DNA of 64,000 nt from Alphaproteobacteria bacterium (lineage in GTDB: Bacteria > Pseudomonadota > Alphaproteobacteria > RF32 > CAG-239). Shown here piece by piece: positions 1-64,000 of this stretch (position 1 is its first letter; each line of letters opens with the position of its first letter). The stretch lies in the NCBI GenBank assembly GCA_017480745.1, contig JAFUSA010000005.1, positions 4,462 through 68,461 of the forward strand, written 5' to 3'. Both the position numbers and the translations under genes were made by a program. Below the pieces are notes generated by a model. That model saw nothing but the letters and a program-made list of their open reading frames with translations, did not search any database and was not told the DNA's origin.

Positions 1-123
1 CATTAGCCGATGGTTTGCGCACATATGATATTAGCAAATATCGCTATTTATTATATATTCCTTATTGACAAAATTTTAAAAATTGCTAAACTATCATATA
101 TCTAGAACTAAGAGTGTAAAGAC

Positions 124-927
124 ATGGACAAAGTATCTATAATTTTACCTGTATACAACTGTGAAAGCTACGTTTGTCAAACCATAGAATCTGTGCTTAA
201 TCAGGATTATAAAAACTGGGAATTGATTATTATGGATGATGGTTCAACAGATAAATCATTAGATAAAGTGTTTGAGTATGCTCAAAAAGATTCTCGCATT
301 AATGTCTATTCTTCTCCAATTAACAAAGGTGTCGGACCGGCGCGTAATGCCGCAATAAAATATGCTAAAGGAAGATATTTAGCTTTTATTGATGCTGACG
401 ATTTATGGGCAAAAAATAAGTTATCCAGCCAAATTTTCTTTATGAAAAAACATAATGCCGGATTGTCACACACTGCATTTGCCTGCTTAACCGAAGATGG
501 TCATATTCGTCGCAACGGACAAGTTAATGTTGATGAATGCATAGATATAAAACGCTATATGAAAACTTCACAAATAGGTATGTCAACCGTAATGATTGAT
601 CGTAAAAAAATTAAAGATGTTCATTTTCCGAATGACAGAAAACTTTGTGAAGACGCACGGTTATGGATGCATTATTTGCGTCGTGGTGAAAAATTTTATG
701 GATTAAATAAAATTTTGTTGCTATACCGAATTCGTCAAAATCAACTTAGCCGCCATAAACATAAAATGGCATGGTTAGCCTTCAAGAGATTTATGAGTGA
801 ACCTTGTCTTTCGCCGATAGAAAAAATTTCTTGCTATGCGGCTTATGCTAAAAATGCCATAAAAAAATATAAAAGAAAATGCAATATTGATATGTCTTAC
901 ATTAAAGATCAGTTTAACTGCAAGTAA
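124..927 (+). CDS. Family 2 glycosyltransferase
   Basis: 267 aa ORF. N-terminus SIILPVYNCESYVCQTIESVLNQDY..IIMDDGSTD plus a later DADD motif are typical of GT-A fold GT2 enzymes. TTGACA at 65-70 lies upstream. Confidence 0.85.
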   Translation: MDKVSIILPVYNCESYVCQTIESVLNQDYKNWELIIMDDGSTDKSLDKVFEYAQKDSRINVYSSPINKGVGPARNAAIKYAKGRYLAFIDADDLWAKNKLSSQIFFMKKHNAGLSHTAFACLTEDGHIRRNGQVNVDECIDIKRYMKTSQIGMSTVMIDRKKIKDVHFPNDRKLCEDARLWMHYLRRGEKFYGLNKILLLYRIRQNQLSRHKHKMAWLAFKRFMSEPCLSPIEKISCYAAYAKNAIKKYKRKCNIDMSYIKDQFNCK

Positions 928-1037
928 ACGCAGAATAAAGTAAATTTACCGAAAACTTTATATATACATTACTTTTATTGCGCCTGCCATTCAAATTTGA
1001 TCTGATATAGAGAACTACATCGTCTGATAGTTTCCTT

Positions 1038-1181
1038 CACCAATACAAACGGCAGGTATAAAAACCGCCGTTTTTTCTTTTTAAATCAATCACTTATATG
1101 AGTTCAGATGTTGTATTTTTGAAAATGCGCGTTTTGGGAAATTTTACGAACTGGTTGAGGTATAAATGCCATAAAATCAAA
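1038..1181 (+). repeat. Intergenic repeat, copy A: CACCAATA box, hairpin plus T-run, then GAAAATGCGCGTTTTGGGAAATTTTACGAAC core
   Basis: Aligned by eye with 1719-1973 and 2577-2717. Shared blocks are caccaata, a stem-loop followed by ttttttctttttaaatcaa, and the core gaaaat(g/a)(c/g)(g/c)(c/t)gttttgggaaattttacgaac (1121-1151). Confidence 0.7.
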
Positions 1182-1299
1182 CCGTTATAAAAAAATTCCG
1201 TTTTTTGTAAAAAATACTTGACAAAAAATCAGAATAGAGATAAAATGAAGCTACAAAAGACATTTATTTATATTAAATAACCAAACAAGGAAAATTGTG

Positions 1300-1713
1300 A
1301 TGAGCGTGCAAGAGAAAATCGCCAAGATAAAAGATAAAGCAGCCAAACTAGCTGTTAAAGCGGCTGCAGTGGCAACCATGATGACCGGTGCAGGTGTTGC
1401 CGGCAGTTGTGCTGAAAATTGCGCTAATACTGATGAAACCAAAGACAAAATTGAGAATACGGAAAAGACTTCTGTTGTTTTCAGATCTACTCACAATAGC
1501 TATAGACTTTTCACTGATTCCAATATCTTAACGGAAGATGGCGATGAGCTTTGTGTTGATGATAAAGACCGTTTTCTTGAGCCGGGCGATACGATAACTT
1601 ATGAAACAGGTCGTTCAGGTATTACCAAGGTTAAAGCCGTCAGATATAAAAACGGAAATAAAAACGTTAATTTCGGCAAAATCGGTAAAATCGGAAAAGA
1701 TATAACAGACTAA
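1300..1713 (+). CDS. Hypothetical protein with N-terminal Ala-rich hydrophobic segment
   Basis: ORF 1297-1713. ATG at 1300 follows AAGGA at 1287-1291. TTGACA (1218-1223), 17 nt, then TAAAAT (1241-1246) lies upstream. I recognise no family. Confidence 0.45.
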   Translation: MSVQEKIAKIKDKAAKLAVKAAAVATMMTGAGVAGSCAENCANTDETKDKIENTEKTSVVFRSTHNSYRLFTDSNILTEDGDELCVDDKDRFLEPGDTITYETGRSGITKVKAVRYKNGNKNVNFGKIGKIGKDITD

Positions 1714-1718
1714 TTTGC

Positions 1719-1973
1719 AAACTGCAAAGTAAGTATTACCAATAAGAAGCATCCTTTATGGGTGCTTTTTTTATTGGTGATACGAAGTCTACTTAATGAG
1801 CCAAAGCGGAAGCAGAGGCGAATTTAGTAAACAAGTGACCGAAGCTTAAATTTTCCGCTGCAAAATCATAAAATTAAATTTAAGCAGGACAAGTCCCGTT
1901 ATGTTTTCAAAAATGCGCATTTTGGGAAATTTTACGAACCAATTGTGGTAAGAATATCATAAAATCAAATGAT
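1719..1973 (+). repeat. Intergenic repeat, copy B (split by ~130 bp of extra sequence)
   Basis: The 5' part, aaactgcaaagtaagtattaccaata plus hairpin and T-run (1719-1770), matches copy C. The core aaaatgcgcattttgggaaattttacgaacc (1910-1941) contains the perfect 14-bp palindrome AAAATGCGCATTTT. Confidence 0.65.
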
Positions 1974-2067
1974 TAGCTGATTATAATTGGCTAAAATTGT
2001 GAGTTATTAGTTTATCTGATATTGATTTTTTGTTGATTTTAGTGTGTAATCTTTTCAGAGGTATAAA

Positions 2068-2571
2068 ATGAAAATCATAAATATCAATGGTCCGATAAAT
2101 TCCGGTAAAACGACAATATCCAAATTGCTCAAAGAAAAATTATCTCAAAGTCTTTTTGTTGAGGTAGACGAGCTTCTTTTGGATGATGAACAGGAAAAGT
2201 TAAAATTAACTCGAGAACAAGGTTGGGAGGAAAGATTAAAAAGGCTTGATGAAGTTATCACTCGAGAGAAAAAATTACAACGCTATGATAATATTATTTT
2301 TGCATATCCGATGACCGATAAAACTTATCATCAATGGAGGTTATGGGAAGATGATAATACGAAATTTATCAATATTTCTTTAGCTCCGAATATTGACATT
2401 TGTTTGCAAAATCGCGGAACTCGAGAATTGCGTGAAAATGAAAAAACAAGAATAAAGCAAATGTATCAAGAAGGTTATCATTGTTCAAAATTTGCAGATT
2501 TAATTATTGATAACAGTATACAAACTCCTCAAGAAACTTTGCAAAAAATTTTAGTTTTTTTAAGAAAATAG
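2068..2571 (+). CDS. P-loop NTPase / small-molecule kinase-like protein
   Basis: 167 aa. Walker A GPINSGKTT at the N-terminus. Size and layout resemble AAA_33 or shikimate-kinase-like small kinases. GAGG RBS at 2057-2060. Confidence 0.5.
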   Translation: MKIININGPINSGKTTISKLLKEKLSQSLFVEVDELLLDDEQEKLKLTREQGWEERLKRLDEVITREKKLQRYDNIIFAYPMTDKTYHQWRLWEDDNTKFINISLAPNIDICLQNRGTRELRENEKTRIKQMYQEGYHCSKFADLIIDNSIQTPQETLQKILVFLRK

Positions 2572-2576
2572 CTCGT

Positions 2577-2717
2577 AAACTGCGAGGTAAGCATCACCAA
2601 TACAGGCTCTAAATTGCCTGTTTTTTCTTTTTAAATCAAGCATTTAAACGAGTTCGGATGTTTGTTTTTTGAAAATAGCTGTTTTGGGAAATTTTACGAA
2701 CCGATTGTGATAAAATT
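2577..2717 (+). repeat. Intergenic repeat, copy C
   Basis: aaactgcgaggtaagcatcaccaata, then hairpin CAGGC..GCCTG plus ttttttctttttaaatcaa, then core gaaaatagctgttttgggaaattttacgaacc (2671-2702). It starts 6 nt after the stop of the preceding gene. Confidence 0.7.
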
Positions 2718-2931
2718 ATTCATGTTCTTCAAATAATAATTAATTTTAGTATATTATTCTATAAAATCAGCTTGCATCTTAAAAATTGTTTAAATCAGAA
2801 CTTTACATAATGAATAAACAAAACACCACACAAAAGAATACTAACCCCTAATTTGAGAGAGCTTTTTTGTTTTAATTATTTGTTAATGGAGAATAAGATA
2901 TACTGAATGGAAGATTCAAAACAGATAAAAG

Positions 2932-3795
2932 GTGCTTATTGATTTGAAAAAAAATCTTAAAGTATGTGTTTGCTATCATCGACCGGCATTTGTTTTTGAA
3001 GAAGAGTGTTTTGTGCCAATGTGGTCAGGAAAAGATGTTGCTCATGAAATTTCCAAAGAAGGTAGTGCACTTTCAGAAGAACAAATTGATTGGATGGAAA
3101 AGCATTGTGTTGGAGATAATACCGGAGATAACATATCCAAAGAGAATCGTAAATATTCAGAAATAACTGTTTTATATTGGGTTTGGAAAAATTATGCTAA
3201 ACTTGGCAATCCGAAATATATAGGTTTTATGCAATACAGACGGCATTTTTTGTTAGATTGTAATAGTTTCAATGGTATAGAAGCTGATCACTTTAATCAG
3301 GTTTATATTGATAAAATTCCAGATGATTATGCTAAAAATATAGGTCTTACAGAAAAAAATATTTTAAATATTTTAGAAAATTATGACGGTATTGTTGCCT
3401 GTAACGATACAAAACAAAGTATCAGAAATTATAATGAAACGCATTGTTCACAAGATATTAAATATTATAACAAAACGTTGGAAATTATTGATAATGATTG
3501 GCCAGATATATCTTTTGCCGCACATCATTATGAAAAAGAGACGTATCACTCTTGGTCGCAATGCTTTGTAATTCAAAAAGAGCATTTTTTTGAATATTGC
3601 GAATTTTTGTTTGATGTTTTGAAAAAACTTGATGTTTTCTGCAAAGATGATTATCAAAAATTAAGTGTTGAGCAACAAAGAATTTTAGGATATGCGGCTG
3701 AAAATCTTTGGGGTATTTATTGGAGATATTTAACTGATAAAGGATTAAAATTTAAATGTGTTCCATTGATTTTTAACAAAAATCCTTTTATTTGA
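2932..3795 (+). CDS. DUF4422-like putative polysaccharide glycosyltransferase
   Basis: 287 aa, GTG start. The overall pattern (VCYHRP.., YSEITVLYWVWKN, FMQYRRHF, ILGYAAENLWGIYW) resembles, from memory, DUF4422 exopolysaccharide biosynthesis proteins. Confidence 0.5.
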   Translation: MLIDLKKNLKVCVCYHRPAFVFEEECFVPMWSGKDVAHEISKEGSALSEEQIDWMEKHCVGDNTGDNISKENRKYSEITVLYWVWKNYAKLGNPKYIGFMQYRRHFLLDCNSFNGIEADHFNQVYIDKIPDDYAKNIGLTEKNILNILENYDGIVACNDTKQSIRNYNETHCSQDIKYYNKTLEIIDNDWPDISFAAHHYEKETYHSWSQCFVIQKEHFFEYCEFLFDVLKKLDVFCKDDYQKLSVEQQRILGYAAENLWGIYWRYLTDKGLKFKCVPLIFNKNPFI

Positions 3796-3903
3796 TGCTA
3801 AGCATATAATAAAATTACTGTGTATTTGCCTATACATTCATTTGCGTTTTTACAAATAATTGATATAATAAATGTATGTAATCAGTTAGAGAGGAGATAA
3901 TCC

Positions 3904-4401
3904 GTGAATAAACTGTTTTTGAGCGCATTTTTACTTATGTTTTCATCTGTTTGCTTTGCCGAAAACTTTCATTGGGTTGATGAAAGCGGGAATGAAGTGT
4001 CGGATCAAGAGGTGGCTGATTTTATAGGTAATAATTTTATGAACGGCGCTAAGGAACAAGCAAAAGAAAATTTGCCCATATACGAGAAACTTAAAAATTG
4101 TTTGCCCGCAAAAGGTAATTATATTCAGGTTCTCGGGCTAAAAGACAGTTTGTGCCATTTTAAGTTTGTGGATTATGACTGTTATTTTCCACAAGAAGTT
4201 GCTCAAAAATATGCCGAACTTGGCATAAAATCAGTCCATGAAATATTAAATGGAAATTTTAGCACGGAAACAGATGAAGCCGTAAAAATGAAGCAAATTA
4301 TCTCAAATAAGGACTATTGTTATTATAATATGACATGGTCTGTTACAATGGAAGATGAAAACGGCGATGAAGTTCCTGTTGAAGGAATAATTATTGAATA
4401 A
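3904..4401 (+). CDS. Secreted hypothetical protein
   Basis: 165 aa. GTG start 7 nt after GAGGAG. Signal-peptide-like N-terminus MNKLFLSAFLLMFSSVCFA. Confidence 0.5.
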   Translation: MNKLFLSAFLLMFSSVCFAENFHWVDESGNEVSDQEVADFIGNNFMNGAKEQAKENLPIYEKLKNCLPAKGNYIQVLGLKDSLCHFKFVDYDCYFPQEVAQKYAELGIKSVHEILNGNFSTETDEAVKMKQIISNKDYCYYNMTWSVTMEDENGDEVPVEGIIIE

Positions 4402-4502
4402 AAAATAATCTATCAACACAATTATACTGCATAACACAAAATTATGTTTACTTTTATGAATAATTACATATAATCCTCTCGATTTTGATAAGGAGTCTTT
4501 AT

Positions 4503-5873
4503 ATGTATTACAGTCTATCCGAAATTTTTGCCATAGGTATAGGTCCATCCAGTTCACACACTGTGGGTCCGATGAAAGCCGCCAAACGTTTTGTTGATGG
4601 TTTGCAAAACAAAATATCGTTGGTGGAAAATATAAAAATATATCTATACGGTTCTTTGGCTTTAACGGGAATCGGGCACGGAACACCAAACGCCGTTGTT
4701 TATGGGCTTTTAGGTTTTGAAGCGGATAAAATAGATATAACGCAAAACTATATTCAACGCATAAATAATGAAAAATCTTTATTGTTAGGTGGCAAAAAAA
4801 ATATTCCGTTTGATTTTAATACAAACTTTGTTTTAGAAAAGACTATCTTTCTCAAAGAACATTCAAACGGTATGAAATTTGTCGCCTTAGACGGCAATAA
4901 CAATATTATTGCCGAGGAAACTTATTTTTCCATTGGAGGTGGAACCATACTCCGACAAGATGAATTTGCACATCAGGAAGAACGCAAACCACTCAATGTT
5001 CCGTATCAGTTTTCAAGTTTTGCCGAATTGAAGAACATTTGCGAACATAATAATTTATCAATAAGTGATGTAGTTTTAGCCAACGAACGTGCACTGCATT
5101 CTGATGATGAAATTAAGGCTTACTGCAACAAAATAGCGCAGATTATGCAGCAAAACATTAATGACGGAGTGAGTAAAAAAGGCATTTTACCGGGGGTAAT
5201 TAAATTACGTCGCCGAGCACCGGAAATGTATGAAAATTTACAACAACGCTTTGAAAACAATGTTGATGATGCGTTATATGTATTGGATTGGGTAAACTTG
5301 TGGGCTTTTGCCGTTGCAGAAGAAAACGCTTCCGGCAGTAAAATAATTACGGCTCCGACCATGGGCTCGGCTGGTATTATGCCGGCAGTTATGCGCTATT
5401 ATCAAAGATTTGTGCATAAAAAAGCTTATTATGATGAACAAGCAGATATTGTTTATTTAACCACAGCAGCCGCCATTTGCTCTTTATATCGAACAAACGC
5501 TTCAATTTCCGGCGCTGAGGTTGGCTGTCAGGGCGAAGTAGGAGTAGCTTGTTCAATGGCTGCGGCCGGTTTATGCGCAGTTATGGGAGGCAATATTAAC
5601 CAAATTGAAAACGCGGCGGAAATCGCCATGGAACACAATTTGGGGCTTACTTGCGATCCGGTTAAAGGATTAGTGCAAATCCCGTGTATTGAGCGTAATG
5701 CTATGGCAGCCATCAAAGCCGTTAACGCCAGTCGCTTGGCTTATCGAGGATCCGGAGAGCATAAAGTTAGCTTGGACAGCATTATTAAAACAATGTATGA
5801 AACCGGTTTAAGCTTGCAAAGTGCCTATAAGGAGACTTCTTTGGGCGGTTTAGCCACTAATGTTTTATGCTGA
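4503..5873 (+). CDS. sdaA: L-serine dehydratase (single-chain, iron-sulfur dependent)
   Basis: GIGPSSSHTVGPMKAA near the N-terminus and full-length collinearity with SdaA-type enzymes. I prefer the ATG at 4503 (AAGGAG at 4490-4495) over the upstream TTG at 4485. Confidence 0.9.
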   Translation: MYYSLSEIFAIGIGPSSSHTVGPMKAAKRFVDGLQNKISLVENIKIYLYGSLALTGIGHGTPNAVVYGLLGFEADKIDITQNYIQRINNEKSLLLGGKKNIPFDFNTNFVLEKTIFLKEHSNGMKFVALDGNNNIIAEETYFSIGGGTILRQDEFAHQEERKPLNVPYQFSSFAELKNICEHNNLSISDVVLANERALHSDDEIKAYCNKIAQIMQQNINDGVSKKGILPGVIKLRRRAPEMYENLQQRFENNVDDALYVLDWVNLWAFAVAEENASGSKIITAPTMGSAGIMPAVMRYYQRFVHKKAYYDEQADIVYLTTAAAICSLYRTNASISGAEVGCQGEVGVACSMAAAGLCAVMGGNINQIENAAEIAMEHNLGLTCDPVKGLVQIPCIERNAMAAIKAVNASRLAYRGSGEHKVSLDSIIKTMYETGLSLQSAYKETSLGGLATNVLC

Positions 5874-5976
5874 TTCAATTATCTGATATATGCCGCAAAA
5901 TAATTTTGACTACCTACAAAACTGCCGACGCCATTACAAGCATCGGCAGTGCGCTTGATTATTTTGCAAAAATAGT

Positions 5977-6242
5977 TTGACTTTTGCATTTTTTATGATA
6001 TAGTGAGGGAAGAACTTCGGTTCGGAGCTTTGACAAGCTCTTGCTAAGTTAGGTGTTTTAGGACACCGTAGTAAAGATATAATGAATATCTCCGATGTGG
6101 TCGGGGAGCCTGTGATGGATGTTCAGGGCTTCTGCCTAAAGATTACAGGAATCGTTTAACTTAGCATGATTTGTCAACTCTCCGATCGCCGTTTGGCGGT
6201 CTGTTTTTTTTAATAAACAACTTTAACAGAGGAGATAAAATT
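5977..6242 (+). promoter_or_regulatory. Promoter plus type B structured leader of pilin-like gene P1
   Basis: TTGACT (5977-5982), 16 nt, then TGaTATAGT (5996-6004). The leader has GAAC-UUCG-GUUC (6012-6023). A long-range pairing joins GCUAAGUUA (6043-6051) to UAACUUAGC (6157-6165). The box GUCAACUCUCC (6173-6183) precedes the hairpin GAUCGCC-GUUU-GGCGGUC (6184-6201), which is followed by a T8 run. Confidence 0.7.
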
Positions 6243-6893
6243 ATGAAAAATTTTGAAATTAAAAATGAGTCCGGCAGAAGTATGATAGAAATGTTAGGCG
6301 TGCTTGCCATCATTGGTGTTTTGAGTGTTGGCGGAATCGCCGGATACAGCAAGGCGATGACTAAATATAGAATCAACAAAACCATTGAACAAATAACTCT
6401 TATTGCCGGTAATGTGCGTGCGTTCTTTGCTCCGCAACACAATTATGATGGACTTGACAGCTGCTCTGATGATAACTCTTATTGCAAATTAATCAGAAAA
6501 GCCAAACTAATACCGGATGAAATGTGGGATGATACTTATAAAAGATTTAAAAATGTGTTTGGGTATAGGGTTGATTTAATGACGAAAAATAGGTCTACTG
6601 ATGGCGACAAGCAGGCATTTGATATTTATTACTCTATAGGAGATAATATGGAAACCTGTATAGAATTGTTAAGTTACGACTGGCGTATGTCTGGTGCGCA
6701 AGCTATTCAAATCGGTGGTCCCGCGGGGGCTGTTAATTTTAAACTTCCCGTTGCCGTAGATAAAGCTGTTGAGGCATGTTCGGAAACTATCAGTAAAAAC
6801 CGGATGTATGGAGGATCCTTTCCTGATATGCTTTTTTTCTTTGATATAAATTTAAACAGCACATATTGGAGTTCTTTGACTTGGGCAAATTAG
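6243..6893 (+). CDS. Type IV pilin-like protein P1 (class III signal peptide)
   Basis: MKNFEIKNESG|RSMIEMLGVLAIIGVLSVGGIAGYSKAM. Gly at -1, Glu at +5, then a hydrophobic helix. ATG at 6243 follows GAGGAGA. The ORF-track extension to 6171 runs through the leader RNA. Confidence 0.85.
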   Translation: MKNFEIKNESGRSMIEMLGVLAIIGVLSVGGIAGYSKAMTKYRINKTIEQITLIAGNVRAFFAPQHNYDGLDSCSDDNSYCKLIRKAKLIPDEMWDDTYKRFKNVFGYRVDLMTKNRSTDGDKQAFDIYYSIGDNMETCIELLSYDWRMSGAQAIQIGGPAGAVNFKLPVAVDKAVEACSETISKNRMYGGSFPDMLFFFDINLNSTYWSSLTWAN

Positions 6894-6954
6894 TCTGCTT
6901 ACCAATCTGCCGGCGCCCTCACAAGCGCCGGCAGGAGGATGATTCGGCTTTGCG

Positions 6955-9900
6955 TTAAGCAACCTTCATCAAACGGGTTTCGTTAGTCCAAAGAATATAC
7001 GATTCGACTCGCCATTCCTGATATATCTGTTTTATTAACTCGGCATAAAGCATTAATTGCGTTTTATACGCCGGCGGAGTATGTTCCAAATCAGCTGCTG
7101 CTTCGCGATTAGTTTTAAAATCCACAATTATTACCCGATGTTCCTCCGGCAAAGTTATCAAACGGTCAATTTGCGCAGAAATTATTTTATCCCCTACTCT
7201 ACCGATAATCGGAACTTCGGCTTGAGAATGTTCGCCGAACAGCCAGTCAAAGTGCACACTGTTGATTAAATTAAGCACTTCGTGTTTAATTTCCGCCTGT
7301 TTATTCGCACTAAAATCCCCGGCATTGCGATGCAGATATTCATCAATCAAGGCCTGATAATCATTTGCTTGTGGCGGCAAAAATTGCAACAACTTATGAA
7401 TAAGTGTGCCGCGCCGATAATAAACTGCATCATCTTTGAGTGGAGAAGCTGAATCCACGTCGTCTTCATCAACCAATTTTGATGGTGTGTATGGCTTTCC
7501 TAAACCGTTTTCATTTTCGGCTTCAACAAACATCCAATTTTCAAAATCAGCCTGTTCTTCGGCAGAAGAATTGTTTTTATCTTGTTTTTTCGGTAAAATA
7601 TCCGGTGTTTCATATACTAATCCGATGTTTTCTTCGGCAACGCCAAAATCCTTAAAGCCGTTATAACACAGTGAATACCACGAATTTTCATCTATATCAT
7701 TGCTATTGCTGTATCCGCAAACAATTAAAGTATCTTCGGCACGTGTTAACGCCACATAAAGCAACCGTCGATATTCTTCCAATTCTGCTTCTTTTATTTT
7801 TTGCAAAATATTTTCGCAACAGTCTTCATAACTATCCCCACACAACGGATAATATGCTAAATCGTTGTCTGTTAAAAACGCTTGCTTATGTTGCGGTTTA
7901 TGATATGAAACAGTATCAGGCAAAAATACCACAGGCGCTTGTAATCCTTTGGAATGGTGAGCGGTCATCAACCGAACAGCATCGTTGTCCGCATCCTCTC
8001 CTTCACGTTTTATTTCCACATCACTTTGCCCCATCCAAGCCAAAAAACCTTGCATATTGGGAATTTGCGTTTGCTCATAAATTAAAGCTTGATTCATAAA
8101 TTCATCCAACGCATCTTCAACCTCAACTCCCATACGGGCAATAAACTTTTTGCGTCCGTCTTGCTCTCGCAAAACACGAGTATATAATTCGTATGGACGA
8201 ATATAATCTAAATCATCAAACAAATCTTTTAGCTGTTTTGTAACGTTATTTTCGTATTTTTTCGTCTCTTGTAAACATGTCCAAAGTAATTTATTGCCGC
8301 GCCCGAAGCATAAGTCTTCCAATTCGGCATCGGTTAATCCAAACAAAGGAGATTTAAGCACCTCAGCCAAAGATAAATCATCTTGTGGCAATAATAAAAA
8401 CTTGCCCAAAGATAGTAAATCTTGCACAACAATTTGCTTTGATAAAACAATAACATCAGCACCGGCAATGTTAACATTTTCTTTTTTGCAAGCACGAATA
8501 AAATCTGTTACAAAATCATTTCGTTTACGCACCAAAATCATAAAATCACGATAGTGCAATGGATGTGCGGTATGAGCACTTTTATCAACCATTGTGCGGA
8601 TTGTGGCGGCCATTTTTTGGGCCAACTTCGTGCGCACAGATACACGTTGCGTCATTTCCATAGGAGGCAACCACTCTTTATCATTTACAACTTTATCATC
8701 TTTTTGTGCAACCATCAGAGGCCAAATTTCCACCCGTCCAAACTGACCGGCACGCACCGGAACATGGTTAACTTTTTCGCCGGCAGAAACTACTCCGTCA
8801 GCAACATTATTTTTGGCAAACAGATGATTCACCGTTTCCAAAACCGCCGGTGCCGAACGAAATGAATTATGTAAATTCACACGAGCAAATTTATCTTTGG
8901 CCTTAGTGGCAAAATAAGATGCCATTTCATCAAATTTATGCGGATCCGCTCCTTGAAAACTATAAATAGATTGTTTGCGATCTCCCACCACAAAAATGGT
9001 GCGATCTTGTTCCTTTTGTCCGTCACCGGCAAAAAATTCCTCGCTCAAGCTCTTAACTATTTGCCACTGTTCGGGCGATGTATCTTGCGCCTCATCAACC
9101 AAAATATGGTTAATTCCCCCGTCTAATTTAAACAAAACCCACGAAGATGTTGCTGAATCTGACAACAAATCAACGGTCAAACGAATTAAATCACTATAAT
9201 CAAGTTTGGCGCTTTTCTGCTTATACTCTTCGAACCGGTTGTTAAGCTCCTGTGCGATGGTAAAAAAAGCTTTTGTAGAATTATATAAATTTAAATTTAT
9301 CAGTGTTCTTTCCAATTCTAAAACATCTTCGGCATCTTTAATTAAATTTTCCAAAGTCTGCGGATTTTTTTCGGCATTTTTTTTGGTAATCAAAGAGCTG
9401 TCAGCCCGACGTTCCCCTTCTTTTGTTAAAAACAAGTTGCGGTATTCTTCATAAGTTTCGCCTCGCAAACCGTGAGATAAAACCTCTTCCATTGCTTTCA
9501 TTTTTTTCTGATCATTTGTTGAACCACCGGATAGCACTTCCATATATTGTGCTAATTTATGCGCACTTACCTTTTGCATAAAATCGGCTTTTAAATCCTC
9601 GGCAGTATATATTGGATTAACACTTAATTTTTTTTGCAAATCTTGTAAAAAATTATCAATCCCGTTATGCTTAACCAAAATCTCGGCAATTTTGTAACGA
9701 TTTTTCGTTACGTCTTCAATCATATTTTCAAAAGGTTCTTCCTTCATCTCCCTCGTCAAATATCTTATAGCATCACCAACGGGGGCGCTATTATGCTTAC
9801 TCAGTAAATTTGTTTGAATACTCTCCAAAATATCAGACGATTCACGATCATTCATAATTTCAAAATAAGGAGAAATACCTGCTTCAAGAGGAAAACGTTT

Positions 9901-10344
9901 TAAGATATTCTGGCAAAAACTGTGAATAGTCTGAATCTTCAAGCCACCGGGTGTATCAAGCAAACAAGCAAATAATGTGCGAGCCTTATTTCTGAATTGA
10001 TGCAATTTATCGGCAGAATCGGCTTCGCTTCCCAATATATTGAGCAAAGATTCTTCCAATTTTTCTTCCGGCATAACCGCCCATTCACTCAAACGCTTTG
10101 AAATGCGTGTATTCATCTCTGCCGCTGCTGCTTTGGTATATGTTAAACACAAAATCTGTTCAGGTCTAACATTGTGCAATAACAACTGCAAAACTCTATC
10201 AGACAGCACTTTTGTTTTTCCGGTACCGGCAGAAGCCTCTACCCATACCGAAGTATGTGGATTTGCGGCCTTGCGCTGCTCTTCTGTTGCATTTTTTTTG
10301 CGCGCTTCCACCTCATTTTTATAATCTTCAATTACCTTAATCAT
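6955..10344 (-). CDS. addA: Double-strand break repair helicase-nuclease AddA
   Basis: 1129 aa. UvrD-type helicase motifs (ASAGTGKT, DEAQDTSP) and a C-terminal nuclease motif (IIVDFKTN). Lies directly downstream of addB. Confidence 0.85.
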   Translation of the reverse strand: MIKVIEDYKNEVEARKKNATEEQRKAANPHTSVWVEASAGTGKTKVLSDRVLQLLLHNVRPEQILCLTYTKAAAAEMNTRISKRLSEWAVMPEEKLEESLLNILGSEADSADKLHQFRNKARTLFACLLDTPGGLKIQTIHSFCQNILKRFPLEAGISPYFEIMNDRESSDILESIQTNLLSKHNSAPVGDAIRYLTREMKEEPFENMIEDVTKNRYKIAEILVKHNGIDNFLQDLQKKLSVNPIYTAEDLKADFMQKVSAHKLAQYMEVLSGGSTNDQKKMKAMEEVLSHGLRGETYEEYRNLFLTKEGERRADSSLITKKNAEKNPQTLENLIKDAEDVLELERTLINLNLYNSTKAFFTIAQELNNRFEEYKQKSAKLDYSDLIRLTVDLLSDSATSSWVLFKLDGGINHILVDEAQDTSPEQWQIVKSLSEEFFAGDGQKEQDRTIFVVGDRKQSIYSFQGADPHKFDEMASYFATKAKDKFARVNLHNSFRSAPAVLETVNHLFAKNNVADGVVSAGEKVNHVPVRAGQFGRVEIWPLMVAQKDDKVVNDKEWLPPMEMTQRVSVRTKLAQKMAATIRTMVDKSAHTAHPLHYRDFMILVRKRNDFVTDFIRACKKENVNIAGADVIVLSKQIVVQDLLSLGKFLLLPQDDLSLAEVLKSPLFGLTDAELEDLCFGRGNKLLWTCLQETKKYENNVTKQLKDLFDDLDYIRPYELYTRVLREQDGRKKFIARMGVEVEDALDEFMNQALIYEQTQIPNMQGFLAWMGQSDVEIKREGEDADNDAVRLMTAHHSKGLQAPVVFLPDTVSYHKPQHKQAFLTDNDLAYYPLCGDSYEDCCENILQKIKEAELEEYRRLLYVALTRAEDTLIVCGYSNSNDIDENSWYSLCYNGFKDFGVAEENIGLVYETPDILPKKQDKNNSSAEEQADFENWMFVEAENENGLGKPYTPSKLVDEDDVDSASPLKDDAVYYRRGTLIHKLLQFLPPQANDYQALIDEYLHRNAGDFSANKQAEIKHEVLNLINSVHFDWLFGEHSQAEVPIIGRVGDKIISAQIDRLITLPEEHRVIIVDFKTNREAAADLEHTPPAYKTQLMLYAELIKQIYQEWRVESYILWTNETRLMKVA

Positions 10345-10361
10345 CAGCGGTTCCTCAAATC

Positions 10362-13271
10362 TTACTGTTCATCATCTTTAACAGACCACTCTAAAAGTCG
10401 CGACAAGTGTTCATAATTGCTACTATATTTACTACTACTGTTTTGGGTTAAATACGGACGATTCGGATTATCAAATTCCGTTATTAATTCACGTAAAATA
10501 CCGTCTATTTTTTCTGCTGCCTGTTGTGTTTGTTCAAAATCAGTATAATTTTCAGCCTTATCCTTAAAACCCCAATAGCGCAAACTATTAACTTTTCGAG
10601 CTCTAATACCCTCAAAACCGCCTTTCTCCGCTATCAAACCTTCTATCGGTAGCTGAGGAGCCGTGCCGGCAACCATTTCTTTGCTACTGCGCATTTTTCC
10701 GGTTTTGTAATCAATAATATTGATAAATCCGTCTTTTGTTTCATCCACACGATCAGCTTTGGCTGTTATTTGAAAATTGCCGGCCGGAGCAATATAGTTA
10801 ATACAACCGGTTATTTCGTTATGAATCTCGCTGATATTTTGACGATATGAAGTTTCTACATCTACCAACCAGTTTATGATATTAATGTAGCGTGGCCACC
10901 AAAATGCCATAACATCTAAGGATATACCGGAATCGGCAAAGAATTTTTCTCCTAATTCAGAAAGCTCTCGACGTGCCAATCCGGCTTCCGGAAATTGACT
11001 TTTATACTTATCATTGAAAGTCTGTAAAATCTCATGCACAATGTTACCAAAATCAACACTTAATTTTTCACCATCTAAATCATCAAGAGGATATAAAGAC
11101 AAAACATATTTTGCATAAATGACATACGGATCGCGCATTAAATTTTCCACATTATTTGCCGATAATTTGCGCGGCCGGCGAGAAACAACAGGCTTAGGCA
11201 TCGGGGCCGATAAGGCGGCCATTTTTTCTCGGCGGTCAAGCATTTTTGCCCAATATGCAAACTTATTATCATAAATAAAGTTGAATTTTTTTACATTTTG
11301 CTCCTTATCACTATCATCAGTGGCAAAATTTGCTTCCAAAACAGTTTCCAAACGTAACCACCAACGCGACTTGTTTGCCGGAGCTCCATCAGCCTTTTGT
11401 GCACGCGTTAAATAAACCTCAGGTGCTTGCAACAGATTGGCAAAATCTGCCGCCGCAACACCAATACTGCGTTCCGGCAGAGGTAAGCCGAATTGTTGTT
11501 TCATCGGGCGAGACATCCACATATCGGCTTCCGGTAACTTTGGCCATACACCCTCGTTTACTTCGCCCAAAACAGTAACATCAAAACGACATAAACGCGC
11601 TTCAATAGGTCCCAAAATTTTGATACGTCTGTGAGCTCCGTATCTGTTGCGCACATTTTTTTCACTCAGCAATAAATTTAAAAATCCGCTGTAATCATTG
11701 GTTTGAATAATATCGAGTCCATCACCTTTCATCAATAAATCACTAACAAAATCTGCGGCAACCTTACCGGCATCCTTGCGCCAAATTATTTGTCCTCCTT
11801 TTTTGATATCAGTATTTGCCAGATTTTCCGCCGCTTTTATGTGAGCTTTAAAAATATCTATAAACTTTACACGTGGTTGCAAATACAAATCTTTCAGCTC
11901 CGCAAATGAGTGCCAAAAACTCTCTAATAACAGTTCGGAATCCGGATTTAATTTTTTTTGTTTACGCCATGCCAGCTCAATTTGGTGCACCATCTTATTA
12001 AATTGACTACGCTCATAACCACATGCGGTAAACGGATGTTTTAATAAAGCAATAACCGACGTTTGAGTATTTTGCTCCAACACATCAATTATCAGCCTTA
12101 AATAAATTCCGAGTGGAGTTAAATTAAGCGGTTGACCGGCAGAATCATCTGCATAAATATTCCATTTTTTCAATTCGGCCACCACTCGACGAGATAAATT
12201 TCTATCCAACGTTACCAAGGCCGCCGTTTTATCTTTTTCTTCCATCGTTCTTCGCAAAATCAAAGCTATCGCCTGCGCCTCTTGTCGCACATCATCGGTT
12301 GTAACTAAGTGAATATGCTTAAAAGCGTTCTCTGATAAACTGTTAACACCCAAATTTCGCCAATCGGCAGAAGAAGATGACGGACGCATTATTTCTGAAA
12401 CGGCTTTTTCTTTTTCGCTTATTTTTTCATCGGGCAAATTAACAACCGCAAAACGAGAAATCTCTAAACTTTCCAACAATTCTTTCAGTTCAAACTGGGG
12501 ATGATTTTCATCGATATTTTGCCACGATTTATCATCCAAATAAGTATCTAAACCATATAAATACAGCTCACCTTGCGGCAAATTAATTACACACTCGGCC
12601 AATTCTTTCAAATACGGAAAAGCAGCCGTTGTTCCGCACAAAATAACCGGTTTAGCCATATTTAATTTTTTCCACAAAGCCATTTCTGCGCGCAACAAAT
12701 TTTTACGCCGATCCGCTAAATCTATCATCCCCTTTTCTGCCAAAATATGTGGCCAATGAGATGTAATTATTTGCAATAACAACAAAGTTTGCTGCCAATG
12801 ATCAGAATATTCCTCAGGAACCAAATTTTTTAAATCTTCAGTATTTAATTCTTCATTTTTTATCAAATCAAGCAATTTGCCAAGACTTTTAGCCAACGCA
12901 TATGCTTGTGCTAATGACACCTGTTTAAGACCAAATCGACTACCTTGCATAATCAAGCGTGTAAAAATAAAAATGCGCTCATCGTTGCTTATGGCCGGAC
13001 TAAGCGCCGACAATATATCAGATGCCGATGTTAAATAAACTTCTTCGTCATCTAAATCAGCCACCGGAGCAATGCGCGGTAAGATTATCGGAGATAAACC
13101 GCTTTGTCGCACAAAAGCTTCCGTTAAATTTTGACACGCACGACGATTGGGCATCAAAAACAAAACATCCGCCAATTTTTGCGGATTTTCACTATACCTT
13201 TCAATAAAACGCTCGGCCAAAACATCCACAAAAGATTGTGTGGCCCTTATATTATAAACTTTGTTCGTCAC
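10362..13271 (-). CDS. addB: Double-strand break repair protein AddB
   Basis: About 970 aa with C-terminal PD-(D/E)XK-like ADRVDE..IIDYKTG. I prefer the GTG at 13271 (AGGAG 5 nt upstream) over the TTG at 13286, which overlaps the rdgB stop. Confidence 0.8.
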   Translation of the reverse strand: MTNKVYNIRATQSFVDVLAERFIERYSENPQKLADVLFLMPNRRACQNLTEAFVRQSGLSPIILPRIAPVADLDDEEVYLTSASDILSALSPAISNDERIFIFTRLIMQGSRFGLKQVSLAQAYALAKSLGKLLDLIKNEELNTEDLKNLVPEEYSDHWQQTLLLLQIITSHWPHILAEKGMIDLADRRKNLLRAEMALWKKLNMAKPVILCGTTAAFPYLKELAECVINLPQGELYLYGLDTYLDDKSWQNIDENHPQFELKELLESLEISRFAVVNLPDEKISEKEKAVSEIMRPSSSSADWRNLGVNSLSENAFKHIHLVTTDDVRQEAQAIALILRRTMEEKDKTAALVTLDRNLSRRVVAELKKWNIYADDSAGQPLNLTPLGIYLRLIIDVLEQNTQTSVIALLKHPFTACGYERSQFNKMVHQIELAWRKQKKLNPDSELLLESFWHSFAELKDLYLQPRVKFIDIFKAHIKAAENLANTDIKKGGQIIWRKDAGKVAADFVSDLLMKGDGLDIIQTNDYSGFLNLLLSEKNVRNRYGAHRRIKILGPIEARLCRFDVTVLGEVNEGVWPKLPEADMWMSRPMKQQFGLPLPERSIGVAAADFANLLQAPEVYLTRAQKADGAPANKSRWWLRLETVLEANFATDDSDKEQNVKKFNFIYDNKFAYWAKMLDRREKMAALSAPMPKPVVSRRPRKLSANNVENLMRDPYVIYAKYVLSLYPLDDLDGEKLSVDFGNIVHEILQTFNDKYKSQFPEAGLARRELSELGEKFFADSGISLDVMAFWWPRYINIINWLVDVETSYRQNISEIHNEITGCINYIAPAGNFQITAKADRVDETKDGFINIIDYKTGKMRSSKEMVAGTAPQLPIEGLIAEKGGFEGIRARKVNSLRYWGFKDKAENYTDFEQTQQAAEKIDGILRELITEFDNPNRPYLTQNSSSKYSSNYEHLSRLLEWSVKDDEQ

Positions 13272-13282
13272 TTTGGCTCCTG

Positions 13283-13879
13283 TCAAAGATTATCAATTAA
13301 ATATTGCTTGAATTTTTGCATTGCTCTGCCTCGATGAGAAATTTTATTTTTATCTTCATGCGACATTTGAGCAAAACTGCATGAATAGCCGTCAGGAATA
13401 AATATCGGATCATAACCGAAACCGTTTGCACCTAACATTTTTTGCTCTGCAATTATTCCGTCAACCCGACCTTCAAACAATTCGTATTTACCATCAGGAT
13501 ATGCTAACGAAACCACACAGGAAAAATGCGCCTTGCGACTCGGATTACCACTTTTAACAATCTCATCTAATAATTTATCCATTCCTTTTGCAAAATCACG
13601 ATTCGGAGCATAACGAGCAGAATATACACCAGGCGCACCGTGCAAAGCATCCACACAAAGACCGGAATCATCTGCAATACAAGGGATTCCGGTATACTTT
13701 GCTATTGTTTTTGATTTCAATAACGAATTTTCGGCAAAAGTTGTTCCGGTTTCTTCCACATCTGGCAAATCTAAATCATCAGCCGAACAAACTTCAACTC
13801 CCAAAGGCAGCAACATTTCTTTCACTTCTGCTATTTTTCCGGCGTTATGGCTGGCAAAAATTATTTTTTTCAACAACAT
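13283..13879 (-). CDS. rdgB: dITP/XTP pyrophosphatase (Ham1/RdgB family)
   Basis: 198 aa. FASHNAGK, ADDSGL and GFGYDPIF motifs. Confidence 0.9.
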   Translation of the reverse strand: MLLKKIIFASHNAGKIAEVKEMLLPLGVEVCSADDLDLPDVEETGTTFAENSLLKSKTIAKYTGIPCIADDSGLCVDALHGAPGVYSARYAPNRDFAKGMDKLLDEIVKSGNPSRKAHFSCVVSLAYPDGKYELFEGRVDGIIAEQKMLGANGFGYDPIFIPDGYSCSFAQMSHEDKNKISHRGRAMQKFKQYLIDNL

Positions 13880-13881
13880 TA

Positions 13882-14592
13882 TTATTCTCCCAAAACTCGT
13901 TTTTGCGCCATGATAATTTGATGAATCCCTGATTTAGCTAAGCGAAACAGTTCATTAAATTCGTTTTCATTAAAAGTTGCACCCTCGGCAGTAGCCTGTA
14001 TTTCCACAATACGTCCGCTTTCCGTTAAAACAAAATTTGTATCGGCATCAGCATGTGAATCCTCAGAATAATCTAAATCAAGCATTGTTTCTCCGTCTAT
14101 AATACCGCAAGATACCGCCGCAACAAACTCTTTTATAGGGTTACGTAACAATCGCCCCTCATTTACCATTTTGCGCATAGCTATATATAATGCAACAAAT
14201 GCGCCGGAAATTGACGCAGTTCGCGTACCACCGTCCGCCTGCAACACATCACAATCTATTTGCACACATATTTCAGGCATGGCTTTTAAATCAACTGCGG
14301 CTCTTAAACTGCGCCCGATTAACCGTTGGATTTCGTGAGTGCGACCACCGACTCCTTTTGTTTCGCGCGAAACTCTTGTTTGCGTTGAACGTGGTAATAA
14401 CGCATATTCAGCGGTTATCCAACCATGTCCCTTATCTTTCAGCCATGCCGGAAGATTCTCGTCCACAGTAGCCGTGCACAATACCTTAGTATTTCCGCAT
14501 TTTACCAAACAAGACCCTTCGGCATATATATTTACATTGGTGACAAATTCCAAATTTCGCATTTGTTCGTTGCTTCTGCCGCTATAACGCAT
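13882..14592 (-). CDS. rph: Ribonuclease PH
   Basis: MRYSGRSNEQMR..EGSCLVKCGNTKVLCTA..QADGGTR. ATG at 14592 with AAGGA RBS, 2 nt after the aroK stop. The ORF track's TTG at 14598 is less likely. Confidence 0.9.
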   Translation of the reverse strand: MRYSGRSNEQMRNLEFVTNVNIYAEGSCLVKCGNTKVLCTATVDENLPAWLKDKGHGWITAEYALLPRSTQTRVSRETKGVGGRTHEIQRLIGRSLRAAVDLKAMPEICVQIDCDVLQADGGTRTASISGAFVALYIAMRKMVNEGRLLRNPIKEFVAAVSCGIIDGETMLDLDYSEDSHADADTNFVLTESGRIVEIQATAEGATFNENEFNELFRLAKSGIHQIIMAQKRVLGE

Positions 14593-14594
14593 AC

Positions 14595-15152
14595 TCAATC
14601 CTTTCTTTTATATTCACTATCATAAAACCTGTTGATGGCCGATATCACATGTCTTACCGTATTTTCCACACGTTCATTGCGGGTTTCTACCACAATATCT
14701 GCTTCGGAATAAAAAGGATATTCCTCATTAATGTATTCCCCCAATTTGGCTTTTACCGATTCATTATCCCCAAGCAAAAAAGGCCGTCTGGTTCGTCCTG
14801 CCGTGCGATGGTAAAGAGTATCTATATCAGCTTTCAACCAAATTGTCAGAGCATTAGTTTTTGCTAATTCACGTGTTGTTTGCGCCACAAAAGATCCTCC
14901 GCCGGAAGCCAAAACACATGGCATACCATTCAACAAACGTTTCATAACCCTTTCTTCTCCGGCTCTATATTCTTTCTCGCCAAAGCATTTAAACACATCA
15001 ACCAAAGACAATCCGGCTGCTTTTTCTATTTCCTGATCTCCATCAACAAACGGTAAAGAGAGTTTACGCGCCAAACGCCTACCCACACTGGTTTTACCAC
15101 TTCCCATAAGTCCTACCAGCAAAATTATTTTATCTATTTTAGGCATTTTCAT
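14595..15152 (-). CDS. aroK: Shikimate kinase
   Basis: 185 aa. LVGLMGSGKTSVGRRLA..FVDGDQEIE. Confidence 0.85.
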   Translation of the reverse strand: MKMPKIDKIILLVGLMGSGKTSVGRRLARKLSLPFVDGDQEIEKAAGLSLVDVFKCFGEKEYRAGEERVMKRLLNGMPCVLASGGGSFVAQTTRELAKTNALTIWLKADIDTLYHRTAGRTRRPFLLGDNESVKAKLGEYINEEYPFYSEADIVVETRNERVENTVRHVISAINRFYDSEYKRKD

Positions 15153-15243
15153 TTTTATCTTTTTTTGTTTTTAACTATTGACCTTAGTATATAACCTTGT
15201 TAATATATAATCAATATCTTTTTAACAACTTATGAGGAAAATT

Positions 15244-15411
15244 ATGCGTAAGAGCGGATTCAACAGTTCATATTCAAGACAAAGTAACCTTAAAGTTGCG
15301 CTATATGCCATCGGATTGGCTGTAATTTTAGGGATTTGTGCCATTATGCTGCAAGATATTCAAGTCCCGGTTGAGCATGTAACGCAGGACATTAACGTAA
15401 GTGTAGAATAA
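15244..15411 (+). CDS. Small membrane protein (55 aa), not in the ORF track
   Basis: ATG at 15244, 6 nt after GAGGA. MRKSGFNSSYSRQSNLKVALYAIGLAVILGICAIMLQ.. has one predicted TM helix. Stop at 15409-15411, 2 nt before the xerD ATG. Confidence 0.35.
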   Translation: MRKSGFNSSYSRQSNLKVALYAIGLAVILGICAIMLQDIQVPVEHVTQDINVSVE

Positions 15412-15413
15412 TT

Positions 15414-16343
15414 ATGCTCGGCCGGCAAATAGAGTTATTTTTACAAATGATGGCGGCGGAAAAAGGCGCCGCACAGAATTCTATTGCGGCATACGAACGT
15501 GATTTAGAGCAATTTTTGCAATTTAACAACTTGGGATTAAAAGATTCTATCCATAAAGCCGATATTGAAAATTTTTTGCAAGACTTGCATACAAGAGGAT
15601 TCACACCCAAAACTATTGCTCGTAAACTATCTGCCGTACGTGAATTTTGCAAATTTTTATATTCGGAAAAAATAATTGCCGATAACCCCGCATCAAATAT
15701 CACGGCACCCAAACAAGAAAAACCTTTGCCTAAATTTTTAAGCATTGAAGAAATCAAAGACTTAATAAACACGGCAAATCAAAGCAATGACTATCGCATA
15801 AGGCGAATAGCCGTAATGATTGAGCTGATGTATGCAACCGGTTTGCGTGTTTCTGAACTGGTCGGGCTTCCCAATAACGCCGTAAACAATGAAAAAGGAT
15901 TAATTACGGTGCTTGGCAAAGGCAGTAAAGAAAGAATCATACCAATAGCCGAACACACACAAATGATTTTAGCACAATATAAAGAAGTTCGCCATGAATT
16001 TATTAAAAAAAACTCATCTTCACCTTGGCTTTTTCCTTCTGTTGTCGCTATGGACGGACATTTAACACGCGACGCTTTTTATAAAGATTTGAAAAAATTA
16101 GCCGCCGAATGCGGTATTTATCCATCACGGATCACGCCACACGTGTTAAGGCACTCGTTTGCCACACACTTAATCAATAATGATGCCGATTTACGCTCCG
16201 TGCAAAAGATGCTCGGACACGAAAGTATCGGAACAACAGAGATTTATACCCATATTTTTAAACAAAAACTTCTTAAAACCATACAACAAAAACATCCTCT
16301 TGGAAGTTTAGGTTGCAAAAAGGAAAAAGAAGATGAAGAATGA
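15414..16343 (+). CDS. xerD: Tyrosine recombinase XerD (XerC/D family)
   Basis: 309 aa. C-terminal RHSFATHL..LGHESIGTTEIYTH catalytic region. Divergent from aroK. Confidence 0.75.
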   Translation: MLGRQIELFLQMMAAEKGAAQNSIAAYERDLEQFLQFNNLGLKDSIHKADIENFLQDLHTRGFTPKTIARKLSAVREFCKFLYSEKIIADNPASNITAPKQEKPLPKFLSIEEIKDLINTANQSNDYRIRRIAVMIELMYATGLRVSELVGLPNNAVNNEKGLITVLGKGSKERIIPIAEHTQMILAQYKEVRHEFIKKNSSSPWLFPSVVAMDGHLTRDAFYKDLKKLAAECGIYPSRITPHVLRHSFATHLINNDADLRSVQKMLGHESIGTTEIYTHIFKQKLLKTIQQKHPLGSLGCKKEKEDEE

Positions 16344-16854
16344 AATTAAAATCAACAAAGAACATACCCTAAATGATTTAACTAATGTGGCACAAACTAT
16401 TATGCCTTTGGTTAAACAAATTTTGGGCCCGAAAAATTATTTATTGTTGGAACTTTTGAAAAACTGGCAAGATATTGTCGGTGAGGATATGACGCAATAT
16501 AGTTTGCCGCAAAAAGTAACTTTTCGCAAAAACGAACGAACTGATGGAAGTTTAACCCTTCTTGTGCCAAGTGGTGCTTTTGCAATGGAAATTCAGCAAA
16601 AAGAACGAAAAATTTTAGAAAAAATAAATGCTTTTTTAGGATATTCGGCTTTTGCCAAAATAAAAATATTGCAAAACGGAAATCCTGACATTTTCAGAGC
16701 AACCAAAAAATCCAGTGATAAGATAAAAAAAATCCTTGTATCCGAAAAAGAACAAAATTATATTATTCAGCAAATAAAAGACATAAATAATCCTGATTTG
16801 CGAGATATTCTTGAAAAATTGGGCAAAGCGGTGATGTGTGATAACAGAAAATAG
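16333..16854 (+). CDS. DUF721/DciA-like protein
   Basis: 173 aa. LLKNWQDIVGEDM..GSLTLLVPSGAFAMEIQ pattern typical of DUF721. Start overlaps the xerD stop. Confidence 0.55.
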   Translation: MKNEIKINKEHTLNDLTNVAQTIMPLVKQILGPKNYLLLELLKNWQDIVGEDMTQYSLPQKVTFRKNERTDGSLTLLVPSGAFAMEIQQKERKILEKINAFLGYSAFAKIKILQNGNPDIFRATKKSSDKIKKILVSEKEQNYIIQQIKDINNPDLRDILEKLGKAVMCDNRK

Positions 16855-17593
16855 GAGACTGATTTTGGAAGAGATTATCAAAAAAATAAGTAATACACTG
16901 ACGTTGGTGATTGCGTTTTTCGTTTCTGCGATATTTTACTTCAATTATAAAGGTTTTGTTTATGAAGACGGCAAAATTTTTTTGAAACCGCAAGAAGCAA
17001 AGGCCACGGAAATGAATGGGATTGCCTCGGTTTTGCCGAAAGATATTGCACTCAATGTTTCCTATAAATTTGCCGAAGGCTCTGAAAAAGCGCCGTTAAC
17101 AATGTATGAATTTTCTTCTTTCGGCTGTCCGCATTGCGCAGATTTTCATTTAGATACCATGCCCAAACTAAAACGTGATTTTATGGATAAAGGTTTGTTA
17201 CGCGTCGTATTTGTTAATTTTCCTTTGGACAAGCAATCGATGAAAGTTGCTATGCTTTCTGAATGTATGACTTATGAAAATTATACTTCTTTTGTTGACA
17301 ACATGTTTTCCGAACAACGTTCTTGGTGGCAGGATACGGATAACGAGCGTTTGTTTCAATATGCTGCCGAATATGGTTTGAGTTATGACGAAGCCCAACG
17401 TTGTATCGGTAATGACGCAGTTGCGCGCGATATAGTAAGTTTAAGACAAGACGCGATGACAAGACTCGGAATACAGGGAACTCCGGCCTTTATGATTTCC
17501 GGAGCTGACGGTAATGAAATTATATACGGGGCGCGCGGATACGATGAAGTTAAAAATTATATAGAAAGTCGCCTTTTACGTTTACAAAAATAA
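16838..17593 (+). CDS. DsbA-family thiol:disulfide oxidoreductase, membrane anchored
   Basis: CPHC active site (FSSFGCPHCADFH) after an N-terminal TM segment. The true start may be the TTG at 16865, after AGGAGA at 16853-16858. Confidence 0.7.
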   Translation: MITENRRLILEEIIKKISNTLTLVIAFFVSAIFYFNYKGFVYEDGKIFLKPQEAKATEMNGIASVLPKDIALNVSYKFAEGSEKAPLTMYEFSSFGCPHCADFHLDTMPKLKRDFMDKGLLRVVFVNFPLDKQSMKVAMLSECMTYENYTSFVDNMFSEQRSWWQDTDNERLFQYAAEYGLSYDEAQRCIGNDAVARDIVSLRQDAMTRLGIQGTPAFMISGADGNEIIYGARGYDEVKNYIESRLLRLQK

Positions 17594-17604
17594 GGTTTCT
17601 GAAT

Positions 17605-17904
17605 ATGTCTGAAACTCCGCAAGATATTCATGATTTGGATGAGCGTATTGTTAAAGCAAAAAATAAACATTTAAGTGCGACAAATCCTTCACCGCAAAGG
17701 GTAGTTTTTATAAATGTTTTACAAATAACGTTAGAGATGCTCTCACCTCTTATTGTTGCTACATGTATAGGATATTTGTTGGATAACTTGCTAAATACGC
17801 TTCCTATAATAATGATTGTTATGATAGTGTTTGGCGTTGCAGCCGGAGTTTTAAATGCTTATCGAGCAGCGGTTAAAATAGATAAAGATATGAAAGAAGA
17901 TTAG
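17605..17904 (+). CDS. atpI: ATP synthase protein I-like (AtpI/AtpZ family)
   Basis: 99 aa with two TM helices, immediately upstream of the F0 a subunit. Confidence 0.5.
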   Translation: MSETPQDIHDLDERIVKAKNKHLSATNPSPQRVVFINVLQITLEMLSPLIVATCIGYLLDNLLNTLPIIMIVMIVFGVAAGVLNAYRAAVKIDKDMKED

Positions 17905-17908
17905 TGCA

Positions 17909-18634
17909 ATGGAAAATCCATTAGAACAGTTTGCCATAAAAAAAATCATACCATGGGATATTAATGGTTACGACATATCTTTTACTAATTCATCGCTGTG
18001 TATGGTTATTACGGTATTGTTTATCATAACATTCATGAGTTTATGCCTGCGTAAGCGGGCAATAGTCCCGAATATGGGACAGGCAATTTCAGAGGCTGTT
18101 TATGATTTTGTGCAAGGTATTGTCGGGGAAAATTTAGGTAAAGACGGTAGCAAATATGTGTCTTTAATTTTTACGTTATTTACATTCATTGCTTGCGGTA
18201 ATTTGCTGGGATTATTTCCATACAGTTTCACATTCACATCACACATTGCCGCAGTTGGTGCCTTGTCATTGCTGTTTCTTATATTAAATATAATTTTCGG
18301 AATAAAGCGGCGCGGATGGGGATATCTTCATACCTTTTTTCCGCACGGAGTTCCGGTTATTATGGCTCCGTTAATAACCCCGATTGAAATACTGTCTTTG
18401 CTATCAAAGCCATTCAGCCTGACTATTCGTTTGGCGGTTAATATGTCGGTAGGACATATTATGCTTAAAGTTTTCGGAACATTTATTGTTATGCTGCAAT
18501 TCTTCGGTTTCATACCGTTAATTGCGGATATGTGCATTATAATGTTTGAATTATTTATCACTTTGCTGCAAGCTTATATATATACGGTATTGAGCTGTGT
18601 TTATTTAAGCCAGTCAATCAGTGATGAGGAATAA
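17909..18634 (+). CDS. atpB: F0F1 ATP synthase subunit a
   Basis: 241 aa polytopic protein. LSLTIRLAVNMSVGH contains the conserved Arg region. Position in the a-c-b'-b operon fits. Confidence 0.9.
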   Translation: MENPLEQFAIKKIIPWDINGYDISFTNSSLCMVITVLFIITFMSLCLRKRAIVPNMGQAISEAVYDFVQGIVGENLGKDGSKYVSLIFTLFTFIACGNLLGLFPYSFTFTSHIAAVGALSLLFLILNIIFGIKRRGWGYLHTFFPHGVPVIMAPLITPIEILSLLSKPFSLTIRLAVNMSVGHIMLKVFGTFIVMLQFFGFIPLIADMCIIMFELFITLLQAYIYTVLSCVYLSQSISDEE

Positions 18635-18658
18635 ATTTTAACAGAAAGGAATTAAATT

Positions 18659-18898
18659 ATGGAAAATGAGATTATTCAAAACAAAGCCTTCAACTATATT
18701 GCGGCTTCTATTTGTGCATTGGCACTTTCTGCCGGCGTATGGGGGTTGACAAAATTGTGGACCACATTAATTGAAACGGTCGGCCGCAATCCGCAAGTTA
18801 AGAAAGATGTTACCACTTTCGGATACATTGGTTTCGGTTCAATCGAATCTATTGCGCTGTATATATTTGTGGTAGCTATTTTAATCATCTTTTTCTAA
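18659..18898 (+). CDS. atpE: F0F1 ATP synthase subunit c (divergent helix 1)
   Basis: 79 aa helical hairpin. GRNP loop and carboxylate in GFGSIESIALY. Sits between the a and b' genes. Confidence 0.8.
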   Translation: MENEIIQNKAFNYIAASICALALSAGVWGLTKLWTTLIETVGRNPQVKKDVTTFGYIGFGSIESIALYIFVVAILIIFF

Positions 18899-18916
18899 GC
18901 GAACAAAGGATAATTA

Positions 18917-19393
18917 ATGCCTCAATTAGATTTTGCAACATATTTATCTCAAGCCTTTTGGCTGATAGTTTGTTTTTGTTTTTTATGGGCGGTATTGGCT
19001 AATTTTATAACACCGAAAATCGCCGATATACAAGAACAGCGCAAGCGCAAAATTGACGACTTTATTCAAAAAGCGGATAAATTGAACAAACAGGCGCAAA
19101 AATCTTTGGATAAATACAACAATGCTCTGAATGAGGCTAAAAATGTGGCAGAAAAGCAAATAGAAGCCGGAAAATCCGAACTAAAAAATTATTTGGATGA
19201 GGCCGAAAGAAAATCTGCAATAAAGTTAGGCAAAAAGATTGCCGACAGTGAGTTGCTTGTTGCCAAAGAAAAGAAAGAAACAATGCAACAAATAGAAATT
19301 ATTGCGCAAGATTTATCTTTTGATATTGTGCAAAAATTGGGATTTTCGCATATTAGCAAGCAAGATATAGCAAATATAAGCAAAAAGAGATAG
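18917..19393 (+). CDS. atpF2: F0F1 ATP synthase subunit b'
   Basis: 158 aa. One N-terminal TM helix, then a long charged coiled-coil-like helix. First of two b-type genes. Confidence 0.75.
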   Translation: MPQLDFATYLSQAFWLIVCFCFLWAVLANFITPKIADIQEQRKRKIDDFIQKADKLNKQAQKSLDKYNNALNEAKNVAEKQIEAGKSELKNYLDEAERKSAIKLGKKIADSELLVAKEKKETMQQIEIIAQDLSFDIVQKLGFSHISKQDIANISKKR

Positions 19394-19395
19394 CC

Positions 19396-20043
19396 ATGGG
19401 CGAAGAATTTATTGAAGACTCCATCAAGCAAACTATCAGTGATGATGGTAATTTGCTTGATGCCACACAAAATGCCATTATAGATGCGGCGGAAAATGTT
19501 AGCGGAGCGTTAAATTCTTCTGCCGATTTGCCTATATCAAGTTTGCCGAGTGAACCCTTCTATACCGAAGTTGAGTTTTGGTTGGCAGTGGCTTTTGTTT
19601 TGGCAATAAGTTCCTTGGCAAAGCCTTTATATAGTATTATCAAAAATTCCTTGCAAAATCGTATTCAAAGAGTTGTTGATGATATTAACGAAGCAACAGA
19701 ATTGCGAGATGATGCGCAAAAATTGTTGGCCGATTATGAACGTAAGTTTGTTAATGTTGATAATGAAATTGCGCAAATAATTGATATTGCTGACAAAAAT
19801 TTACAAAACATAAAAAAAGCGGAACTTTCCAAGCTGGAAAATAACTTGCGCACAAAAAAAGCCGAAGCAGAACGCCGAATGGCAGAAAATATTGAAAAGG
19901 CTCGTTATGAAGTTAATCTTTCAGCAAGTAAAATATCGGTAGAAATTGCTAAAAAAGCCATAAACAATTACATTGAAAAAGCCGATAAAAGCGCACTGAT
20001 TGACGAAGCCATAGTTGAATTGGATAATTTGATAAATGAATAA
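19396..20043 (+). CDS. atpF: F0F1 ATP synthase subunit b
   Basis: 215 aa. TM segment (FWLAVAFVLAISS) followed by a charged helical region. Second b-type gene. Confidence 0.75.
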   Translation: MGEEFIEDSIKQTISDDGNLLDATQNAIIDAAENVSGALNSSADLPISSLPSEPFYTEVEFWLAVAFVLAISSLAKPLYSIIKNSLQNRIQRVVDDINEATELRDDAQKLLADYERKFVNVDNEIAQIIDIADKNLQNIKKAELSKLENNLRTKKAEAERRMAENIEKARYEVNLSASKISVEIAKKAINNYIEKADKSALIDEAIVELDNLINE

Positions 20044-20584
20044 AAATAATACTTCCGCAATTATTGCCAACGAAACAATAAATACCTCTAAATTAGCAGA
20101 GGCAAAAAGGATAATTATCGGTTTGCAAGATGAATTGAAAAATTACATAAATTCCGGCTCTGGGCCGTTTTTAGCGGCAATTTATGATTCTGCCGGAAAT
20201 TTGGTCGCCAAAGAAGCAAACAGTGTTGTGTCGGGAAATTGCAGTCATAATCATGCTGAAATGAATGCCATAAAGGCTGCCGAGCAAAGATTAGGCACAT
20301 ACGATTTATCGTCATATTCTTTACGTTTATATGTTACATCAGAACCATGTATTATGTGTTTGGGTGGTATCATGTGGTCTGGAATAAAAGAAGTATATTA
20401 CGGAGTTCCGTCGCACATAGTTGAAGCCATAACCGGATTTGATGAAGGGTTCAAACCAAATTGGCTTGATGAGTTCAAAAAACGTAATATAACCGTTTAC
20501 GGCAACATTGAACCACAGACCGGAGAAGAAGTATTGCGCGAATATGTTGCTCGCGGATTAAAAGTTTATAAACCGGAAAAATAA
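20036..20584 (+). CDS. Zinc-dependent nucleoside/nucleotide deaminase (CMP/dCMP deaminase fold)
   Basis: HAEMNAI ... PCIMCLGGI (H-A-E and PC..C zinc motifs). Confidence 0.75.
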   Translation: MNKNNTSAIIANETINTSKLAEAKRIIIGLQDELKNYINSGSGPFLAAIYDSAGNLVAKEANSVVSGNCSHNHAEMNAIKAAEQRLGTYDLSSYSLRLYVTSEPCIMCLGGIMWSGIKEVYYGVPSHIVEAITGFDEGFKPNWLDEFKKRNITVYGNIEPQTGEEVLREYVARGLKVYKPEK

Positions 20585-20720
20585 TAAACAACAGGCTCTT
20601 TTGAAGAGCTTAGCAAATGTTCACATGTGTAGAGGATCGCTTTGCAAAAAGTATTTTATCACACCATCTAAAAAAAGTGCTTGCAATTTAAAACAAAGTG
20701 TTTTATCTATGCAGTGTTAA

Positions 20721-20796
20721 GCCGCTTTAGCTCAGGTGGTAGAGTAGCTGATTCGTAATCAGTTGGTCGCGTGTTCGAGTCACGCAAGCGGCACCA
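20721..20796 (+). tRNA. tRNA-Thr (anticodon CGU)
   Basis: Hand-folded cloverleaf. Acceptor gccgctt/aagcggc, anticodon arm gctga-TTCGTAA-tcagt, T arm gcgtg-ttcgagt-cacgc, encoded CCA. Confidence 0.9.
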
Positions 20797-20836
20797 ACAA
20801 AAAACACCGGAATTTTATTCCGGTGTTTTTGTTTTT
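20797..20836. terminator. Bidirectional intrinsic terminator
   Basis: ACACCGG-aattttatt-CCGGTGT flanked by an A-run and a T-run. Lies between tRNA-Thr (+) and the 964-aa gene (-). Confidence 0.75.
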
Positions 20837-20846
20837 CAAGTATTGA

Positions 20847-23741
20847 TTACCACAACTCGTCATATTTAAGCGACGGATCGTTTAAGTTTTGACGATAAGC
20901 TTTATTGTATGGCTTAAAATCTGTGGTATTTTCAAACACATCATATTTATCAACATAATTGTCATAACCTAATTTGAAATCACCAAACGCATTATCGCGG
21001 TCAAAATAACAATAAGTGGTAGCATATCCCTCTAAGGTATATTTCTTAACAGGAAAGATGTTCCAATAAGCATTACCGGATAAATCTATCTTTAACGTTT
21101 TAGTAAATTTGGTGTATTCATTTGCAGGATACAAAAAGCCCATTAAAACGGCCCAACCGCGGGTATAACCTCCAGGAGGAACATTGCCGTAAGACGAACT
21201 CTTACCTGTTTTAATCGGTACCACCAAAGACTTTAACCATGTACTTTGTTGAAATACTAATGGTTTGAGGTGGTGTTTACCATCAACTTGGTCAGCAGAT
21301 AATACATAAACATCCTTATTGTTATGAGAAAGTTTCATCATATTATCAGCTAATGTTGCATTATTTATGCTAACGTTTTTGTTCGAAATAGGTGGAGTAA
21401 CATCCTCAATAGTTATCTTACCGCCGGAAATTGTTCCACTGTTTTTAGACTTTAATTCCAGTGCATTATATTCCGGTTCAACCAAAGTGGACGGAGCATT
21501 TGCCAAGTTCTTATTTTCCACATATGGCTTGCTGGTATTGCTCAAATTAAGGCTACCAGCCTGCGCCATTTGGAAACTGGACGGAGTAACCGTAATCACG
21601 CGGCTGTATCCCGGAGGACAAGGAGGTGCCGGAACTACACCAGTATATGGTGAAGCATAGTTATCATCTGAAGTAAGAGAGCCATCACCAGCTTTACCAA
21701 GAGAATCAAGTTGTGCTGATAAGTTTGATTCATTGAATGTTAGTGAAGTATCTTCATCTTTACTATTCGTTGCCACATAAATCCCCTTGGTGATGAAGTC
21801 CGGCAAAATATCACTCAGGCGGGCTCCACCGCGGGTAGTCAACTTAATATCATTCATTACAGACGTATAAGCCGGATTAACCATATAGGTATCATAGCGA
21901 TTGTCACCGCTACCATAGGTAGTACGTGCAGAAGATGTTAATAAATCCGGCACTTTTACCAAATTACCATCTTTATCCAAATTATTGGCAACAAAACGGT
22001 TCGCCATAACAATACCGGTGCCGTCATCTGCCGCATTAGTTGATGTAGGCTTATTATTTGTTCCCCTATCTTGAGCTTTGTCACCGGTTACATCTAACAT
22101 ACCTTTGCGAACAAATACCGTACCGGCTTTTGCTCCGTTATCTCCGGTTTTATCATGCATTTCCCACCTATTGGTTGCTTTATTGTATGATGGGGCTGTA
22201 TTAATTTTGGCACTATCACCGAATTCTGCCGTAATAACTTTATTATCGGCTGAAGCTGTTTGCGAACCGCTGATTTGCAATTTCCAATCTCCGGATTCCA
22301 ACGCCACATGACCTGTTGTTTTGCCACTGACATCTGTTGCTTCGGTAGATATTCCATAATAGGTATTTTGTCCGGTCGATTTAAGGCCGGCTGTTCGAGA
22401 TGTTCCACTGTCATTCAAAACAAACTCATTACCTCTACTATCGCTATCATTCTTGGTTTTAATCTCCACATTGCCGTTAGTGATGCCGGCAGTGGTATAA
22501 ATAGTCGGTAATGTACCGTTATGTTGAACCATACCGTTTACTTGAATGCCTTCGGCATCAACTTTGAGCCATTTGTTAGTGTCATCAATTTTATCCGAGC
22601 CAACTTCAAATTCGGTAGCGCGAACTTTTCCCGTATCAACCTGTTTGGCTATCAATTCTTCATTTACCCTAACTTTACCATCAACTGAAACGGTTATCTC
22701 ACCCGGAGCAGTACTGTATAACCCACTTATGTTATCAGTTGTAACATGCTCATTCATATCGATATCGCCGTCGCTGACAAGAAATCTTGCTTTGTTGTTT
22801 GCCTCATTGAAAGCAGCTTCCAATGTTCCACCGATGAAAGCATTTGGGTTGGTACCGGTTTTATTGATAAACAAACCATAATCCATTTCATTGCCTTCAC
22901 CGTCCGTAACTTTTTCGGCTCCAACAATCAAACTGTTTATGTTGCGAATGCTATATTTTGTTTGTGATTTAGTTTCATCGCCATCATCATCAAGCCCCGT
23001 AGAGGTGTTTTGATTTCCGCCCATATATAAATCGGTGCGCATAGTATTACGCCATTCCTGATTTTCACCGTTTTCTTTGGTACGTTGCAAGAACTTTGTT
23101 TGTTCTCCCTCTTCCCCAAGATTTTCTCCATTTACAACATTTGAAGACGAAATAACAATAGAATATACATTAGGCTCCGCCGCGGCTGTGCCTCCAAATA
23201 CATTGGTATAGTTTTCTCCTTCTAACTTCCAAATACCACCGATACCTCGTGCTTTAACACCACCTGAAGTACCTGTAATATATCCGCCGTTAGAACCAAC
23301 CAACGCAGCAATACGCGCTGTGCGTTCTTGTCCTATACCCTTAGCTGCATCTGATTTTGCCGGATAAACCACAAACGCTGTCAGGTTATTACTACGGCGA
23401 TATACTTTAGCCACAGGCTCACCGAATTCGTAAAGCGAACCTGCTTGGAAATTATACGGTAAATAAGCTGCTAAATCTGCGTTTGATATAGTGATATAAT
23501 CACTCGCATGAATATCTTTATCCATTAAATTAGAATAGTTAGCGGCAATATAAGCATCAACTGCCCCGATATATGTGCGCATTGCACCGGCAGTATTTAT
23601 ATCTTCAACTTCCAGCGTGCGCTCTGCCGATTTTTTATACATGGTAGGAGTAACCACTGCAATCAGCCCCAACATTGCCAAGGCTTCAATCATCAAACCG
23701 CCGCGTTCGGTAAGTGTTTTGTATATTTTTTTGTTATTCAT
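20847..23741 (-). CDS. Giant pilin-like protein (964 aa) with class III signal-type N-terminus
   Basis: ATG at 23741, 6 nt after GGAGA. MNNKKIYKTLTERG|GLMIEALAMLGLIAVVTP has Gly at -1 and Glu at +5 with a hydrophobic helix. The rest is Gly/Thr/Asn/Ser/Asp-rich, with the first Cys only near residue 700. Confidence 0.65.
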   Translation of the reverse strand: MNNKKIYKTLTERGGLMIEALAMLGLIAVVTPTMYKKSAERTLEVEDINTAGAMRTYIGAVDAYIAANYSNLMDKDIHASDYITISNADLAAYLPYNFQAGSLYEFGEPVAKVYRRSNNLTAFVVYPAKSDAAKGIGQERTARIAALVGSNGGYITGTSGGVKARGIGGIWKLEGENYTNVFGGTAAAEPNVYSIVISSSNVVNGENLGEEGEQTKFLQRTKENGENQEWRNTMRTDLYMGGNQNTSTGLDDDGDETKSQTKYSIRNINSLIVGAEKVTDGEGNEMDYGLFINKTGTNPNAFIGGTLEAAFNEANNKARFLVSDGDIDMNEHVTTDNISGLYSTAPGEITVSVDGKVRVNEELIAKQVDTGKVRATEFEVGSDKIDDTNKWLKVDAEGIQVNGMVQHNGTLPTIYTTAGITNGNVEIKTKNDSDSRGNEFVLNDSGTSRTAGLKSTGQNTYYGISTEATDVSGKTTGHVALESGDWKLQISGSQTASADNKVITAEFGDSAKINTAPSYNKATNRWEMHDKTGDNGAKAGTVFVRKGMLDVTGDKAQDRGTNNKPTSTNAADDGTGIVMANRFVANNLDKDGNLVKVPDLLTSSARTTYGSGDNRYDTYMVNPAYTSVMNDIKLTTRGGARLSDILPDFITKGIYVATNSKDEDTSLTFNESNLSAQLDSLGKAGDGSLTSDDNYASPYTGVVPAPPCPPGYSRVITVTPSSFQMAQAGSLNLSNTSKPYVENKNLANAPSTLVEPEYNALELKSKNSGTISGGKITIEDVTPPISNKNVSINNATLADNMMKLSHNNKDVYVLSADQVDGKHHLKPLVFQQSTWLKSLVVPIKTGKSSSYGNVPPGGYTRGWAVLMGFLYPANEYTKFTKTLKIDLSGNAYWNIFPVKKYTLEGYATTYCYFDRDNAFGDFKLGYDNYVDKYDVFENTTDFKPYNKAYRQNLNDPSLKYDELW

Positions 23742-23778
23742 CTCTGTTCTCCCTATATTATTCCACATACCAATCAAT

Positions 23779-24609
23779 TTATTGATTCATCAGTTTATCA
23801 CAACGATCTTTTTCCGCAGAAACTCGTTGTATATGGTCATAAGCAAAAAAGCAGGCGCTTGCCCCACAAGTATCTTTCAAATTTTCATTTTGTGTCCACA
23901 TAATAGAGTTTTCATCCAAAACATCATAGCGAATACTCTGCGTTCCTTTGCCGATAGTATTATCTATCAAACTTATTTTGGCATTATTTCCCAATAATTT
24001 ACATTGTAAGGTATCTTCCCCTGAAATACTGCAATCCGTCCACCCGAAAATAGTTGAAGTCCCCAAACCATAAACACGACCGGACGCCGAAGTAGAAGAC
24101 TTAGACAATAAGTTAACCAAAACAGGAAGAGGCGTCGCCTCTAAGCTTTTGGAAAGCCACGCATCAGGAATTGCCGCATAAGACACAGCATAAATATAAT
24201 CTTTTTCCCCTGCTCTATCACACCGAACAAATTCATTATTTTCAGATGTCTCTGCCTGCTCTTTCAAGCAATATATATAATGTTGTACCGTCAAATCGCC
24301 ACTGTTGGCATACCCAACCGGCAGATTATCGGTATATGATGTATAAGGAAAGCTCAAAGCGCCTTCTCCACTCATTTTGACTGGAACTGGTTTGAGCGGG
24401 TCATCAACGGTATACCAGCCATCGTTATTGGTGGATTTAATAATCTCGCATTCCATAGTTTTTACCATGGCCGTATGCTCCGCCTTAAAGCGGTTAACAA
24501 CCGAGGCTGCTTTAATTTCACTCAATGTATTATCTTTATCCGGTCGTTGCGACAAATTAAGGAAGCTTAGTGCCACCATCACCGTTGCCAGAAATATCCA
24601 TATATACAT
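23779..24609 (-). CDS. Membrane-anchored hypothetical protein, first gene of the giant pilin-like operon
   Basis: 276 aa. ATG after GGAG. The N-terminus MYIWIFLATVMVALSFLNL is hydrophobic from residue 1, with no Gly/Glu prepilin motif. The stop is 37 nt before the next gene. Confidence 0.5.
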   Translation of the reverse strand: MYIWIFLATVMVALSFLNLSQRPDKDNTLSEIKAASVVNRFKAEHTAMVKTMECEIIKSTNNDGWYTVDDPLKPVPVKMSGEGALSFPYTSYTDNLPVGYANSGDLTVQHYIYCLKEQAETSENNEFVRCDRAGEKDYIYAVSYAAIPDAWLSKSLEATPLPVLVNLLSKSSTSASGRVYGLGTSTIFGWTDCSISGEDTLQCKLLGNNAKISLIDNTIGKGTQSIRYDVLDENSIMWTQNENLKDTCGASACFFAYDHIQRVSAEKDRCDKLMNQ

Positions 24610-24849
24610 ACAAAGACTCCGATAAACCTATACTAATGTAACTCTATCACAACATTCGGCAAAAATCCATATACTTTTTGCTTTTACAAAGATATTTAAT
24701 ATTTTTGTAATATTTTGTCTGAATAAAATAAAAATATAGTTAAAATATGCGGTGCATTTGTTGATTTTGTGCAGTTTTGCAATATATTTATGATACTGTT
24801 TTTGGTAAATAACTCAGTATTTACATCACACATTTACAAGGAGATAACA

Positions 24850-25380
24850 ATGAATGCAGTATTAGAAAATATTAAAACACGGCGTAGCATTCGCCACTAT
24901 AAATCAGATATGGTAGAAACCGAAAAGTTAGAAAAAATTATTGAAGCCGGACTTTATGCCGCAAGTGGAATGGGACAACAAAAAACAATCATCGTTGCCA
25001 TAAAAAATAAGGAAATTCGCGATAAATTGGCAGAAATAAATCGCAAAATTGCCGGTTGGGAGGAAGGTGTTGACCCGTTTTACGGTGCGCCGGTTGTTAT
25101 AATTGTTTTGGCGGAAAAGGGCTATTTTACTGGTATTTATGACGGCAGTTTGGTTATTGGTAATATGATGTTGGCAGCGCACTCGTTAGGCGTTGGAAGT
25201 TGCTGGATTCATCGTGCCAAAGAAGAGTTTGAAATGCCTGAATACAAAGATTTTCTTAAATCTTTGGAAATTGAGGGTGAATATGAGGGTGTCGGACACT
25301 GCATTTTGGGATATGCCGCCGGAGATGAACCCAAAGCTGCACCACGCAAGGAAAAACGCGTGTATTACATAGACTATTAA
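24850..25380 (+). CDS. Nitroreductase family protein
   Basis: ENIKTRRSIRHY near the N-terminus, typical of NfsB-like nitroreductases. ATG at 24850 after AAGGAGA. The upstream part of the ORF-track call is unlikely to be coding. Confidence 0.85.
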   Translation: MNAVLENIKTRRSIRHYKSDMVETEKLEKIIEAGLYAASGMGQQKTIIVAIKNKEIRDKLAEINRKIAGWEEGVDPFYGAPVVIIVLAEKGYFTGIYDGSLVIGNMMLAAHSLGVGSCWIHRAKEEFEMPEYKDFLKSLEIEGEYEGVGHCILGYAAGDEPKAAPRKEKRVYYIDY

Positions 25381-25394
25381 AACAGGCTACTTTG

Positions 25395-25427
25395 TAAAAA
25401 ACTGCCGGCGCTTGTGAGGAGCGCCGG
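25395..25427 (-). terminator. Intrinsic terminator of pilin-like gene P2
   Basis: On the minus strand, CCGGCGCT-cctcaca-AGCGCCGG is followed by TTTTTT. The stem sequence is homologous to the hairpin after P1 (6907-6934). Confidence 0.7.
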
Positions 25428-25442
25428 TGGTTTATCCATGTT

Positions 25443-26219
25443 TTAATTTGCCCAAATACTGTTTTTCCAATATTCGCTATTGACATCAACATCGAAGTAG
25501 AAAGTCAGATTAATGCTATCTTTGTCATAAAGAGCTGAATCCTCTTCTATGGCTTTTGAACATACTTCAACTGCCTTATCAACGCTTACCGGAGTTTTTA
25601 GAAATGCATCGTAATCTCCAGAATCTCCCATAACATATATTGCTTTAACATTAGCATTGCTCCAATCATGAGTTGTCAACTCAATACATGCTTCTTCATT
25701 ATTTATAAGGTAATAAATACTAAACGCCTGATTATCATAGAGTTTGGATTTATCTTCTGTACCTAACGTAACCCCACCACCGAAAGGATTGGTAATAGAC
25801 ATAATCTTACCATCAGTTACAGTAATCATTTCATCTGGTAATATTTTGGCTTTTTTAACTATCGGACAGCCATTGTAAGCACCGGTAGGTTTTCCTTGTG
25901 CATTAACGCCGGAAGCACCCCAGCAACCGGAGGCATCGCAAGTGCTATCATCTTTACTACCGCAACGCACCCCGATATAATTCTTCTGTGGTCCCCAAAA
26001 GGCACGCACATTTCCGGCAATGAGAGTTGTTTGCTCAATTGTTTTGTTAATACGATATTTCATCATGGCCTTGCTGTATCCGGCGATTCCACCTACCGAT
26101 AAAACGCCAATGATAGCGAGCACGCCAAGCATTTCTATCATTGAACGACCGCTCTGTGCATTTTTCGTCATTGCGAGCGCAGCGTGGCAATCTGTATTTT
26201 TTATTTTTAAGTTTCTCAT
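25443..26219 (-). CDS. Type IV pilin-like protein P2
   Basis: MRNLKIKNTDCHAALAMTKNAQSG|RSMIEMLGVLAIIGVLSVGGIAGYSKAM. ATG at 26219 is preceded by the invariant AAAGGAAGTTTACT. The C-terminus is closest to P1 (..YW..WAN). Confidence 0.85.
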   Translation of the reverse strand: MRNLKIKNTDCHAALAMTKNAQSGRSMIEMLGVLAIIGVLSVGGIAGYSKAMMKYRINKTIEQTTLIAGNVRAFWGPQKNYIGVRCGSKDDSTCDASGCWGASGVNAQGKPTGAYNGCPIVKKAKILPDEMITVTDGKIMSITNPFGGGVTLGTEDKSKLYDNQAFSIYYLINNEEACIELTTHDWSNANVKAIYVMGDSGDYDAFLKTPVSVDKAVEVCSKAIEEDSALYDKDSINLTFYFDVDVNSEYWKNSIWAN

Positions 26220-26457
26220 AGTAAACTTCCTTTCATTATTAAAATACCTACAAAACGATACCGCCCTTATGAGGCGGTCGGAAGTTGACAACTATCACGA
26301 TAATAGTATGAGCTATTTGAATTATCTTATTCACCCATCTTCCAACCATAAAGTCGGAAATTATTTAACGTCCTTACGACGATCGTGAGAGGTTGTCACA
26401 CCCCAGACGAGTTACCTCATCTTGTGTTTATATTATCACAAAAAATCTAAAAGTCAA
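26220..26457 (-). promoter_or_regulatory. Promoter plus type A structured leader (P2 copy)
   Basis: Minus strand: TTGACT (26452-26457), TGaTAATAT (-10 at 26430-26435). H1 AGAUGAG-GUAA-CUCGUCU (26405-26422). Anti-SD box (26278-26287). Hairpin CCGCC..GGCGG (26261-26277). SD GGAAGUU (26224-26230). Confidence 0.75.
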
Positions 26458-26534
26458 ACATTTTCGCATTCATTTTTTAATTATTCTTTTCTTTTTTTAT
26501 TTTATAAACTATATTAAAGAGAGGAGAAGAATTG

Positions 26535-26891
26535 ATGAATAAAAAAGATTTGTTAAAAAGTTTAATGTTTTTATTTAAGAAAAAGCGTCGAAAATCTCGC
26601 GGTAAAAATATTTCGGCAGCCGAAGCCATTGATATTCAAAATAAATATATGAATATAAGCTGTCCGATTGATGCGCCGATTGCACCTCCTTATGTGGAAA
26701 TTGCCAAGCAATTATATTCGCCCAAACAGGAAGTTTTTGTTGCTGCTTTGTTTTATTTGGAACAAATAGCTTTGAATGAAAAATCGCATAACAGCGCTAT
26801 TGTAGGTTTATTGCAAAAATTTTCGGTTGATGAAAAACTTCCGCAATCGCAAAAAACAATGGTTATGCAAACATTAGAACGCATAAGTTAA
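26535..26891 (+). CDS. Hypothetical protein with basic N-terminus
   Basis: 118 aa from the ATG at 26535 (GAGGAG upstream). Divergent from the P2 promoter. I recognise no family. Confidence 0.4.
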   Translation: MNKKDLLKSLMFLFKKKRRKSRGKNISAAEAIDIQNKYMNISCPIDAPIAPPYVEIAKQLYSPKQEVFVAALFYLEQIALNEKSHNSAIVGLLQKFSVDEKLPQSQKTMVMQTLERIS

Positions 26892-26946
26892 TTTGAATAT
26901 AAAAAACAATCGCCCTTTATTTAAAAGGGGCGATTGTCTTTTGGTT

Positions 26947-27891
26947 TTAGTGCTGATGCAAACCGGATTTTGTGCCACGCAGATTGATGGTCAAATCTTG
27001 TTGGCGATTCTTGCGAGTGGCCGTAAACGATGTGTGAACCCAGCCATCATTCGGGTCTGTCGAATCATCACCATAGAATTCAAGAATCAATTGGTCATAG
27101 AGCAAATTTTTACTCACCCACTCGGCAAGTTTGAAATTGTCCATTCCCATAATCTCAAAGTCCACAGCTTCACAGCGCATGTGCTGAGATGTTTTACTGG
27201 AACCTTTAACCACTGCGTTTAGCTTTGGCGAGCGGTAAGCAGAATTCACACGCACGGGGCGGTTAAAGCTGTTGCGTATCGGTTGCAAAACATTCACACA
27301 CACTTGTCGCAACTTTTCAATTCCGGCTTCGTCAGGGATATTGAAAATTTTGCGGGCATGTGCAGTTTCCGAGCGAACCATTTCCCACAATGTGAAGTTG
27401 TTGGAAAGCCTAAGAGCACGAAGTCCGCTTTCTGCCGATAAGTTAAGCTTGCGATTCTTTTTAGGATCAACATAGGATAGATGAACCCACGCTTCGCCAG
27501 CATAATCAGCGTCGTAGCGCAAAAATTCAAGCATAACCACGTCAAAGTCCAAGTTGTTGACAATCCATTCTGTTACCACTTTCGGACTGATGCCTCGGAC
27601 GCGAAAATCCACTGCTTCGCAACTCAGGTGTTGAGAGTTCGGAGCGCCGTTCCACAAATGATTAACGCGTGGTGTGCGAAAACCGTTGACTATGGTAACA
27701 GGTTTGCCGAAATGCATTGCTATCGGTTGCAACAAAACATTGCAAAAGAGCTTCAACTTTGCGATTCCTTGTTCATCGGGAACATTGTAAATATTATTTT
27801 CCGTTGCCTTAGAATCGTGCGTGAACTCCCACAAATTAAAGCTTTCGCTCAAACGATAAGCTTTAAGTTCCGCAGAATTAAGCTGTTTCAT
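26947..27891 (-). CDS. Tandem-duplicated zinc peptidase M15 (D-Ala-D-Ala carboxypeptidase / endolysin-like) protein
   Basis: Two ~155-aa repeats. Each has a LS..F.LWE..S.TA start, a S-Q-H-x6-D motif (SQHLSCEAVD and SQHMRCEAVD) and a later WVH. No signal peptide. Confidence 0.65.
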   Translation of the reverse strand: MKQLNSAELKAYRLSESFNLWEFTHDSKATENNIYNVPDEQGIAKLKLFCNVLLQPIAMHFGKPVTIVNGFRTPRVNHLWNGAPNSQHLSCEAVDFRVRGISPKVVTEWIVNNLDFDVVMLEFLRYDADYAGEAWVHLSYVDPKKNRKLNLSAESGLRALRLSNNFTLWEMVRSETAHARKIFNIPDEAGIEKLRQVCVNVLQPIRNSFNRPVRVNSAYRSPKLNAVVKGSSKTSQHMRCEAVDFEIMGMDNFKLAEWVSKNLLYDQLILEFYGDDSTDPNDGWVHTSFTATRKNRQQDLTINLRGTKSGLHQH

Positions 27892-28201
27892 AATAAGAAA
27901 AATTAAAAATGTGAATAAATATTAAAATTTGCTCAATAATAACACAAAAAAATTTTAAAAGCAAGTATTTTTTGTCTAATATGTGTAACAAAATAATCTG
28001 GCATATAAATAGAGTGATTGATATCGGATTTGTGATTGCGTAATATTGAAATTATCAAGTATTCTGGTAAATGTTTAAACAAATTGCAAACATTTTAAAT
28101 TTTGAGGATTGCAATACTTTGTTTACATTTTTGCACAAATAATAAAAAAAGTATTGCAAAATATATTTTACTGCATTATACAGGCAATGTTTAAGAATTA
28201 T

Positions 28202-28278
28202 GCGTGCTTAGCTCAGTTGGCTAGAGCAACTGACTCTTAATCAGTGGGTCGAGGGTTCGAATCCCTCAGCGCGTACCA
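28202..28278 (+). tRNA. tRNA-Lys (anticodon CUU)
   Basis: Hand-folded cloverleaf. Anticodon arm actga-CTCTTAA-tcagt, T arm gaggg-ttcgaat-ccctc, encoded CCA. The acceptor stem has two G-U pairs. Confidence 0.85.
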
Positions 28279-28285
28279 ATAGAAA

Positions 28286-28312
28286 ACACCGGGGTGAAGT
28301 CCGGTGTTTTTT
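28286..28312 (+). terminator. Intrinsic terminator after tRNA-Lys
   Basis: ACACCGG-ggtgaagt-CCGGTGT followed by TTTTTT. Confidence 0.75.
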
Positions 28313-28581
28313 GCAGAAAGAAAGTCTCATCAAGCTTTATAGGTTTTATCGTTAAAAGAAGGGGCAAGAAATAATGTCCTTCATTTCCGAAATTGATCAT
28401 ATAGTGAAAAATTATGGTGTTGGCAAATTTTTTAATTATGAGGTAATGTAAATAAAAATGAGTAAAAATATTTTCATAAAATAATACGAATATTTTGTCA
28501 AAAAAGCCTTGCAATGCAAAAATAAATATGTTATACTAACCATAGAATGAGTAAGGTATTAGGGGTAAGAGGATAGACAAA

Positions 28582-29853
28582 ATGAAGTTTAAAACAGCGG
28601 CAATCATCGGTTTAACATCTGTGGCTACCATTTTTGGTGGTAAAAAAATGCATGCACAAGAAGTAACAGATACTAAGCCGGATATAACTACCACTGTTAC
28701 AAATAATCAGAATACTCCTTTACAGTCGCAATCTGTTGACAGCATAGACGGTATTTCCGGTGCAGATAGTTTGAGCACAATCCAGTTAGATCTTAAAAGC
28801 TACGGTATTGATACATCTAAGTTGAGTGCACGTTCTAAAACATGGGCAAAAATAGATTCCGTAAAACAAGCCATAATTGATTATTATGATGCGCTGACTT
28901 CTTTCAGACACACAGATTCTCTTAAACTTAATGATGAAGATATTTTATATTTAAGAATGATTATGGGCAAGATGGATTTACATATCGGGTCGTTTCACAA
29001 TTTTGGTCGGGAAAACAATTTGCAATATAATGCTCGCGATTTGATTGGTATAAAAACCGGGGAATTCAGTCGTCAGATTGCGGATGAGTGCAAACAATAT
29101 ATGAAACCGCGCAACGCTCCGGGCGGGGAATGTTTAAAATTTGTTAAGCATGTTTTGGCTATTAATGGTGAAATATCAGAGTCTTTTTTGAAATTTGCAT
29201 CTGCCTATCAAACAATTAATTATTTTAACAACTGTGATAATTTTTCCATGCGCAAAACAGTTTGGGCCGATACAAATAAATATCCAAAGGGATCAATTGG
29301 TGTTTGTCAACGCGGTCCGGGTGCGGTTGATGCACATATTTGGATTGCCGATGAACAAGATTCCACACACATTGCTACCGTTCAACATGATGGTAATGTG
29401 TTGCAATTTTTGCCGACAATTCAGCTTTCCGACATCAAATACGGTTATAATCCAGATGGCCATCGCGGCAGAAGAGGTCATTATGGAGATCCGTTTGTGG
29501 TGCTGAGGAATGATGATACCGTTAGTATGTATACCGCATGGCGTGAGTTAATGAACTCCGAAGTTCAGGATTTACCTAACAAAGCGTTAACCATTGCGGA
29601 AAGCAAAGATAAAGTAAATGTTGCTGATTTCAGTTTTAAAAATCTGTTTCATATTTTGCTTAAACAAAAAGATCAACTGTTTGCTAAGTTTAATCATATT
29701 GATGGCGAAGTGCAATGGACAACAAAGCATGAAGCTGTTAATTGGTTAAAGCAAAGTCCATATAAAAAACTCAGCAGATACACCAAAAACCGCAAAAGAG
29801 GTGTTAAACGTCCGACTAATGTTCTGCGATCACGTGGTGGAAGAACATTGTGA
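28582..29853 (+). CDS. Secreted hypothetical protein, possible papain-like (CHAP/NlpC-like) Cys-His hydrolase
   Basis: 423 aa. Signal-peptide-like N-terminus. Candidate catalytic pair GGECLKFVKHV ... VDAHIWIADE. Very basic C-terminal tail (KNRKRGVKRPTNVLRSRGGRTL). The domain call is tentative. Confidence 0.35.
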   Translation: MKFKTAAIIGLTSVATIFGGKKMHAQEVTDTKPDITTTVTNNQNTPLQSQSVDSIDGISGADSLSTIQLDLKSYGIDTSKLSARSKTWAKIDSVKQAIIDYYDALTSFRHTDSLKLNDEDILYLRMIMGKMDLHIGSFHNFGRENNLQYNARDLIGIKTGEFSRQIADECKQYMKPRNAPGGECLKFVKHVLAINGEISESFLKFASAYQTINYFNNCDNFSMRKTVWADTNKYPKGSIGVCQRGPGAVDAHIWIADEQDSTHIATVQHDGNVLQFLPTIQLSDIKYGYNPDGHRGRRGHYGDPFVVLRNDDTVSMYTAWRELMNSEVQDLPNKALTIAESKDKVNVADFSFKNLFHILLKQKDQLFAKFNHIDGEVQWTTKHEAVNWLKQSPYKKLSRYTKNRKRGVKRPTNVLRSRGGRTL

Positions 29854-30000
29854 TTTCTTTAATGTTAAAGTAACTCTGCTGATTTATGGAAATTAGCGGG
29901 GTTTTTGCTTGTTTTTTTTTGCAAAAAAATATTTGACTTTTAATTTTTTATAAAACAGACGTATATCAGTTGCTTCTTTTCTTATTAAAATCAAATATGT

Positions 30001-30897
30001 TTAGATGTGAAAAAGGTCTTTTCGGCGCAAATTTGCAGCAAAATCAATAATGGCATTGCTAACATCATCAGCCATTTGATAAAAATTGTCATTTTTTTGC
30101 AAATTATCCTCATCAGCATAAAGCGCGCGGTTAATTTCTAACTGCAAAGTATATATTTTACGTCGCGGTTGACAATAATTAAATGTTATATAGGCACCCG
30201 AATAAGGACAATTAAATTCCACATTATAATTTTTATCCCAAAAACGACCAGCGAAAAAATCGCTCATTTCTTGCGGACAACTTTGACTGAACAGGTTGCC
30301 TAAACAGATATCTATACCGGAGCGATCATCTATTATGGAACAAATCTTAGATGGCATTGAATGGCAATCAAGCACTAAGCAAAATCCAAATTTTCGCAAA
30401 CATTTATCTATAATTTTCTGCAATCGAGCATGATATACATCATAAACATTTTGCAAACGTTTTTGCACCTCATTATAATCAAGCAATCCTTTATACAAAG
30501 GTTCGCGCTTATAGTTTATGCGATGCACTACGCCAAGCCCCACTCTACAATGTTTGTCATATAAAATATCTTTGTTTTGCGGGTAGTTATAAAACATTGT
30601 CGGATCAAGTTCCAAGCGATCACGATTCAAATCAATAAACGTGCGCGATACAAGCATTTTTATAGTCGGAATCCCAGCATTAATCGCTGGTTCAAGCAGC
30701 TCATCCACCAACAAATCTTCGTTATGACGCATAGTTTTTTCATCACTATTTACTTGTGCTAAAAATTCCGGCGGGAAGTATGTTCCGCTATGAGGAACAG
30801 ATAAAACTAACGGGTATTGCAAATCGTTAATGTTATAATCCTTAAATACGCTTATATTGCTGTAATCAACTGCAAAATTTAATTTTTCGCTTTCCAT
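30001..30897 (-). CDS. N-formylglutamate amidohydrolase family protein
   Basis: 298 aa. VLSVPHSGTYFP, IDLNRD and LDCHSMPS motifs characteristic of the FGase family. Confidence 0.7.
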   Translation of the reverse strand: MESEKLNFAVDYSNISVFKDYNINDLQYPLVLSVPHSGTYFPPEFLAQVNSDEKTMRHNEDLLVDELLEPAINAGIPTIKMLVSRTFIDLNRDRLELDPTMFYNYPQNKDILYDKHCRVGLGVVHRINYKREPLYKGLLDYNEVQKRLQNVYDVYHARLQKIIDKCLRKFGFCLVLDCHSMPSKICSIIDDRSGIDICLGNLFSQSCPQEMSDFFAGRFWDKNYNVEFNCPYSGAYITFNYCQPRRKIYTLQLEINRALYADEDNLQKNDNFYQMADDVSNAIIDFAANLRRKDLFHI

Positions 30898-31177
30898 ACA
30901 AACCTGCTTTTTTTATGTTTCACTTTTTCGCATTACGAGACATTATAAAACTTATTTTTTAATTCGTCAAGACCTGCCTTAAAATATTGGGCAGGACCTT
31001 GACTTTTCAGGAATAAAACTATGAAAAAAACATCATAGACACCAAATAAAATAGTTCTTTATCGCACAAAAAACATATATCAAAAGCATAAAAAAACTCA
31101 ATAAATAGTTTAATAAGTAGCAAAATGTGGTTGTCAAACAATTTTAATAAACATAATCTCAACATAGGAGAAAATAA

Positions 31178-31423
31178 ATGAAAGAATTTGACTTTACTAA
31201 ACTGACTTTTGAAGACGCGTTGTCTCAACTTGAAAATATTGTGCGTGAACTTGAAGCCGGTAAAATAAAACTTGATGACGCCGTTGATGCGTATGAAAAA
31301 GCCACAACACTGAAAAAATTTTGCGAAGATAAGCTCAAAAACGCTCAGCTGAAAATAGAAAAAATAAATGTTGCATCCGATGGTACTATTAATACGGAAC
31401 CATTAGATAAAATAGAAGAATAA
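31178..31423 (+). CDS. xseB: Exodeoxyribonuclease VII small subunit
   Basis: 81 aa. FEDALSQLENIVRELEAGKIKLDDAVDAYEKA. Directly upstream of ispA, as in many proteobacteria. Confidence 0.85.
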   Translation: MKEFDFTKLTFEDALSQLENIVRELEAGKIKLDDAVDAYEKATTLKKFCEDKLKNAQLKIEKINVASDGTINTEPLDKIEE

Positions 31424-31425
31424 TA

Positions 31426-32322
31426 ATGACAGATATTGTAAAAACACTAACAGAATTTTCTCAAAAATTTAATCAAGATTTAGCTGCTTGTTTTTCTCCG
31501 GTGCAAGGCGCGGAAAATAGAGTGATTGAAGCAATGAAATATTCGGTTATGAACGGTGGAAAACGTTTACGCCCATATTTGCTGTGTGAGTGTGCCGCAC
31601 TTTTTGGAGTGGATTATGACACATCTTTTCCGGCAGCGGCATCTTTGGAAATGCTTCACTCATATTCTTTGATTCATGATGATTTGCCGGCAATGGATAA
31701 TGATGACCTGCGTCGCGGAAAACCGACTTGCCATAAGCAATTTGATGAGGCAACCGCAATTTTGGCCGGAGACGGTCTGTTAACATATGCTTTTAGCTAT
31801 CTTTCGCAAGCGTTGATAATTCGGCCGGAAATTCGCTTGACTTTGGTGCAGTTGCTTTCTGATGCAGCAGGAGCTTTCGGCGGCATGGTTAGTGGACAAA
31901 CATTAGATATTTACGCGGTTTCTTCTGCTGATGATACAGAAAATAAATCAATTATAGCGCGTTTGGAAGAAATGAAAACCGGTCGTTTGCTGCGTTATGC
32001 CTGCGAAGCAGGAGCCGTTTTGGGACAGGCCGATTTGGAAGACCGTAAAACTCTTGTAAGCTATTCGCGTAAAATAGGTCAGGCTTTTCAAATTGCCGAT
32101 GATATTTTAGATAGAATCGGTGATCAATCAGTAGTGGGCAAAACTTTACATAAAGACGAATCGCAGAATAAATTTACATATGTTGCTTGTTATGGTATAG
32201 AAAAAGCGCGCGAAAAAGCAAAAAAATTAACCAATGAAGCAATAGAAGAAATAGAAAAATTTGGTGCAAAGGCCGAAAATCTCCAGCTTTTAGCAAAATA
32301 TATCATTGAAAGAAATTATTAA
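31426..32322 (+). CDS. ispA: Farnesyl diphosphate synthase (polyprenyl synthetase family)
   Basis: LIHDDLPAMDNDDLRRGKPT (first DDxxD region) and FQIADDILD (second). Confidence 0.85.
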   Translation: MTDIVKTLTEFSQKFNQDLAACFSPVQGAENRVIEAMKYSVMNGGKRLRPYLLCECAALFGVDYDTSFPAAASLEMLHSYSLIHDDLPAMDNDDLRRGKPTCHKQFDEATAILAGDGLLTYAFSYLSQALIIRPEIRLTLVQLLSDAAGAFGGMVSGQTLDIYAVSSADDTENKSIIARLEEMKTGRLLRYACEAGAVLGQADLEDRKTLVSYSRKIGQAFQIADDILDRIGDQSVVGKTLHKDESQNKFTYVACYGIEKAREKAKKLTNEAIEEIEKFGAKAENLQLLAKYIIERNY

Positions 32323-32397
32323 AAAAATTGTTGCATTTTTGTTACAAATGTGATATATTTAAGCTATAAGATATAATTATGAGGATGGAGGTGTGCC

Positions 32398-32844
32398 ATG
32401 ATTGATAATAAACCTTCCGAAGGCTTGAGCTTTATGATGAAGTTGAACAATGCCGCTTTTGATAAAAAGGAATTGGTTCGACTGGCTCACGAGGCAATTA
32501 TGGATTCTCACGACCAACGTACGTTTGTTGAACGTAAGGGTAAGGATTTACGGGTTAACCCGACCAGTATAAATTTAGGGGCAACCGTAGGTATGGGGCA
32601 TGCAATATTGAACCATAATCTTTCTACTAACGATAAGTTAAATATGGTTATGAAAAAATACATAGATTTAACGGTTAAAGATAATCCGGATATCAGTAAA
32701 GAAAGTGCTCTGAATAGTTTTTGCAAAGATTTTGCCAAGAGTTATCCTGAAGAATATGGTGCAAAAAGTGGCGAACATACCCGACAAAATGCCCTGAACC
32801 CTCTTTTGAAAGCAAAAATCGTGGCTCAACAATATCAAACATAG
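32398..32844 (+). CDS. Hypothetical protein
   Basis: 148 aa. ATG after GGAGG. Followed by a GC hairpin plus T-run at ~32908-32935. I recognise no family. Confidence 0.4.
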   Translation: MIDNKPSEGLSFMMKLNNAAFDKKELVRLAHEAIMDSHDQRTFVERKGKDLRVNPTSINLGATVGMGHAILNHNLSTNDKLNMVMKKYIDLTVKDNPDISKESALNSFCKDFAKSYPEEYGAKSGEHTRQNALNPLLKAKIVAQQYQT

Positions 32845-32950
32845 TTATATTTTAAGAATAATCTCTCATACTTTTCATCATTTCATTCTCCTTTCCCGCC
32901 GCTCGATTTTTCGGGCGGCGGTTTTAATTTCCTTAACGTTCGCCTAATTA

Positions 32951-33610
32951 TTATTCAGTCCAATAAGTTGAGTTGGCATCAACATCAAATAATAAACCCA
33001 AAAATGAATGACCATCTTCACAAAATTTCACTGATGTATCAATGTCAACCGGAACATGTAAATATTGATATTTTGTATCAACGTCAGGTGAAGTTATTAT
33101 TTTTACTCCGGCAGAAGTCCAATCATATGTGATAAGTTCTACACAGGCTTCTTCAGGAATATTAGTAAACCAGATACCAAAAGCTTTATTATCTCCACCA
33201 AATATTCCCTCACTTTTATCGATTGCTCCAAAACTATTTATACTTTCTCCAAAAGCACTTGTCATGCCGGTAATTTTTCCTGTGGATCTATCAAATATCA
33301 ACATTTCATCCGGCACTAACTTTGCTTTTTGAATAATTGCTTTTCCTGTATCTGTTGACAAATCTAATCCCGCATAATTTCCCTGAGGAGCAAAAAAAGT
33401 CCGCACATTACCGGCGATGAGAGTTATTTGCTCAATAGTTTTGTTAATTCTATACTTCATCATCGCCTTGCTGTATCCGGCGATTCCGCCTACCGATAAA
33501 ACGCCGATGATGGCAAGAACGCCCAACATCTCTATCATTGAACGTCCGGATTGGCTCCCTCGCCCCTTGCGGGAGAGAGAATCATTATTTTTTATTTTTA
33601 AGTTTCTCAT
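32951..33610 (-). CDS. Type IV pilin-like protein P3
   Basis: MRNLKIKNNDSLSRKGRGSQSG|RSMIEMLGVLAIIGVLSVGGIAGYSKAM. Same SD context as P2, P4 and P5. Confidence 0.85.
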   Translation of the reverse strand: MRNLKIKNNDSLSRKGRGSQSGRSMIEMLGVLAIIGVLSVGGIAGYSKAMMKYRINKTIEQITLIAGNVRTFFAPQGNYAGLDLSTDTGKAIIQKAKLVPDEMLIFDRSTGKITGMTSAFGESINSFGAIDKSEGIFGGDNKAFGIWFTNIPEEACVELITYDWTSAGVKIITSPDVDTKYQYLHVPVDIDTSVKFCEDGHSFLGLLFDVDANSTYWTE

Positions 33611-33852
33611 AGTAAACTTCCTTTCATTTAACTAAATCACTAATAAAAACGACACCGCCCGATAAAGGCGGCCGGAAGTTGACGACTATTTTAGCTTAAA
33701 TAGTGTTGCGTATTCGCATATAACCTATTCCGCAACCTTCCAGCCACAGCTGGATTTTTTACGCCCATAAGGCGAAGCTAAAAGAGGTCGTCAAACCCCA
33801 GACAAGTTACCTTATCTTGTCTTTACTATATCATAAAAAACTTAAAAGTCAA
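33611..33852 (-). promoter_or_regulatory. Promoter plus type A structured leader (P3 copy)
   Basis: Minus strand: TTGACT (33847-33852), TGaTATAGT (-10 at 33825-33830). H1 AGAUAAG-GUAA-CUUGUCU (33800-33817). Box (33672-33683). Hairpin CCGCC..GGCGG (33655-33671). SD (33615-33621). Confidence 0.75.
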
Positions 33853-33911
33853 ACATTTTTATGAAAAATGCGCAAAATACGGTTGTTATTCGAGTATGAC
33901 ATAAATACATC

Positions 33912-34805
33912 TTATTTAAAACTATATCCTCTCAGCAACTCGGCAATACTCATTGTTCGCTTGCCCTGACGCTGAATTTGCGTAATATTCAACGAACCAC
34001 CGCTAACCCCAATATGTAACTCATTGCCTGCTTGTTTGATTGTTCCGACAGGCAGAGAAACGTCGCCTTTTTCTGCTCGTATAATCTTAAATCTTTCGCC
34101 GTTATACTCAAAATACATTGCCGGATATGGGCTGAAAGCACGAATCTTATTATAAAGAGCATCTACTGACTGTGTAAAATCCAGCAAGCACTCGGCTTTA
34201 TCTATTTTTTGCGCATAACAGGCCAAAGCATCATCTTGTTTTTGCGGAGAATATTTTTTTACATCTGACAAAACATCACTAATTAAATCTGCACCAAGCA
34301 CTGCTAATTTATCGTGCAATTCTTCACCGTCAGTATGCGGAGAAATTGCCACTATTCCTTTATGCAACATATCTCCGGTATCCAGTCCCTCAGCGACCTG
34401 CATAATTGTAACTCCGCTTTGTGTATCTCCGGCTTCTATAGCTCTTTGTATTGGTGCTGCACCACGCCAACGCGGTAATAATGAAGCATGAATATTCAAA
34501 CACCCTAACGGACAAGCCTCTAAAACAGGCTTAGGCAAAATCAGACCGTAAGCAGCCACCACCGCAACATCGGCTTTCAAATCCGCAAACTTCTGCTGTT
34601 CCTCAACATTTCGCAATGTTTTAGGGGTGCGAACTTCTATGCCGTTTTCTTCTGCCAATAAATGTATAGGAGTTTTATTTAACTTATTTCCTCTACCCGC
34701 CGGCTTTGGCTCACGGGTATAAACGCAAATAACGTTATGTTCCCTGATCAAACGGCGGAGCGCCGGCACAGCAAAGTCCGGCGTTCCCATAAATACGACT
34801 TTCAT
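33912..34805 (-). CDS. fmt: Methionyl-tRNA formyltransferase
   Basis: MKVVFMGTPDFAVP..., HASLLPRWRGAAPIQRAI. Confidence 0.9.
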   Translation of the reverse strand: MKVVFMGTPDFAVPALRRLIREHNVICVYTREPKPAGRGNKLNKTPIHLLAEENGIEVRTPKTLRNVEEQQKFADLKADVAVVAAYGLILPKPVLEACPLGCLNIHASLLPRWRGAAPIQRAIEAGDTQSGVTIMQVAEGLDTGDMLHKGIVAISPHTDGEELHDKLAVLGADLISDVLSDVKKYSPQKQDDALACYAQKIDKAECLLDFTQSVDALYNKIRAFSPYPAMYFEYNGERFKIIRAEKGDVSLPVGTIKQAGNELHIGVSGGSLNITQIQRQGKRTMSIAELLRGYSFK

Positions 34806-36676
34806 TATTCGCTTAATCCCATACGATTATAGTTTACTTCAATTTTATAATCTTTGGCATAATCATTTAATAATGCCTCGGACATCTCGTGAGTAATTTC
34901 CGCATATAATGCTTGATTCAAAAAAGCTTTGTCCTCATCGCTCAATGATTTGGAATCATCATAGATATTGGTGGTTTCGGCAATAATGTAGTCATCCCCT
35001 GCTTTTATAATCTGCGGTTCGTTCTTAGCAGCCGTAAACAAGTCTTCCATTTCCTTAAACGAAAGATTATCCAAAGACTCTCCCTTAGTTACCGGCATAG
35101 TGTTTTTAGCTGTCAGATTATAGCGTTTGGCGACTGTTGATACATCATCTCCGGCATCAAAATCATGCTGAATATTTTCAACGGTTTCCTGCACAATTGC
35201 GTTACGTTCATAATCAGCCCACAAAGCTTTTAACTTTTCATCGGCTTCTTCACGCGGTAATTTATGTTGATCGATTATTTCATCTATTTGCACAACAGCA
35301 ATTCCGCCATCTGTTTCAACGGCTTGACTTATTTCTCCCTCGTTATAGGAAAAAGCGGCTTCAATAAAATCAGCAGTATTCAACACTCCTTGCAAACTAT
35401 CATCAACAGATTCTGCTTTTCCTTCCTCAGTTAAAGCTTTAACTTTGATTAACGGAACTTCATAAGCAGCAGCAATTTCAGACAAAGTCACTCCGGCACC
35501 CAATTTATCTTCAATCTGAGCAATTATTTCATAGCTATCATCATATACTTTATCCTGACGAAGTTCGGCAATAATTTGTTTATTTGCTTCTTCCTTAGAC
35601 GTTTTTTGCGGAGCCGTAATGGAAGTTACTTTCAAAATCTGCCAACTGTCGGCAATATTTGTAACTTCGGAAATTTCCCCCTCAGACAAAGCAAAAATAA
35701 CATCTGCCAATTCTTCCGCAACATCGTTTACACTAACATTGCCCAAATCAGTTTCTTCCACGCTCTGCCCGTTTTCGGCGGCAACCGTTGTAAAATCGTT
35801 TCCTTGCTTTAACTTAGCATAAGCAACATCGGCAGCTTCCTTGGATGTGAAAACCATTTGTAAAACGCCGCGTTGTTCCGGTTGTTCAAATTGCTCTATG
35901 TTTTCTTTGTAGTAGGCTTCAATTTCTTCCGGCGATACTTCTATTTTGTTTAATAAATCATCTTGCGACAAATACATTACAGTAACATTACGAACCTCTG
36001 GAACCATAAACTCTGCTTCCATAGAATCATAGAGCTCATCTAACTCTTCCTGATCTGGCTCACGCGTAATCTTAGTATCATTATAAATCAACTTTGCAAA
36101 TTTAAATGTCCGTCGTTGACCCAACACTTTTTCCATTTGTGCCTGCAAAACCTGCGGAACATTGGCATAAGCCACTTGCGAATCCAAAATAACCTTGCGC
36201 GCAACATTGCGTTTGATTTCGGCAATCAAATCTCCCTCAGTCTTTCCGGAGCGGCTCAAAAACCAATTATACAGCTCTCTATCAAATTTGCCGTTGTTAT
36301 TGAATTGCGGCATATTGAAGATTATTTCTCTGATTAAATTTTCCGTAAAATCTATATTATATTTACGCATAGTATTTTCAATAATAGCATCATTTAGCTT
36401 AGATTTCGCCAACCCTAAAATAACTTGCGCTTTTTGTTCTTCATCATCATCCATATTTATATTTATGTTTTTTAAGGCGGTTAACTCGTGTTGCAACATA
36501 AAGGCAAACTCATTTTGTGTGATGGCTATATCGTCAACTTTAATAACCGTTTTGTTACTGTTAGCGGTGTTAATATAACCGGAAACACCGAACAAAGACA
36601 TAAAACTCAGTGCCGTTACCGATAATACAATTTTGGTAAACAAACTATTGTGCATTTTCGCAAATTTATTAATCAT
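34805..36676 (-). CDS. PpiD-like periplasmic chaperone / peptidyl-prolyl isomerase domain protein
   Basis: 623 aa. N-terminal TM anchor, then a SurA-N-like and parvulin-like architecture. Assignment rests on size, layout and weak motif memory. Confidence 0.55.
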   Translation of the reverse strand: MINKFAKMHNSLFTKIVLSVTALSFMSLFGVSGYINTANSNKTVIKVDDIAITQNEFAFMLQHELTALKNININMDDDEEQKAQVILGLAKSKLNDAIIENTMRKYNIDFTENLIREIIFNMPQFNNNGKFDRELYNWFLSRSGKTEGDLIAEIKRNVARKVILDSQVAYANVPQVLQAQMEKVLGQRRTFKFAKLIYNDTKITREPDQEELDELYDSMEAEFMVPEVRNVTVMYLSQDDLLNKIEVSPEEIEAYYKENIEQFEQPEQRGVLQMVFTSKEAADVAYAKLKQGNDFTTVAAENGQSVEETDLGNVSVNDVAEELADVIFALSEGEISEVTNIADSWQILKVTSITAPQKTSKEEANKQIIAELRQDKVYDDSYEIIAQIEDKLGAGVTLSEIAAAYEVPLIKVKALTEEGKAESVDDSLQGVLNTADFIEAAFSYNEGEISQAVETDGGIAVVQIDEIIDQHKLPREEADEKLKALWADYERNAIVQETVENIQHDFDAGDDVSTVAKRYNLTAKNTMPVTKGESLDNLSFKEMEDLFTAAKNEPQIIKAGDDYIIAETTNIYDDSKSLSDEDKAFLNQALYAEITHEMSEALLNDYAKDYKIEVNYNRMGLSE

Positions 36677-36858
36677 CTTAACATCCTGTTTAAATTATTT
36701 TCTCCCCTATTATAGAAATATAATTAATAAAAGCAATTTTTAAATTGATTTTTACCACATAATAAAATAGTGGCTAAGTTGCTTTTTTTGTAGAAAATTA
36801 TTTTTTAGTGTGATAATAGAGTCTAAGTTTGTATATTTTTTAGTATGAGGTTTACATT

Positions 36859-37617
36859 ATGATAAGAAAAAAACTTATTGCCGGTAATTGGAAAATGAAT
36901 TGTCTGAGCAAAGATGGAACTGCTTTGGCACAAGCGATTGCTACCGAAGTTAAAGCCAATAAATTCAACTGCGACTTTTTGATTTGTCCGCCTTTCACAT
37001 TGTTAGGCCTAATCAAAAAATGCTTGCGTGGGTCCAAAATCGCATTAGGTTCCCAAGATGTTCATTTTGCCGAAAAAGGTGCACATACTGGTGATATAAG
37101 TCCTTTAATGTTAACCGATTTGGGATGTGGTTATGCCATTATCGGTCATTCCGAACGTCGTGTTGATCATTTTGAAAGTAATGAATTGGTGTGCAAAAAA
37201 GCCGTTGCGGCTCATAATGCCGGACTTAACACGGTTATTTGTATCGGAGAAAGTGAAAAAGAACGCGAGGCCGGTGAAACAATTAAAGTTTGCCAATCTC
37301 AAATAGAAGGTTCCGTGCCAAACGATGCAACTGCAAAAAATACAGTAATTGCATACGAACCTATTTGGGCTATCGGAACAGGAAAAACGCCAACTTCGGC
37401 AGATGTTCAGGAAGTTCATGCTGCTATTCGCAAAGCTTTGGCTAAAAAATTGGGCACTGCCGTAGCCAACAGAATGCGCATATTATACGGCGGCTCGGTT
37501 AAACCTAATAATGCCGCAGAATTACTTTCTTTGCCGGATGTTGACGGAGCACTTATCGGTGGTGCAAGTCTGAAAGCCGATGACTTTATTAATATTGCTA
37601 AAAATGTTTGTAAGTAA
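36859..37617 (+). CDS. tpiA: Triosephosphate isomerase
   Basis: LIAGNWKMN, IIGHSERR, AYEPIWAIGTG. Confidence 0.9.
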   Translation: MIRKKLIAGNWKMNCLSKDGTALAQAIATEVKANKFNCDFLICPPFTLLGLIKKCLRGSKIALGSQDVHFAEKGAHTGDISPLMLTDLGCGYAIIGHSERRVDHFESNELVCKKAVAAHNAGLNTVICIGESEKEREAGETIKVCQSQIEGSVPNDATAKNTVIAYEPIWAIGTGKTPTSADVQEVHAAIRKALAKKLGTAVANRMRILYGGSVKPNNAAELLSLPDVDGALIGGASLKADDFINIAKNVCK

Positions 37618-37628
37618 GGGAGATTATA

Positions 37629-38126
37629 ATGGGTACTGTATTGTTGGTTTTACAGTTAATTGTAGCTATCTTTTTAGTAGCGGTTATTTTATTGCAACGT
37701 TCTAACGGCGGTGCATTGAGCGGATTGGGTGGTGACAGCGGAATAGGCGGTTTGTTGAGCGCTCGCGGTAAAGGCAATATTTTAACCCGCACGACCGCTG
37801 TTTTAGCAACTCTGTTTTTTGCATTGAGTATGGCTATATCCATTTATTTCAGTCGTGTAGAAGTTAAAAGAACATCTATTGTAGATGCTGTTGCCGAAAA
37901 TACCATACCGGCAGAACAAAATGCTGATGTTAACACTTTGGATGCTCAAAATACTCCTGATGCGGAAGAAAATACGGTTTCCACACCGATTGAAAACACT
38001 ACCGTATCAGCAGAAGTCGCTCCTGAATCCAATAACGAATCGGTTGAAGCAATTGCCGGCGAATCGATGGAATCCGAAGCGCAACAGCAAGAACAGGACG
38101 AGCCGGAAGTTCCTGTTGCGGAGTAA
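37629..38126 (+). CDS. secG: Preprotein translocase subunit SecG with long acidic C-terminal extension
   Basis: N-terminal ~75 aa match the SecG layout (LLQRSNGG..GLGG). tpiA-secG-pyrG context. The extra ~85 aa tail is rich in E/A/N/T. Confidence 0.75.
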   Translation: MGTVLLVLQLIVAIFLVAVILLQRSNGGALSGLGGDSGIGGLLSARGKGNILTRTTAVLATLFFALSMAISIYFSRVEVKRTSIVDAVAENTIPAEQNADVNTLDAQNTPDAEENTVSTPIENTTVSAEVAPESNNESVEAIAGESMESEAQQQEQDEPEVPVAE

Positions 38127-38211
38127 GTTTTGCGTAGTTTGACCGACATATAGGCACTTTTTACAGAGTGCCTTTGTCGCTTTTTATGGAATATTGAAAA
38201 AGGAAAAATAT

Positions 38212-39864
38212 ATGTCTGATAATACCTTAAACCCTAATTCTAAATTTATATTCATTACCGGAGGAGTTGTATCTTCTTTGGGTAAAGGGCTGACTTCTGC
38301 CTCATTGGCTTCAATTTTGCAAGCACGCGGATATAAAGTTCGTCTGCGCAAGCTTGATCCATATTTGAATGTTGATCCGGGCACAATGAATCCTTGTCAA
38401 CATGGTGAAGTATTTGTTACCGATGATGGAACAGAGGCCGATTTAGATTTAGGACATTATGAGCGATTTTCTAACGTGCCGGCCAAACGCACTGATAGCA
38501 TTACCACCGGGAAAATATACTCACGCGTTATTGAAAAAGAACGTCGCGGATTTTATTTAGGTTCAACTATTCAAGTTATTCCTCATGTTACAAATGAAAT
38601 TAAAGACTTTATATTATCAGATATTACCGATGAAGATTTTGTGTTGTGTGAAATCGGGGGTACGGTTGGTGATATTGAAGGTCAGCCATATTTGGAAGCC
38701 ATCAGACAAGTTGCTTATGAATTAGGACGTGAGCGCACAATGTTTATTCATGTAACATTGTTACCATATATTCCGACTGCCGGAGAACTCAAAACAAAAC
38801 CAACGCAACACTCAGTAAAAAAATTGCAGGAATACGGTATTCAGCCGGATATGATTTTATGTCGCACCCAAATGGCTATACCGGAAAACGAAAAACGCAA
38901 ATTAGCTTTGTTTTGCAACATCAAAGAAGAAAATGTTATCACCGCTTTGGATGCCGCCAGTATTTATCAGGTTCCGTTGGCATATTCGGCCGAAGGAATT
39001 GATAGACAGGTGTGCAAACATTTTAATCTGCCATACGATAAACCGACAGATTTGAGCAAATGGCAAAAAATCGTCGATATTCTCAAATCTCCGGAAGGCG
39101 AAGTCAGAATAGCGGTTGTCGGCAAATATATGATGTTGTTGGAAGCATATAAATCTTTGCACGAAGCTTTAATACACGGTGGCATCGCTAATCATTATAA
39201 AGTAAAAATTAAATGGATTGATGCCGAAACTTTGGAAACACAAAATCCTGATGAAATTTTAAACAACGTTAGTGCCATTCTTGTCCCTGGAGGATTTGGC
39301 CTACGAGGCACACAAGGAATGATTAACGCCGTTAAATATGCCCGTGAAAATAAAGTTCCTTTCTTAGGTATATGCTTTGGAATGCAAATGGCCGTTATCG
39401 AAACAATGCGTAATTTATGCGGCATCAAAAACGCCAACACCACCGAGCTTGATGAAAACTGCGAACCTGTAATCGGATTAATGACGGAATGGAATAAAGA
39501 CGGAGCAAAACAAATTCGCCACAAAGACGGTGATTTGGGCGGAACTATGCGCTTGGGCGCCTACCCTTGCCGCTTGAAGAAAGATTCCAAAGCGGCACAA
39601 ATTTATGGCACTGATGAAATATCCGAACGTCATCGCCACCGCTATGAAGTAAATATAAAATATAAAGACATGCTTAACAAAGCCGGAATGAGCATAACCG
39701 GGTTATCACCGGAAGGTGAATTGCCTGAAATAGTGGAAAGGCCGGATCATCCGTGGTTTATCGGTGTTCAATTTCATCCGGAATTAAAATCTCGCCCGTT
39801 TGCTCCGCATCCGCTGTTTGTATCGTTTGTTAAGGCGGCAATAGATAATTCTCGTTTGTTATAA
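38212..39864 (+). CDS. pyrG: CTP synthase
   Basis: [16 protein letters not shown] at the N-terminus. GICFGMQ glutaminase motif. I prefer the ATG at 38212 over the upstream alternative start at 38194. Confidence 0.92.
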
Positions 39865-39873
39865 GGACATATT

Positions 39874-41172
39874 ATGAAAATAGCCATTATCGGAACAGGT
39901 TATGTAGGTTTACCATCGGGTGTAGGGTTTGCCGAGTTGGGCAATGAGGTATGTTGTATTGACAACAACCTACAAAAAATAGAAAAATTGCAAAACGGTG
40001 AACTGACAATTTATGAAGACGGATTGCAAGAGTTGTTTGAACGTAATTTGCAAAACGGACATCTGCGATTTACGTCGTCCATGCGGGAAGGTGTTGAAAA
40101 TGCCGACTTGATAATTATTGCCGTTGGCACACCGCCACATCCTATCACCAAAGAAGCCGATTTACAATACATAGAAGCTGCGGCAGAAGAATTGGCACAA
40201 TTTTTAAACAAATATACCGTCGTGGCCACAAAATCTACCGTGCCGGTAGGAACTGGCGATAAAATAGAACAAATAATATCGCGGATTAATTCTAAGGCCG
40301 AAGTTGATGTTATATCTTTGCCGGAATTTTTACGCGAAGGATTTGCCATTCATGATTTTTTTGCGCCAGATCGAATAGTTGTCGGCACAGAGTCGATAAG
40401 GGCTCGTAAACTTATTGCTGAGTTGTATAAAGATTTTACAACAACAAAGATTCTTTATGTAAACCGTCGTTCAAGTGAAACAATTAAATATGCCTCTAAT
40501 GCGTTTTTGGCCGTAAAATTGAACTATATCAATGAATTGGCTGATTTTTGCGAAAAAGCCGGAGCCGATATTGATGAAGTGGCCGCCGGAATGGGGGCAG
40601 ACAGCCGCATCGGACATAAGTTTTTGCGTGCCGGCCCAGGTTTTGGAGGGAGCTGTTTTCCCAAAGATACCAATGCGATGTCATTTATGGCTCACCAATT
40701 CGGTATATCTATGCCCCTGATTGATACAACCATTGCCGAAAATGAAAAACGCCAACTTTCTATGGCTGAACGTATTTTAAGCCACACAACCACTGATTCG
40801 GCCCAAATTGCCGTTTTAGGCTTGGCATTTAAAAACGGCACAGATGATTGTCGCACAAGTCCGGCAATTAACATCGTTAAAGAAATGCTTAAACATAATC
40901 GCAATATCTCCGTATATGATCCAAAAGCCATGGCTTCGGCACAAACATTGTTAGGAAATGAGGTAACTTATGCCGAAAATGCCTACCAAGCGGTAGAAAA
41001 AGCCGATGTAGTGACAATTTTAACCGAATGGAATGATTTTAAGCTATTAAATTGGGAAAAAATTGCAAATCTGATGAACCAAAGGATTGTAGTTGATTTA
41101 CGCAATATTTTAGATGAAAAAATTTTGCTTCAAGCCGGATTTAAATATTACCGCATCGGTAAAAAAATGTAA
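39874..41172 (+). CDS. ugd: UDP-glucose 6-dehydrogenase family protein
   Basis: MKIAIIGTGYVGL Rossmann start. GGSCFPKD catalytic Cys motif. Confidence 0.85.
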   Translation: MKIAIIGTGYVGLPSGVGFAELGNEVCCIDNNLQKIEKLQNGELTIYEDGLQELFERNLQNGHLRFTSSMREGVENADLIIIAVGTPPHPITKEADLQYIEAAAEELAQFLNKYTVVATKSTVPVGTGDKIEQIISRINSKAEVDVISLPEFLREGFAIHDFFAPDRIVVGTESIRARKLIAELYKDFTTTKILYVNRRSSETIKYASNAFLAVKLNYINELADFCEKAGADIDEVAAGMGADSRIGHKFLRAGPGFGGSCFPKDTNAMSFMAHQFGISMPLIDTTIAENEKRQLSMAERILSHTTTDSAQIAVLGLAFKNGTDDCRTSPAINIVKEMLKHNRNISVYDPKAMASAQTLLGNEVTYAENAYQAVEKADVVTILTEWNDFKLLNWEKIANLMNQRIVVDLRNILDEKILLQAGFKYYRIGKKM

Positions 41173-41227
41173 AATCATGTTGAAAATAATTTAAAAATAG
41201 TATAGTAAATAGAGCAAGGAGATTAAA

Positions 41228-41659
41228 ATGAGTGATGAATACATAAAATCTTTAAGCCAAGAAGAGAGAATTGTTTTTTTGAAATTGTTCTGCAAATTAA
41301 TTAAAGCAGATGGCGTAATTGACGCAGATGAGATTACATTTTTAAAATCTATTACCTCTCGCTACGGCATGGATAACAGCGTTGTGGTATCTATTGTTAG
41401 AGATTCCAATGCCATAAATATTGAAAATGAAGCTCGCAAAATTACCGATCGAAGGAAAGCTTTGCACCTTGTTCATGAGTTGTGTATGCTCGCTAATTTG
41501 GATGAAGATTTACACGAAAATGAATTGGATATAATTATTGACGCTTCTCGCGCCATGGGAATTGAAGATGATAAAGTTATTTTGATTAATCGTTTTGTGT
41601 TAGACAGTTTGATTTTGGCTAAAACCGGACGAGTTATTATGGAAGAAGACAATGGATAA
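41228..41659 (+). CDS. TerB-like (tellurite resistance B / DjlA N-domain-like) protein
   Basis: 143 aa. Repeated pattern L..LIKADGVIDADEI.FL and ..ANLDEDLHENELDII typical of the TerB fold. Confidence 0.5.
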   Translation: MSDEYIKSLSQEERIVFLKLFCKLIKADGVIDADEITFLKSITSRYGMDNSVVVSIVRDSNAINIENEARKITDRRKALHLVHELCMLANLDEDLHENELDIIIDASRAMGIEDDKVILINRFVLDSLILAKTGRVIMEEDNG

Positions 41660-42119
41660 GCAAGAATTGAAAAAAGCTCTGCAAGAACAATGCGAACCGT
41701 TTGCCGAAAGCGTTCGCAAGAAGATAGAGTATTTGCAGAGTGATGAAGTTTTTTCCGTTGATGAGCAAGACGATTTTCTACCGGAAGAAGATTTATCTTT
41801 GGAAGCCGCTTTCGATTTGGCTATGCTTAACGAACCGAATGTGGTTAAATATGACGACCCGTTATCCGGCGCGCGCAATCAGCCGATGGAAAGGCGTGGT
41901 TCAACATATTCTGCACCAGCGGCTTCAAAGCAATCAACAACACCGGAAAGCTCGAGTGTGTTTGATATGTTTAAGGAAAACAATATTCCAACCTCCGTAT
42001 ATGTTAATACCACACCTACGCAACAAAGTATAAAGGAAAACAGGCAGAGTATTGCTGCAAAAATAGCTGCTTTGCGCGGAATATCTGTTCCTGACAACTA
42101 TTTGAACAAGAAAAATTAA
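41652..42119 (+). CDS. Hypothetical protein, translationally coupled to the TerB-like gene
   Basis: 155 aa. The ATG overlaps the upstream stop by 8 nt. Acidic N-terminal half, Ser/Thr/Pro-rich centre. Confidence 0.4.
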   Translation: MDKQELKKALQEQCEPFAESVRKKIEYLQSDEVFSVDEQDDFLPEEDLSLEAAFDLAMLNEPNVVKYDDPLSGARNQPMERRGSTYSAPAASKQSTTPESSSVFDMFKENNIPTSVYVNTTPTQQSIKENRQSIAAKIAALRGISVPDNYLNKKN

Positions 42120-42169
42120 ACTTATACTAAGAGAACTGCCGGCTAATTCAAGCCGGCAGTTTATCCGTA

Positions 42170-42826
42170 TTAATACGATGAACTATGTGCAGAATCAAAA
42201 TTTTTAACATCAACGAAAAAAGTTAAATCATACGAGCTATGATTTGCAAGGTCTTCACATATTGTGTTAGCTAACTCTAAATCAACCGGTGTTACCGCAT
42301 GTTTATGCTCACCACCTCCAATATAAGCTCCGACAGCGGTAATATTGGCAGTACTCCAATCCTGACTGACTATTTCAATACAAGCTTCTTGCGGAATGGA
42401 GCCTACATAAATCATAAAACCGTCTAATCCAATATAACCGCCGTCATCTTGCAGAGATACTGCATTTCCAAATGCTCCGGTAATTGCAGTAATTTTACCG
42501 GTAGCACTATCAACTGTTACCATCTCATCAGGGAATATTTTGGCTTTTTTAACTATCGGACAGCCATCTTTAGAAGATTGACCAGAGCAACCGGCACTAT
42601 AGCAATAACAATACACCCCATCATAATTTCTCTGATTTGAAAAAAATGTTCGCACATTTCCGGCAATGAGTGTTATTTGCTCAATGGTTTTGTTGATGCG
42701 ATACTTCATCATTGCCTTGCTGTATCCGGCGATTCCGCCAACAGAGAGAACACCAATTATAGCAAGAACTCCCAACATCTCAATCATTGAACGTCCGTTT
42801 TGATTTTTTATTTTTAAGTTATTCAT
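42170..42826 (-). CDS. Type IV pilin-like protein P4
   Basis: MNNLKIKNQNG|RSMIEMLGVLAIIGVLSVGGIAGYSKAM. Shortest (11 aa) leader peptide. Confidence 0.85.
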   Translation of the reverse strand: MNNLKIKNQNGRSMIEMLGVLAIIGVLSVGGIAGYSKAMMKYRINKTIEQITLIAGNVRTFFSNQRNYDGVYCYCYSAGCSGQSSKDGCPIVKKAKIFPDEMVTVDSATGKITAITGAFGNAVSLQDDGGYIGLDGFMIYVGSIPQEACIEIVSQDWSTANITAVGAYIGGGEHKHAVTPVDLELANTICEDLANHSSYDLTFFVDVKNFDSAHSSSY

Positions 42827-43066
42827 AGTAAACTTCCTTTCATCAAATTAGTTATTTCATTACAAAATTAACCGCCCACTGAGGCGGCCGGAAGTTGGAA
42901 ACTATACATAGAAATAGTGAGATCTATTTGATATAACCTATTCAATCTCCTTCCGACCAAAGTCGGAAACATTTTACGTTTAGACAACGCCTATGTAGAG
43001 GTTTCCACACCTCAGACGAGTTACCTCATCGTGGTTTTATTATACAATAAAAAATTTCAAAGTCAA
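42827..43066 (-). promoter_or_regulatory. Promoter plus type A structured leader (P4 copy)
   Basis: Minus strand: TTGACT (43061-43066), TGTATAAT (-10 at 43039-43044). H1 GAUGAG-GUAA-CUCGUC (43014-43031). Box (42888-42898). Hairpin CCGCC..GGCGG (42872-42887). SD (42831-42837). Confidence 0.75.
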
Positions 43067-43138
43067 ACATTTTTTTCAATTCGGCAAACTTTTGTAGCCC
43101 TACTCTATTTATTATCGATGCCTGCCCCAAAGCGGCTA

Positions 43139-43300
43139 CTATTCATCAAAGCGAACTATAAATTTTGCTGATTTTATTTGTTCTTCACTGAGTTCGGGCC
43201 ACCAAATATAAACAAAATCCGGTTGCCACAATTCAGTATATGAAAATATGGAGATATTGCTCCAAACGCATAATAAAGCTATAACAGATCTTGTGTACAT
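43139..43300 (-). CDS. Possible small ORF (53 aa), not in the ORF track
   Basis: ATG at 43300, 7 nt after GGAGAG. MYTRSVIALLCVWSNISIFSYTELWQPDFVYIWWPELSEEQIKSAKFIVRFDE. No homology is recognisable. Confidence 0.2.
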   Translation of the reverse strand: MYTRSVIALLCVWSNISIFSYTELWQPDFVYIWWPELSEEQIKSAKFIVRFDE

Positions 43301-43419
43301 TGTAACTCTCCGCTGCGGATATATGCCATGTTATGCAAAATTCAAGAGATTTACAAAATTATGCTTGACGAATAAAAAAATTATGCTATTTTTATTGTGG
43401 TTAAAAAAAGGAATATGAT

Positions 43420-44091
43420 ATGACAAGCAAAATTATCGTGTGGGATTTGGATAACACTCTATATCGTGAAACTCCGGAATTCCACGATTTGATGGATACT
43501 ATTACTGCCGAAGCGGCTATTGAAGATTTTCATTTACCTATGGATTTACAAACCGCTAAGGAAATAGTAACCGAATCTTATCGCACTTATCGCGATGGCG
43601 GCGAAATATTTATAAAAAAATACGGAATATCTCCAAAGGAAATGTTTGACGCATATCATAAACGCAAAGAAGATAACCTTGCTCCGATTAAACCATACGA
43701 CGGTTTGGCCGAAAAGATATCCGAATTAAAATGCCCGCAATACATTTTTTCAACAAGCTCTCATAACGCTTGTGAGGCCATTTTAAAACACATAGGATTA
43801 TATGATTTTTTTGCCGGAAGATTCTATTCGGTAGAAGAATTTGCCGCTTATAAAAAAAATGAAAGTGCCGATGTGTATTTGAAATTTTGCCAGGCAATTA
43901 ATGCCTCTCCTGAGGATTGTTTATTTATAGATGACAGCTATTCTAATTTGGAATGTGCAAAAAAAGCCGGTATGACCACAGTGCGCTTGTGTCACGGCAA
44001 ACAAAATAATAAGAGCACAGAGTATATTGACTATGCGGTAGATAATATTGATGATTGCCTGAGTTTCTTATTTGAATATTTCAAGTGCTAA
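43420..44091 (+). CDS. HAD-superfamily hydrolase (pyrimidine 5'-nucleotidase-like)
   Basis: IVWDLDNTLY (DxD motif I), FSTSS (motif II), IDDSYSN (motif IV). Confidence 0.65.
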   Translation: MTSKIIVWDLDNTLYRETPEFHDLMDTITAEAAIEDFHLPMDLQTAKEIVTESYRTYRDGGEIFIKKYGISPKEMFDAYHKRKEDNLAPIKPYDGLAEKISELKCPQYIFSTSSHNACEAILKHIGLYDFFAGRFYSVEEFAAYKKNESADVYLKFCQAINASPEDCLFIDDSYSNLECAKKAGMTTVRLCHGKQNNKSTEYIDYAVDNIDDCLSFLFEYFKC

Positions 44092-44771
44092 TCGCGACAA
44101 TATGACGCTTCTTTTTTGTAATTTTCAGTTGTATCAATACGAGAGTTTTGTTTTTCTAAATTTTTGCGAAAATCATTGAAGATTTGTTCAACCTTGTTCG
44201 TATATATTTGCACAACTTTCTGTTCGTCTGCTTCATAATTGTCTTTGGAAACAAATGGACCGTTTGTTTCTATATACTGTTGCAAATTATCTCTCATATC
44301 TTTTGCTGCATCTCTTAATGCCTGATGACCGAATTGCAAATGTGTTTGTTCGTGACGCATAGTCAGATTGAATTGACAGCTATCTTTTTTTAACCGATTG
44401 GATATATATACAACAGGCGTATATAGCAATTTTACTTCAATTTTTTTCGGATATGTGCAATAGCGCTCCGATTTTAGCATAACTGTTTCCGGATCTATGC
44501 TAACTGATGCGCGTGCCGAAAGCTGTGTTAATCCGCGAATACGTTCAACAACTCCATTCGGATTATCTTCCAAATAGATCTGTTTAATTTCGTCAGGACT
44601 TTTTTCATAATCATAATGCAAATCGCCATAATTATAAATTACCTCAATTTTGGGAGGATTTTCCGCCACCCAATTTTTACATTCTTTTACGGAATATTCA
44701 AAAGACGACGCCGCCCAACTTTGTAGGGAATATAAACAAGCGCACAATATCAAAATAAATAATCTACTCAT
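44088..44771 (-). CDS. Secreted putative zinc metalloprotease (HExxH, DUF922-like)
   Basis: Signal peptide MSRLFILILCACLYSLQSWA. The HEQTH motif sits in MRHEQTHLQFGH. Confidence 0.45.
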   Translation of the reverse strand: MSRLFILILCACLYSLQSWAASSFEYSVKECKNWVAENPPKIEVIYNYGDLHYDYEKSPDEIKQIYLEDNPNGVVERIRGLTQLSARASVSIDPETVMLKSERYCTYPKKIEVKLLYTPVVYISNRLKKDSCQFNLTMRHEQTHLQFGHQALRDAAKDMRDNLQQYIETNGPFVSKDNYEADEQKVVQIYTNKVEQIFNDFRKNLEKQNSRIDTTENYKKEASYCRD

Positions 44772-44871
44772 TTGAAACTACTCTGTTTATTTACAACATA
44801 TATAATTTAACACATATGTTTTAAATCTGCGTTAATATTTTTATACTATAATACTTTAAAATGAGGTTGTT

Positions 44872-45561
44872 ATGAAAAAATATTTATTTTTGTCTTGTCT
44901 GTTGTTTGTTTTAACACCGCTTGCCGTGGCGCAAAATGTTAATCGCAATACGGTTATGCCGGGATTCTTTGTTCCGAATAATGCTCTAACAACCACATCT
45001 TCTCCGGAAAATTTGCAAGCGAATCCCATGGCTCAATATAGGGGAAAGCAATTAAAAGATGTATATAATTTACAAACAGAAGAGCGAGAACAGCAAACAA
45101 TGCAACCGCAACAGTATTCAACCCAAAGCAATGCTCGGCAAAACACCGAACAAACTATTGCCGGCCCTATGCCGCAATCCGTTTCCTCAAACGATGCTTC
45201 AAACAATCAGAAGAGTTATGTGCGAGGTAGTTTTCAAGTTGAAAATGAGCCTTTTGAAGAAGAAACAAACAATTTTGAACCAGAATACAGCGAAGGTTTC
45301 AATAATGAAACGACTTCTTCGTCATATTCTGACATAAAATCTGAGGCTGATAAAATTCGCGAAGCACTTAAACATATGAGTGTTGAAGAATATATGCAGC
45401 AGTTAGCAAATGGTGGAACAAACGAACGTTCCGCAGTGTATGATAAAATTTTCAATGAATATGAACAAGACTTGGCAAGAATCAGTCAACACCAACCGGT
45501 TGCAAATGAACGTTTAGATAAGATGCTGTCCGATTATCACAATGAAGACAGACATTTATAG
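44872..45561 (+). CDS. Secreted Gln/Asn/Glu-rich hypothetical protein
   Basis: Signal peptide MKKYLFLSCLLFVLTPLAVAQ. Low-complexity Q/N/E/S-rich centre. Terminator at ~45582-45616. Confidence 0.45.
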   Translation: MKKYLFLSCLLFVLTPLAVAQNVNRNTVMPGFFVPNNALTTTSSPENLQANPMAQYRGKQLKDVYNLQTEEREQQTMQPQQYSTQSNARQNTEQTIAGPMPQSVSSNDASNNQKSYVRGSFQVENEPFEEETNNFEPEYSEGFNNETTSSSYSDIKSEADKIREALKHMSVEEYMQQLANGGTNERSAVYDKIFNEYEQDLARISQHQPVANERLDKMLSDYHNEDRHL

Positions 45562-45636
45562 AGCATATAAAAATAAACTTTTCCCGCTGACATAAAATGC
45601 CGGCGGGATTTTTTTTATAAAATAAAAATACTTTTT

Positions 45637-46047
45637 TTATTCTTTGATAATACTCAAGCTATCTTCTTTTTCGCCAACATAGGTAACAACAATTTCCGCA
45701 TCTTCGGAACCTGTGCTTTCGCCATAATGCCAAATATCAACTAATTCCACAATCGGGTCGCCTGGTTTTAAGACCAGCACATCACCGTTTTCTGAGCGAA
45801 CAGTTAATTCTCCTTTTGTTAAATACCCTATATTCAATATGGGATGTTTATGCATTGCTAATTTTTCACCGGCGGGAATAGTAATTCTCAACATTGTTAT
45901 TTGCGGATTATCAATATGAATAGGCTTAATCGCTTGCTTATTCCAATGCGAATCTGTCTGAATTAAGGTTTCCGAATTGGCGGCATACGCCCCTGATGAA
46001 ATAATAACGCCAACAAATAATAATAAAAGCCCCATATATTTTTTCAT
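45637..46047 (-). CDS. Cupin domain protein with signal peptide
   Basis: 136 aa. LAMHKHP...G.L.V....G......PGD pattern of the cupin barrel. N-terminal signal-like segment. Confidence 0.6.
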   Translation of the reverse strand: MKKYMGLLLLFVGVIISSGAYAANSETLIQTDSHWNKQAIKPIHIDNPQITMLRITIPAGEKLAMHKHPILNIGYLTKGELTVRSENGDVLVLKPGDPIVELVDIWHYGESTGSEDAEIVVTYVGEKEDSLSIIKE

Positions 46048-46134
46048 TGTAAATTCCTTTCTTTTTCTGCATAGAACCGCTTAGAGGATATCTTAAAAAA
46101 TTGTTGTTTGCAAGTATGCTGATAGTAGTATTCA

Positions 46135-47091
46135 CTAATAAGCCGCATTAAATTTAGTCTTCGGTTGCTTGCAACGTGGACACTTCCAATCTTCCGGCAA
46201 GTTTTCGAAAGCTACGCCATCATGTTCCGCTGGATCATAAACATATCCGCAAACCGAGCAAACATACTTTCCGCTTTTAGTTTTGAACGTTATATCTCCA
46301 ACCGGCAACGTTTTAGGCGGATTATTCAAATCCACTACACGCTTTGCCTCCAAATTTTCGTATCCCAAAGGCGTATGTGTTCCCATATAAATTGTGGGAT
46401 TTTTACTCACAAACTCACGCACGCGGTTTAAAGTTTCACGTGCCGCTGATAAATCTTCATAAACCACAGAAAGCTTGTCTGCATAAAGTGCTTCGTCAGT
46501 ATAAGTTATATCCCCTTGAAACATATAAAATAAACCGTCATTTTCTGCAACAACCAAACTATTGCCCTTAGTATGACCTTTGGCTTTGATATAATACACA
46601 CCATCAACAATTTTTTGACATTCCGGAAAATTATAATATGCGCCATCAGTAAATTTTACCGGCACAATATTCTTCAAATCTTTCAGCTCATCAGCATCAC
46701 ACTCTTCCTCATTAACATATATTTCAGCATTCGGAAAACTTTTCAGCTCTCCGGTATGATCATTATGTTTATGTGTTATCAATATTTTGCTTATCTGTTC
46801 CGGTTTATAGCCTAAATCATTAAGTGCTTCCATATATGATTTAATTGATTGCCCTATATAAATTGATGTATTTTCATCGGGCACTTGTTCAGGAAAATCG
46901 GCCGGCAAACCGGTATCTATCAAAATAACCTCATCTCCGGTATCAATCAAATAATTTTGTAGCCCCGAGCGATAGAGCTGTTTTGCGTCAAAGTTATTTT
47001 CCCCTTCTTCACCGCCAAATGCAAATTGCTGATTCATAAATCCGTTATTTCTAAATTTTATTGCTTTAATTTCCATTTTAGATATCCTCAT
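46135..47091 (-). CDS. Metallo-beta-lactamase fold hydrolase fused to a C-terminal rubredoxin domain
   Basis: [11 protein letters not shown] (HxHxDH) in the N-terminal ~260 aa. The C-terminal [23 protein letters not shown] has two CxxC knuckles of rubredoxin. The start could also be the ATG at 47076. Confidence 0.7.
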
Positions 47092-47756
47092 TTTTTCATT
47101 GTTGCCAAACGTTTACCCAATTCATAAGCTTTTTGCAAATCTTTGGGAAATTGCTCCTCTCGAACCTTCGCTTTATGTTCGGGATTGAATAAATCACAAT
47201 CATATTTAGAATAATCCGTGTATTGGAATGTATCAAAAGCATATAGAGTTTCACTATAACCAAATACTGCTCGTAAGCTCGCTTCGTTATCACTTAGAAC
47301 AGTGTCATAATGATGTTGTCTAAATTGTTCTTCCGTAGCATTCATTGTAAAAATCATTGCGGTAGGCAGTGTATGATTTAAAACACGTTTAAGACCGCCG
47401 TTTTCACTATCAATCATATATGTATGCGCCGGAAACATAAAACGTTCCATAAAAGCTCTACACATACCGCTCGGATAGCTGTGATAAACCGGAGATCCGA
47501 TAATTACTGCATCAGCATGCAAACATTTTTCCAAAACAGGGCGAAGATCATCTTTATAAAAGCACAAACCTTGTTGTTCAACACCTTTGCGTTTGCAAAT
47601 CAAGCAACTGATACAACCTTTATAATTCAGGTCATATAAATTAACAATTTCTACTTCCGCTCCAAACTCTTCAGCACCGCGTGCCGCTTCTTTCAATAGC
47701 TTTGCCGTATTAAAGTTTTTGCGCGGACTACCGTTTATGATCATTATTTTAGTCAT
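47088..47756 (-). CDS. Flavodoxin-like FMN reductase / iron-sulfur flavoprotein-like protein
   Basis: [13 protein letters not shown] start typical of NADPH-dependent FMN reductases. Cys cluster [12 protein letters not shown]. The stop overlaps the next start (ATGA). Confidence 0.55.
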
Positions 47757-48210
47757 TTTTGTTCCTTTCTTTTGTTCCTTCCAAGGCTTTGTTAAGCAAT
47801 TTTTTCATTGTTATCATTTCATCATAAGTTAAATGAATACAGCCATCAAGGACTTGCGGAATATCCACCGCTTTTTCTTTTAATTTGCTACCGTTTTCGG
47901 TTAAAGAAATCTGCAAGACACGTTCATCGGCTTTCAAGCGCTCACGGCGGACAAATCCTGATTTTTCCAGCTTTTTCAAGACAGGTGTTAAAGTGCCGGA
48001 ATCAAGATAAATCTTTTCACCCAAGCTTTTTTCTGACATCGCGCCATATTCCCACAATACCATCAGTACAATGTATTGCGTATAGGTTAAGCCAATCTTT
48101 TCCAAGGGCTTACGATATATTTTAATAACCTCTTTGGCACAGGCATAAAGCGGAAAACACAATTGGTTTCCGAGCTTTAAGACTTCAGATTTGTCCGCTG
48201 ATTTAAGCAT
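47749..48210 (-). CDS. MarR family transcriptional regulator
   Basis: LTYTQYIVLMVLWE..MSEKSLGEKIYLDSGTLTPVLKKLEKSGFVRR winged-helix region. The ATG at 48210 overlaps the upstream TAA (TAATG). Confidence 0.8.
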   Translation of the reverse strand: MLKSADKSEVLKLGNQLCFPLYACAKEVIKIYRKPLEKIGLTYTQYIVLMVLWEYGAMSEKSLGEKIYLDSGTLTPVLKKLEKSGFVRRERLKADERVLQISLTENGSKLKEKAVDIPQVLDGCIHLTYDEMITMKKLLNKALEGTKERNKND

Positions 48211-48392
48211 TATTTTTTCGCCGGTTCCCATTTGCAACGAACAGGTGAAACAATGCTGCCCTCTTTCTTTAATTCGGCAAATGCCTTATCCACGGCTTTG
48301 CGGTCAAGTCCGGACATTTCAGCTACTTTACCGGCATTAACCGGCTCACCTGCTTTTTTCATTGTTTCTAAGACAATTTCTTTATCAGTCAT
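48210..48392 (-). CDS. Small winged-helix-like DNA-binding protein (60 aa)
   Basis: MTDKEIVLETMKKAGEPVNAGKVAEMSGLDRKAVDKAFAELKKEGSI resembles a minimal wHTH. Translationally coupled to the MarR gene. Confidence 0.4.
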   Translation of the reverse strand: MTDKEIVLETMKKAGEPVNAGKVAEMSGLDRKAVDKAFAELKKEGSIVSPVRCKWEPAKK

Positions 48393-48409
48393 AATTTTTT
48401 CCTAAAAAA

Positions 48410-48865
48410 TTAAAGCTGTTGCAAAATCCAGTTTTGCTCGCCGATGCACTCAATCAGTTCAAGCTGTTGCTCGCCCCAATACATATCTTCTTCTTCGTCT
48501 TTGTAATAGTCTTTAAGCAAGTCATAGGTTGTAACATCTTCTTCGGCATTTTTCAGCACACCTTTGAGCCATGCCAAACCGTCAACGGATACTTTCAGGT
48601 CATGTTTTACCCAATCAATCGGGTTTTCAAAAACTTCTCCTGCTTTTTTGGCTTCAAGTTTAACTTTACCGCCCAAATCCAAAATACGGTCAATACATTT
48701 TTCAACATAACCGCGTTCTTCGGTAGCGTGTTCGGCATATTTTTCAGCCAGTTTTGAAAAACCTTTAGCCGCAAAAATGCGTGACTGCACTAAATGTCCG
48801 TCCGCTTGTTGCGCTAAGTTTGTTACAATGAACTGTAAATCAGAAATAATCTTTTCGTTTGACAT
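48410..48865 (-). CDS. Ferritin-like (bacterioferritin-type four-helix bundle) protein
   Basis: 151 aa. Spacing of E..H and E..EE..H-like positions (AEHATEERGYVEKCIDRIL; DEEEDMYWGEQQLELI) is collinear with bacterioferritin as I recall it. Confidence 0.55.
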   Translation of the reverse strand: MSNEKIISDLQFIVTNLAQQADGHLVQSRIFAAKGFSKLAEKYAEHATEERGYVEKCIDRILDLGGKVKLEAKKAGEVFENPIDWVKHDLKVSVDGLAWLKGVLKNAEEDVTTYDLLKDYYKDEEEDMYWGEQQLELIECIGEQNWILQQL

Positions 48866-48990
48866 TTTATCCTCACTTTATTTAACAAATTGCACACAAT
48901 TTAATTGTATTCAATACCTTATTAGCAAAACATTTTATTTAAGTCAACGATTATAACGTGTATGTGTTAATTTTTTTTTGCAAAAATAGT

Positions 48991-49234
48991 TTGACATTTA
49001 AGTTTTTTATGGTATCATAAAAACAAGATGAGGTAACTTGTCTGGGGTGTCGAAACCTCTCAACTTTCGTCTGTTATGGACGTTAAATTTTCCAGCATGG
49101 CTGGAAGGTTGCAGAATAAGAATGAGTATCGAATATGCAACACTGTTTAAAGTTGACAGTTTCGAACTTCCGGCCACCTCATGAGGTGGTTAATTTTGTA
49201 ATGAAATAACTAATTTAATGAAAGGAAGTTTACT
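48991..49234 (+). promoter_or_regulatory. Promoter plus type A structured leader (P5 copy, reference copy)
   Basis: Promoter: TTGACA (48991-48996), 16 nt, then TGgTATCAT (49010-49018).
Helices: H1 49026-49043 (GUAA loop), H2 49044-49059, H3 49068-49082, H4 49090-49106, H5 49142-49160.
Platform: box AACUUCC 49165-49171, palindromic hairpin CCACCUCAUGAGGUGG 49174-49189 followed by a U-rich tract, SD GGAAGUU 49224-49230. Confidence 0.8.
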
Positions 49235-49930
49235 ATGAAAAACTTTGATACAAAAAATATTCAAATTAATTTTAATCAAGCGGAAGATGCCTTGACGATT
49301 CCTGCGGAATCGAGGCATGACCATAAGTGTGGCTCTACCACACAAAGCGGTCGCTCAATGATAGAAATGCTTGGCGTGTTAGCCATTATCGGTGTGTTAT
49401 CGGTGGGCGGCATCGCCGGATATTCAAAAGCCATGCAAAAATATCGCATCAACAAAACCATTGAACAAATAACTCTTATTGCCGGCAATGTGCGTGCATT
49501 TTTTGCTCCGCAAAGAAATTATGACGACTTATCAACCAATGTTATCAAAAAAGCCAAACTTGTACCCGATGAAATGTGGGATGGTGGAAGTGACACTAAT
49601 CCGGTTAACGCATTTGGAGGAAATTTTGTGTTTTCTGCTGAGAATTTAACATCTGCTTCCAATATATCGGGTTCTTTTGTTATTATGATTGATTCTATTC
49701 CGCAAGAAGCCTGTATTGAAATAGCCACTATGGATTGGCGCGCAGATTCCGGAAATTCTGTTGTTAATATTTCTGTTAACGGTACTATGGATGAAACATT
49801 AGCGCAATATACAGATAATTGCACAGACAGTGCTCACAATGTTTGTGCAAAAAATATGCCGATGGATATTGCAACGGCTTCAAATGCTTGCAGTTCAGAT
49901 GAAAATTTTATAGGTATTAAGTTCTATTAA
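49235..49930 (+). CDS. Type IV pilin-like protein P5
   Basis: A 39-aa leader peptide ending ..TTQSG|RSMIEMLGVLAIIGVLSVGGIAGYSKAM. Divergent C-terminal domain with KKAKLVPDEM and IPQEACIEI motifs shared with the family. Confidence 0.85.
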   Translation: MKNFDTKNIQINFNQAEDALTIPAESRHDHKCGSTTQSGRSMIEMLGVLAIIGVLSVGGIAGYSKAMQKYRINKTIEQITLIAGNVRAFFAPQRNYDDLSTNVIKKAKLVPDEMWDGGSDTNPVNAFGGNFVFSAENLTSASNISGSFVIMIDSIPQEACIEIATMDWRADSGNSVVNISVNGTMDETLAQYTDNCTDSAHNVCAKNMPMDIATASNACSSDENFIGIKFY

Positions 49931-49980
49931 AAAAATATAGCAAAACATATCGCCGATTCTTTGACGGAATCGGCGGTCGC

Positions 49981-50757
49981 TTATTTTTTTATTTTGTTAA
50001 ATAAGTTCAAAAAGTTTGTTGTGGTAACAGTTGCTAATTCGTCAACAGATAGTCCTTTAACCTCTGCCAAAACTTGAGCAGTGTTGACCACAAAGGCTGG
50101 TTCGTTGCGCTCGCCACGATGCGGAATCGGCGCCAAAAACGGCGAGTCTGTTTCAATTAACAATCTATCTATCGGAACTGTGGCAAAAACATTGCGTAAC
50201 TCTTCACTTTTCTTAAAAGTTATGATGCCCGAAGCCGAGATATAAAAACCTATTTGCAACGCAAAATTGCATAATTCGGCACTTGAAGAAAAGCAATGTA
50301 ATTCGCCGCGGAACGGCTTCATTTTATACGCCTCTGATAATATTTGCATCATATCAGCATCAGAATCGCGATTATGAATAATCAAAGGCAGATCATATTC
50401 TTGTGATGCTTTAATATGTTCTTTTAATATGTTGATTTGTCTATCTTTTGTATTTGAGCTGTAGTAATAGTCTAATCCGCATTCGCCAATTCCCACAACG
50501 TAAGGAGATTTTACAATTTCGGCAAAATCAGCTACACAAAAATCCGGATATTTATCAGCAATTTCCGGATGAATCCCTACTGTTGTATATATTTTCGGAT
50601 GATTCCGGCAAAATTCAATTATCTTAGGGGTATCAGCTATATCATCGCTGACATCTAAGATATATTCAACTTTCATTTCCCGCGCTCTTTGCACCACATC
50701 TTCTCTATCCGTAGCAAAATCAGCGGAATTTATATGACAATGACTATCGCAAAACAC
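49981..50757 (-). CDS. tatD: TatD family metal-dependent hydrolase
   Basis: MFCDSHCHIN start (HxH). GECGLDYY, ETDSPFLAP. Confidence 0.85.
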   Translation of the reverse strand: MFCDSHCHINSADFATDREDVVQRAREMKVEYILDVSDDIADTPKIIEFCRNHPKIYTTVGIHPEIADKYPDFCVADFAEIVKSPYVVGIGECGLDYYYSSNTKDRQINILKEHIKASQEYDLPLIIHNRDSDADMMQILSEAYKMKPFRGELHCFSSSAELCNFALQIGFYISASGIITFKKSEELRNVFATVPIDRLLIETDSPFLAPIPHRGERNEPAFVVNTAQVLAEVKGLSVDELATVTTTNFLNLFNKIKK

Positions 50758-51809
50758 TATAACACCTTACAAATACCGTTCAAAATATTAATTAACATAA
50801 CTCGTCTATCCATATTAATATTGACACAATCAGCGAAGTTTTTGCGTATTTCCTGCCAGCAAGCATATAATGCCTCGGCATCCTGACATTCGGCCATATT
50901 ATCCTTAATGAACTTCAACAATAACTCTTGCAACAAAGTAAATTTATCGTCATCGATCGCATTTTTATTGCAAAAATCCAACATTTTGGACAGAGAAAAA
51001 TTGCGCTTGGCATATAAAATAGCAGAAAGTTCGTTATAAATATCAACTGCTTCATAATCGGCGTAACGTATGGCTTTACCTATGCTTCCGTCGCTCATTT
51101 CTGCCAACTTCGCTACCATAGATTCGCTTAAATTTGAGCGATATCGCCGGAGCAAACTTGCAACTTCGTTTTTTTTGAGCGTATGCATCGGCAATTTTGC
51201 GCAACGCGAACGGATAGTCGGTAATAATGTACCGGCATTATGGCTGATTAACAGTAAAATTGTTTTGGCCGGAGGTTCTTCTAATATTTTCAACAAAGCA
51301 TTTGCCGCACTTTTGTTCATATCGTCAGCGCTATCAATAATTACTATTCGCCACCCGTCATTAAAAGACGTCTTGCTTAAAAAATCATTGATTTTACGTA
51401 CATCATCAATGCGTATAAACGCCGATTTTTTCAGGTTGGCAATTTCATTATCATCAAGCGGTTCTCCCTTGCGTATTGCCGAAATGATTTTACGTTTGTC
51501 CGTTTCAATATAATCCTTTTCCAACACTTTCAAATCAGGGTGCGAACCTCCGGCAATTTGTTGAAATATCTGAGAGTTTTCCGGAATGTTCAATGACGAA
51601 TAATTGTCTTTTTTATTTGTATCGGCCCAAAGCAAAAAACGGGCGATTCTATAAGCCAAGGTTGCTTTACCTATTCCCTGCGGGCCGCTTAAAATCCAAG
51701 CATGATGCAAGGTGTTGTTTTTCCATGCTTTTAAAAATATTTCTTCTGCCTCTGTTTGTCCTAACAAAAAACCGTTATTTTGCGGTAAAATATTTTCAAC
51801 TTCCGCCAT
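50757..51809 (-). CDS. holB: DNA polymerase III subunit delta'
   Basis: HAWILSGPQGIGKATLA, VVIIDSADDMN-like box (IVIIDSADDMNKSAANALLKILEEPP), SRC motif (TIRSRC). Confidence 0.8.
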   Translation of the reverse strand: MAEVENILPQNNGFLLGQTEAEEIFLKAWKNNTLHHAWILSGPQGIGKATLAYRIARFLLWADTNKKDNYSSLNIPENSQIFQQIAGGSHPDLKVLEKDYIETDKRKIISAIRKGEPLDDNEIANLKKSAFIRIDDVRKINDFLSKTSFNDGWRIVIIDSADDMNKSAANALLKILEEPPAKTILLLISHNAGTLLPTIRSRCAKLPMHTLKKNEVASLLRRYRSNLSESMVAKLAEMSDGSIGKAIRYADYEAVDIYNELSAILYAKRNFSLSKMLDFCNKNAIDDDKFTLLQELLLKFIKDNMAECQDAEALYACWQEIRKNFADCVNINMDRRVMLINILNGICKVL

Positions 51810-52453
51810 TAAACCCCCAGTCGTTCTTCTATAACCGCCACAATTTTTTTATGTAAATTTTCAATACTTGTATCGGCATCAAGCACTACACAGCGTTCCG
51901 GTTCTCGTTTGGCAATTTCTAAAAAGCCGTTTCTTAAATTATTATGAAATTCAAGTTTTTTGCTTTCAAAACGCAGTTCTTTAACCTCCATTTCTTCCGC
52001 TTTTGCATAAGAACGGCGCATTCCGATTATCGGATCTATATCCAAAATAATGGTTAAATCAGGTTTAAAATCTCCGGCAACTATTTTATATAAATTTTGC
52101 AAAATATCAAAATCAACCCGTTTATCATAACCATAGTATTGATAAGCTTCGGTTGAGTCTGCATATCTGTCAGAAATTACCCATTTTCCATCATTTAAGG
52201 TTGGCCACACAATTTTGGTTAAGTTACACCTTCTGTCAGCATAATAAAGCAGACATTCGCTAATAGCATCAAACTTGTCTTTATCACCCGTTACCAGCAG
52301 TTGACGTAAAACTTTTCCTTCTTCGGTACTTCCGGGTTCTTTGGTTAACACAACATCAATTTTTCGGGAATGTAGATACTGCGCTAATAATTTGATTTGT
52401 GTGGATTTACCGCAACCTTCTCCCCCTTCAAGAGTGATGAATTTTCCGCGCAT
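51809..52453 (-). CDS. tmk: Thymidylate kinase
   Basis: FITLEGGEGCGKSTQ P-loop. DRY motif (SDRYADS). Confidence 0.9.
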   Translation of the reverse strand: MRGKFITLEGGEGCGKSTQIKLLAQYLHSRKIDVVLTKEPGSTEEGKVLRQLLVTGDKDKFDAISECLLYYADRRCNLTKIVWPTLNDGKWVISDRYADSTEAYQYYGYDKRVDFDILQNLYKIVAGDFKPDLTIILDIDPIIGMRRSYAKAEEMEVKELRFESKKLEFHNNLRNGFLEIAKREPERCVVLDADTSIENLHKKIVAVIEERLGV

Positions 52454-53602
52454 TTATTTTGCTCCGAATACAAAATATTTTACATTAAACCACAAACGAC
52501 CTAACAATCCTACTTTACTTACGTTTTTATCGGCTACCAACGGAATTTCCAATGGATTTTGACCGTCTATTTCTATTTTTAGGGTGCCTATTTTTTGTCC
52601 GGCTTGCACCGGAGCGTTTATCGGTTGATCAAATTCCGCGGTTGCTTTGATTTTTTCAGTTTTGCTGAGATGGACGGTTTTCAAAACATCTTCGGCAACT
52701 GTTAAATCAACACTTTTTTCTGTTCCGTACCAAACATTTGCTGTGGCAATTTTTTGCCCTTTGCTGAAAATTTTATAGTTATTGAACTCTCTGAACCCCC
52801 AGCTCATCATTCGTTCGCTTTCTTCCGAACGTTCCTTATTGCTACTCATTCCGCTCATAACTTCAATTAATCGGCGATTCCCCTTTGTGGCAGAAGCGGC
52901 CAAACAAAATCCGGCTTCTTCGGTATGTCCGGTTTTCAATCCGTCAGCGCCTTTCATTGAATATAACAACGGATTGCGGTTACCTTGTTTGATATTATTA
53001 TATGTAAATTCTTTCTCACTGAAATAATGGTATAAATCCGGAAATTCCTTGATTATATGGCGTGAAAGAATTGCTAAATCTTCCATAGACATTTTTTGGT
53101 CAGGGTGCGGAAGTCCGGTAGAATTAGCAAAACTACTGTTTTTCAAACCTAAATTTTTAGCTGTTTTGTTCATCAATATGGCAAAATCTTCTTCTGAACC
53201 GGAAATATTTTCTGCCACAACAATGCATGCATCATTACCGGATTGAATAACAATACCTTTGATTATATTTTCCACCGTTACATTATCGCCGATGGATAAA
53301 AACATTGTGGAACCTCCGGTTGCCGCACCACCTTTACGCCAAGCATTTTCGCTAACCGAAAAAGTGTCATCAAGTTTAATACTGCCGTCTTTAATTTTGC
53401 TCATTAAAATGTAAACGGTCATCAATTTACTCATAGAAGCCGGAGGTACGCTTTCGGTTATATTTTTTTCAAACAAATATTCACCGGTATCAAAATCCAT
53501 CAAAATTGCATTACGCGCTGATGTTTCGTATGCCTGAGCTTGTATAACACAAGCCATCATACAGCCAAAAACCGCAACACTCAATCCGTTTAATTTCATC
53601 AT
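52454..53602 (-). CDS. dacC: D-alanyl-D-alanine carboxypeptidase (S11, PBP5/6-like)
   Basis: SMSKLMT (SxxK), QSGND (SxN), LKTGHT (KTG). Signal peptide. Confidence 0.88.
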   Translation of the reverse strand: MMKLNGLSVAVFGCMMACVIQAQAYETSARNAILMDFDTGEYLFEKNITESVPPASMSKLMTVYILMSKIKDGSIKLDDTFSVSENAWRKGGAATGGSTMFLSIGDNVTVENIIKGIVIQSGNDACIVVAENISGSEEDFAILMNKTAKNLGLKNSSFANSTGLPHPDQKMSMEDLAILSRHIIKEFPDLYHYFSEKEFTYNNIKQGNRNPLLYSMKGADGLKTGHTEEAGFCLAASATKGNRRLIEVMSGMSSNKERSEESERMMSWGFREFNNYKIFSKGQKIATANVWYGTEKSVDLTVAEDVLKTVHLSKTEKIKATAEFDQPINAPVQAGQKIGTLKIEIDGQNPLEIPLVADKNVSKVGLLGRLWFNVKYFVFGAK

Positions 53603-53608
53603 TCTCTC

Positions 53609-54727
53609 CTATTTTTTCTCAATTCTTGTGTCTTTTATACCATAATATTTAAGTTTGGCCTGTGCCACCATGGCTTCTTCCTTGCGATTATAGGGGCCAA
53701 CCGTTACACGATAATATTTTTTTCCGCCTACTTCTGTCGGCACAATGTGGCAACTGCCATATTCTTTAACGCGAATCATTTGTTTATGTGCCGCATCATA
53801 ACCGGAGAATGAACCTGCTATAATATAGTAGTATCCGCTTAAATATTGATATTCACCGGTTTTGACAGCTCGGGTATCTCCTTTTTTAGGATCAGTTGCG
53901 GCTTTGGCATAAATACCATTATTTTCATGCACCGGTTTGCCGGCCAAAGCGGTTGTTCCCATAGCCGCCGATTTTGCAACTCCGTCTTTTGTTGCAGCGC
54001 TACCATAAACAGCCGGCTCGACTGTTTGTCCGGTTGGTTTGTAAGACCCAAGCGCATATTTTTTATCGCCAACACTGGCATAAATCTCTGCCTGATCGGC
54101 CTTTATTGTTGCTTCGGAAATTTTAATTCTCTCTTCTGATGATTCATATAGCGAATGGGCAGGGGTTTGTGCGGCTAATTTAGAACTGTCGCCGGAAACT
54201 TTTCCTGTTAGCATGGCTTCTTTTAGCTCTTTGCTTTCTTTGGCCATAACTTCCACCTTAACTTTGGTTGTGCCTTGTCCTAAATAGCCCAAAAGTTGAG
54301 CTCCGCGTTTGGATAAGTCTATAATGCGATCTTTTACATAAGGGCCACGGTCATTAACACGCAAAACAATAGAGCGACCGTTTTGCAAATTAGTTACTTT
54401 AACAATGCTTGGTAGTGGTAATGTGCGGTGTGCTGCGGTTAAAGTATTCATATTATAACGTTCGCCGTTTGCCGTTGGTTTACCGTTAAAATCTTCACCA
54501 TACCATGATGCAATACCAACTTCGGAATAGGTATAATCCTCCTTCGGATAATACCATCTGCCGGCGATTTGATAAGGATTACCAACCTTATATATTCCGC
54601 CGTAATTCTTAATTATTTCCGCCTGTGCCTGTGGCGATAATCCGGCAAGTTCAGGCGTTCCCGTGGAACAAGAAGAAAGCAATCCGCAAGCCATGGCTGC
54701 AAAAATAAGTTTTTTTACACAGTTCAT
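53609..54727 (-). CDS. rlpA: Septal ring lytic transglycosylase RlpA family lipoprotein with SPOR domain
   Basis: Lipobox LLSSC. DPBB region GIASWYGEDFNGKPTANGERY..LRVNDRGPY. C-terminal SPOR-like YYIIAGSF....YRVTVGPY. Confidence 0.85.
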   Translation of the reverse strand: MNCVKKLIFAAMACGLLSSCSTGTPELAGLSPQAQAEIIKNYGGIYKVGNPYQIAGRWYYPKEDYTYSEVGIASWYGEDFNGKPTANGERYNMNTLTAAHRTLPLPSIVKVTNLQNGRSIVLRVNDRGPYVKDRIIDLSKRGAQLLGYLGQGTTKVKVEVMAKESKELKEAMLTGKVSGDSSKLAAQTPAHSLYESSEERIKISEATIKADQAEIYASVGDKKYALGSYKPTGQTVEPAVYGSAATKDGVAKSAAMGTTALAGKPVHENNGIYAKAATDPKKGDTRAVKTGEYQYLSGYYYIIAGSFSGYDAAHKQMIRVKEYGSCHIVPTEVGGKKYYRVTVGPYNRKEEAMVAQAKLKYYGIKDTRIEKK

Positions 54728-54919
54728 CTTTTTGTCATTATACCCTTAAAAATATTTTAACGCAGACTAACTTTTTTTTGACTTTACTGCAAGCATAATT
54801 AACAACTTATACCGTTCTTAATACATTATTAGAACATCCTGTTGTATCAACATAAATGAATAAGTTTACCTGATGAAATATTTTTTAATGTTAGTGTATG
54901 TTGAACCACAGGGACGCAA

Positions 54920-55585
54920 ATGACAGATATTTTCAAAAACAAAAGACCTAATTTTCAAAAACTTATGAAATTTGGTTTTGTGCGAAAAAATCAAGTTTAT
55001 ACGTTTAACACTCCAATGAATAACGCTCAATTTATTTTATCGGTTGAGGTGCAAGAAAACGGCAAAGTTTCAAGTAAAATAACCGATATTGATTTTGGGG
55101 AAGAGTATGTTTTGCATTTGGTTCCTGATGCGACAGGTGAATACATAGGTAAAATTCGCACAGAATATAATGATATTCTACAAAAAATTGCAGCGGAATG
55201 TTTTGATGTAGAGATTTTCAAAACATCGCAGGCAAAAGAAATTATTTGCTATGTGCGACAAAAATATGGTGATGAAGCTGAATATTTATGGCCAAAGTTT
55301 CCGAATAATGCAATATGGCGGCGCAAAGATAATAAAAAATGGTATGGTGTAATTTTGACCGTTTCGGCAAAAAAGTTCGGATTTGAGAGCAGCGAAAATT
55401 TAGAAGTTATAGATATTCGAGCAGATAAGGCGAATTTGGCAAATTTGATAGATAATCAAAAATATTTTGCCGGATATCATATGAATAAGGAACATTGGCT
55501 GACAATTTGTTTAAACAATTCTGTTACAACCGAAGAGATTATGCTTCGGATTGATGAAAGTTATCGACTTGCCGCAAAAAAATAA
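54920..55585 (+). CDS. MmcQ/YjbR family protein
   Basis: 221 aa. The C-terminal half (KWYGVILTV...GYHMNKEHWLTI) matches the YjbR-like fold signature as I recall it. Confidence 0.6.
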   Translation: MTDIFKNKRPNFQKLMKFGFVRKNQVYTFNTPMNNAQFILSVEVQENGKVSSKITDIDFGEEYVLHLVPDATGEYIGKIRTEYNDILQKIAAECFDVEIFKTSQAKEIICYVRQKYGDEAEYLWPKFPNNAIWRRKDNKKWYGVILTVSAKKFGFESSENLEVIDIRADKANLANLIDNQKYFAGYHMNKEHWLTICLNNSVTTEEIMLRIDESYRLAAKK

Positions 55586-55930
55586 GCGATCCGCTTACGT
55601 CTGTGGTGTCAAGACCTCTTTTACGTGCGCCGTTCGTGGCGTTAAAATATTTCCGACAATGGTCGGAAGGTTGTGGAATAAATGTGGATGAATACGCAAC
55701 ACTATTTAAGCTAAAATAGTCTTGAACTTCCGGCCGCCTTAGTGGGTGGAATTGCCGGATATTCGAAAGCAATGATGAAATATCGTATTAACAAAACCAT
55801 TGAACAAATCACTTTGATTGCCGGCAATATCCGCACCTTTTTTGCCCCGCAGAGGAGTTATGCAGATTTAAACAACAGCACTATTCTTAAAAAAGCAAAA
55901 CTTGTTCCTGAGGAAATGATAGAATTATAG
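55586..55930 (+). pseudogene. Decayed pilin-like locus: promoterless type A leader remnant fused to an internally and C-terminally truncated pilin ORF
   Basis: Residues 55586-55748 align with leader A from H2 onward (H3, H4, GAAUAA, H5, box, 5' arm of the hairpin). The sequence then jumps directly into codons for GIAGYSKAMMKYRINKTIEQITLIAGNIRTFFAPQ and stops at 55928-55930 after ..KKAKLVPEEMIEL. No SD, start codon, signal peptide or C-terminal domain remains. Confidence 0.8.
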
Positions 55931-55931
55931 A

Positions 55932-56513
55932 TTAACTCTCCATATCATAATTTGGTATGCGTTCGAATTTATCTTTAAGGCGCTGATAGGCTTCGGAAAT
56001 TTTTTTGAATTTTTCTTCGGCCTCAGCGTCTTCTTTATTTAAATCTGGATGATATTTTTTTGCCATCTTTTTATATTGCAGTTTCAGCGTTTGCGGATTA
56101 ACGTCACGAATATTCATTTCCAACACACGCACACATTTACGTTCCTCATAAGTAAAATAAATACCGTCGGACGAATATTCCTGATTGCTGTCTGTATTAT
56201 TAATATAGCCGTCAGAAAAATATTCGGCTTCCTCCCATAAATCATAACCGAACTGATAATGTATTTTAGATTTAAAGTTATGAAAGAATCGGCGATGTGG
56301 CTTAAATTCATCATCGCTAATGCCCTCACCTGAATAATAGTTCCATTTGGCGTTATATTCCTGAACATGTTGTAAACAGAACCAATAATAATCTTTCAGG
56401 CTACTATCCTTAGGAGCACGGTATTCACCTTTTTCTTTGCATCCGGGATGATCACACTGGTGTTCAATGTTATCATTTTGCGGGGCATAGTATTTTTTAG
56501 TTCGTTTAATCAT
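55932..56513 (-). CDS. DnaJ (J) domain-containing protein
   Basis: C-terminal J domain with KKYHPDLN (HPD motif). N-terminal Cys/His-rich segment. Confidence 0.7.
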   Translation of the reverse strand: MIKRTKKYYAPQNDNIEHQCDHPGCKEKGEYRAPKDSSLKDYYWFCLQHVQEYNAKWNYYSGEGISDDEFKPHRRFFHNFKSKIHYQFGYDLWEEAEYFSDGYINNTDSNQEYSSDGIYFTYEERKCVRVLEMNIRDVNPQTLKLQYKKMAKKYHPDLNKEDAEAEEKFKKISEAYQRLKDKFERIPNYDMES

Positions 56514-56624
56514 TATTATTCCGTCGTATCAAACTTTTTTAATGTAATCCTGTTTATAAATAAAGGCAAGCAGTTTGCAATATTTTTCTGACATTATATT
56601 ATATGCATTGAAGGAGAATGTGTT

Positions 56625-57461
56625 ATGCCAGAATTACCGGAAGTAGAAACTATCAAAAATACGGTAAAAAATGCGTTAAACGGAGCAGTTATTCTGAATG
56701 TGCAAGTCAATAAACGTCGTTTGCGCGATGAGATTCCGGCAGATTTTGAACAATCGATTGCCGGCGCAAAGATTTCTGATATGCGGCGAATCGCTAAGTA
56801 TATGCTTATTGATTTGGATAATGGTCTATCAATTATCTGTCATTTTGGAATGAGCGGAAAATTTCGTATAGAATCAGTTTGGCCTGAGAATCCGCAAAAG
56901 CATGATCATGTTATTATTTCTACCGATAAAGGTGTACTTATTTATAACGATGCACGTCGTTTTGGTTTGATTACCTATTGCGAATCCGCAAACTTGAAAA
57001 CAAATCGCTATCTTTGTAAATTAGGCCTTGACCCATGGGATAGCGAATTGACGTCAGAATATTTATTGCAAAAATTCAAAAATCGCAAAACTGCCGTAAA
57101 ATTGGCTCTACTTGACCAAGAAATTATTTGCGGAATCGGCAATATTTATGCTTCGGAAATTTTATATAAAGCACGAATCCATCCGGAAAGACCATGCGAA
57201 TCGATAAATAAAGCAGAAGCTGAAAAAATTATTCGCTTTACACAGGAAGTTTTGGAAGAATCGATTGCCGCCGGCGGGTCAACCATTCACGATTTTAAGC
57301 GACCGGACGGTGATATTGGCTATTTTCAAGAAAAACACTGCGTTTATAACAAAACGGGAAAACAATGTCCGGATTGCAACTGTCATTTAAATGGCGGCGG
57401 AATCCGCAAAATAGTGCAAGGCGGACGCTCAACTTTTTTCTGCCCGAATCTGCAAAAATAG
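56625..57461 (+). CDS. mutM: Formamidopyrimidine-DNA glycosylase
   Basis: MPELPEVETI N-terminus. C-terminal zinc finger CPDCNCHL..GGRSTFFCPNLQ. Confidence 0.9.
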   Translation: MPELPEVETIKNTVKNALNGAVILNVQVNKRRLRDEIPADFEQSIAGAKISDMRRIAKYMLIDLDNGLSIICHFGMSGKFRIESVWPENPQKHDHVIISTDKGVLIYNDARRFGLITYCESANLKTNRYLCKLGLDPWDSELTSEYLLQKFKNRKTAVKLALLDQEIICGIGNIYASEILYKARIHPERPCESINKAEAEKIIRFTQEVLEESIAAGGSTIHDFKRPDGDIGYFQEKHCVYNKTGKQCPDCNCHLNGGGIRKIVQGGRSTFFCPNLQK

Positions 57462-57472
57462 GAGAATTAAAA

Positions 57473-57835
57473 ATGAAACACACATATATATACCTGTTTT
57501 TAGCCGTTATTTTATTTATAAAACCTGCCGATGCCGCCTTTGTTGATGGAATGGACGATGTGCCTTTATATGACGGGTTAAGCCAAATAACGCAAGATGA
57601 TTTTTCTTTTGGGAATGAGGAAACACGCTTGCTTGAAGCTTATTTAACCGCAAAAAAGCTCAAATTTGCCAAAGTTGCGGAGTTCTATAAAGAATCGCTT
57701 CCGCAGTTAGGGTGGATATATCAAGGGAATCGGGGTAATGATTTAGTTTTTTACCGCGAAGGAGAGACATTAGAAGTAGTAAGAGAAGCGGTTTCTCCGC
57801 TAATAGTCAGGATAACCGTTAAAACAAAACCATAA
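57473..57835 (+). CDS. Secreted hypothetical protein
   Basis: ATG at 57473 after GGAGA. Signal peptide MKHTYIYLFLAVILFIKPADA. The longer ORF-track version overlaps mutM. Confidence 0.5.
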   Translation: MKHTYIYLFLAVILFIKPADAAFVDGMDDVPLYDGLSQITQDDFSFGNEETRLLEAYLTAKKLKFAKVAEFYKESLPQLGWIYQGNRGNDLVFYREGETLEVVREAVSPLIVRITVKTKP

Positions 57836-57941
57836 AAATTGCAAAAAATATAAAATTTTAGTTGACTTTATGATTTGTATTTGTTTATAAGGGTTACCAG
57901 AAAAAATTTTGTATTAACAATTTTATTATAGGATTAAAAAT

Positions 57942-58202
57942 ATGGCCAATCATAAATCGGCAAAAACAAGAATAGTAAGAAACAACAAGCGCAGTATGAT
58001 TAACGGCGCTCGTAGAAACAGAGTTAGAACTTTTGTAAAAAAAGTTATTGCTTTGATAAACGCTAATGATAAAGAAGCCGCATCGGTTGCTTTTAAGGTA
58101 GCCGAAAGCGAAATGATGAGAGCAGCACAGAAAGGTGTTTTCAAAAAGAATACTGCTTCTCGCACAATCTCTCGTTTGGCTCAAAAAATCAAAGCTCTTT
58201 AA
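57942..58202 (+). CDS. rpsT: 30S ribosomal protein S20
   Basis: MANHKSAKTRIVRNNKRSMINGARRNR.. typical S20 N-terminus. An AT-rich 11-bp stem terminator follows (~58232-58275). Confidence 0.92.
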   Translation: MANHKSAKTRIVRNNKRSMINGARRNRVRTFVKKVIALINANDKEAASVAFKVAESEMMRAAQKGVFKKNTASRTISRLAQKIKAL

Positions 58203-58561
58203 GTCTTTGATTTGAAATAATTTTTGATAGAATGCAAATTAATACCTAATGGTTTTAATTTGCATTTTGTTGTAAAAATCAATATTTTAACGCAGCGAAT
58301 CGGGAAAATACATTGTCAAGAAAAATAATTGCAATGTTCGCAAAAAGTTCTATTGAAATATATTTTTTTAGGTGTTAACAGATTATTCATAAATATTGCG
58401 GAAAAAAATTTTTTCAATACCGATGCGTTGTTTTGATTATATTTTTTTCCCAAACAATCACAAAGTGATCTACATTGGAGGAAAAGAACAATAAATAGTT
58501 TAGTGTCAATGTGTTATAAGATTTAATTTGGTGTTAACTTTAATTTTTTGGATAAGGTAAA

Positions 58562-60001
58562 ATGGCGGAAGAAGCTTTATATGAAGATTTATCAGATATG
58601 AACAGTCAGTGGGAAGAAATTTGCAGTCAATTAAAAGTTGAATTTGGAGAAACCGCTGTCAACAGTTGGTTGAAACCGTTGAGAATAAATTCTTTTGATA
58701 ACGGCGTTGTCAATATCAGTGCTCCGACAATTTTTATGCGAAATTGGGTAATAGCACATTATGCAGAAAGAATCCACCGCATTATGGAGAGAAAGAATCC
58801 GGAAATAAAGCAAGTGCAATTTGTGGTTAAAAATACGGCATCTGGTGGTAATGTGAGCTCACTTTCCGGTAGCGGACATTTGGGCGACGGTTCTTTAACA
58901 AAAAGAATCCAAAAATCCCCTACCCCGCAAAACATTTACGGTCTTAACAACACAGTATCATATAATGACAACGAAAGCGTTTCATCTAAGCTAAATCCGG
59001 CATATACTTTTGAAAATTTTGTGGTTGGAAAAACAAATGAGTTTGCATATGCAGCGGCACGTAAAGTTGCCGAGTCGCGCAATATTACGTTTAATCCGTT
59101 GTTTTTGTATTCAGGTGTTGGTTTAGGTAAAACACACTTAATGCACGCTGTGGCACAATATATAAAGCAAAATGATCCTAAACGCACTGTTGTTTATATT
59201 TCGGCTGAACAGTTTTTGCAAAAATTTGTTAATGCCCTGCGTTATAGAGATACGGACGCTTTCAAAGAGATGTTCCGCACTGTTGACGTTTTAATGATTG
59301 ATGATGTTCAATTTTTAGCAAACAAAACTAAAACTCAGGATGAATTTTTCTATACTTTCAATTCATTGATAGAAGGGGGTAAACAAATAATTTTATCTGC
59401 AGATAAATCACCTAATGATTTGGAGGGAATTGAGAATCGTCTGAAATCGCGTCTGAACAGTGGCTTGGTAGCCGATATCATGCCGACCGATTTTGAACTT
59501 CGTTTGGGTATTTTGCGCAAAAAGTCAGAATTGTTAGGAATTAAATTACCGAATAATGTGGCGGAATTTTTAGCGCAAAAGATATCATCAAACATCAGAG
59601 AGTTAGAGGGCTCGTTAAAGCGCATTATAGCGCATTCGCAACTTCTTTCCGGCAACGAAATTACCATAGATATGACTCAGGAAGTATTGAAAGATATTTT
59701 ACACTCTATTGATCGCAAAACCACAATTGATGAGATTCAAAAGAGGGTTGCCGAATACTTTAATATTTCCGTAAAAGAGATGCAATCTTCGCGTCGTGCC
59801 CGCAATGTAGCAAGACCACGTCAAATAGCCATGTATTTGGCAAAGCATTTAACATCGCGGTCTTTGCCTGAAATCGGCCGCAAGTTTGATCGCGATCACA
59901 CCACGGTTATGCACGCTGTTCGCAAGGTTGAGGAATTGATTGTTGAAGATACCTCAATGGCTGAAAGCATTGAGAGTTTGCGTCGTTCGTTGGAAGGTTA
60001 A
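58562..60001 (+). CDS. dnaA: Chromosomal replication initiator protein DnaA
   Basis: FENFVVGKTNEFA, GVGLGKTHLMHA (Walker A), IDDVQFL, C-terminal DRDHTTVMHA DNA-binding signature. Confidence 0.95.
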   Translation: MAEEALYEDLSDMNSQWEEICSQLKVEFGETAVNSWLKPLRINSFDNGVVNISAPTIFMRNWVIAHYAERIHRIMERKNPEIKQVQFVVKNTASGGNVSSLSGSGHLGDGSLTKRIQKSPTPQNIYGLNNTVSYNDNESVSSKLNPAYTFENFVVGKTNEFAYAAARKVAESRNITFNPLFLYSGVGLGKTHLMHAVAQYIKQNDPKRTVVYISAEQFLQKFVNALRYRDTDAFKEMFRTVDVLMIDDVQFLANKTKTQDEFFYTFNSLIEGGKQIILSADKSPNDLEGIENRLKSRLNSGLVADIMPTDFELRLGILRKKSELLGIKLPNNVAEFLAQKISSNIRELEGSLKRIIAHSQLLSGNEITIDMTQEVLKDILHSIDRKTTIDEIQKRVAEYFNISVKEMQSSRRARNVARPRQIAMYLAKHLTSRSLPEIGRKFDRDHTTVMHAVRKVEELIVEDTSMAESIESLRRSLEG

Positions 60002-60087
60002 AAAATCTGTTGAAGATTTGCGATTTATACTTCTTATTACGGTGTAATTTTGCTATTCGTATATAATAAATCAAAAAGGAAACTGAG

Positions 60088-61206
60088 ATGAAATTTACGA
60101 TTGAAAAAGCTGTTTTAGTTAAAACTTTGGGACACGTGCAAAACATCGTGGAAAGAAGAAATACCGTTCCGGTGTTGTCTAATGTGCGAATTGAAGCTGA
60201 TAGCAACGGCATAAGCTTTAAGGCAACTGATATGGATACGGAAATTACCGAAATTGTAGATGCTAAAATTTTGGAAAACGGAGCCATTACGGCACCGGCA
60301 CACATGCTCTATGATATTGTTAAAAAATTAAGTGACGGAGCGGATATTGAACTGACTTATCCGGATGATAAGAATCAGTTAGCGATTGTTTCCGGCAGAT
60401 CAAAGTTTTCGTTACCAACGATTGGTGTTGAAGATTTTCCGGTTATTTCTGCCGATACTTTGCCGATTAGCTTTACCATGAAGTGCGAAGAACTTAAAGA
60501 TGTTATTGATCGCACGCAATTTGCCGCTTCAACCGAAGAAACCAGATATTTCTTAAATGGTCTATACATTCATCCGAAAGATGAGGGAGAAACAAAAGTT
60601 TTGCGCATTGTAGCCACCGATGGTCACCGTTTGGCCTGTGTAGAATCTCCGTTACCGGAAGGCGCAGCAAAAATGCAAGGTGTTATTTTGCCGCGTAAAA
60701 CAGTTGGTGAAATTCGTAAATTGTTAGATGATGCCGCAGTTGAAAACGTTGAAATCGCTTTATCTGACAGCAAAGTGCGCTTTAATTTGGAAGATATAAC
60801 CTTGGCTTCTAAATTGATTGACGGCACATACCCTGATTATGAACGTGTAATACCGACTTCTAATGACAAACTTTTGGAATTAAATGTAAAAGAATTTGCC
60901 AAAGCAGTTGACCGTGTTTCGGTTGTGGCAGAAAGAACGAGAGCAATAAAAGTTATTGCCAACAAAAATCATCTTATTATTACCGCTTCGAGTCCGGAAT
61001 TGGGAAGTGCTATTGAAGAAATTGAGGTTTCTTACGATAACGAATCCTTAGAGGTTGGCTACAACTTCCGTTATTTGTTAGATATTTTGGCAGAAATGAA
61101 AGGCGAAACCGCTAAATTCAGTTTTAGCGACAGTGCTTCGCCATCGGTCATTCGCGACACTTCGGATTCCAGTGCTATTTACGTTTTGATGCCTATGCGG
61201 GTGTAA
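60088..61206 (+). CDS. dnaN: DNA polymerase III beta sliding clamp
   Basis: 372 aa. MKFTIEKAVL..PVLSNVRIEA.. and C-terminal ..YVLMPMRV. Confidence 0.93.
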   Translation: MKFTIEKAVLVKTLGHVQNIVERRNTVPVLSNVRIEADSNGISFKATDMDTEITEIVDAKILENGAITAPAHMLYDIVKKLSDGADIELTYPDDKNQLAIVSGRSKFSLPTIGVEDFPVISADTLPISFTMKCEELKDVIDRTQFAASTEETRYFLNGLYIHPKDEGETKVLRIVATDGHRLACVESPLPEGAAKMQGVILPRKTVGEIRKLLDDAAVENVEIALSDSKVRFNLEDITLASKLIDGTYPDYERVIPTSNDKLLELNVKEFAKAVDRVSVVAERTRAIKVIANKNHLIITASSPELGSAIEEIEVSYDNESLEVGYNFRYLLDILAEMKGETAKFSFSDSASPSVIRDTSDSSAIYVLMPMRV

Positions 61207-61209
61207 AAA

Positions 61210-62400
61210 TTGCCGTATCTCCACGATAAATTACGAGAGATAACCAATTTAAAGTCAGGTGTAACCCGCCTGACTTTATCTGATTTTCGAAATTATAAAT
61301 CTTTGCGATTAGATACTGAAATAAGACCGATTATAATAACAGGTGAAAATGGGAGTGGCAAAACAAACATTTTGGAAGCTCTTTCTTTTTTGACTCCGGG
61401 ACGAGGATTGCGCAGTGCGCGTTTGGCCGATATAAAACGTATAACCGATAAAGAAAACAACGAGCCAAAGTCTGTGTGGTGGAGTGTGGCGGCAGAAATT
61501 TTTAAAAATAATGAGGAGTATTTAATCGGCACGGCAGTGCAATCTGTCAGCCGTGAGAATGATGTCGATGAATTACACAATTTTGAGCGACGAATTGTTA
61601 AAATTGACGGGCAAAAAATAACTCAACAAAGTGAGTTAGGTAAGTACATCTCGGCTATTTGGCTTACTCCGCAGATGGACAGACTTTTTTTGGGTGGAAC
61701 ACAACCACGTCGCAGTTTTTTAGATCGTCTTGTTTATGCTTTTGATTTAGAGCATGCTAAGCGAACTGCCACATTTGAGCATTTATATCGACAATGGTTG
61801 CAACTTTTGAAAAACGGTTGCAACGATGACAGGTGGTTGCATTCTATTGAAACGGAAATGGCCTCAACAGGGGTAGCCATAGCCGCGGCACGCAGGGAAC
61901 AAATTGCCCGTTTAAACACTTTTATTGAAAACGAACCTGATGATATTTTCCCCGATGTGCGTTTGGAATTAAGCGGCACCATTGAAAAAATGTTGGATAC
62001 ACAGCCAGCTTTAAAGGTGGAAGATTTTTATGCCGAAAGTTTGGCAAAGCAACGGCGAAACGTTGTTTATAGTGATTATGCCGATGGCGTTAATCGCACC
62101 GATTTTAAGGTATATTTCAAAAAGAAAAATATGCCGGCTGATTTATGTTCCACCGGCGAGCAAAAATCGTTGTTGATCAGCATTATTTTGGCGCAGACTA
62201 AATGTCAGATTCTATATAAAAACTTTGCTCCTATTCTGTTATTGGACGAAGTTACCACTCACTTAGACAACGCCAAAAGAGATGCGCTGTTATATAAAAT
62301 TAAAGATTTGCATTTGCAAGCGTGGATAACTTCTACCGAAGAACAAAATTTTCAGGTATTGCGTAACACAGCGCAATTTATAAGACTTGACAATTATTGA
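61210..62400 (+). CDS. recF: DNA replication and repair protein RecF
   Basis: TGENGSGKTNILEA Walker A, SLGEQK-like signature STGEQKSLLIS, LLLDEV Walker B. TTG start. Confidence 0.88.
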   Translation: MPYLHDKLREITNLKSGVTRLTLSDFRNYKSLRLDTEIRPIIITGENGSGKTNILEALSFLTPGRGLRSARLADIKRITDKENNEPKSVWWSVAAEIFKNNEEYLIGTAVQSVSRENDVDELHNFERRIVKIDGQKITQQSELGKYISAIWLTPQMDRLFLGGTQPRRSFLDRLVYAFDLEHAKRTATFEHLYRQWLQLLKNGCNDDRWLHSIETEMASTGVAIAAARREQIARLNTFIENEPDDIFPDVRLELSGTIEKMLDTQPALKVEDFYAESLAKQRRNVVYSDYADGVNRTDFKVYFKKKNMPADLCSTGEQKSLLISIILAQTKCQILYKNFAPILLLDEVTTHLDNAKRDALLYKIKDLHLQAWITSTEEQNFQVLRNTAQFIRLDNY

Positions 62401-62414
62401 TTTTGTAAAAAGTG

Positions 62415-62590
62415 TTTAACTTTTGATTTTTCTATGGTATGGTAAAACTAAGATAAGGTAACTTGTCTGAGGTCTCAAAACCTCTCAAGATCGTCTTTAC
62501 GGGCGTAAAATTTCCGGCATTATGGTCGGAAGGTAGTTGAATAAGAGAAATCTAATAAGCTGCACTATTTAATTTGGATAGTTTCGAACT
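62415..62590 (+). ncRNA. Orphan type A leader with intact promoter and no downstream pilin gene
   Basis: TTTAAC (62415-62420), 17 nt, then TGgTATGGT (62435-62443). H1 AGAUAAG-GUAA-CUUGUCU (62451-62468), H2, H3, H4, GAAUAAG and H5 are all present. Homology stops after GUUUCGAACU (62590). The next element is the terminator at 62612-62647. Confidence 0.6.
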
Positions 62591-62611
62591 AATAAAATAT
62601 CTATTATTCGC

Positions 62612-62647
62612 AAAAAAAAACACCTTCCTTACGGATGGTGTTTTTTT
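62612..62647. terminator. Bidirectional intrinsic terminator
   Basis: A9 run, then CACCTTCC-ttac-GGATGGTG (one mismatch), then a T7 run. Lies between the orphan leader (+) and rplI (-). Confidence 0.75.
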
Positions 62648-62663
62648 GATAATTCTGAATTGT

Positions 62664-63149
62664 TTATTCTTGGTTATAAGCTTTTTCTTGCTTGTTAGCT
62701 TCTTCCGCACTTCTGGCAACATTTACCAAAATGGTTTGAGAAACTTCCGGATGCAAGTTTAACTTAACCTGATATACACCCAAATCTTTAATAGGTTTTT
62801 CCAAATAAACAAAGCGACGAGCAACATCAAAACCGGCATCTTTAACAGCGGCAGCAATATCACGAATTGTTACGGAACCGTATAATTGTCCGGTTTCGGC
62901 AGCTTGACGAATCAAAACTGCTTTAAATCCGTTTAAGGATTCTGCCATTTTAGAAGCGGCTTCCAACAATTCCTTGTTATGTGCTTCCAAAGAAGCTCTC
63001 TGTGCTTCAAAATAAGCAACATTGGCTTCTGTTGCGCGCAAAGCTTTGCGCTGCGGCAATAAATAATTGCGGGCATAACCGTTTTTAACGCTTACTTTAT
63101 CGCCCATCTTACCTAATTTTTCTACGTGTTCGAGCAAAATTACTTCCAT
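62664..63149 (-). CDS. rplI: 50S ribosomal protein L9
   Basis: MEVILLEHVEKLGKMGDKVSVKNGYARNYLLPQ. Confidence 0.92.
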   Translation of the reverse strand: MEVILLEHVEKLGKMGDKVSVKNGYARNYLLPQRKALRATEANVAYFEAQRASLEAHNKELLEAASKMAESLNGFKAVLIRQAAETGQLYGSVTIRDIAAAVKDAGFDVARRFVYLEKPIKDLGVYQVKLNLHPEVSQTILVNVARSAEEANKQEKAYNQE

Positions 63150-63158
63150 AATACCCTC

Positions 63159-63386
63159 CTACATAGCAACATATGGTAACAAAGCAATATAGCGGGCACG
63201 TTTAATGGCGCGAGCCAACTCTCTTTGCTTTTTGGCGGAAACAGATGTAATACGCGAAGGAATAATTTTTCCTTTCTCAGATACATAACGAGAAAGTAAT
63301 TTAACATCCTTATAGTCTATTTTCAAACCGTTTTCACCGGAAAACGGGCAAGATTTTCTTTTGAAAAATGTTTGTTTTGCCATCAT
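63159..63386 (-). CDS. rpsR: 30S ribosomal protein S18
   Basis: [50 protein letters not shown]. Confidence 0.92.
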
Positions 63387-63389
63387 ATT

Positions 63390-63728
63390 TTAAGCCTCCA
63401 CCGCTGCAACGATGTCTTCATCAGAAGTCATCTCATTGTTAAATTCTTCAACTTTAACCGTCATATAACGGATAACGTCTTCATTCAGTCTTACCAATCT
63501 TTCATATTCGGCGATTGCTTTGGCCGGAGCCACAATGTTTAACCAAACATAGTAACCTTTACGGTTTTTCTTAATGCGATAAGCAAGGTTTTTCAAACCC
63601 CAATTATCAACTTTAACAACCTCACCACCTTCTTTGGCAATAACTTGGCTCATTTCTTCAACCAAGGCATTAACCTGAGAGGCACCGAGATCTTGACGCG
63701 CAATTAATACGCTTTCATAATTTGCCAT
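63390..63728 (-). CDS. rpsF: 30S ribosomal protein S6
   Basis: MANYESVLIARQDL..WGLKNLAYRIKKNRKGYY. rpsF-rpsR-rplI order without an intervening ssb/priB. Confidence 0.92.
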   Translation of the reverse strand: MANYESVLIARQDLGASQVNALVEEMSQVIAKEGGEVVKVDNWGLKNLAYRIKKNRKGYYVWLNIVAPAKAIAEYERLVRLNEDVIRYMTVKVEEFNNEMTSDEDIVAAVEA

Positions 63729-63898
63729 ATTTTATCATCTCCTTATGGATTACTCAACAAATGGTTGCTTTTGAAAATTATCGCCGGCAACCGGTTAATG
63801 TATAGCCGAATATATCAAATATCCGGCAAGGGACAGCGCCAATATACATAAAAAAAAATAAAATGCAAGTCTTTTTTTCAAATTTTTGCAAAAAATAC

Positions 63899-64000
63899 TT
63901 TACATTTGCAACCTTTATGATAGTATAGATTCAGAACTTCGGTTCGAGAGCCTTAAGAAGCTCTTACTTATCACGGTGTTATTTTCGAAGCATCGTTAGA
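63899..64000 (+). promoter_or_regulatory. Promoter plus 5' part of a second type B leader (cut by window end)
   Basis: TTTACA (63899-63904), 16 nt, then TGaTAGTAT (63918-63926). GAAC-UUCG-GUUC (63934-63945) and GAGAGC..GCUCU follow, collinear with 6012-6040 of the P1 leader. Confidence 0.6.

Follow-up and report, generated by a model that had tools for sequence, protein, structure and literature searches.

Numerous copies of the c-di-GMP-I and c-di-GMP-II riboswitches are located in front of pilin and adhesin genes. Another type of control by a 5' RNA is represented by the trp leader, the classical four-segment (1:2 / 2:3 / 3:4) transcription attenuator, and the H-type pseudoknot aptamers (SAM-II, preQ1-II/III and c-di-GMP-II) are structural analogues only of the leader RNA described here, which was found in a 64,000-nucleotide stretch of DNA from an alphaproteobacterium of the RF32 lineage (hereinafter, the window). 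Similarly to riboswitches controlled by a P1 helix (e.g., c-di-GMP-I and c-di-GMP-II), this leader has an aptamer-like fold closed by P1, the 3' strand of P1 is common to the terminator and to the anti-Shine-Dalgarno (anti-SD) sequence, and there are many copies per genome. The genes that follow the leader resemble those associated with c-di-GMP riboswitches as well, namely genes for pili, adhesins, lipoproteins and polysaccharide synthesis, along with genes for PAS-GGDEF proteins in the type B relatives; the topologies of GEMM-I and GEMM-II, however, differ from the double pseudoknot of the leader. As in trp-type attenuators, there are four consecutive segments with overlapping complementarity, and the 2:3 pairing blocks 3:4. 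Unlike these attenuators, the leader has no conserved leader peptide, and the choice appears to be set by the tertiary fold of the RNA; furthermore, segment 4 consists of two parts, a terminator arm and the Shine-Dalgarno (SD) sequence, and therefore both termination and initiation are likely to be affected. With the H-type aptamers, the leader shares base pairing between a hairpin loop and a strand located far from it, a pyrimidine-rich linker of 2 nt crossing the second stem, and stems that abut without a spacer. However, as judged from the sequence, the leader appears to contain two such pseudoknots that are interlocked in mirror orientation around the 4-bp stems H2 and P3, and this pair is predicted to be embedded in a three-way junction. 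To our knowledge, no described family has such an interlocked double-pseudoknot arrangement.

The only family in Rfam 15 with any similarity to the leader is sRNA-Xcc1 (RF02221), a stable 88-nt RNA with mapped ends (PMC2996969) that is present in multiple copies in Xylella, including 7 copies in Temecula1, and is associated with mobile elements (PMC12189769). The scores are 29.4 bits for positions 49099-49183, 28.4 bits for 42878-42958 and 26.3 bits for a type B locus, all below the gathering cut-off of 53 bits, and no sRNA-Xcc1 match was reported in the scans for the other copies in the window. Apart from these matches of 26-29 bits, Rfam 15 returned nothing, with no match at the gathering thresholds and no sequence or structure match to any riboswitch, so that the original prediction, under which the leader fits no known family, holds. 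The models of the c-di-GMP-I and c-di-GMP-II riboswitches, the ligand of which is the second messenger that had been suggested for the leader, produced no match at the gathering threshold, or at E-values up to 10, in the whole window and in a 401-nt scan, and direct support for this ligand is lacking. Searches of the literature on alphaproteobacterial pilins and riboswitches, RF32 and DUF5818 found no description of the leader RNA, and neither did searches on structured RNAs of rhizobial plasmids, Frpo and leading-region promoters, or the genome surveys of the Breaker laboratory.

The resemblance to sRNA-Xcc1 is confined to the 3' two-thirds of the leader, where the whole model (1-87) aligns to the three-way junction formed by P1, P2 and P3. 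Both RNAs are closed by a G-rich helix of 9-10 bp (GGYCGGGG.. / ..CCCCGRCC) and contain two hairpins, the first with an internal loop rich in A and U and the second short, as well as a 6-7 nt junction followed by ACC; furthermore, sRNA-Xcc1, like the leader, adjoins a gene (symE) from the upstream side in Xanthomonas integron cassettes. In contrast, the Rfam model of sRNA-Xcc1 lacks the 5' domain (no H1, H2, PK1, PK2 or H4), and the description of sRNA-Xcc1 is that of a trans-acting sRNA of 88 nt, the ends of which have been mapped, rather than of a leader, whereas in our copies, a covarying 5' domain of about 85 nt precedes the junction, behind a predicted promoter. A blastn search of plasmids with the Rfam Xcc1 consensus yielded no matches. 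The current annotation of sRNA-Xcc1 as a trans-acting, virulence-linked sRNA might have to be reconsidered. Large, widespread structured RNAs that are absent from Rfam are now rare; the present one is distinguished by the interlocked double-pseudoknot core, a complete, readable expression platform and hundreds of members.

Copies of the leader and architecture of the core

A covariance model spanning the core from H2 to P1 (R1) was searched against the window with filters off and recovered, at 71-117 bits, all six copies in the places where they had been noticed by eye. The copy at 49019-49234 (+; R1 match 49041-49179, 116.6 bits) precedes the pilin gene 49235-49930, the product of which is a type IVb pilin with Pfam matches to PilS and Bundlin. 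On the minus strand, the copies at 42827-43038 (R1 match 42882-43016, 113.5 bits), 33611-33824 (33666-33802, 104.3 bits) and 26220-26424 (26272-26407, 107.4 bits) precede the genes 42170-42826, 32951-33610 and 25443-26219, respectively, which were assigned as pilins by Pfam. The remaining copies are a decayed, chimeric one at 55586-55748 (+; R1 match 55600-55739, 103.2 bits), which is fused to a 5'-truncated pilin fragment, and an orphan at 62445-62594 (+; 62466-62594, 71.5 bits), which has no downstream gene, ends inside segment 3 (see below) and lacks a terminator. The next-best R1 match in the window scores 26.7 bits.

The RNA nature of this element is supported by covariation that persists upon addition of homologs, as expected from the original claim of a structured RNA. 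Among 40 copies aligned by MAFFT without regard to structure, 93.9% of the pair cells are paired, compared to 75.0% in shuffles and 33-47% when the partners are slid, and 320 cells carry double changes vs 102 in shuffles. For the 104 copies aligned to the model, the respective values are 97.3% vs 78.1%, with at most 44% in the slid controls, and 795 double changes vs 215; none of 500 shuffles was as high. Covariation is strong in H2, H3, P1, P2a, P2b, P3 and PK1. Among the paired cells, G-U combinations (198) greatly outnumber A-C combinations (25), an asymmetry that places the fold on the sense strand. Altogether, these results show that a genuine RNA with an intricate fold is located at the beginning of mRNAs for pili and other surface proteins. 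The original six-helix model was incomplete, lacking P1, P2 and the two pseudoknots.

In the 49019 copy, the predicted sigma-70-type promoter, identified by consensus match alone, occupies 48991-49018 (+) and consists of TTGACA, a 16-nt spacer and a TG-extended TATCAT, with 11 of the 12 positions in agreement with the consensus; in other genomes, 85 of 100 copies have an equivalent -35/-10 pair, the end of which lies 20-26 nt before H2. The 5'-terminal hairpin H1 (49026-49043, +; AGAUGAG-GUAA-CUUGUCU) has a minimum free energy of -7.1 kcal/mol compared to -2.3 for shuffles. Of 101 copies, 93 have a hairpin of at least 5 bp in the corresponding place, but the GUAA tetraloop that had been considered part of the motif is local to this genome, given that only 10 copies have a GNRA loop; docking of H1 through a GNRA tetraloop was rejected because the loop is not conserved. 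The following hairpin, H2 (stem 49044-49047/49056-49059, +; GGGG/CCUC), is 99% paired and covaries in divergent copies. This stem has 4 bp (GRGG/CCUC) rather than the 5 bp originally assigned; the supposed fifth pair belongs to the UG linker and to PK1, the 5' strand of which forms the H2 loop (49050-49055). Hairpin H3 (CGUC...GACG, 49068-49082, +), which is followed by an A-rich linker (49083-49089), is optional: it is 95.1% paired and covaries at all four pairs, and thus is real, but is missing from some lineages.

The core contains two pseudoknots. In PK1, the H2 loop pairs with the 6 nt that precede the 3' strand of P1 (49160-49166, +; UUUCGA followed by the invariant spacer A49166), and in PK2, the linker after H2 (49061-49067, +; CAACUUU) pairs with the loop of P3 (49149-49155). 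The 104-copy alignment shows PK1 as 98.1% paired, and individual positions have as many as 5 pair types. In an anchored test, in which strands from the same copy were compared with mismatched combinations, PK1 is perfect in 66 of 80 copies vs 2.2% of the combinations, with 36 distinct sequences; the other 14 copies largely reflect parsing slips. PK2 was evaluated by the anchored test only, the MAFFT columns being unfit for this purpose (68% paired, with gaps shifting the register), and is perfect (7/7) in 62 of 80 copies vs 0.75% of the mismatched combinations, with 67 distinct sequences. As a result, the 17-nt stretch 49149-49165 is wholly paired, with three different partners. The putative order of stacking is PK2-P3-PK1, with H2 placed next to P3.

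P2 (49108-49141, +) was missed originally. It consists of the 6-bp helix P2a (49108-49113/49136-49141), which is 98.7% paired and covaries at all six positions, and a variable hairpin P2b (49119-49131). The two are separated by an internal loop, GAAUA (49114-49118) opposite AAUA (49132-49135) on the plus strand; GAAUARG, previously taken for a single-stranded block, accordingly forms, together with AAUA, the two sides of this loop. In type A, the loop nucleotides are invariant, even in 21 copies that lie outside the selection by the search pattern. After the invariant A49142 comes P3 (stem 49143-49146/49156-49159, +; loop 49149-49155, the 3' strand of PK2), which corresponds to H5 of the original model and is 99.5% paired in the 104-copy alignment.

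Competing helices and the expression platform

Four segments of the leader appear to constitute its output. Segment 1 (49090-49096, +; UUCCAGC) is pyrimidine-rich and forms the 5' arm of H4, and segment 2 (49099-49107, +; GGCUGGAAG) is an SD-like sequence (GGYYGGAAG) that provides both the 3' arm of H4 and the 5' strand of P1. Segment 3 (49167-49175, +; CUUCCGGCC) is the 3' strand of P1 and combines the anti-SD CUUCC with the base of the 5' arm of the terminator (GGCC in this copy, RRYC in the general form CUUCC-RRYC), and segment 4 includes the SD, GGAAGUU. The block CAACUUCCGG, which had been described as single-stranded, is in fact the 3' strand of P1 and is 99.5% paired, in competition with H4. 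The 9-bp closing helix P1 (GGYYGGAAG/CUUCCRRCC) is 99.2-99.5% paired. H4, a helix for which covariation had also been proposed, is 93.2% paired and indeed covaries, at 3 positions, although mismatches and G-U pairs are more numerous than in P1; the hairpin is predicted in 95 of 102 copies. The two helices are of similar strength, with a mean of -13.8 kcal/mol for the P1 duplex and -9.6 kcal/mol for the H4 hairpin, and exclude each other because they use the same bases of segment 2, although both pairings covary.

The terminator-like hairpin H6 (49172-49201, +; GGCCACCUCAUGAGGUGGUU, with a U-rich tail), one of the originally proposed helices, was recovered by a terminator scan, and its G+C-rich hairpin (49172-49191) lies directly before AAUUUUGU, the arrangement of a predicted intrinsic terminator. 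Of 100 copies, 88 have a hairpin with a U tract downstream of P1, and in 68 of these 88, the 5' arm of the terminator overlaps the 3' strand of P1 by 3-4 nt. The pilin gene comes next, with its SD region (GGAAGUU) at 49224-49230 (+) and its start codon at 49235-49237. Among the leader-associated genes, 39 of 79 have GGAAGTT, compared to 1 of 312 control genes, and 54% of the leader-associated genes can form at least 7 contiguous bp with AACUUCCA vs 2% of the controls. This match of SD and anti-SD could in part have been inherited along with the leader, many copies being paralogues. A nested-only energy model of the 49019 copy yields an OFF-like fold, with H4, the terminator and the pairing AACUUCC:GGAAGUU.

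Thus, the leader is probably a cis-acting 5' RNA of about 190 nt, with its own sigma-70-type promoter, that functions as a two-state switch of the following gene. The sensor would be the compact, double-pseudoknotted core (PK1 and PK2) closed by P1. In the putative OFF state, segments 1 and 2 would pair to form H4 and leave segment 3 free, so that the last 3-4 bases of this segment would complete the stem of the terminator, and CUUCC would be paired to the SD; transcription would then stop, or the ribosome-binding site would be hidden. In the ON state, segments 2 and 3 would pair as P1, whereby the terminator would lose its bottom pairs and the SD would be exposed. We infer this assignment of the two states, as well as the response of the folded core to an outside signal, from the arrangement of the pairings. 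The signal is most likely a small molecule that stabilizes P1 during transcription, as in a kinetic ON riboswitch, the main alternative being control by a protein or an sRNA.

The original reading of the leader as a riboswitch or attenuator is supported by the predicted promoter, the mutually exclusive covarying helices, the overlap with the terminator and the match between anti-SD and SD. As in riboswitches, a covarying structured domain lies in the 5' UTR defined by the predicted promoter, and mutually exclusive pairings overlap both the terminator and the SD. With regard to ligand binding, riboswitch is a candidate label. Attenuation by a leader peptide was rejected: the only small ORF, AUG-AGG-UAA within H1, is not conserved outside this genome. 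A single-stranded-DNA promoter of the Frpo type was rejected as well, given that the fold is on the sense strand and is coupled to the terminator and the SD.

Type A and type B families and their downstream genes

About 100 further type A copies, for a total of 104, come from metagenome-assembled genomes (MAGs) of gut and rumen Alphaproteobacteria; many copies are paralogues, and about 25 loci that fit the search pattern belong to a single MAG. The one archaeal match of the genome scan (L043) was discarded as a chance pattern match with no support from the covariance model. A gene call follows 95 of the 104 copies; in most cases, the distance is no more than approximately 100 nt, and the SD matches segment 3. 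An N-terminal hydrophobic segment of the export type was detected in 76 of 82 (93%) type A downstream proteins compared to 91 of 304 controls. The products include pilins, BspA-type LRR proteins and lipoproteins, so that the association with pilin genes holds but is not specific to them, many other genes for exported and surface proteins being found behind the leader as well. In the gut lineage, the leader precedes most of the pilin and surface-protein genes seen here and therefore is probably the main control point of surface presentation in these poorly known bacteria. The downstream genes of types A and B have no common metabolic theme and imply no metabolite. The GG[DE]EF motif was not found in 198,000 residues of long ORFs from type A loci, weak evidence that makes c-di-GMP a less attractive candidate for the gut lineage.

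Type B leaders are GC-rich and share the architecture of type A but not the core sequence. One of these, at 5978-6242 (+; R1 26.7 bits, E = 3.7e-4, at 6022-6191), precedes the fifth pilin gene of the window (6243-6893). Inspection by eye identified H1, H2, PK1 (UGACAA/UUGUCA), PK2, H4, P1 (GGUCGGGGAG/CUCUCCGAUC), a terminator with U8 and the SD GAGGAGA. A second type B leader, of which only the start is present (63925-64000, +), runs past the end of the window and has the same H1 (GAAC-UUCG-GUUC) and H2 (GAGC/GCUC), with the shared type of promoter in front. Type B is abundant in soil and marine metagenomes and is found on 156 alphaproteobacterial, mostly rhizobial, plasmids, the hosts of which include Rhizobium, Agrobacterium, Bradyrhizobium and Methylobacterium (conjugative plasmids); a blastn search of E. 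coli genomes with type B yielded no matches. Examples of plasmid-borne type B copies are those at about 34447-34616 of pB of Rhizobium etli CIAT 652 and at about 105052-105224 of p1METDI of Methylorubrum extorquens DM4. The occurrence of relatives in genetically tractable organisms makes the mechanism and any ligand directly testable. Type B leaders precede genes for PAS-GGDEF, XRE, RovC-type and DUF5818 proteins as well as unknown genes.

In the GC-rich type B copies, P1 becomes GGGGAG/CUCCCC and the downstream SD shifts in step, with GGGGAG and a start codon present in 22 of 99 loci compared to 1.5% of control windows. An H4-like hairpin is predicted in 97 of 102 type B copies, and in some GC-rich copies, the following hairpin lacks a U tract. 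The P2 internal loop, invariant within type A, is different in type B, which makes a single shared ligand pocket at this site doubtful. Tentatively, the leader might represent a new, very widespread class of riboswitches with an interlocked double-pseudoknot aptamer, in which binding of a signal with a global role, for example, a second messenger of the nucleotide type or some other small molecule, would stabilize P1 and simultaneously relieve termination and unmask the ribosome-binding site. Under this possibility, a whole set of pili and surface proteins would be turned on by the signal in gut Alphaproteobacteria, as would accessory genes of rhizobial and agrobacterial conjugative plasmids, and sRNA-Xcc1 would be a truncated or processed relative.

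Alternative explanations

An alternative that we consider unlikely, albeit worth serious attention, is that the leader itself senses nothing and is a structured 5' UTR with a constitutive role, in which the knot-like fold and the 5' hairpin stabilize the mRNA or tune translation of abundant exported proteins, with H4 a mere folding intermediate and any regulation exerted by a leader-binding protein or an sRNA. The great diversity of the downstream genes, the high copy number (the approximately 25 loci of one MAG), the widespread 5'-terminal hairpin (93/101) and the difference in the P2 loop between types A and B are all compatible with this possibility, and P1, being stronger than H4, could form by default. 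However, a helix that is merely transient would not be expected to covary and to persist in both types, a terminator and an anti-SD that tracks the SD would be costly if never used, and the nested energy model favors the OFF-like fold.

It is still less probable that the leader is a stand-alone, trans-acting small RNA that is liberated through processing or when transcription terminates at H6, in which case its location in front of genes would be secondary. The weak resemblance of the three-way junction to sRNA-Xcc1 (29.4, 28.4 and 26.3 bits), the stability (PMC2996969) and multiple copies (PMC12189769) of that RNA, the predicted terminator after the fold and the orphan copy at 62445-62594 point in this direction. 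Nevertheless, 95 of the 104 copies precede a gene call with an SD matched to segment 3, the variable strands of the pseudoknots pair within the molecule and not with other copies, and the orphan is truncated, with no terminator.

The HDV, twister and glmS ribozymes typically contain double pseudoknots. The double-pseudoknot core of the leader, with its invariant unpaired A and U residues, would be in line with a self-cleaving ribozyme as part of the 5' UTR, and the mapped 5' end of sRNA-Xcc1, which coincides with the start of the P1-like helix, could reflect processing. This explanation is highly improbable: no Rfam ribozyme family matches the leader even in permissive scans, a ribozyme does not need a platform consisting of a terminator and an anti-SD, and the location in front of one class of genes, behind a dedicated promoter, has no parallel that we know of among small ribozymes.

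The least credible explanation, already disfavored, is a DNA-level element (an invertible promoter, a recombination cassette or a MITE-like repeat), with the helices as by-products of inverted repeats and paralogy: the copies are indeed dispersed repeats that include the promoter, and one is a recombinant chimera, but the strand asymmetry (G-U 198 vs A-C 25), the covariation of short helices and pseudoknots across many sequence types and non-homologous gene contexts, the lack of reported flanking inverted repeats around the promoter and the connection of the helices to the terminator and the SD all argue against it. In the chimeric copy (55586-55748), positions 55690-55740 are 96% identical to the stretch 33665-33715 of another copy, 5 of the 7 PK2 positions can pair, and H2 carries a U-U mismatch.

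Fold and proposed topology of the type A leader

The type A leader, the form shared by six copies in the window, represents a new leader RNA family, probably of the switch type, built around an interlocked double pseudoknot. The first reading of this RNA was essentially right and the finding is real, but the RNA is richer in structure and far more widespread than was reported at that time. Among the helices of the original prediction, H1, H3, H4, H5 (here P3) and the terminator-like hairpin H6 exist; four others, P1, P2a, PK1 and PK2, had been missed. In the numbering of the copy at 49019, P1 (49099-49107 with 49167-49175) closes a three-way junction, and P2a (49108-49113 with 49136-49141) encloses an internal loop, GAAUA/AAUA, and a variable hairpin, P2b. 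PK1 connects the H2 loop (49050-49055) with the six bases just 5' of the P1 3' strand (49160-49165), PK2 connects the linker after H2 (49061-49067) with the P3 loop (49149-49155), and H4 pairs 49090-49096 with 49100-49106.

The proposed covariation of the leader helices is borne out by pairing far above that of shuffled and slid controls. In a structure-blind MAFFT alignment of 40 type A copies, 93.9% of the pair cells are paired, compared with 75.0% in shuffles and 33-47% for slid partners, and double-change cells number 320 vs 102 in the shuffled set. Among 104 model-aligned copies, the paired fraction is 97.3% vs 78.1%, with 795 double changes vs 215, and PK1 positions show as many as five pair types each. 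These 104 copies match the covariance model at E<1e-10 among the listed pattern-scan loci and the window; 21 of them do not match the search pattern and therefore provide an unbiased check on conservation. With the latter included, type A shows no variation in the unpaired RAAUA and AAUA, at A49142 and A49166, or in the sequences of H2, P3 and the inner P1 half. In an anchored test, where failures are mostly parsing slips, PK1 is perfect within the copy in 66 of 80 cases (36 distinct sequences; 2.2% in mismatched combinations) and PK2 in 62 of 80 (67 distinct sequences; 0.75%). G-U pairs outnumber A-C pairs 198 to 25, marking the sense strand as the folding strand.

We infer that 49149-49165 is one continuous 17-nt strand paired successively to PK2, P3 and PK1. 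Since H2 and P3 both consist of 4 bp and the PK1 5' strand continues straight into the H2 3' arm, H2 would have to run alongside P3. The core would then comprise two mutually locked, mirror-image H-type pseudoknots. Helix lengths and 2-nt linkers are identical in type B, a form with the same architecture and another core sequence, and the spacers differ little or not at all.

Proposed expression platform and candidate triggers

H4 (segments 1 and 2 of the leader) and P1 (segments 2 and 3) compete for the same segment 2 bases, and both are conserved and covarying. The paired fraction is 93.2% for H4, which has more G-U pairs and mismatches, and 99.2-99.5% for P1; the mean predicted energies are -9.6 kcal/mol for the H4 hairpin and -13.8 for the P1 duplex. 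Of 100 type A copies, 88 have a terminator-like hairpin with a U tract; the base of this hairpin is formed by the last 3-4 bases of the P1 3' strand (overlap of 3-4 nt in 68 of the 88). The CUUCC of this strand, extended by the AA before it, complements the Shine-Dalgarno (SD) region, segment 4: 39 of 79 leader genes have GGAAGTT vs 1 of 312 other genes of the same loci, and at least 7 contiguous pairs between the SD region and segment 3 are found in 54% of leader genes vs 2% of the others. In a nested-only energy model, the 49019 copy adopts an OFF-like state consisting of H4, the terminator and AACUUCC:GGAAGUU (z = -2.93). Directly 5' of H1, a promoter of the sigma-70 type is predicted both in the window and for 85 of 100 other copies. 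We read the leader as a switch made of four segments, in which pairings 1:2 and 3:4 would cause termination and hide the SD, pairing 2:3 would allow read-through and leave the SD open, and the choice would be set by the double-pseudoknot core.

A small-molecule signal is a candidate trigger, favored by the invariant core, by the balance between two alternative helices, by the need to outrun the terminator and by a gene list resembling second-messenger regulons. Any specific guess is opposed by downstream genes that share no coherent metabolic theme, by the different P2 loops of types A and B, and by the absence of the GG[DE]EF motif from 198,000 residues of type A loci. The competing explanations, in decreasing weight, are that a protein or small RNA controls the leader, that the leader acts purely constitutively, that it yields a trans-acting product and, last, that it is a ribozyme.

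Type A copies and their downstream genes

The window comes from a metagenome-assembled bacterium with a low GC content (about 37%). The six predicted copies are all genuine, with 71-117 bits each for the type A core covariance model (the next match in the window has 26.7 bits), and are homologous from a common promoter to the start codon in the alignment. Type IVb pilin genes (Pfam PilS/Bundlin) follow four of them; one of the other two is joined to a truncated pilin fragment and one is an orphan, broken off within the last conserved block. The decayed copy (55586-55870, +) is a recombinant: 55690-55740 is 96% identical to 33665-33715, and PK2 is now unpaired (5/7) because the 5' half differs. 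It directly adjoins the 5'-truncated pilin fragment 55742-55870, 81% identical to 49403-49531. The orphan (62445-62650, +) stops inside AACU of segment 3, next to a hairpin (62610-62640) flanked by A and U runs and near an L9 gene (62664-63149, -), and looks like a deletion remnant. A shared promoter-like block (TTTTTGCAAAAA..TTTGAC..N..TATAAAAC) at 29914-29956 (+) has neither a leader nor a same-strand gene behind it. Ahead of the conserved G/RSMIEMLGVLAIIGVLS cleavage region, the pilin precursors (49235-49360, 33480-33610, 26100-26219) carry unusually long, variable N-terminal extensions, which reach about 40 residues in the 49235 gene. A conserved 72-96 nt stretch (GTT..TTTTGAAAATGCGC.TTTTGGGAAATTTTACGAAC...) occurs in three direct copies about 770 nt apart at 1070-2731 (+), each lying upstream of one ORF (1297-1713, 2068-2571, 2932-3795); this repeated upstream element or tandem gene family is unrelated to the leader.

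One pattern scan of a species-representative genome collection yielded at least 86 loci; related copies are from the gut of humans, rabbits and ruminants, under the record label 'Alphaproteobacteria bacterium'. About 25 of the pattern-matching loci, among the matches listed, belong to a single rumen MAG, RGIG4937 (JAFUYI01 contigs; within L012-L084), where the leaders mostly precede paralogs of an uncharacterized secreted family (about 170 aa; a signal peptide, then ...NSATMTVTATIAHDVSL...) without a Pfam match. The sole archaeal match among those listed is a chance one, with no covariance-model match. The predicted position upstream of pilin-like genes holds for four window copies but not as a pilin-specific association, because the genes elsewhere are varied and hydrophobic N-terminal segments occur in 76 of 82 downstream proteins, compared with 91 of 304 control ORFs. 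Among the type A downstream genes are those for 24 type IVb pilins, about 30 members of an uncharacterized secreted family (N-terminus ...TMTVTATI...), BspA-type LRR proteins, lipoproteins, DUF805, RgpF and glycosyltransferases. The leader marks exported and surface proteins in the gut lineage.

Type B leaders and known RNA families

A weak type A model match at 6022-6191, upstream of a fifth pilin gene, has the type A architecture with different sequences (P1 = GGUCGGGGAG/CUCUCCGAUC, SD = GAGGAGA). This type B leader (5978-6242, +) precedes the pilin gene 6243-6893; a second copy (63925-64000, +) runs past the window end. A pattern derived from two type B copies found at least 120 metagenome loci from soil, peat, marine and sludge sources (mean GC 58%). 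PK1 partners are present within the copy in 91 of 102 loci and PK2 partners in 68 of 102, compared with about 1% in mismatched combinations, at spacings equal to those of type A, and 97 of 102 have a predicted H4-like hairpin. In 52 of 100 loci, the type A model matches over its entire length at the pattern site (24-47 bits). The downstream SD is often GGGGAG (22 of 99 loci vs 1.5% of control windows), in agreement with the altered P1. The downstream genes encode PAS-GGDEF, XRE, RovC-type, DUF5818 and DUF429 proteins, lipoproteins and many unknown products, and only 21 of 54 proteins have a hydrophobic N-terminus. By blastn, type B is found on 156 plasmids (Rhizobium 55, Agrobacterium 49, Bradyrhizobium 19, Methylobacterium 8, others), 128 of them conjugative, with nearly all of the matches listed in unannotated intergenic DNA; the covariance model confirms those in R. 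etli CIAT 652 pB and M. extorquens DM4 p1METDI. GC-rich type B leaders (L091-L210) have an H1 loop conserved as NACGCR and an extra conserved hairpin 3' of P1 with the loop GGGCGNA (e.g., GUUUGCGG-GGGCGCA-CCGCAAAC), which could conceivably kiss the H1 loop.

The original reading of the leader as a candidate undescribed RNA stands: no Rfam 15 family reaches its gathering threshold in the window or in 20 type B loci, and none is matched at E up to 1 in two type B loci of cultured organisms. Literature searches found no description of this RNA. Below threshold, sRNA-Xcc1 (RF02221) alone recurs, aligning across P1-P2-P3 at 26-29 bits, a score that falls short of membership (cut-off 53). sRNA-Xcc1 is an 88-nt RNA with mapped ends (PMC2996969) and is multi-copy in Xylella (PMC12189769). 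In Xanthomonas integron cassettes it lies upstream of symE. Among named RNAs, sRNA-Xcc1 is the closest relative, and it may be a truncated or processed branch.
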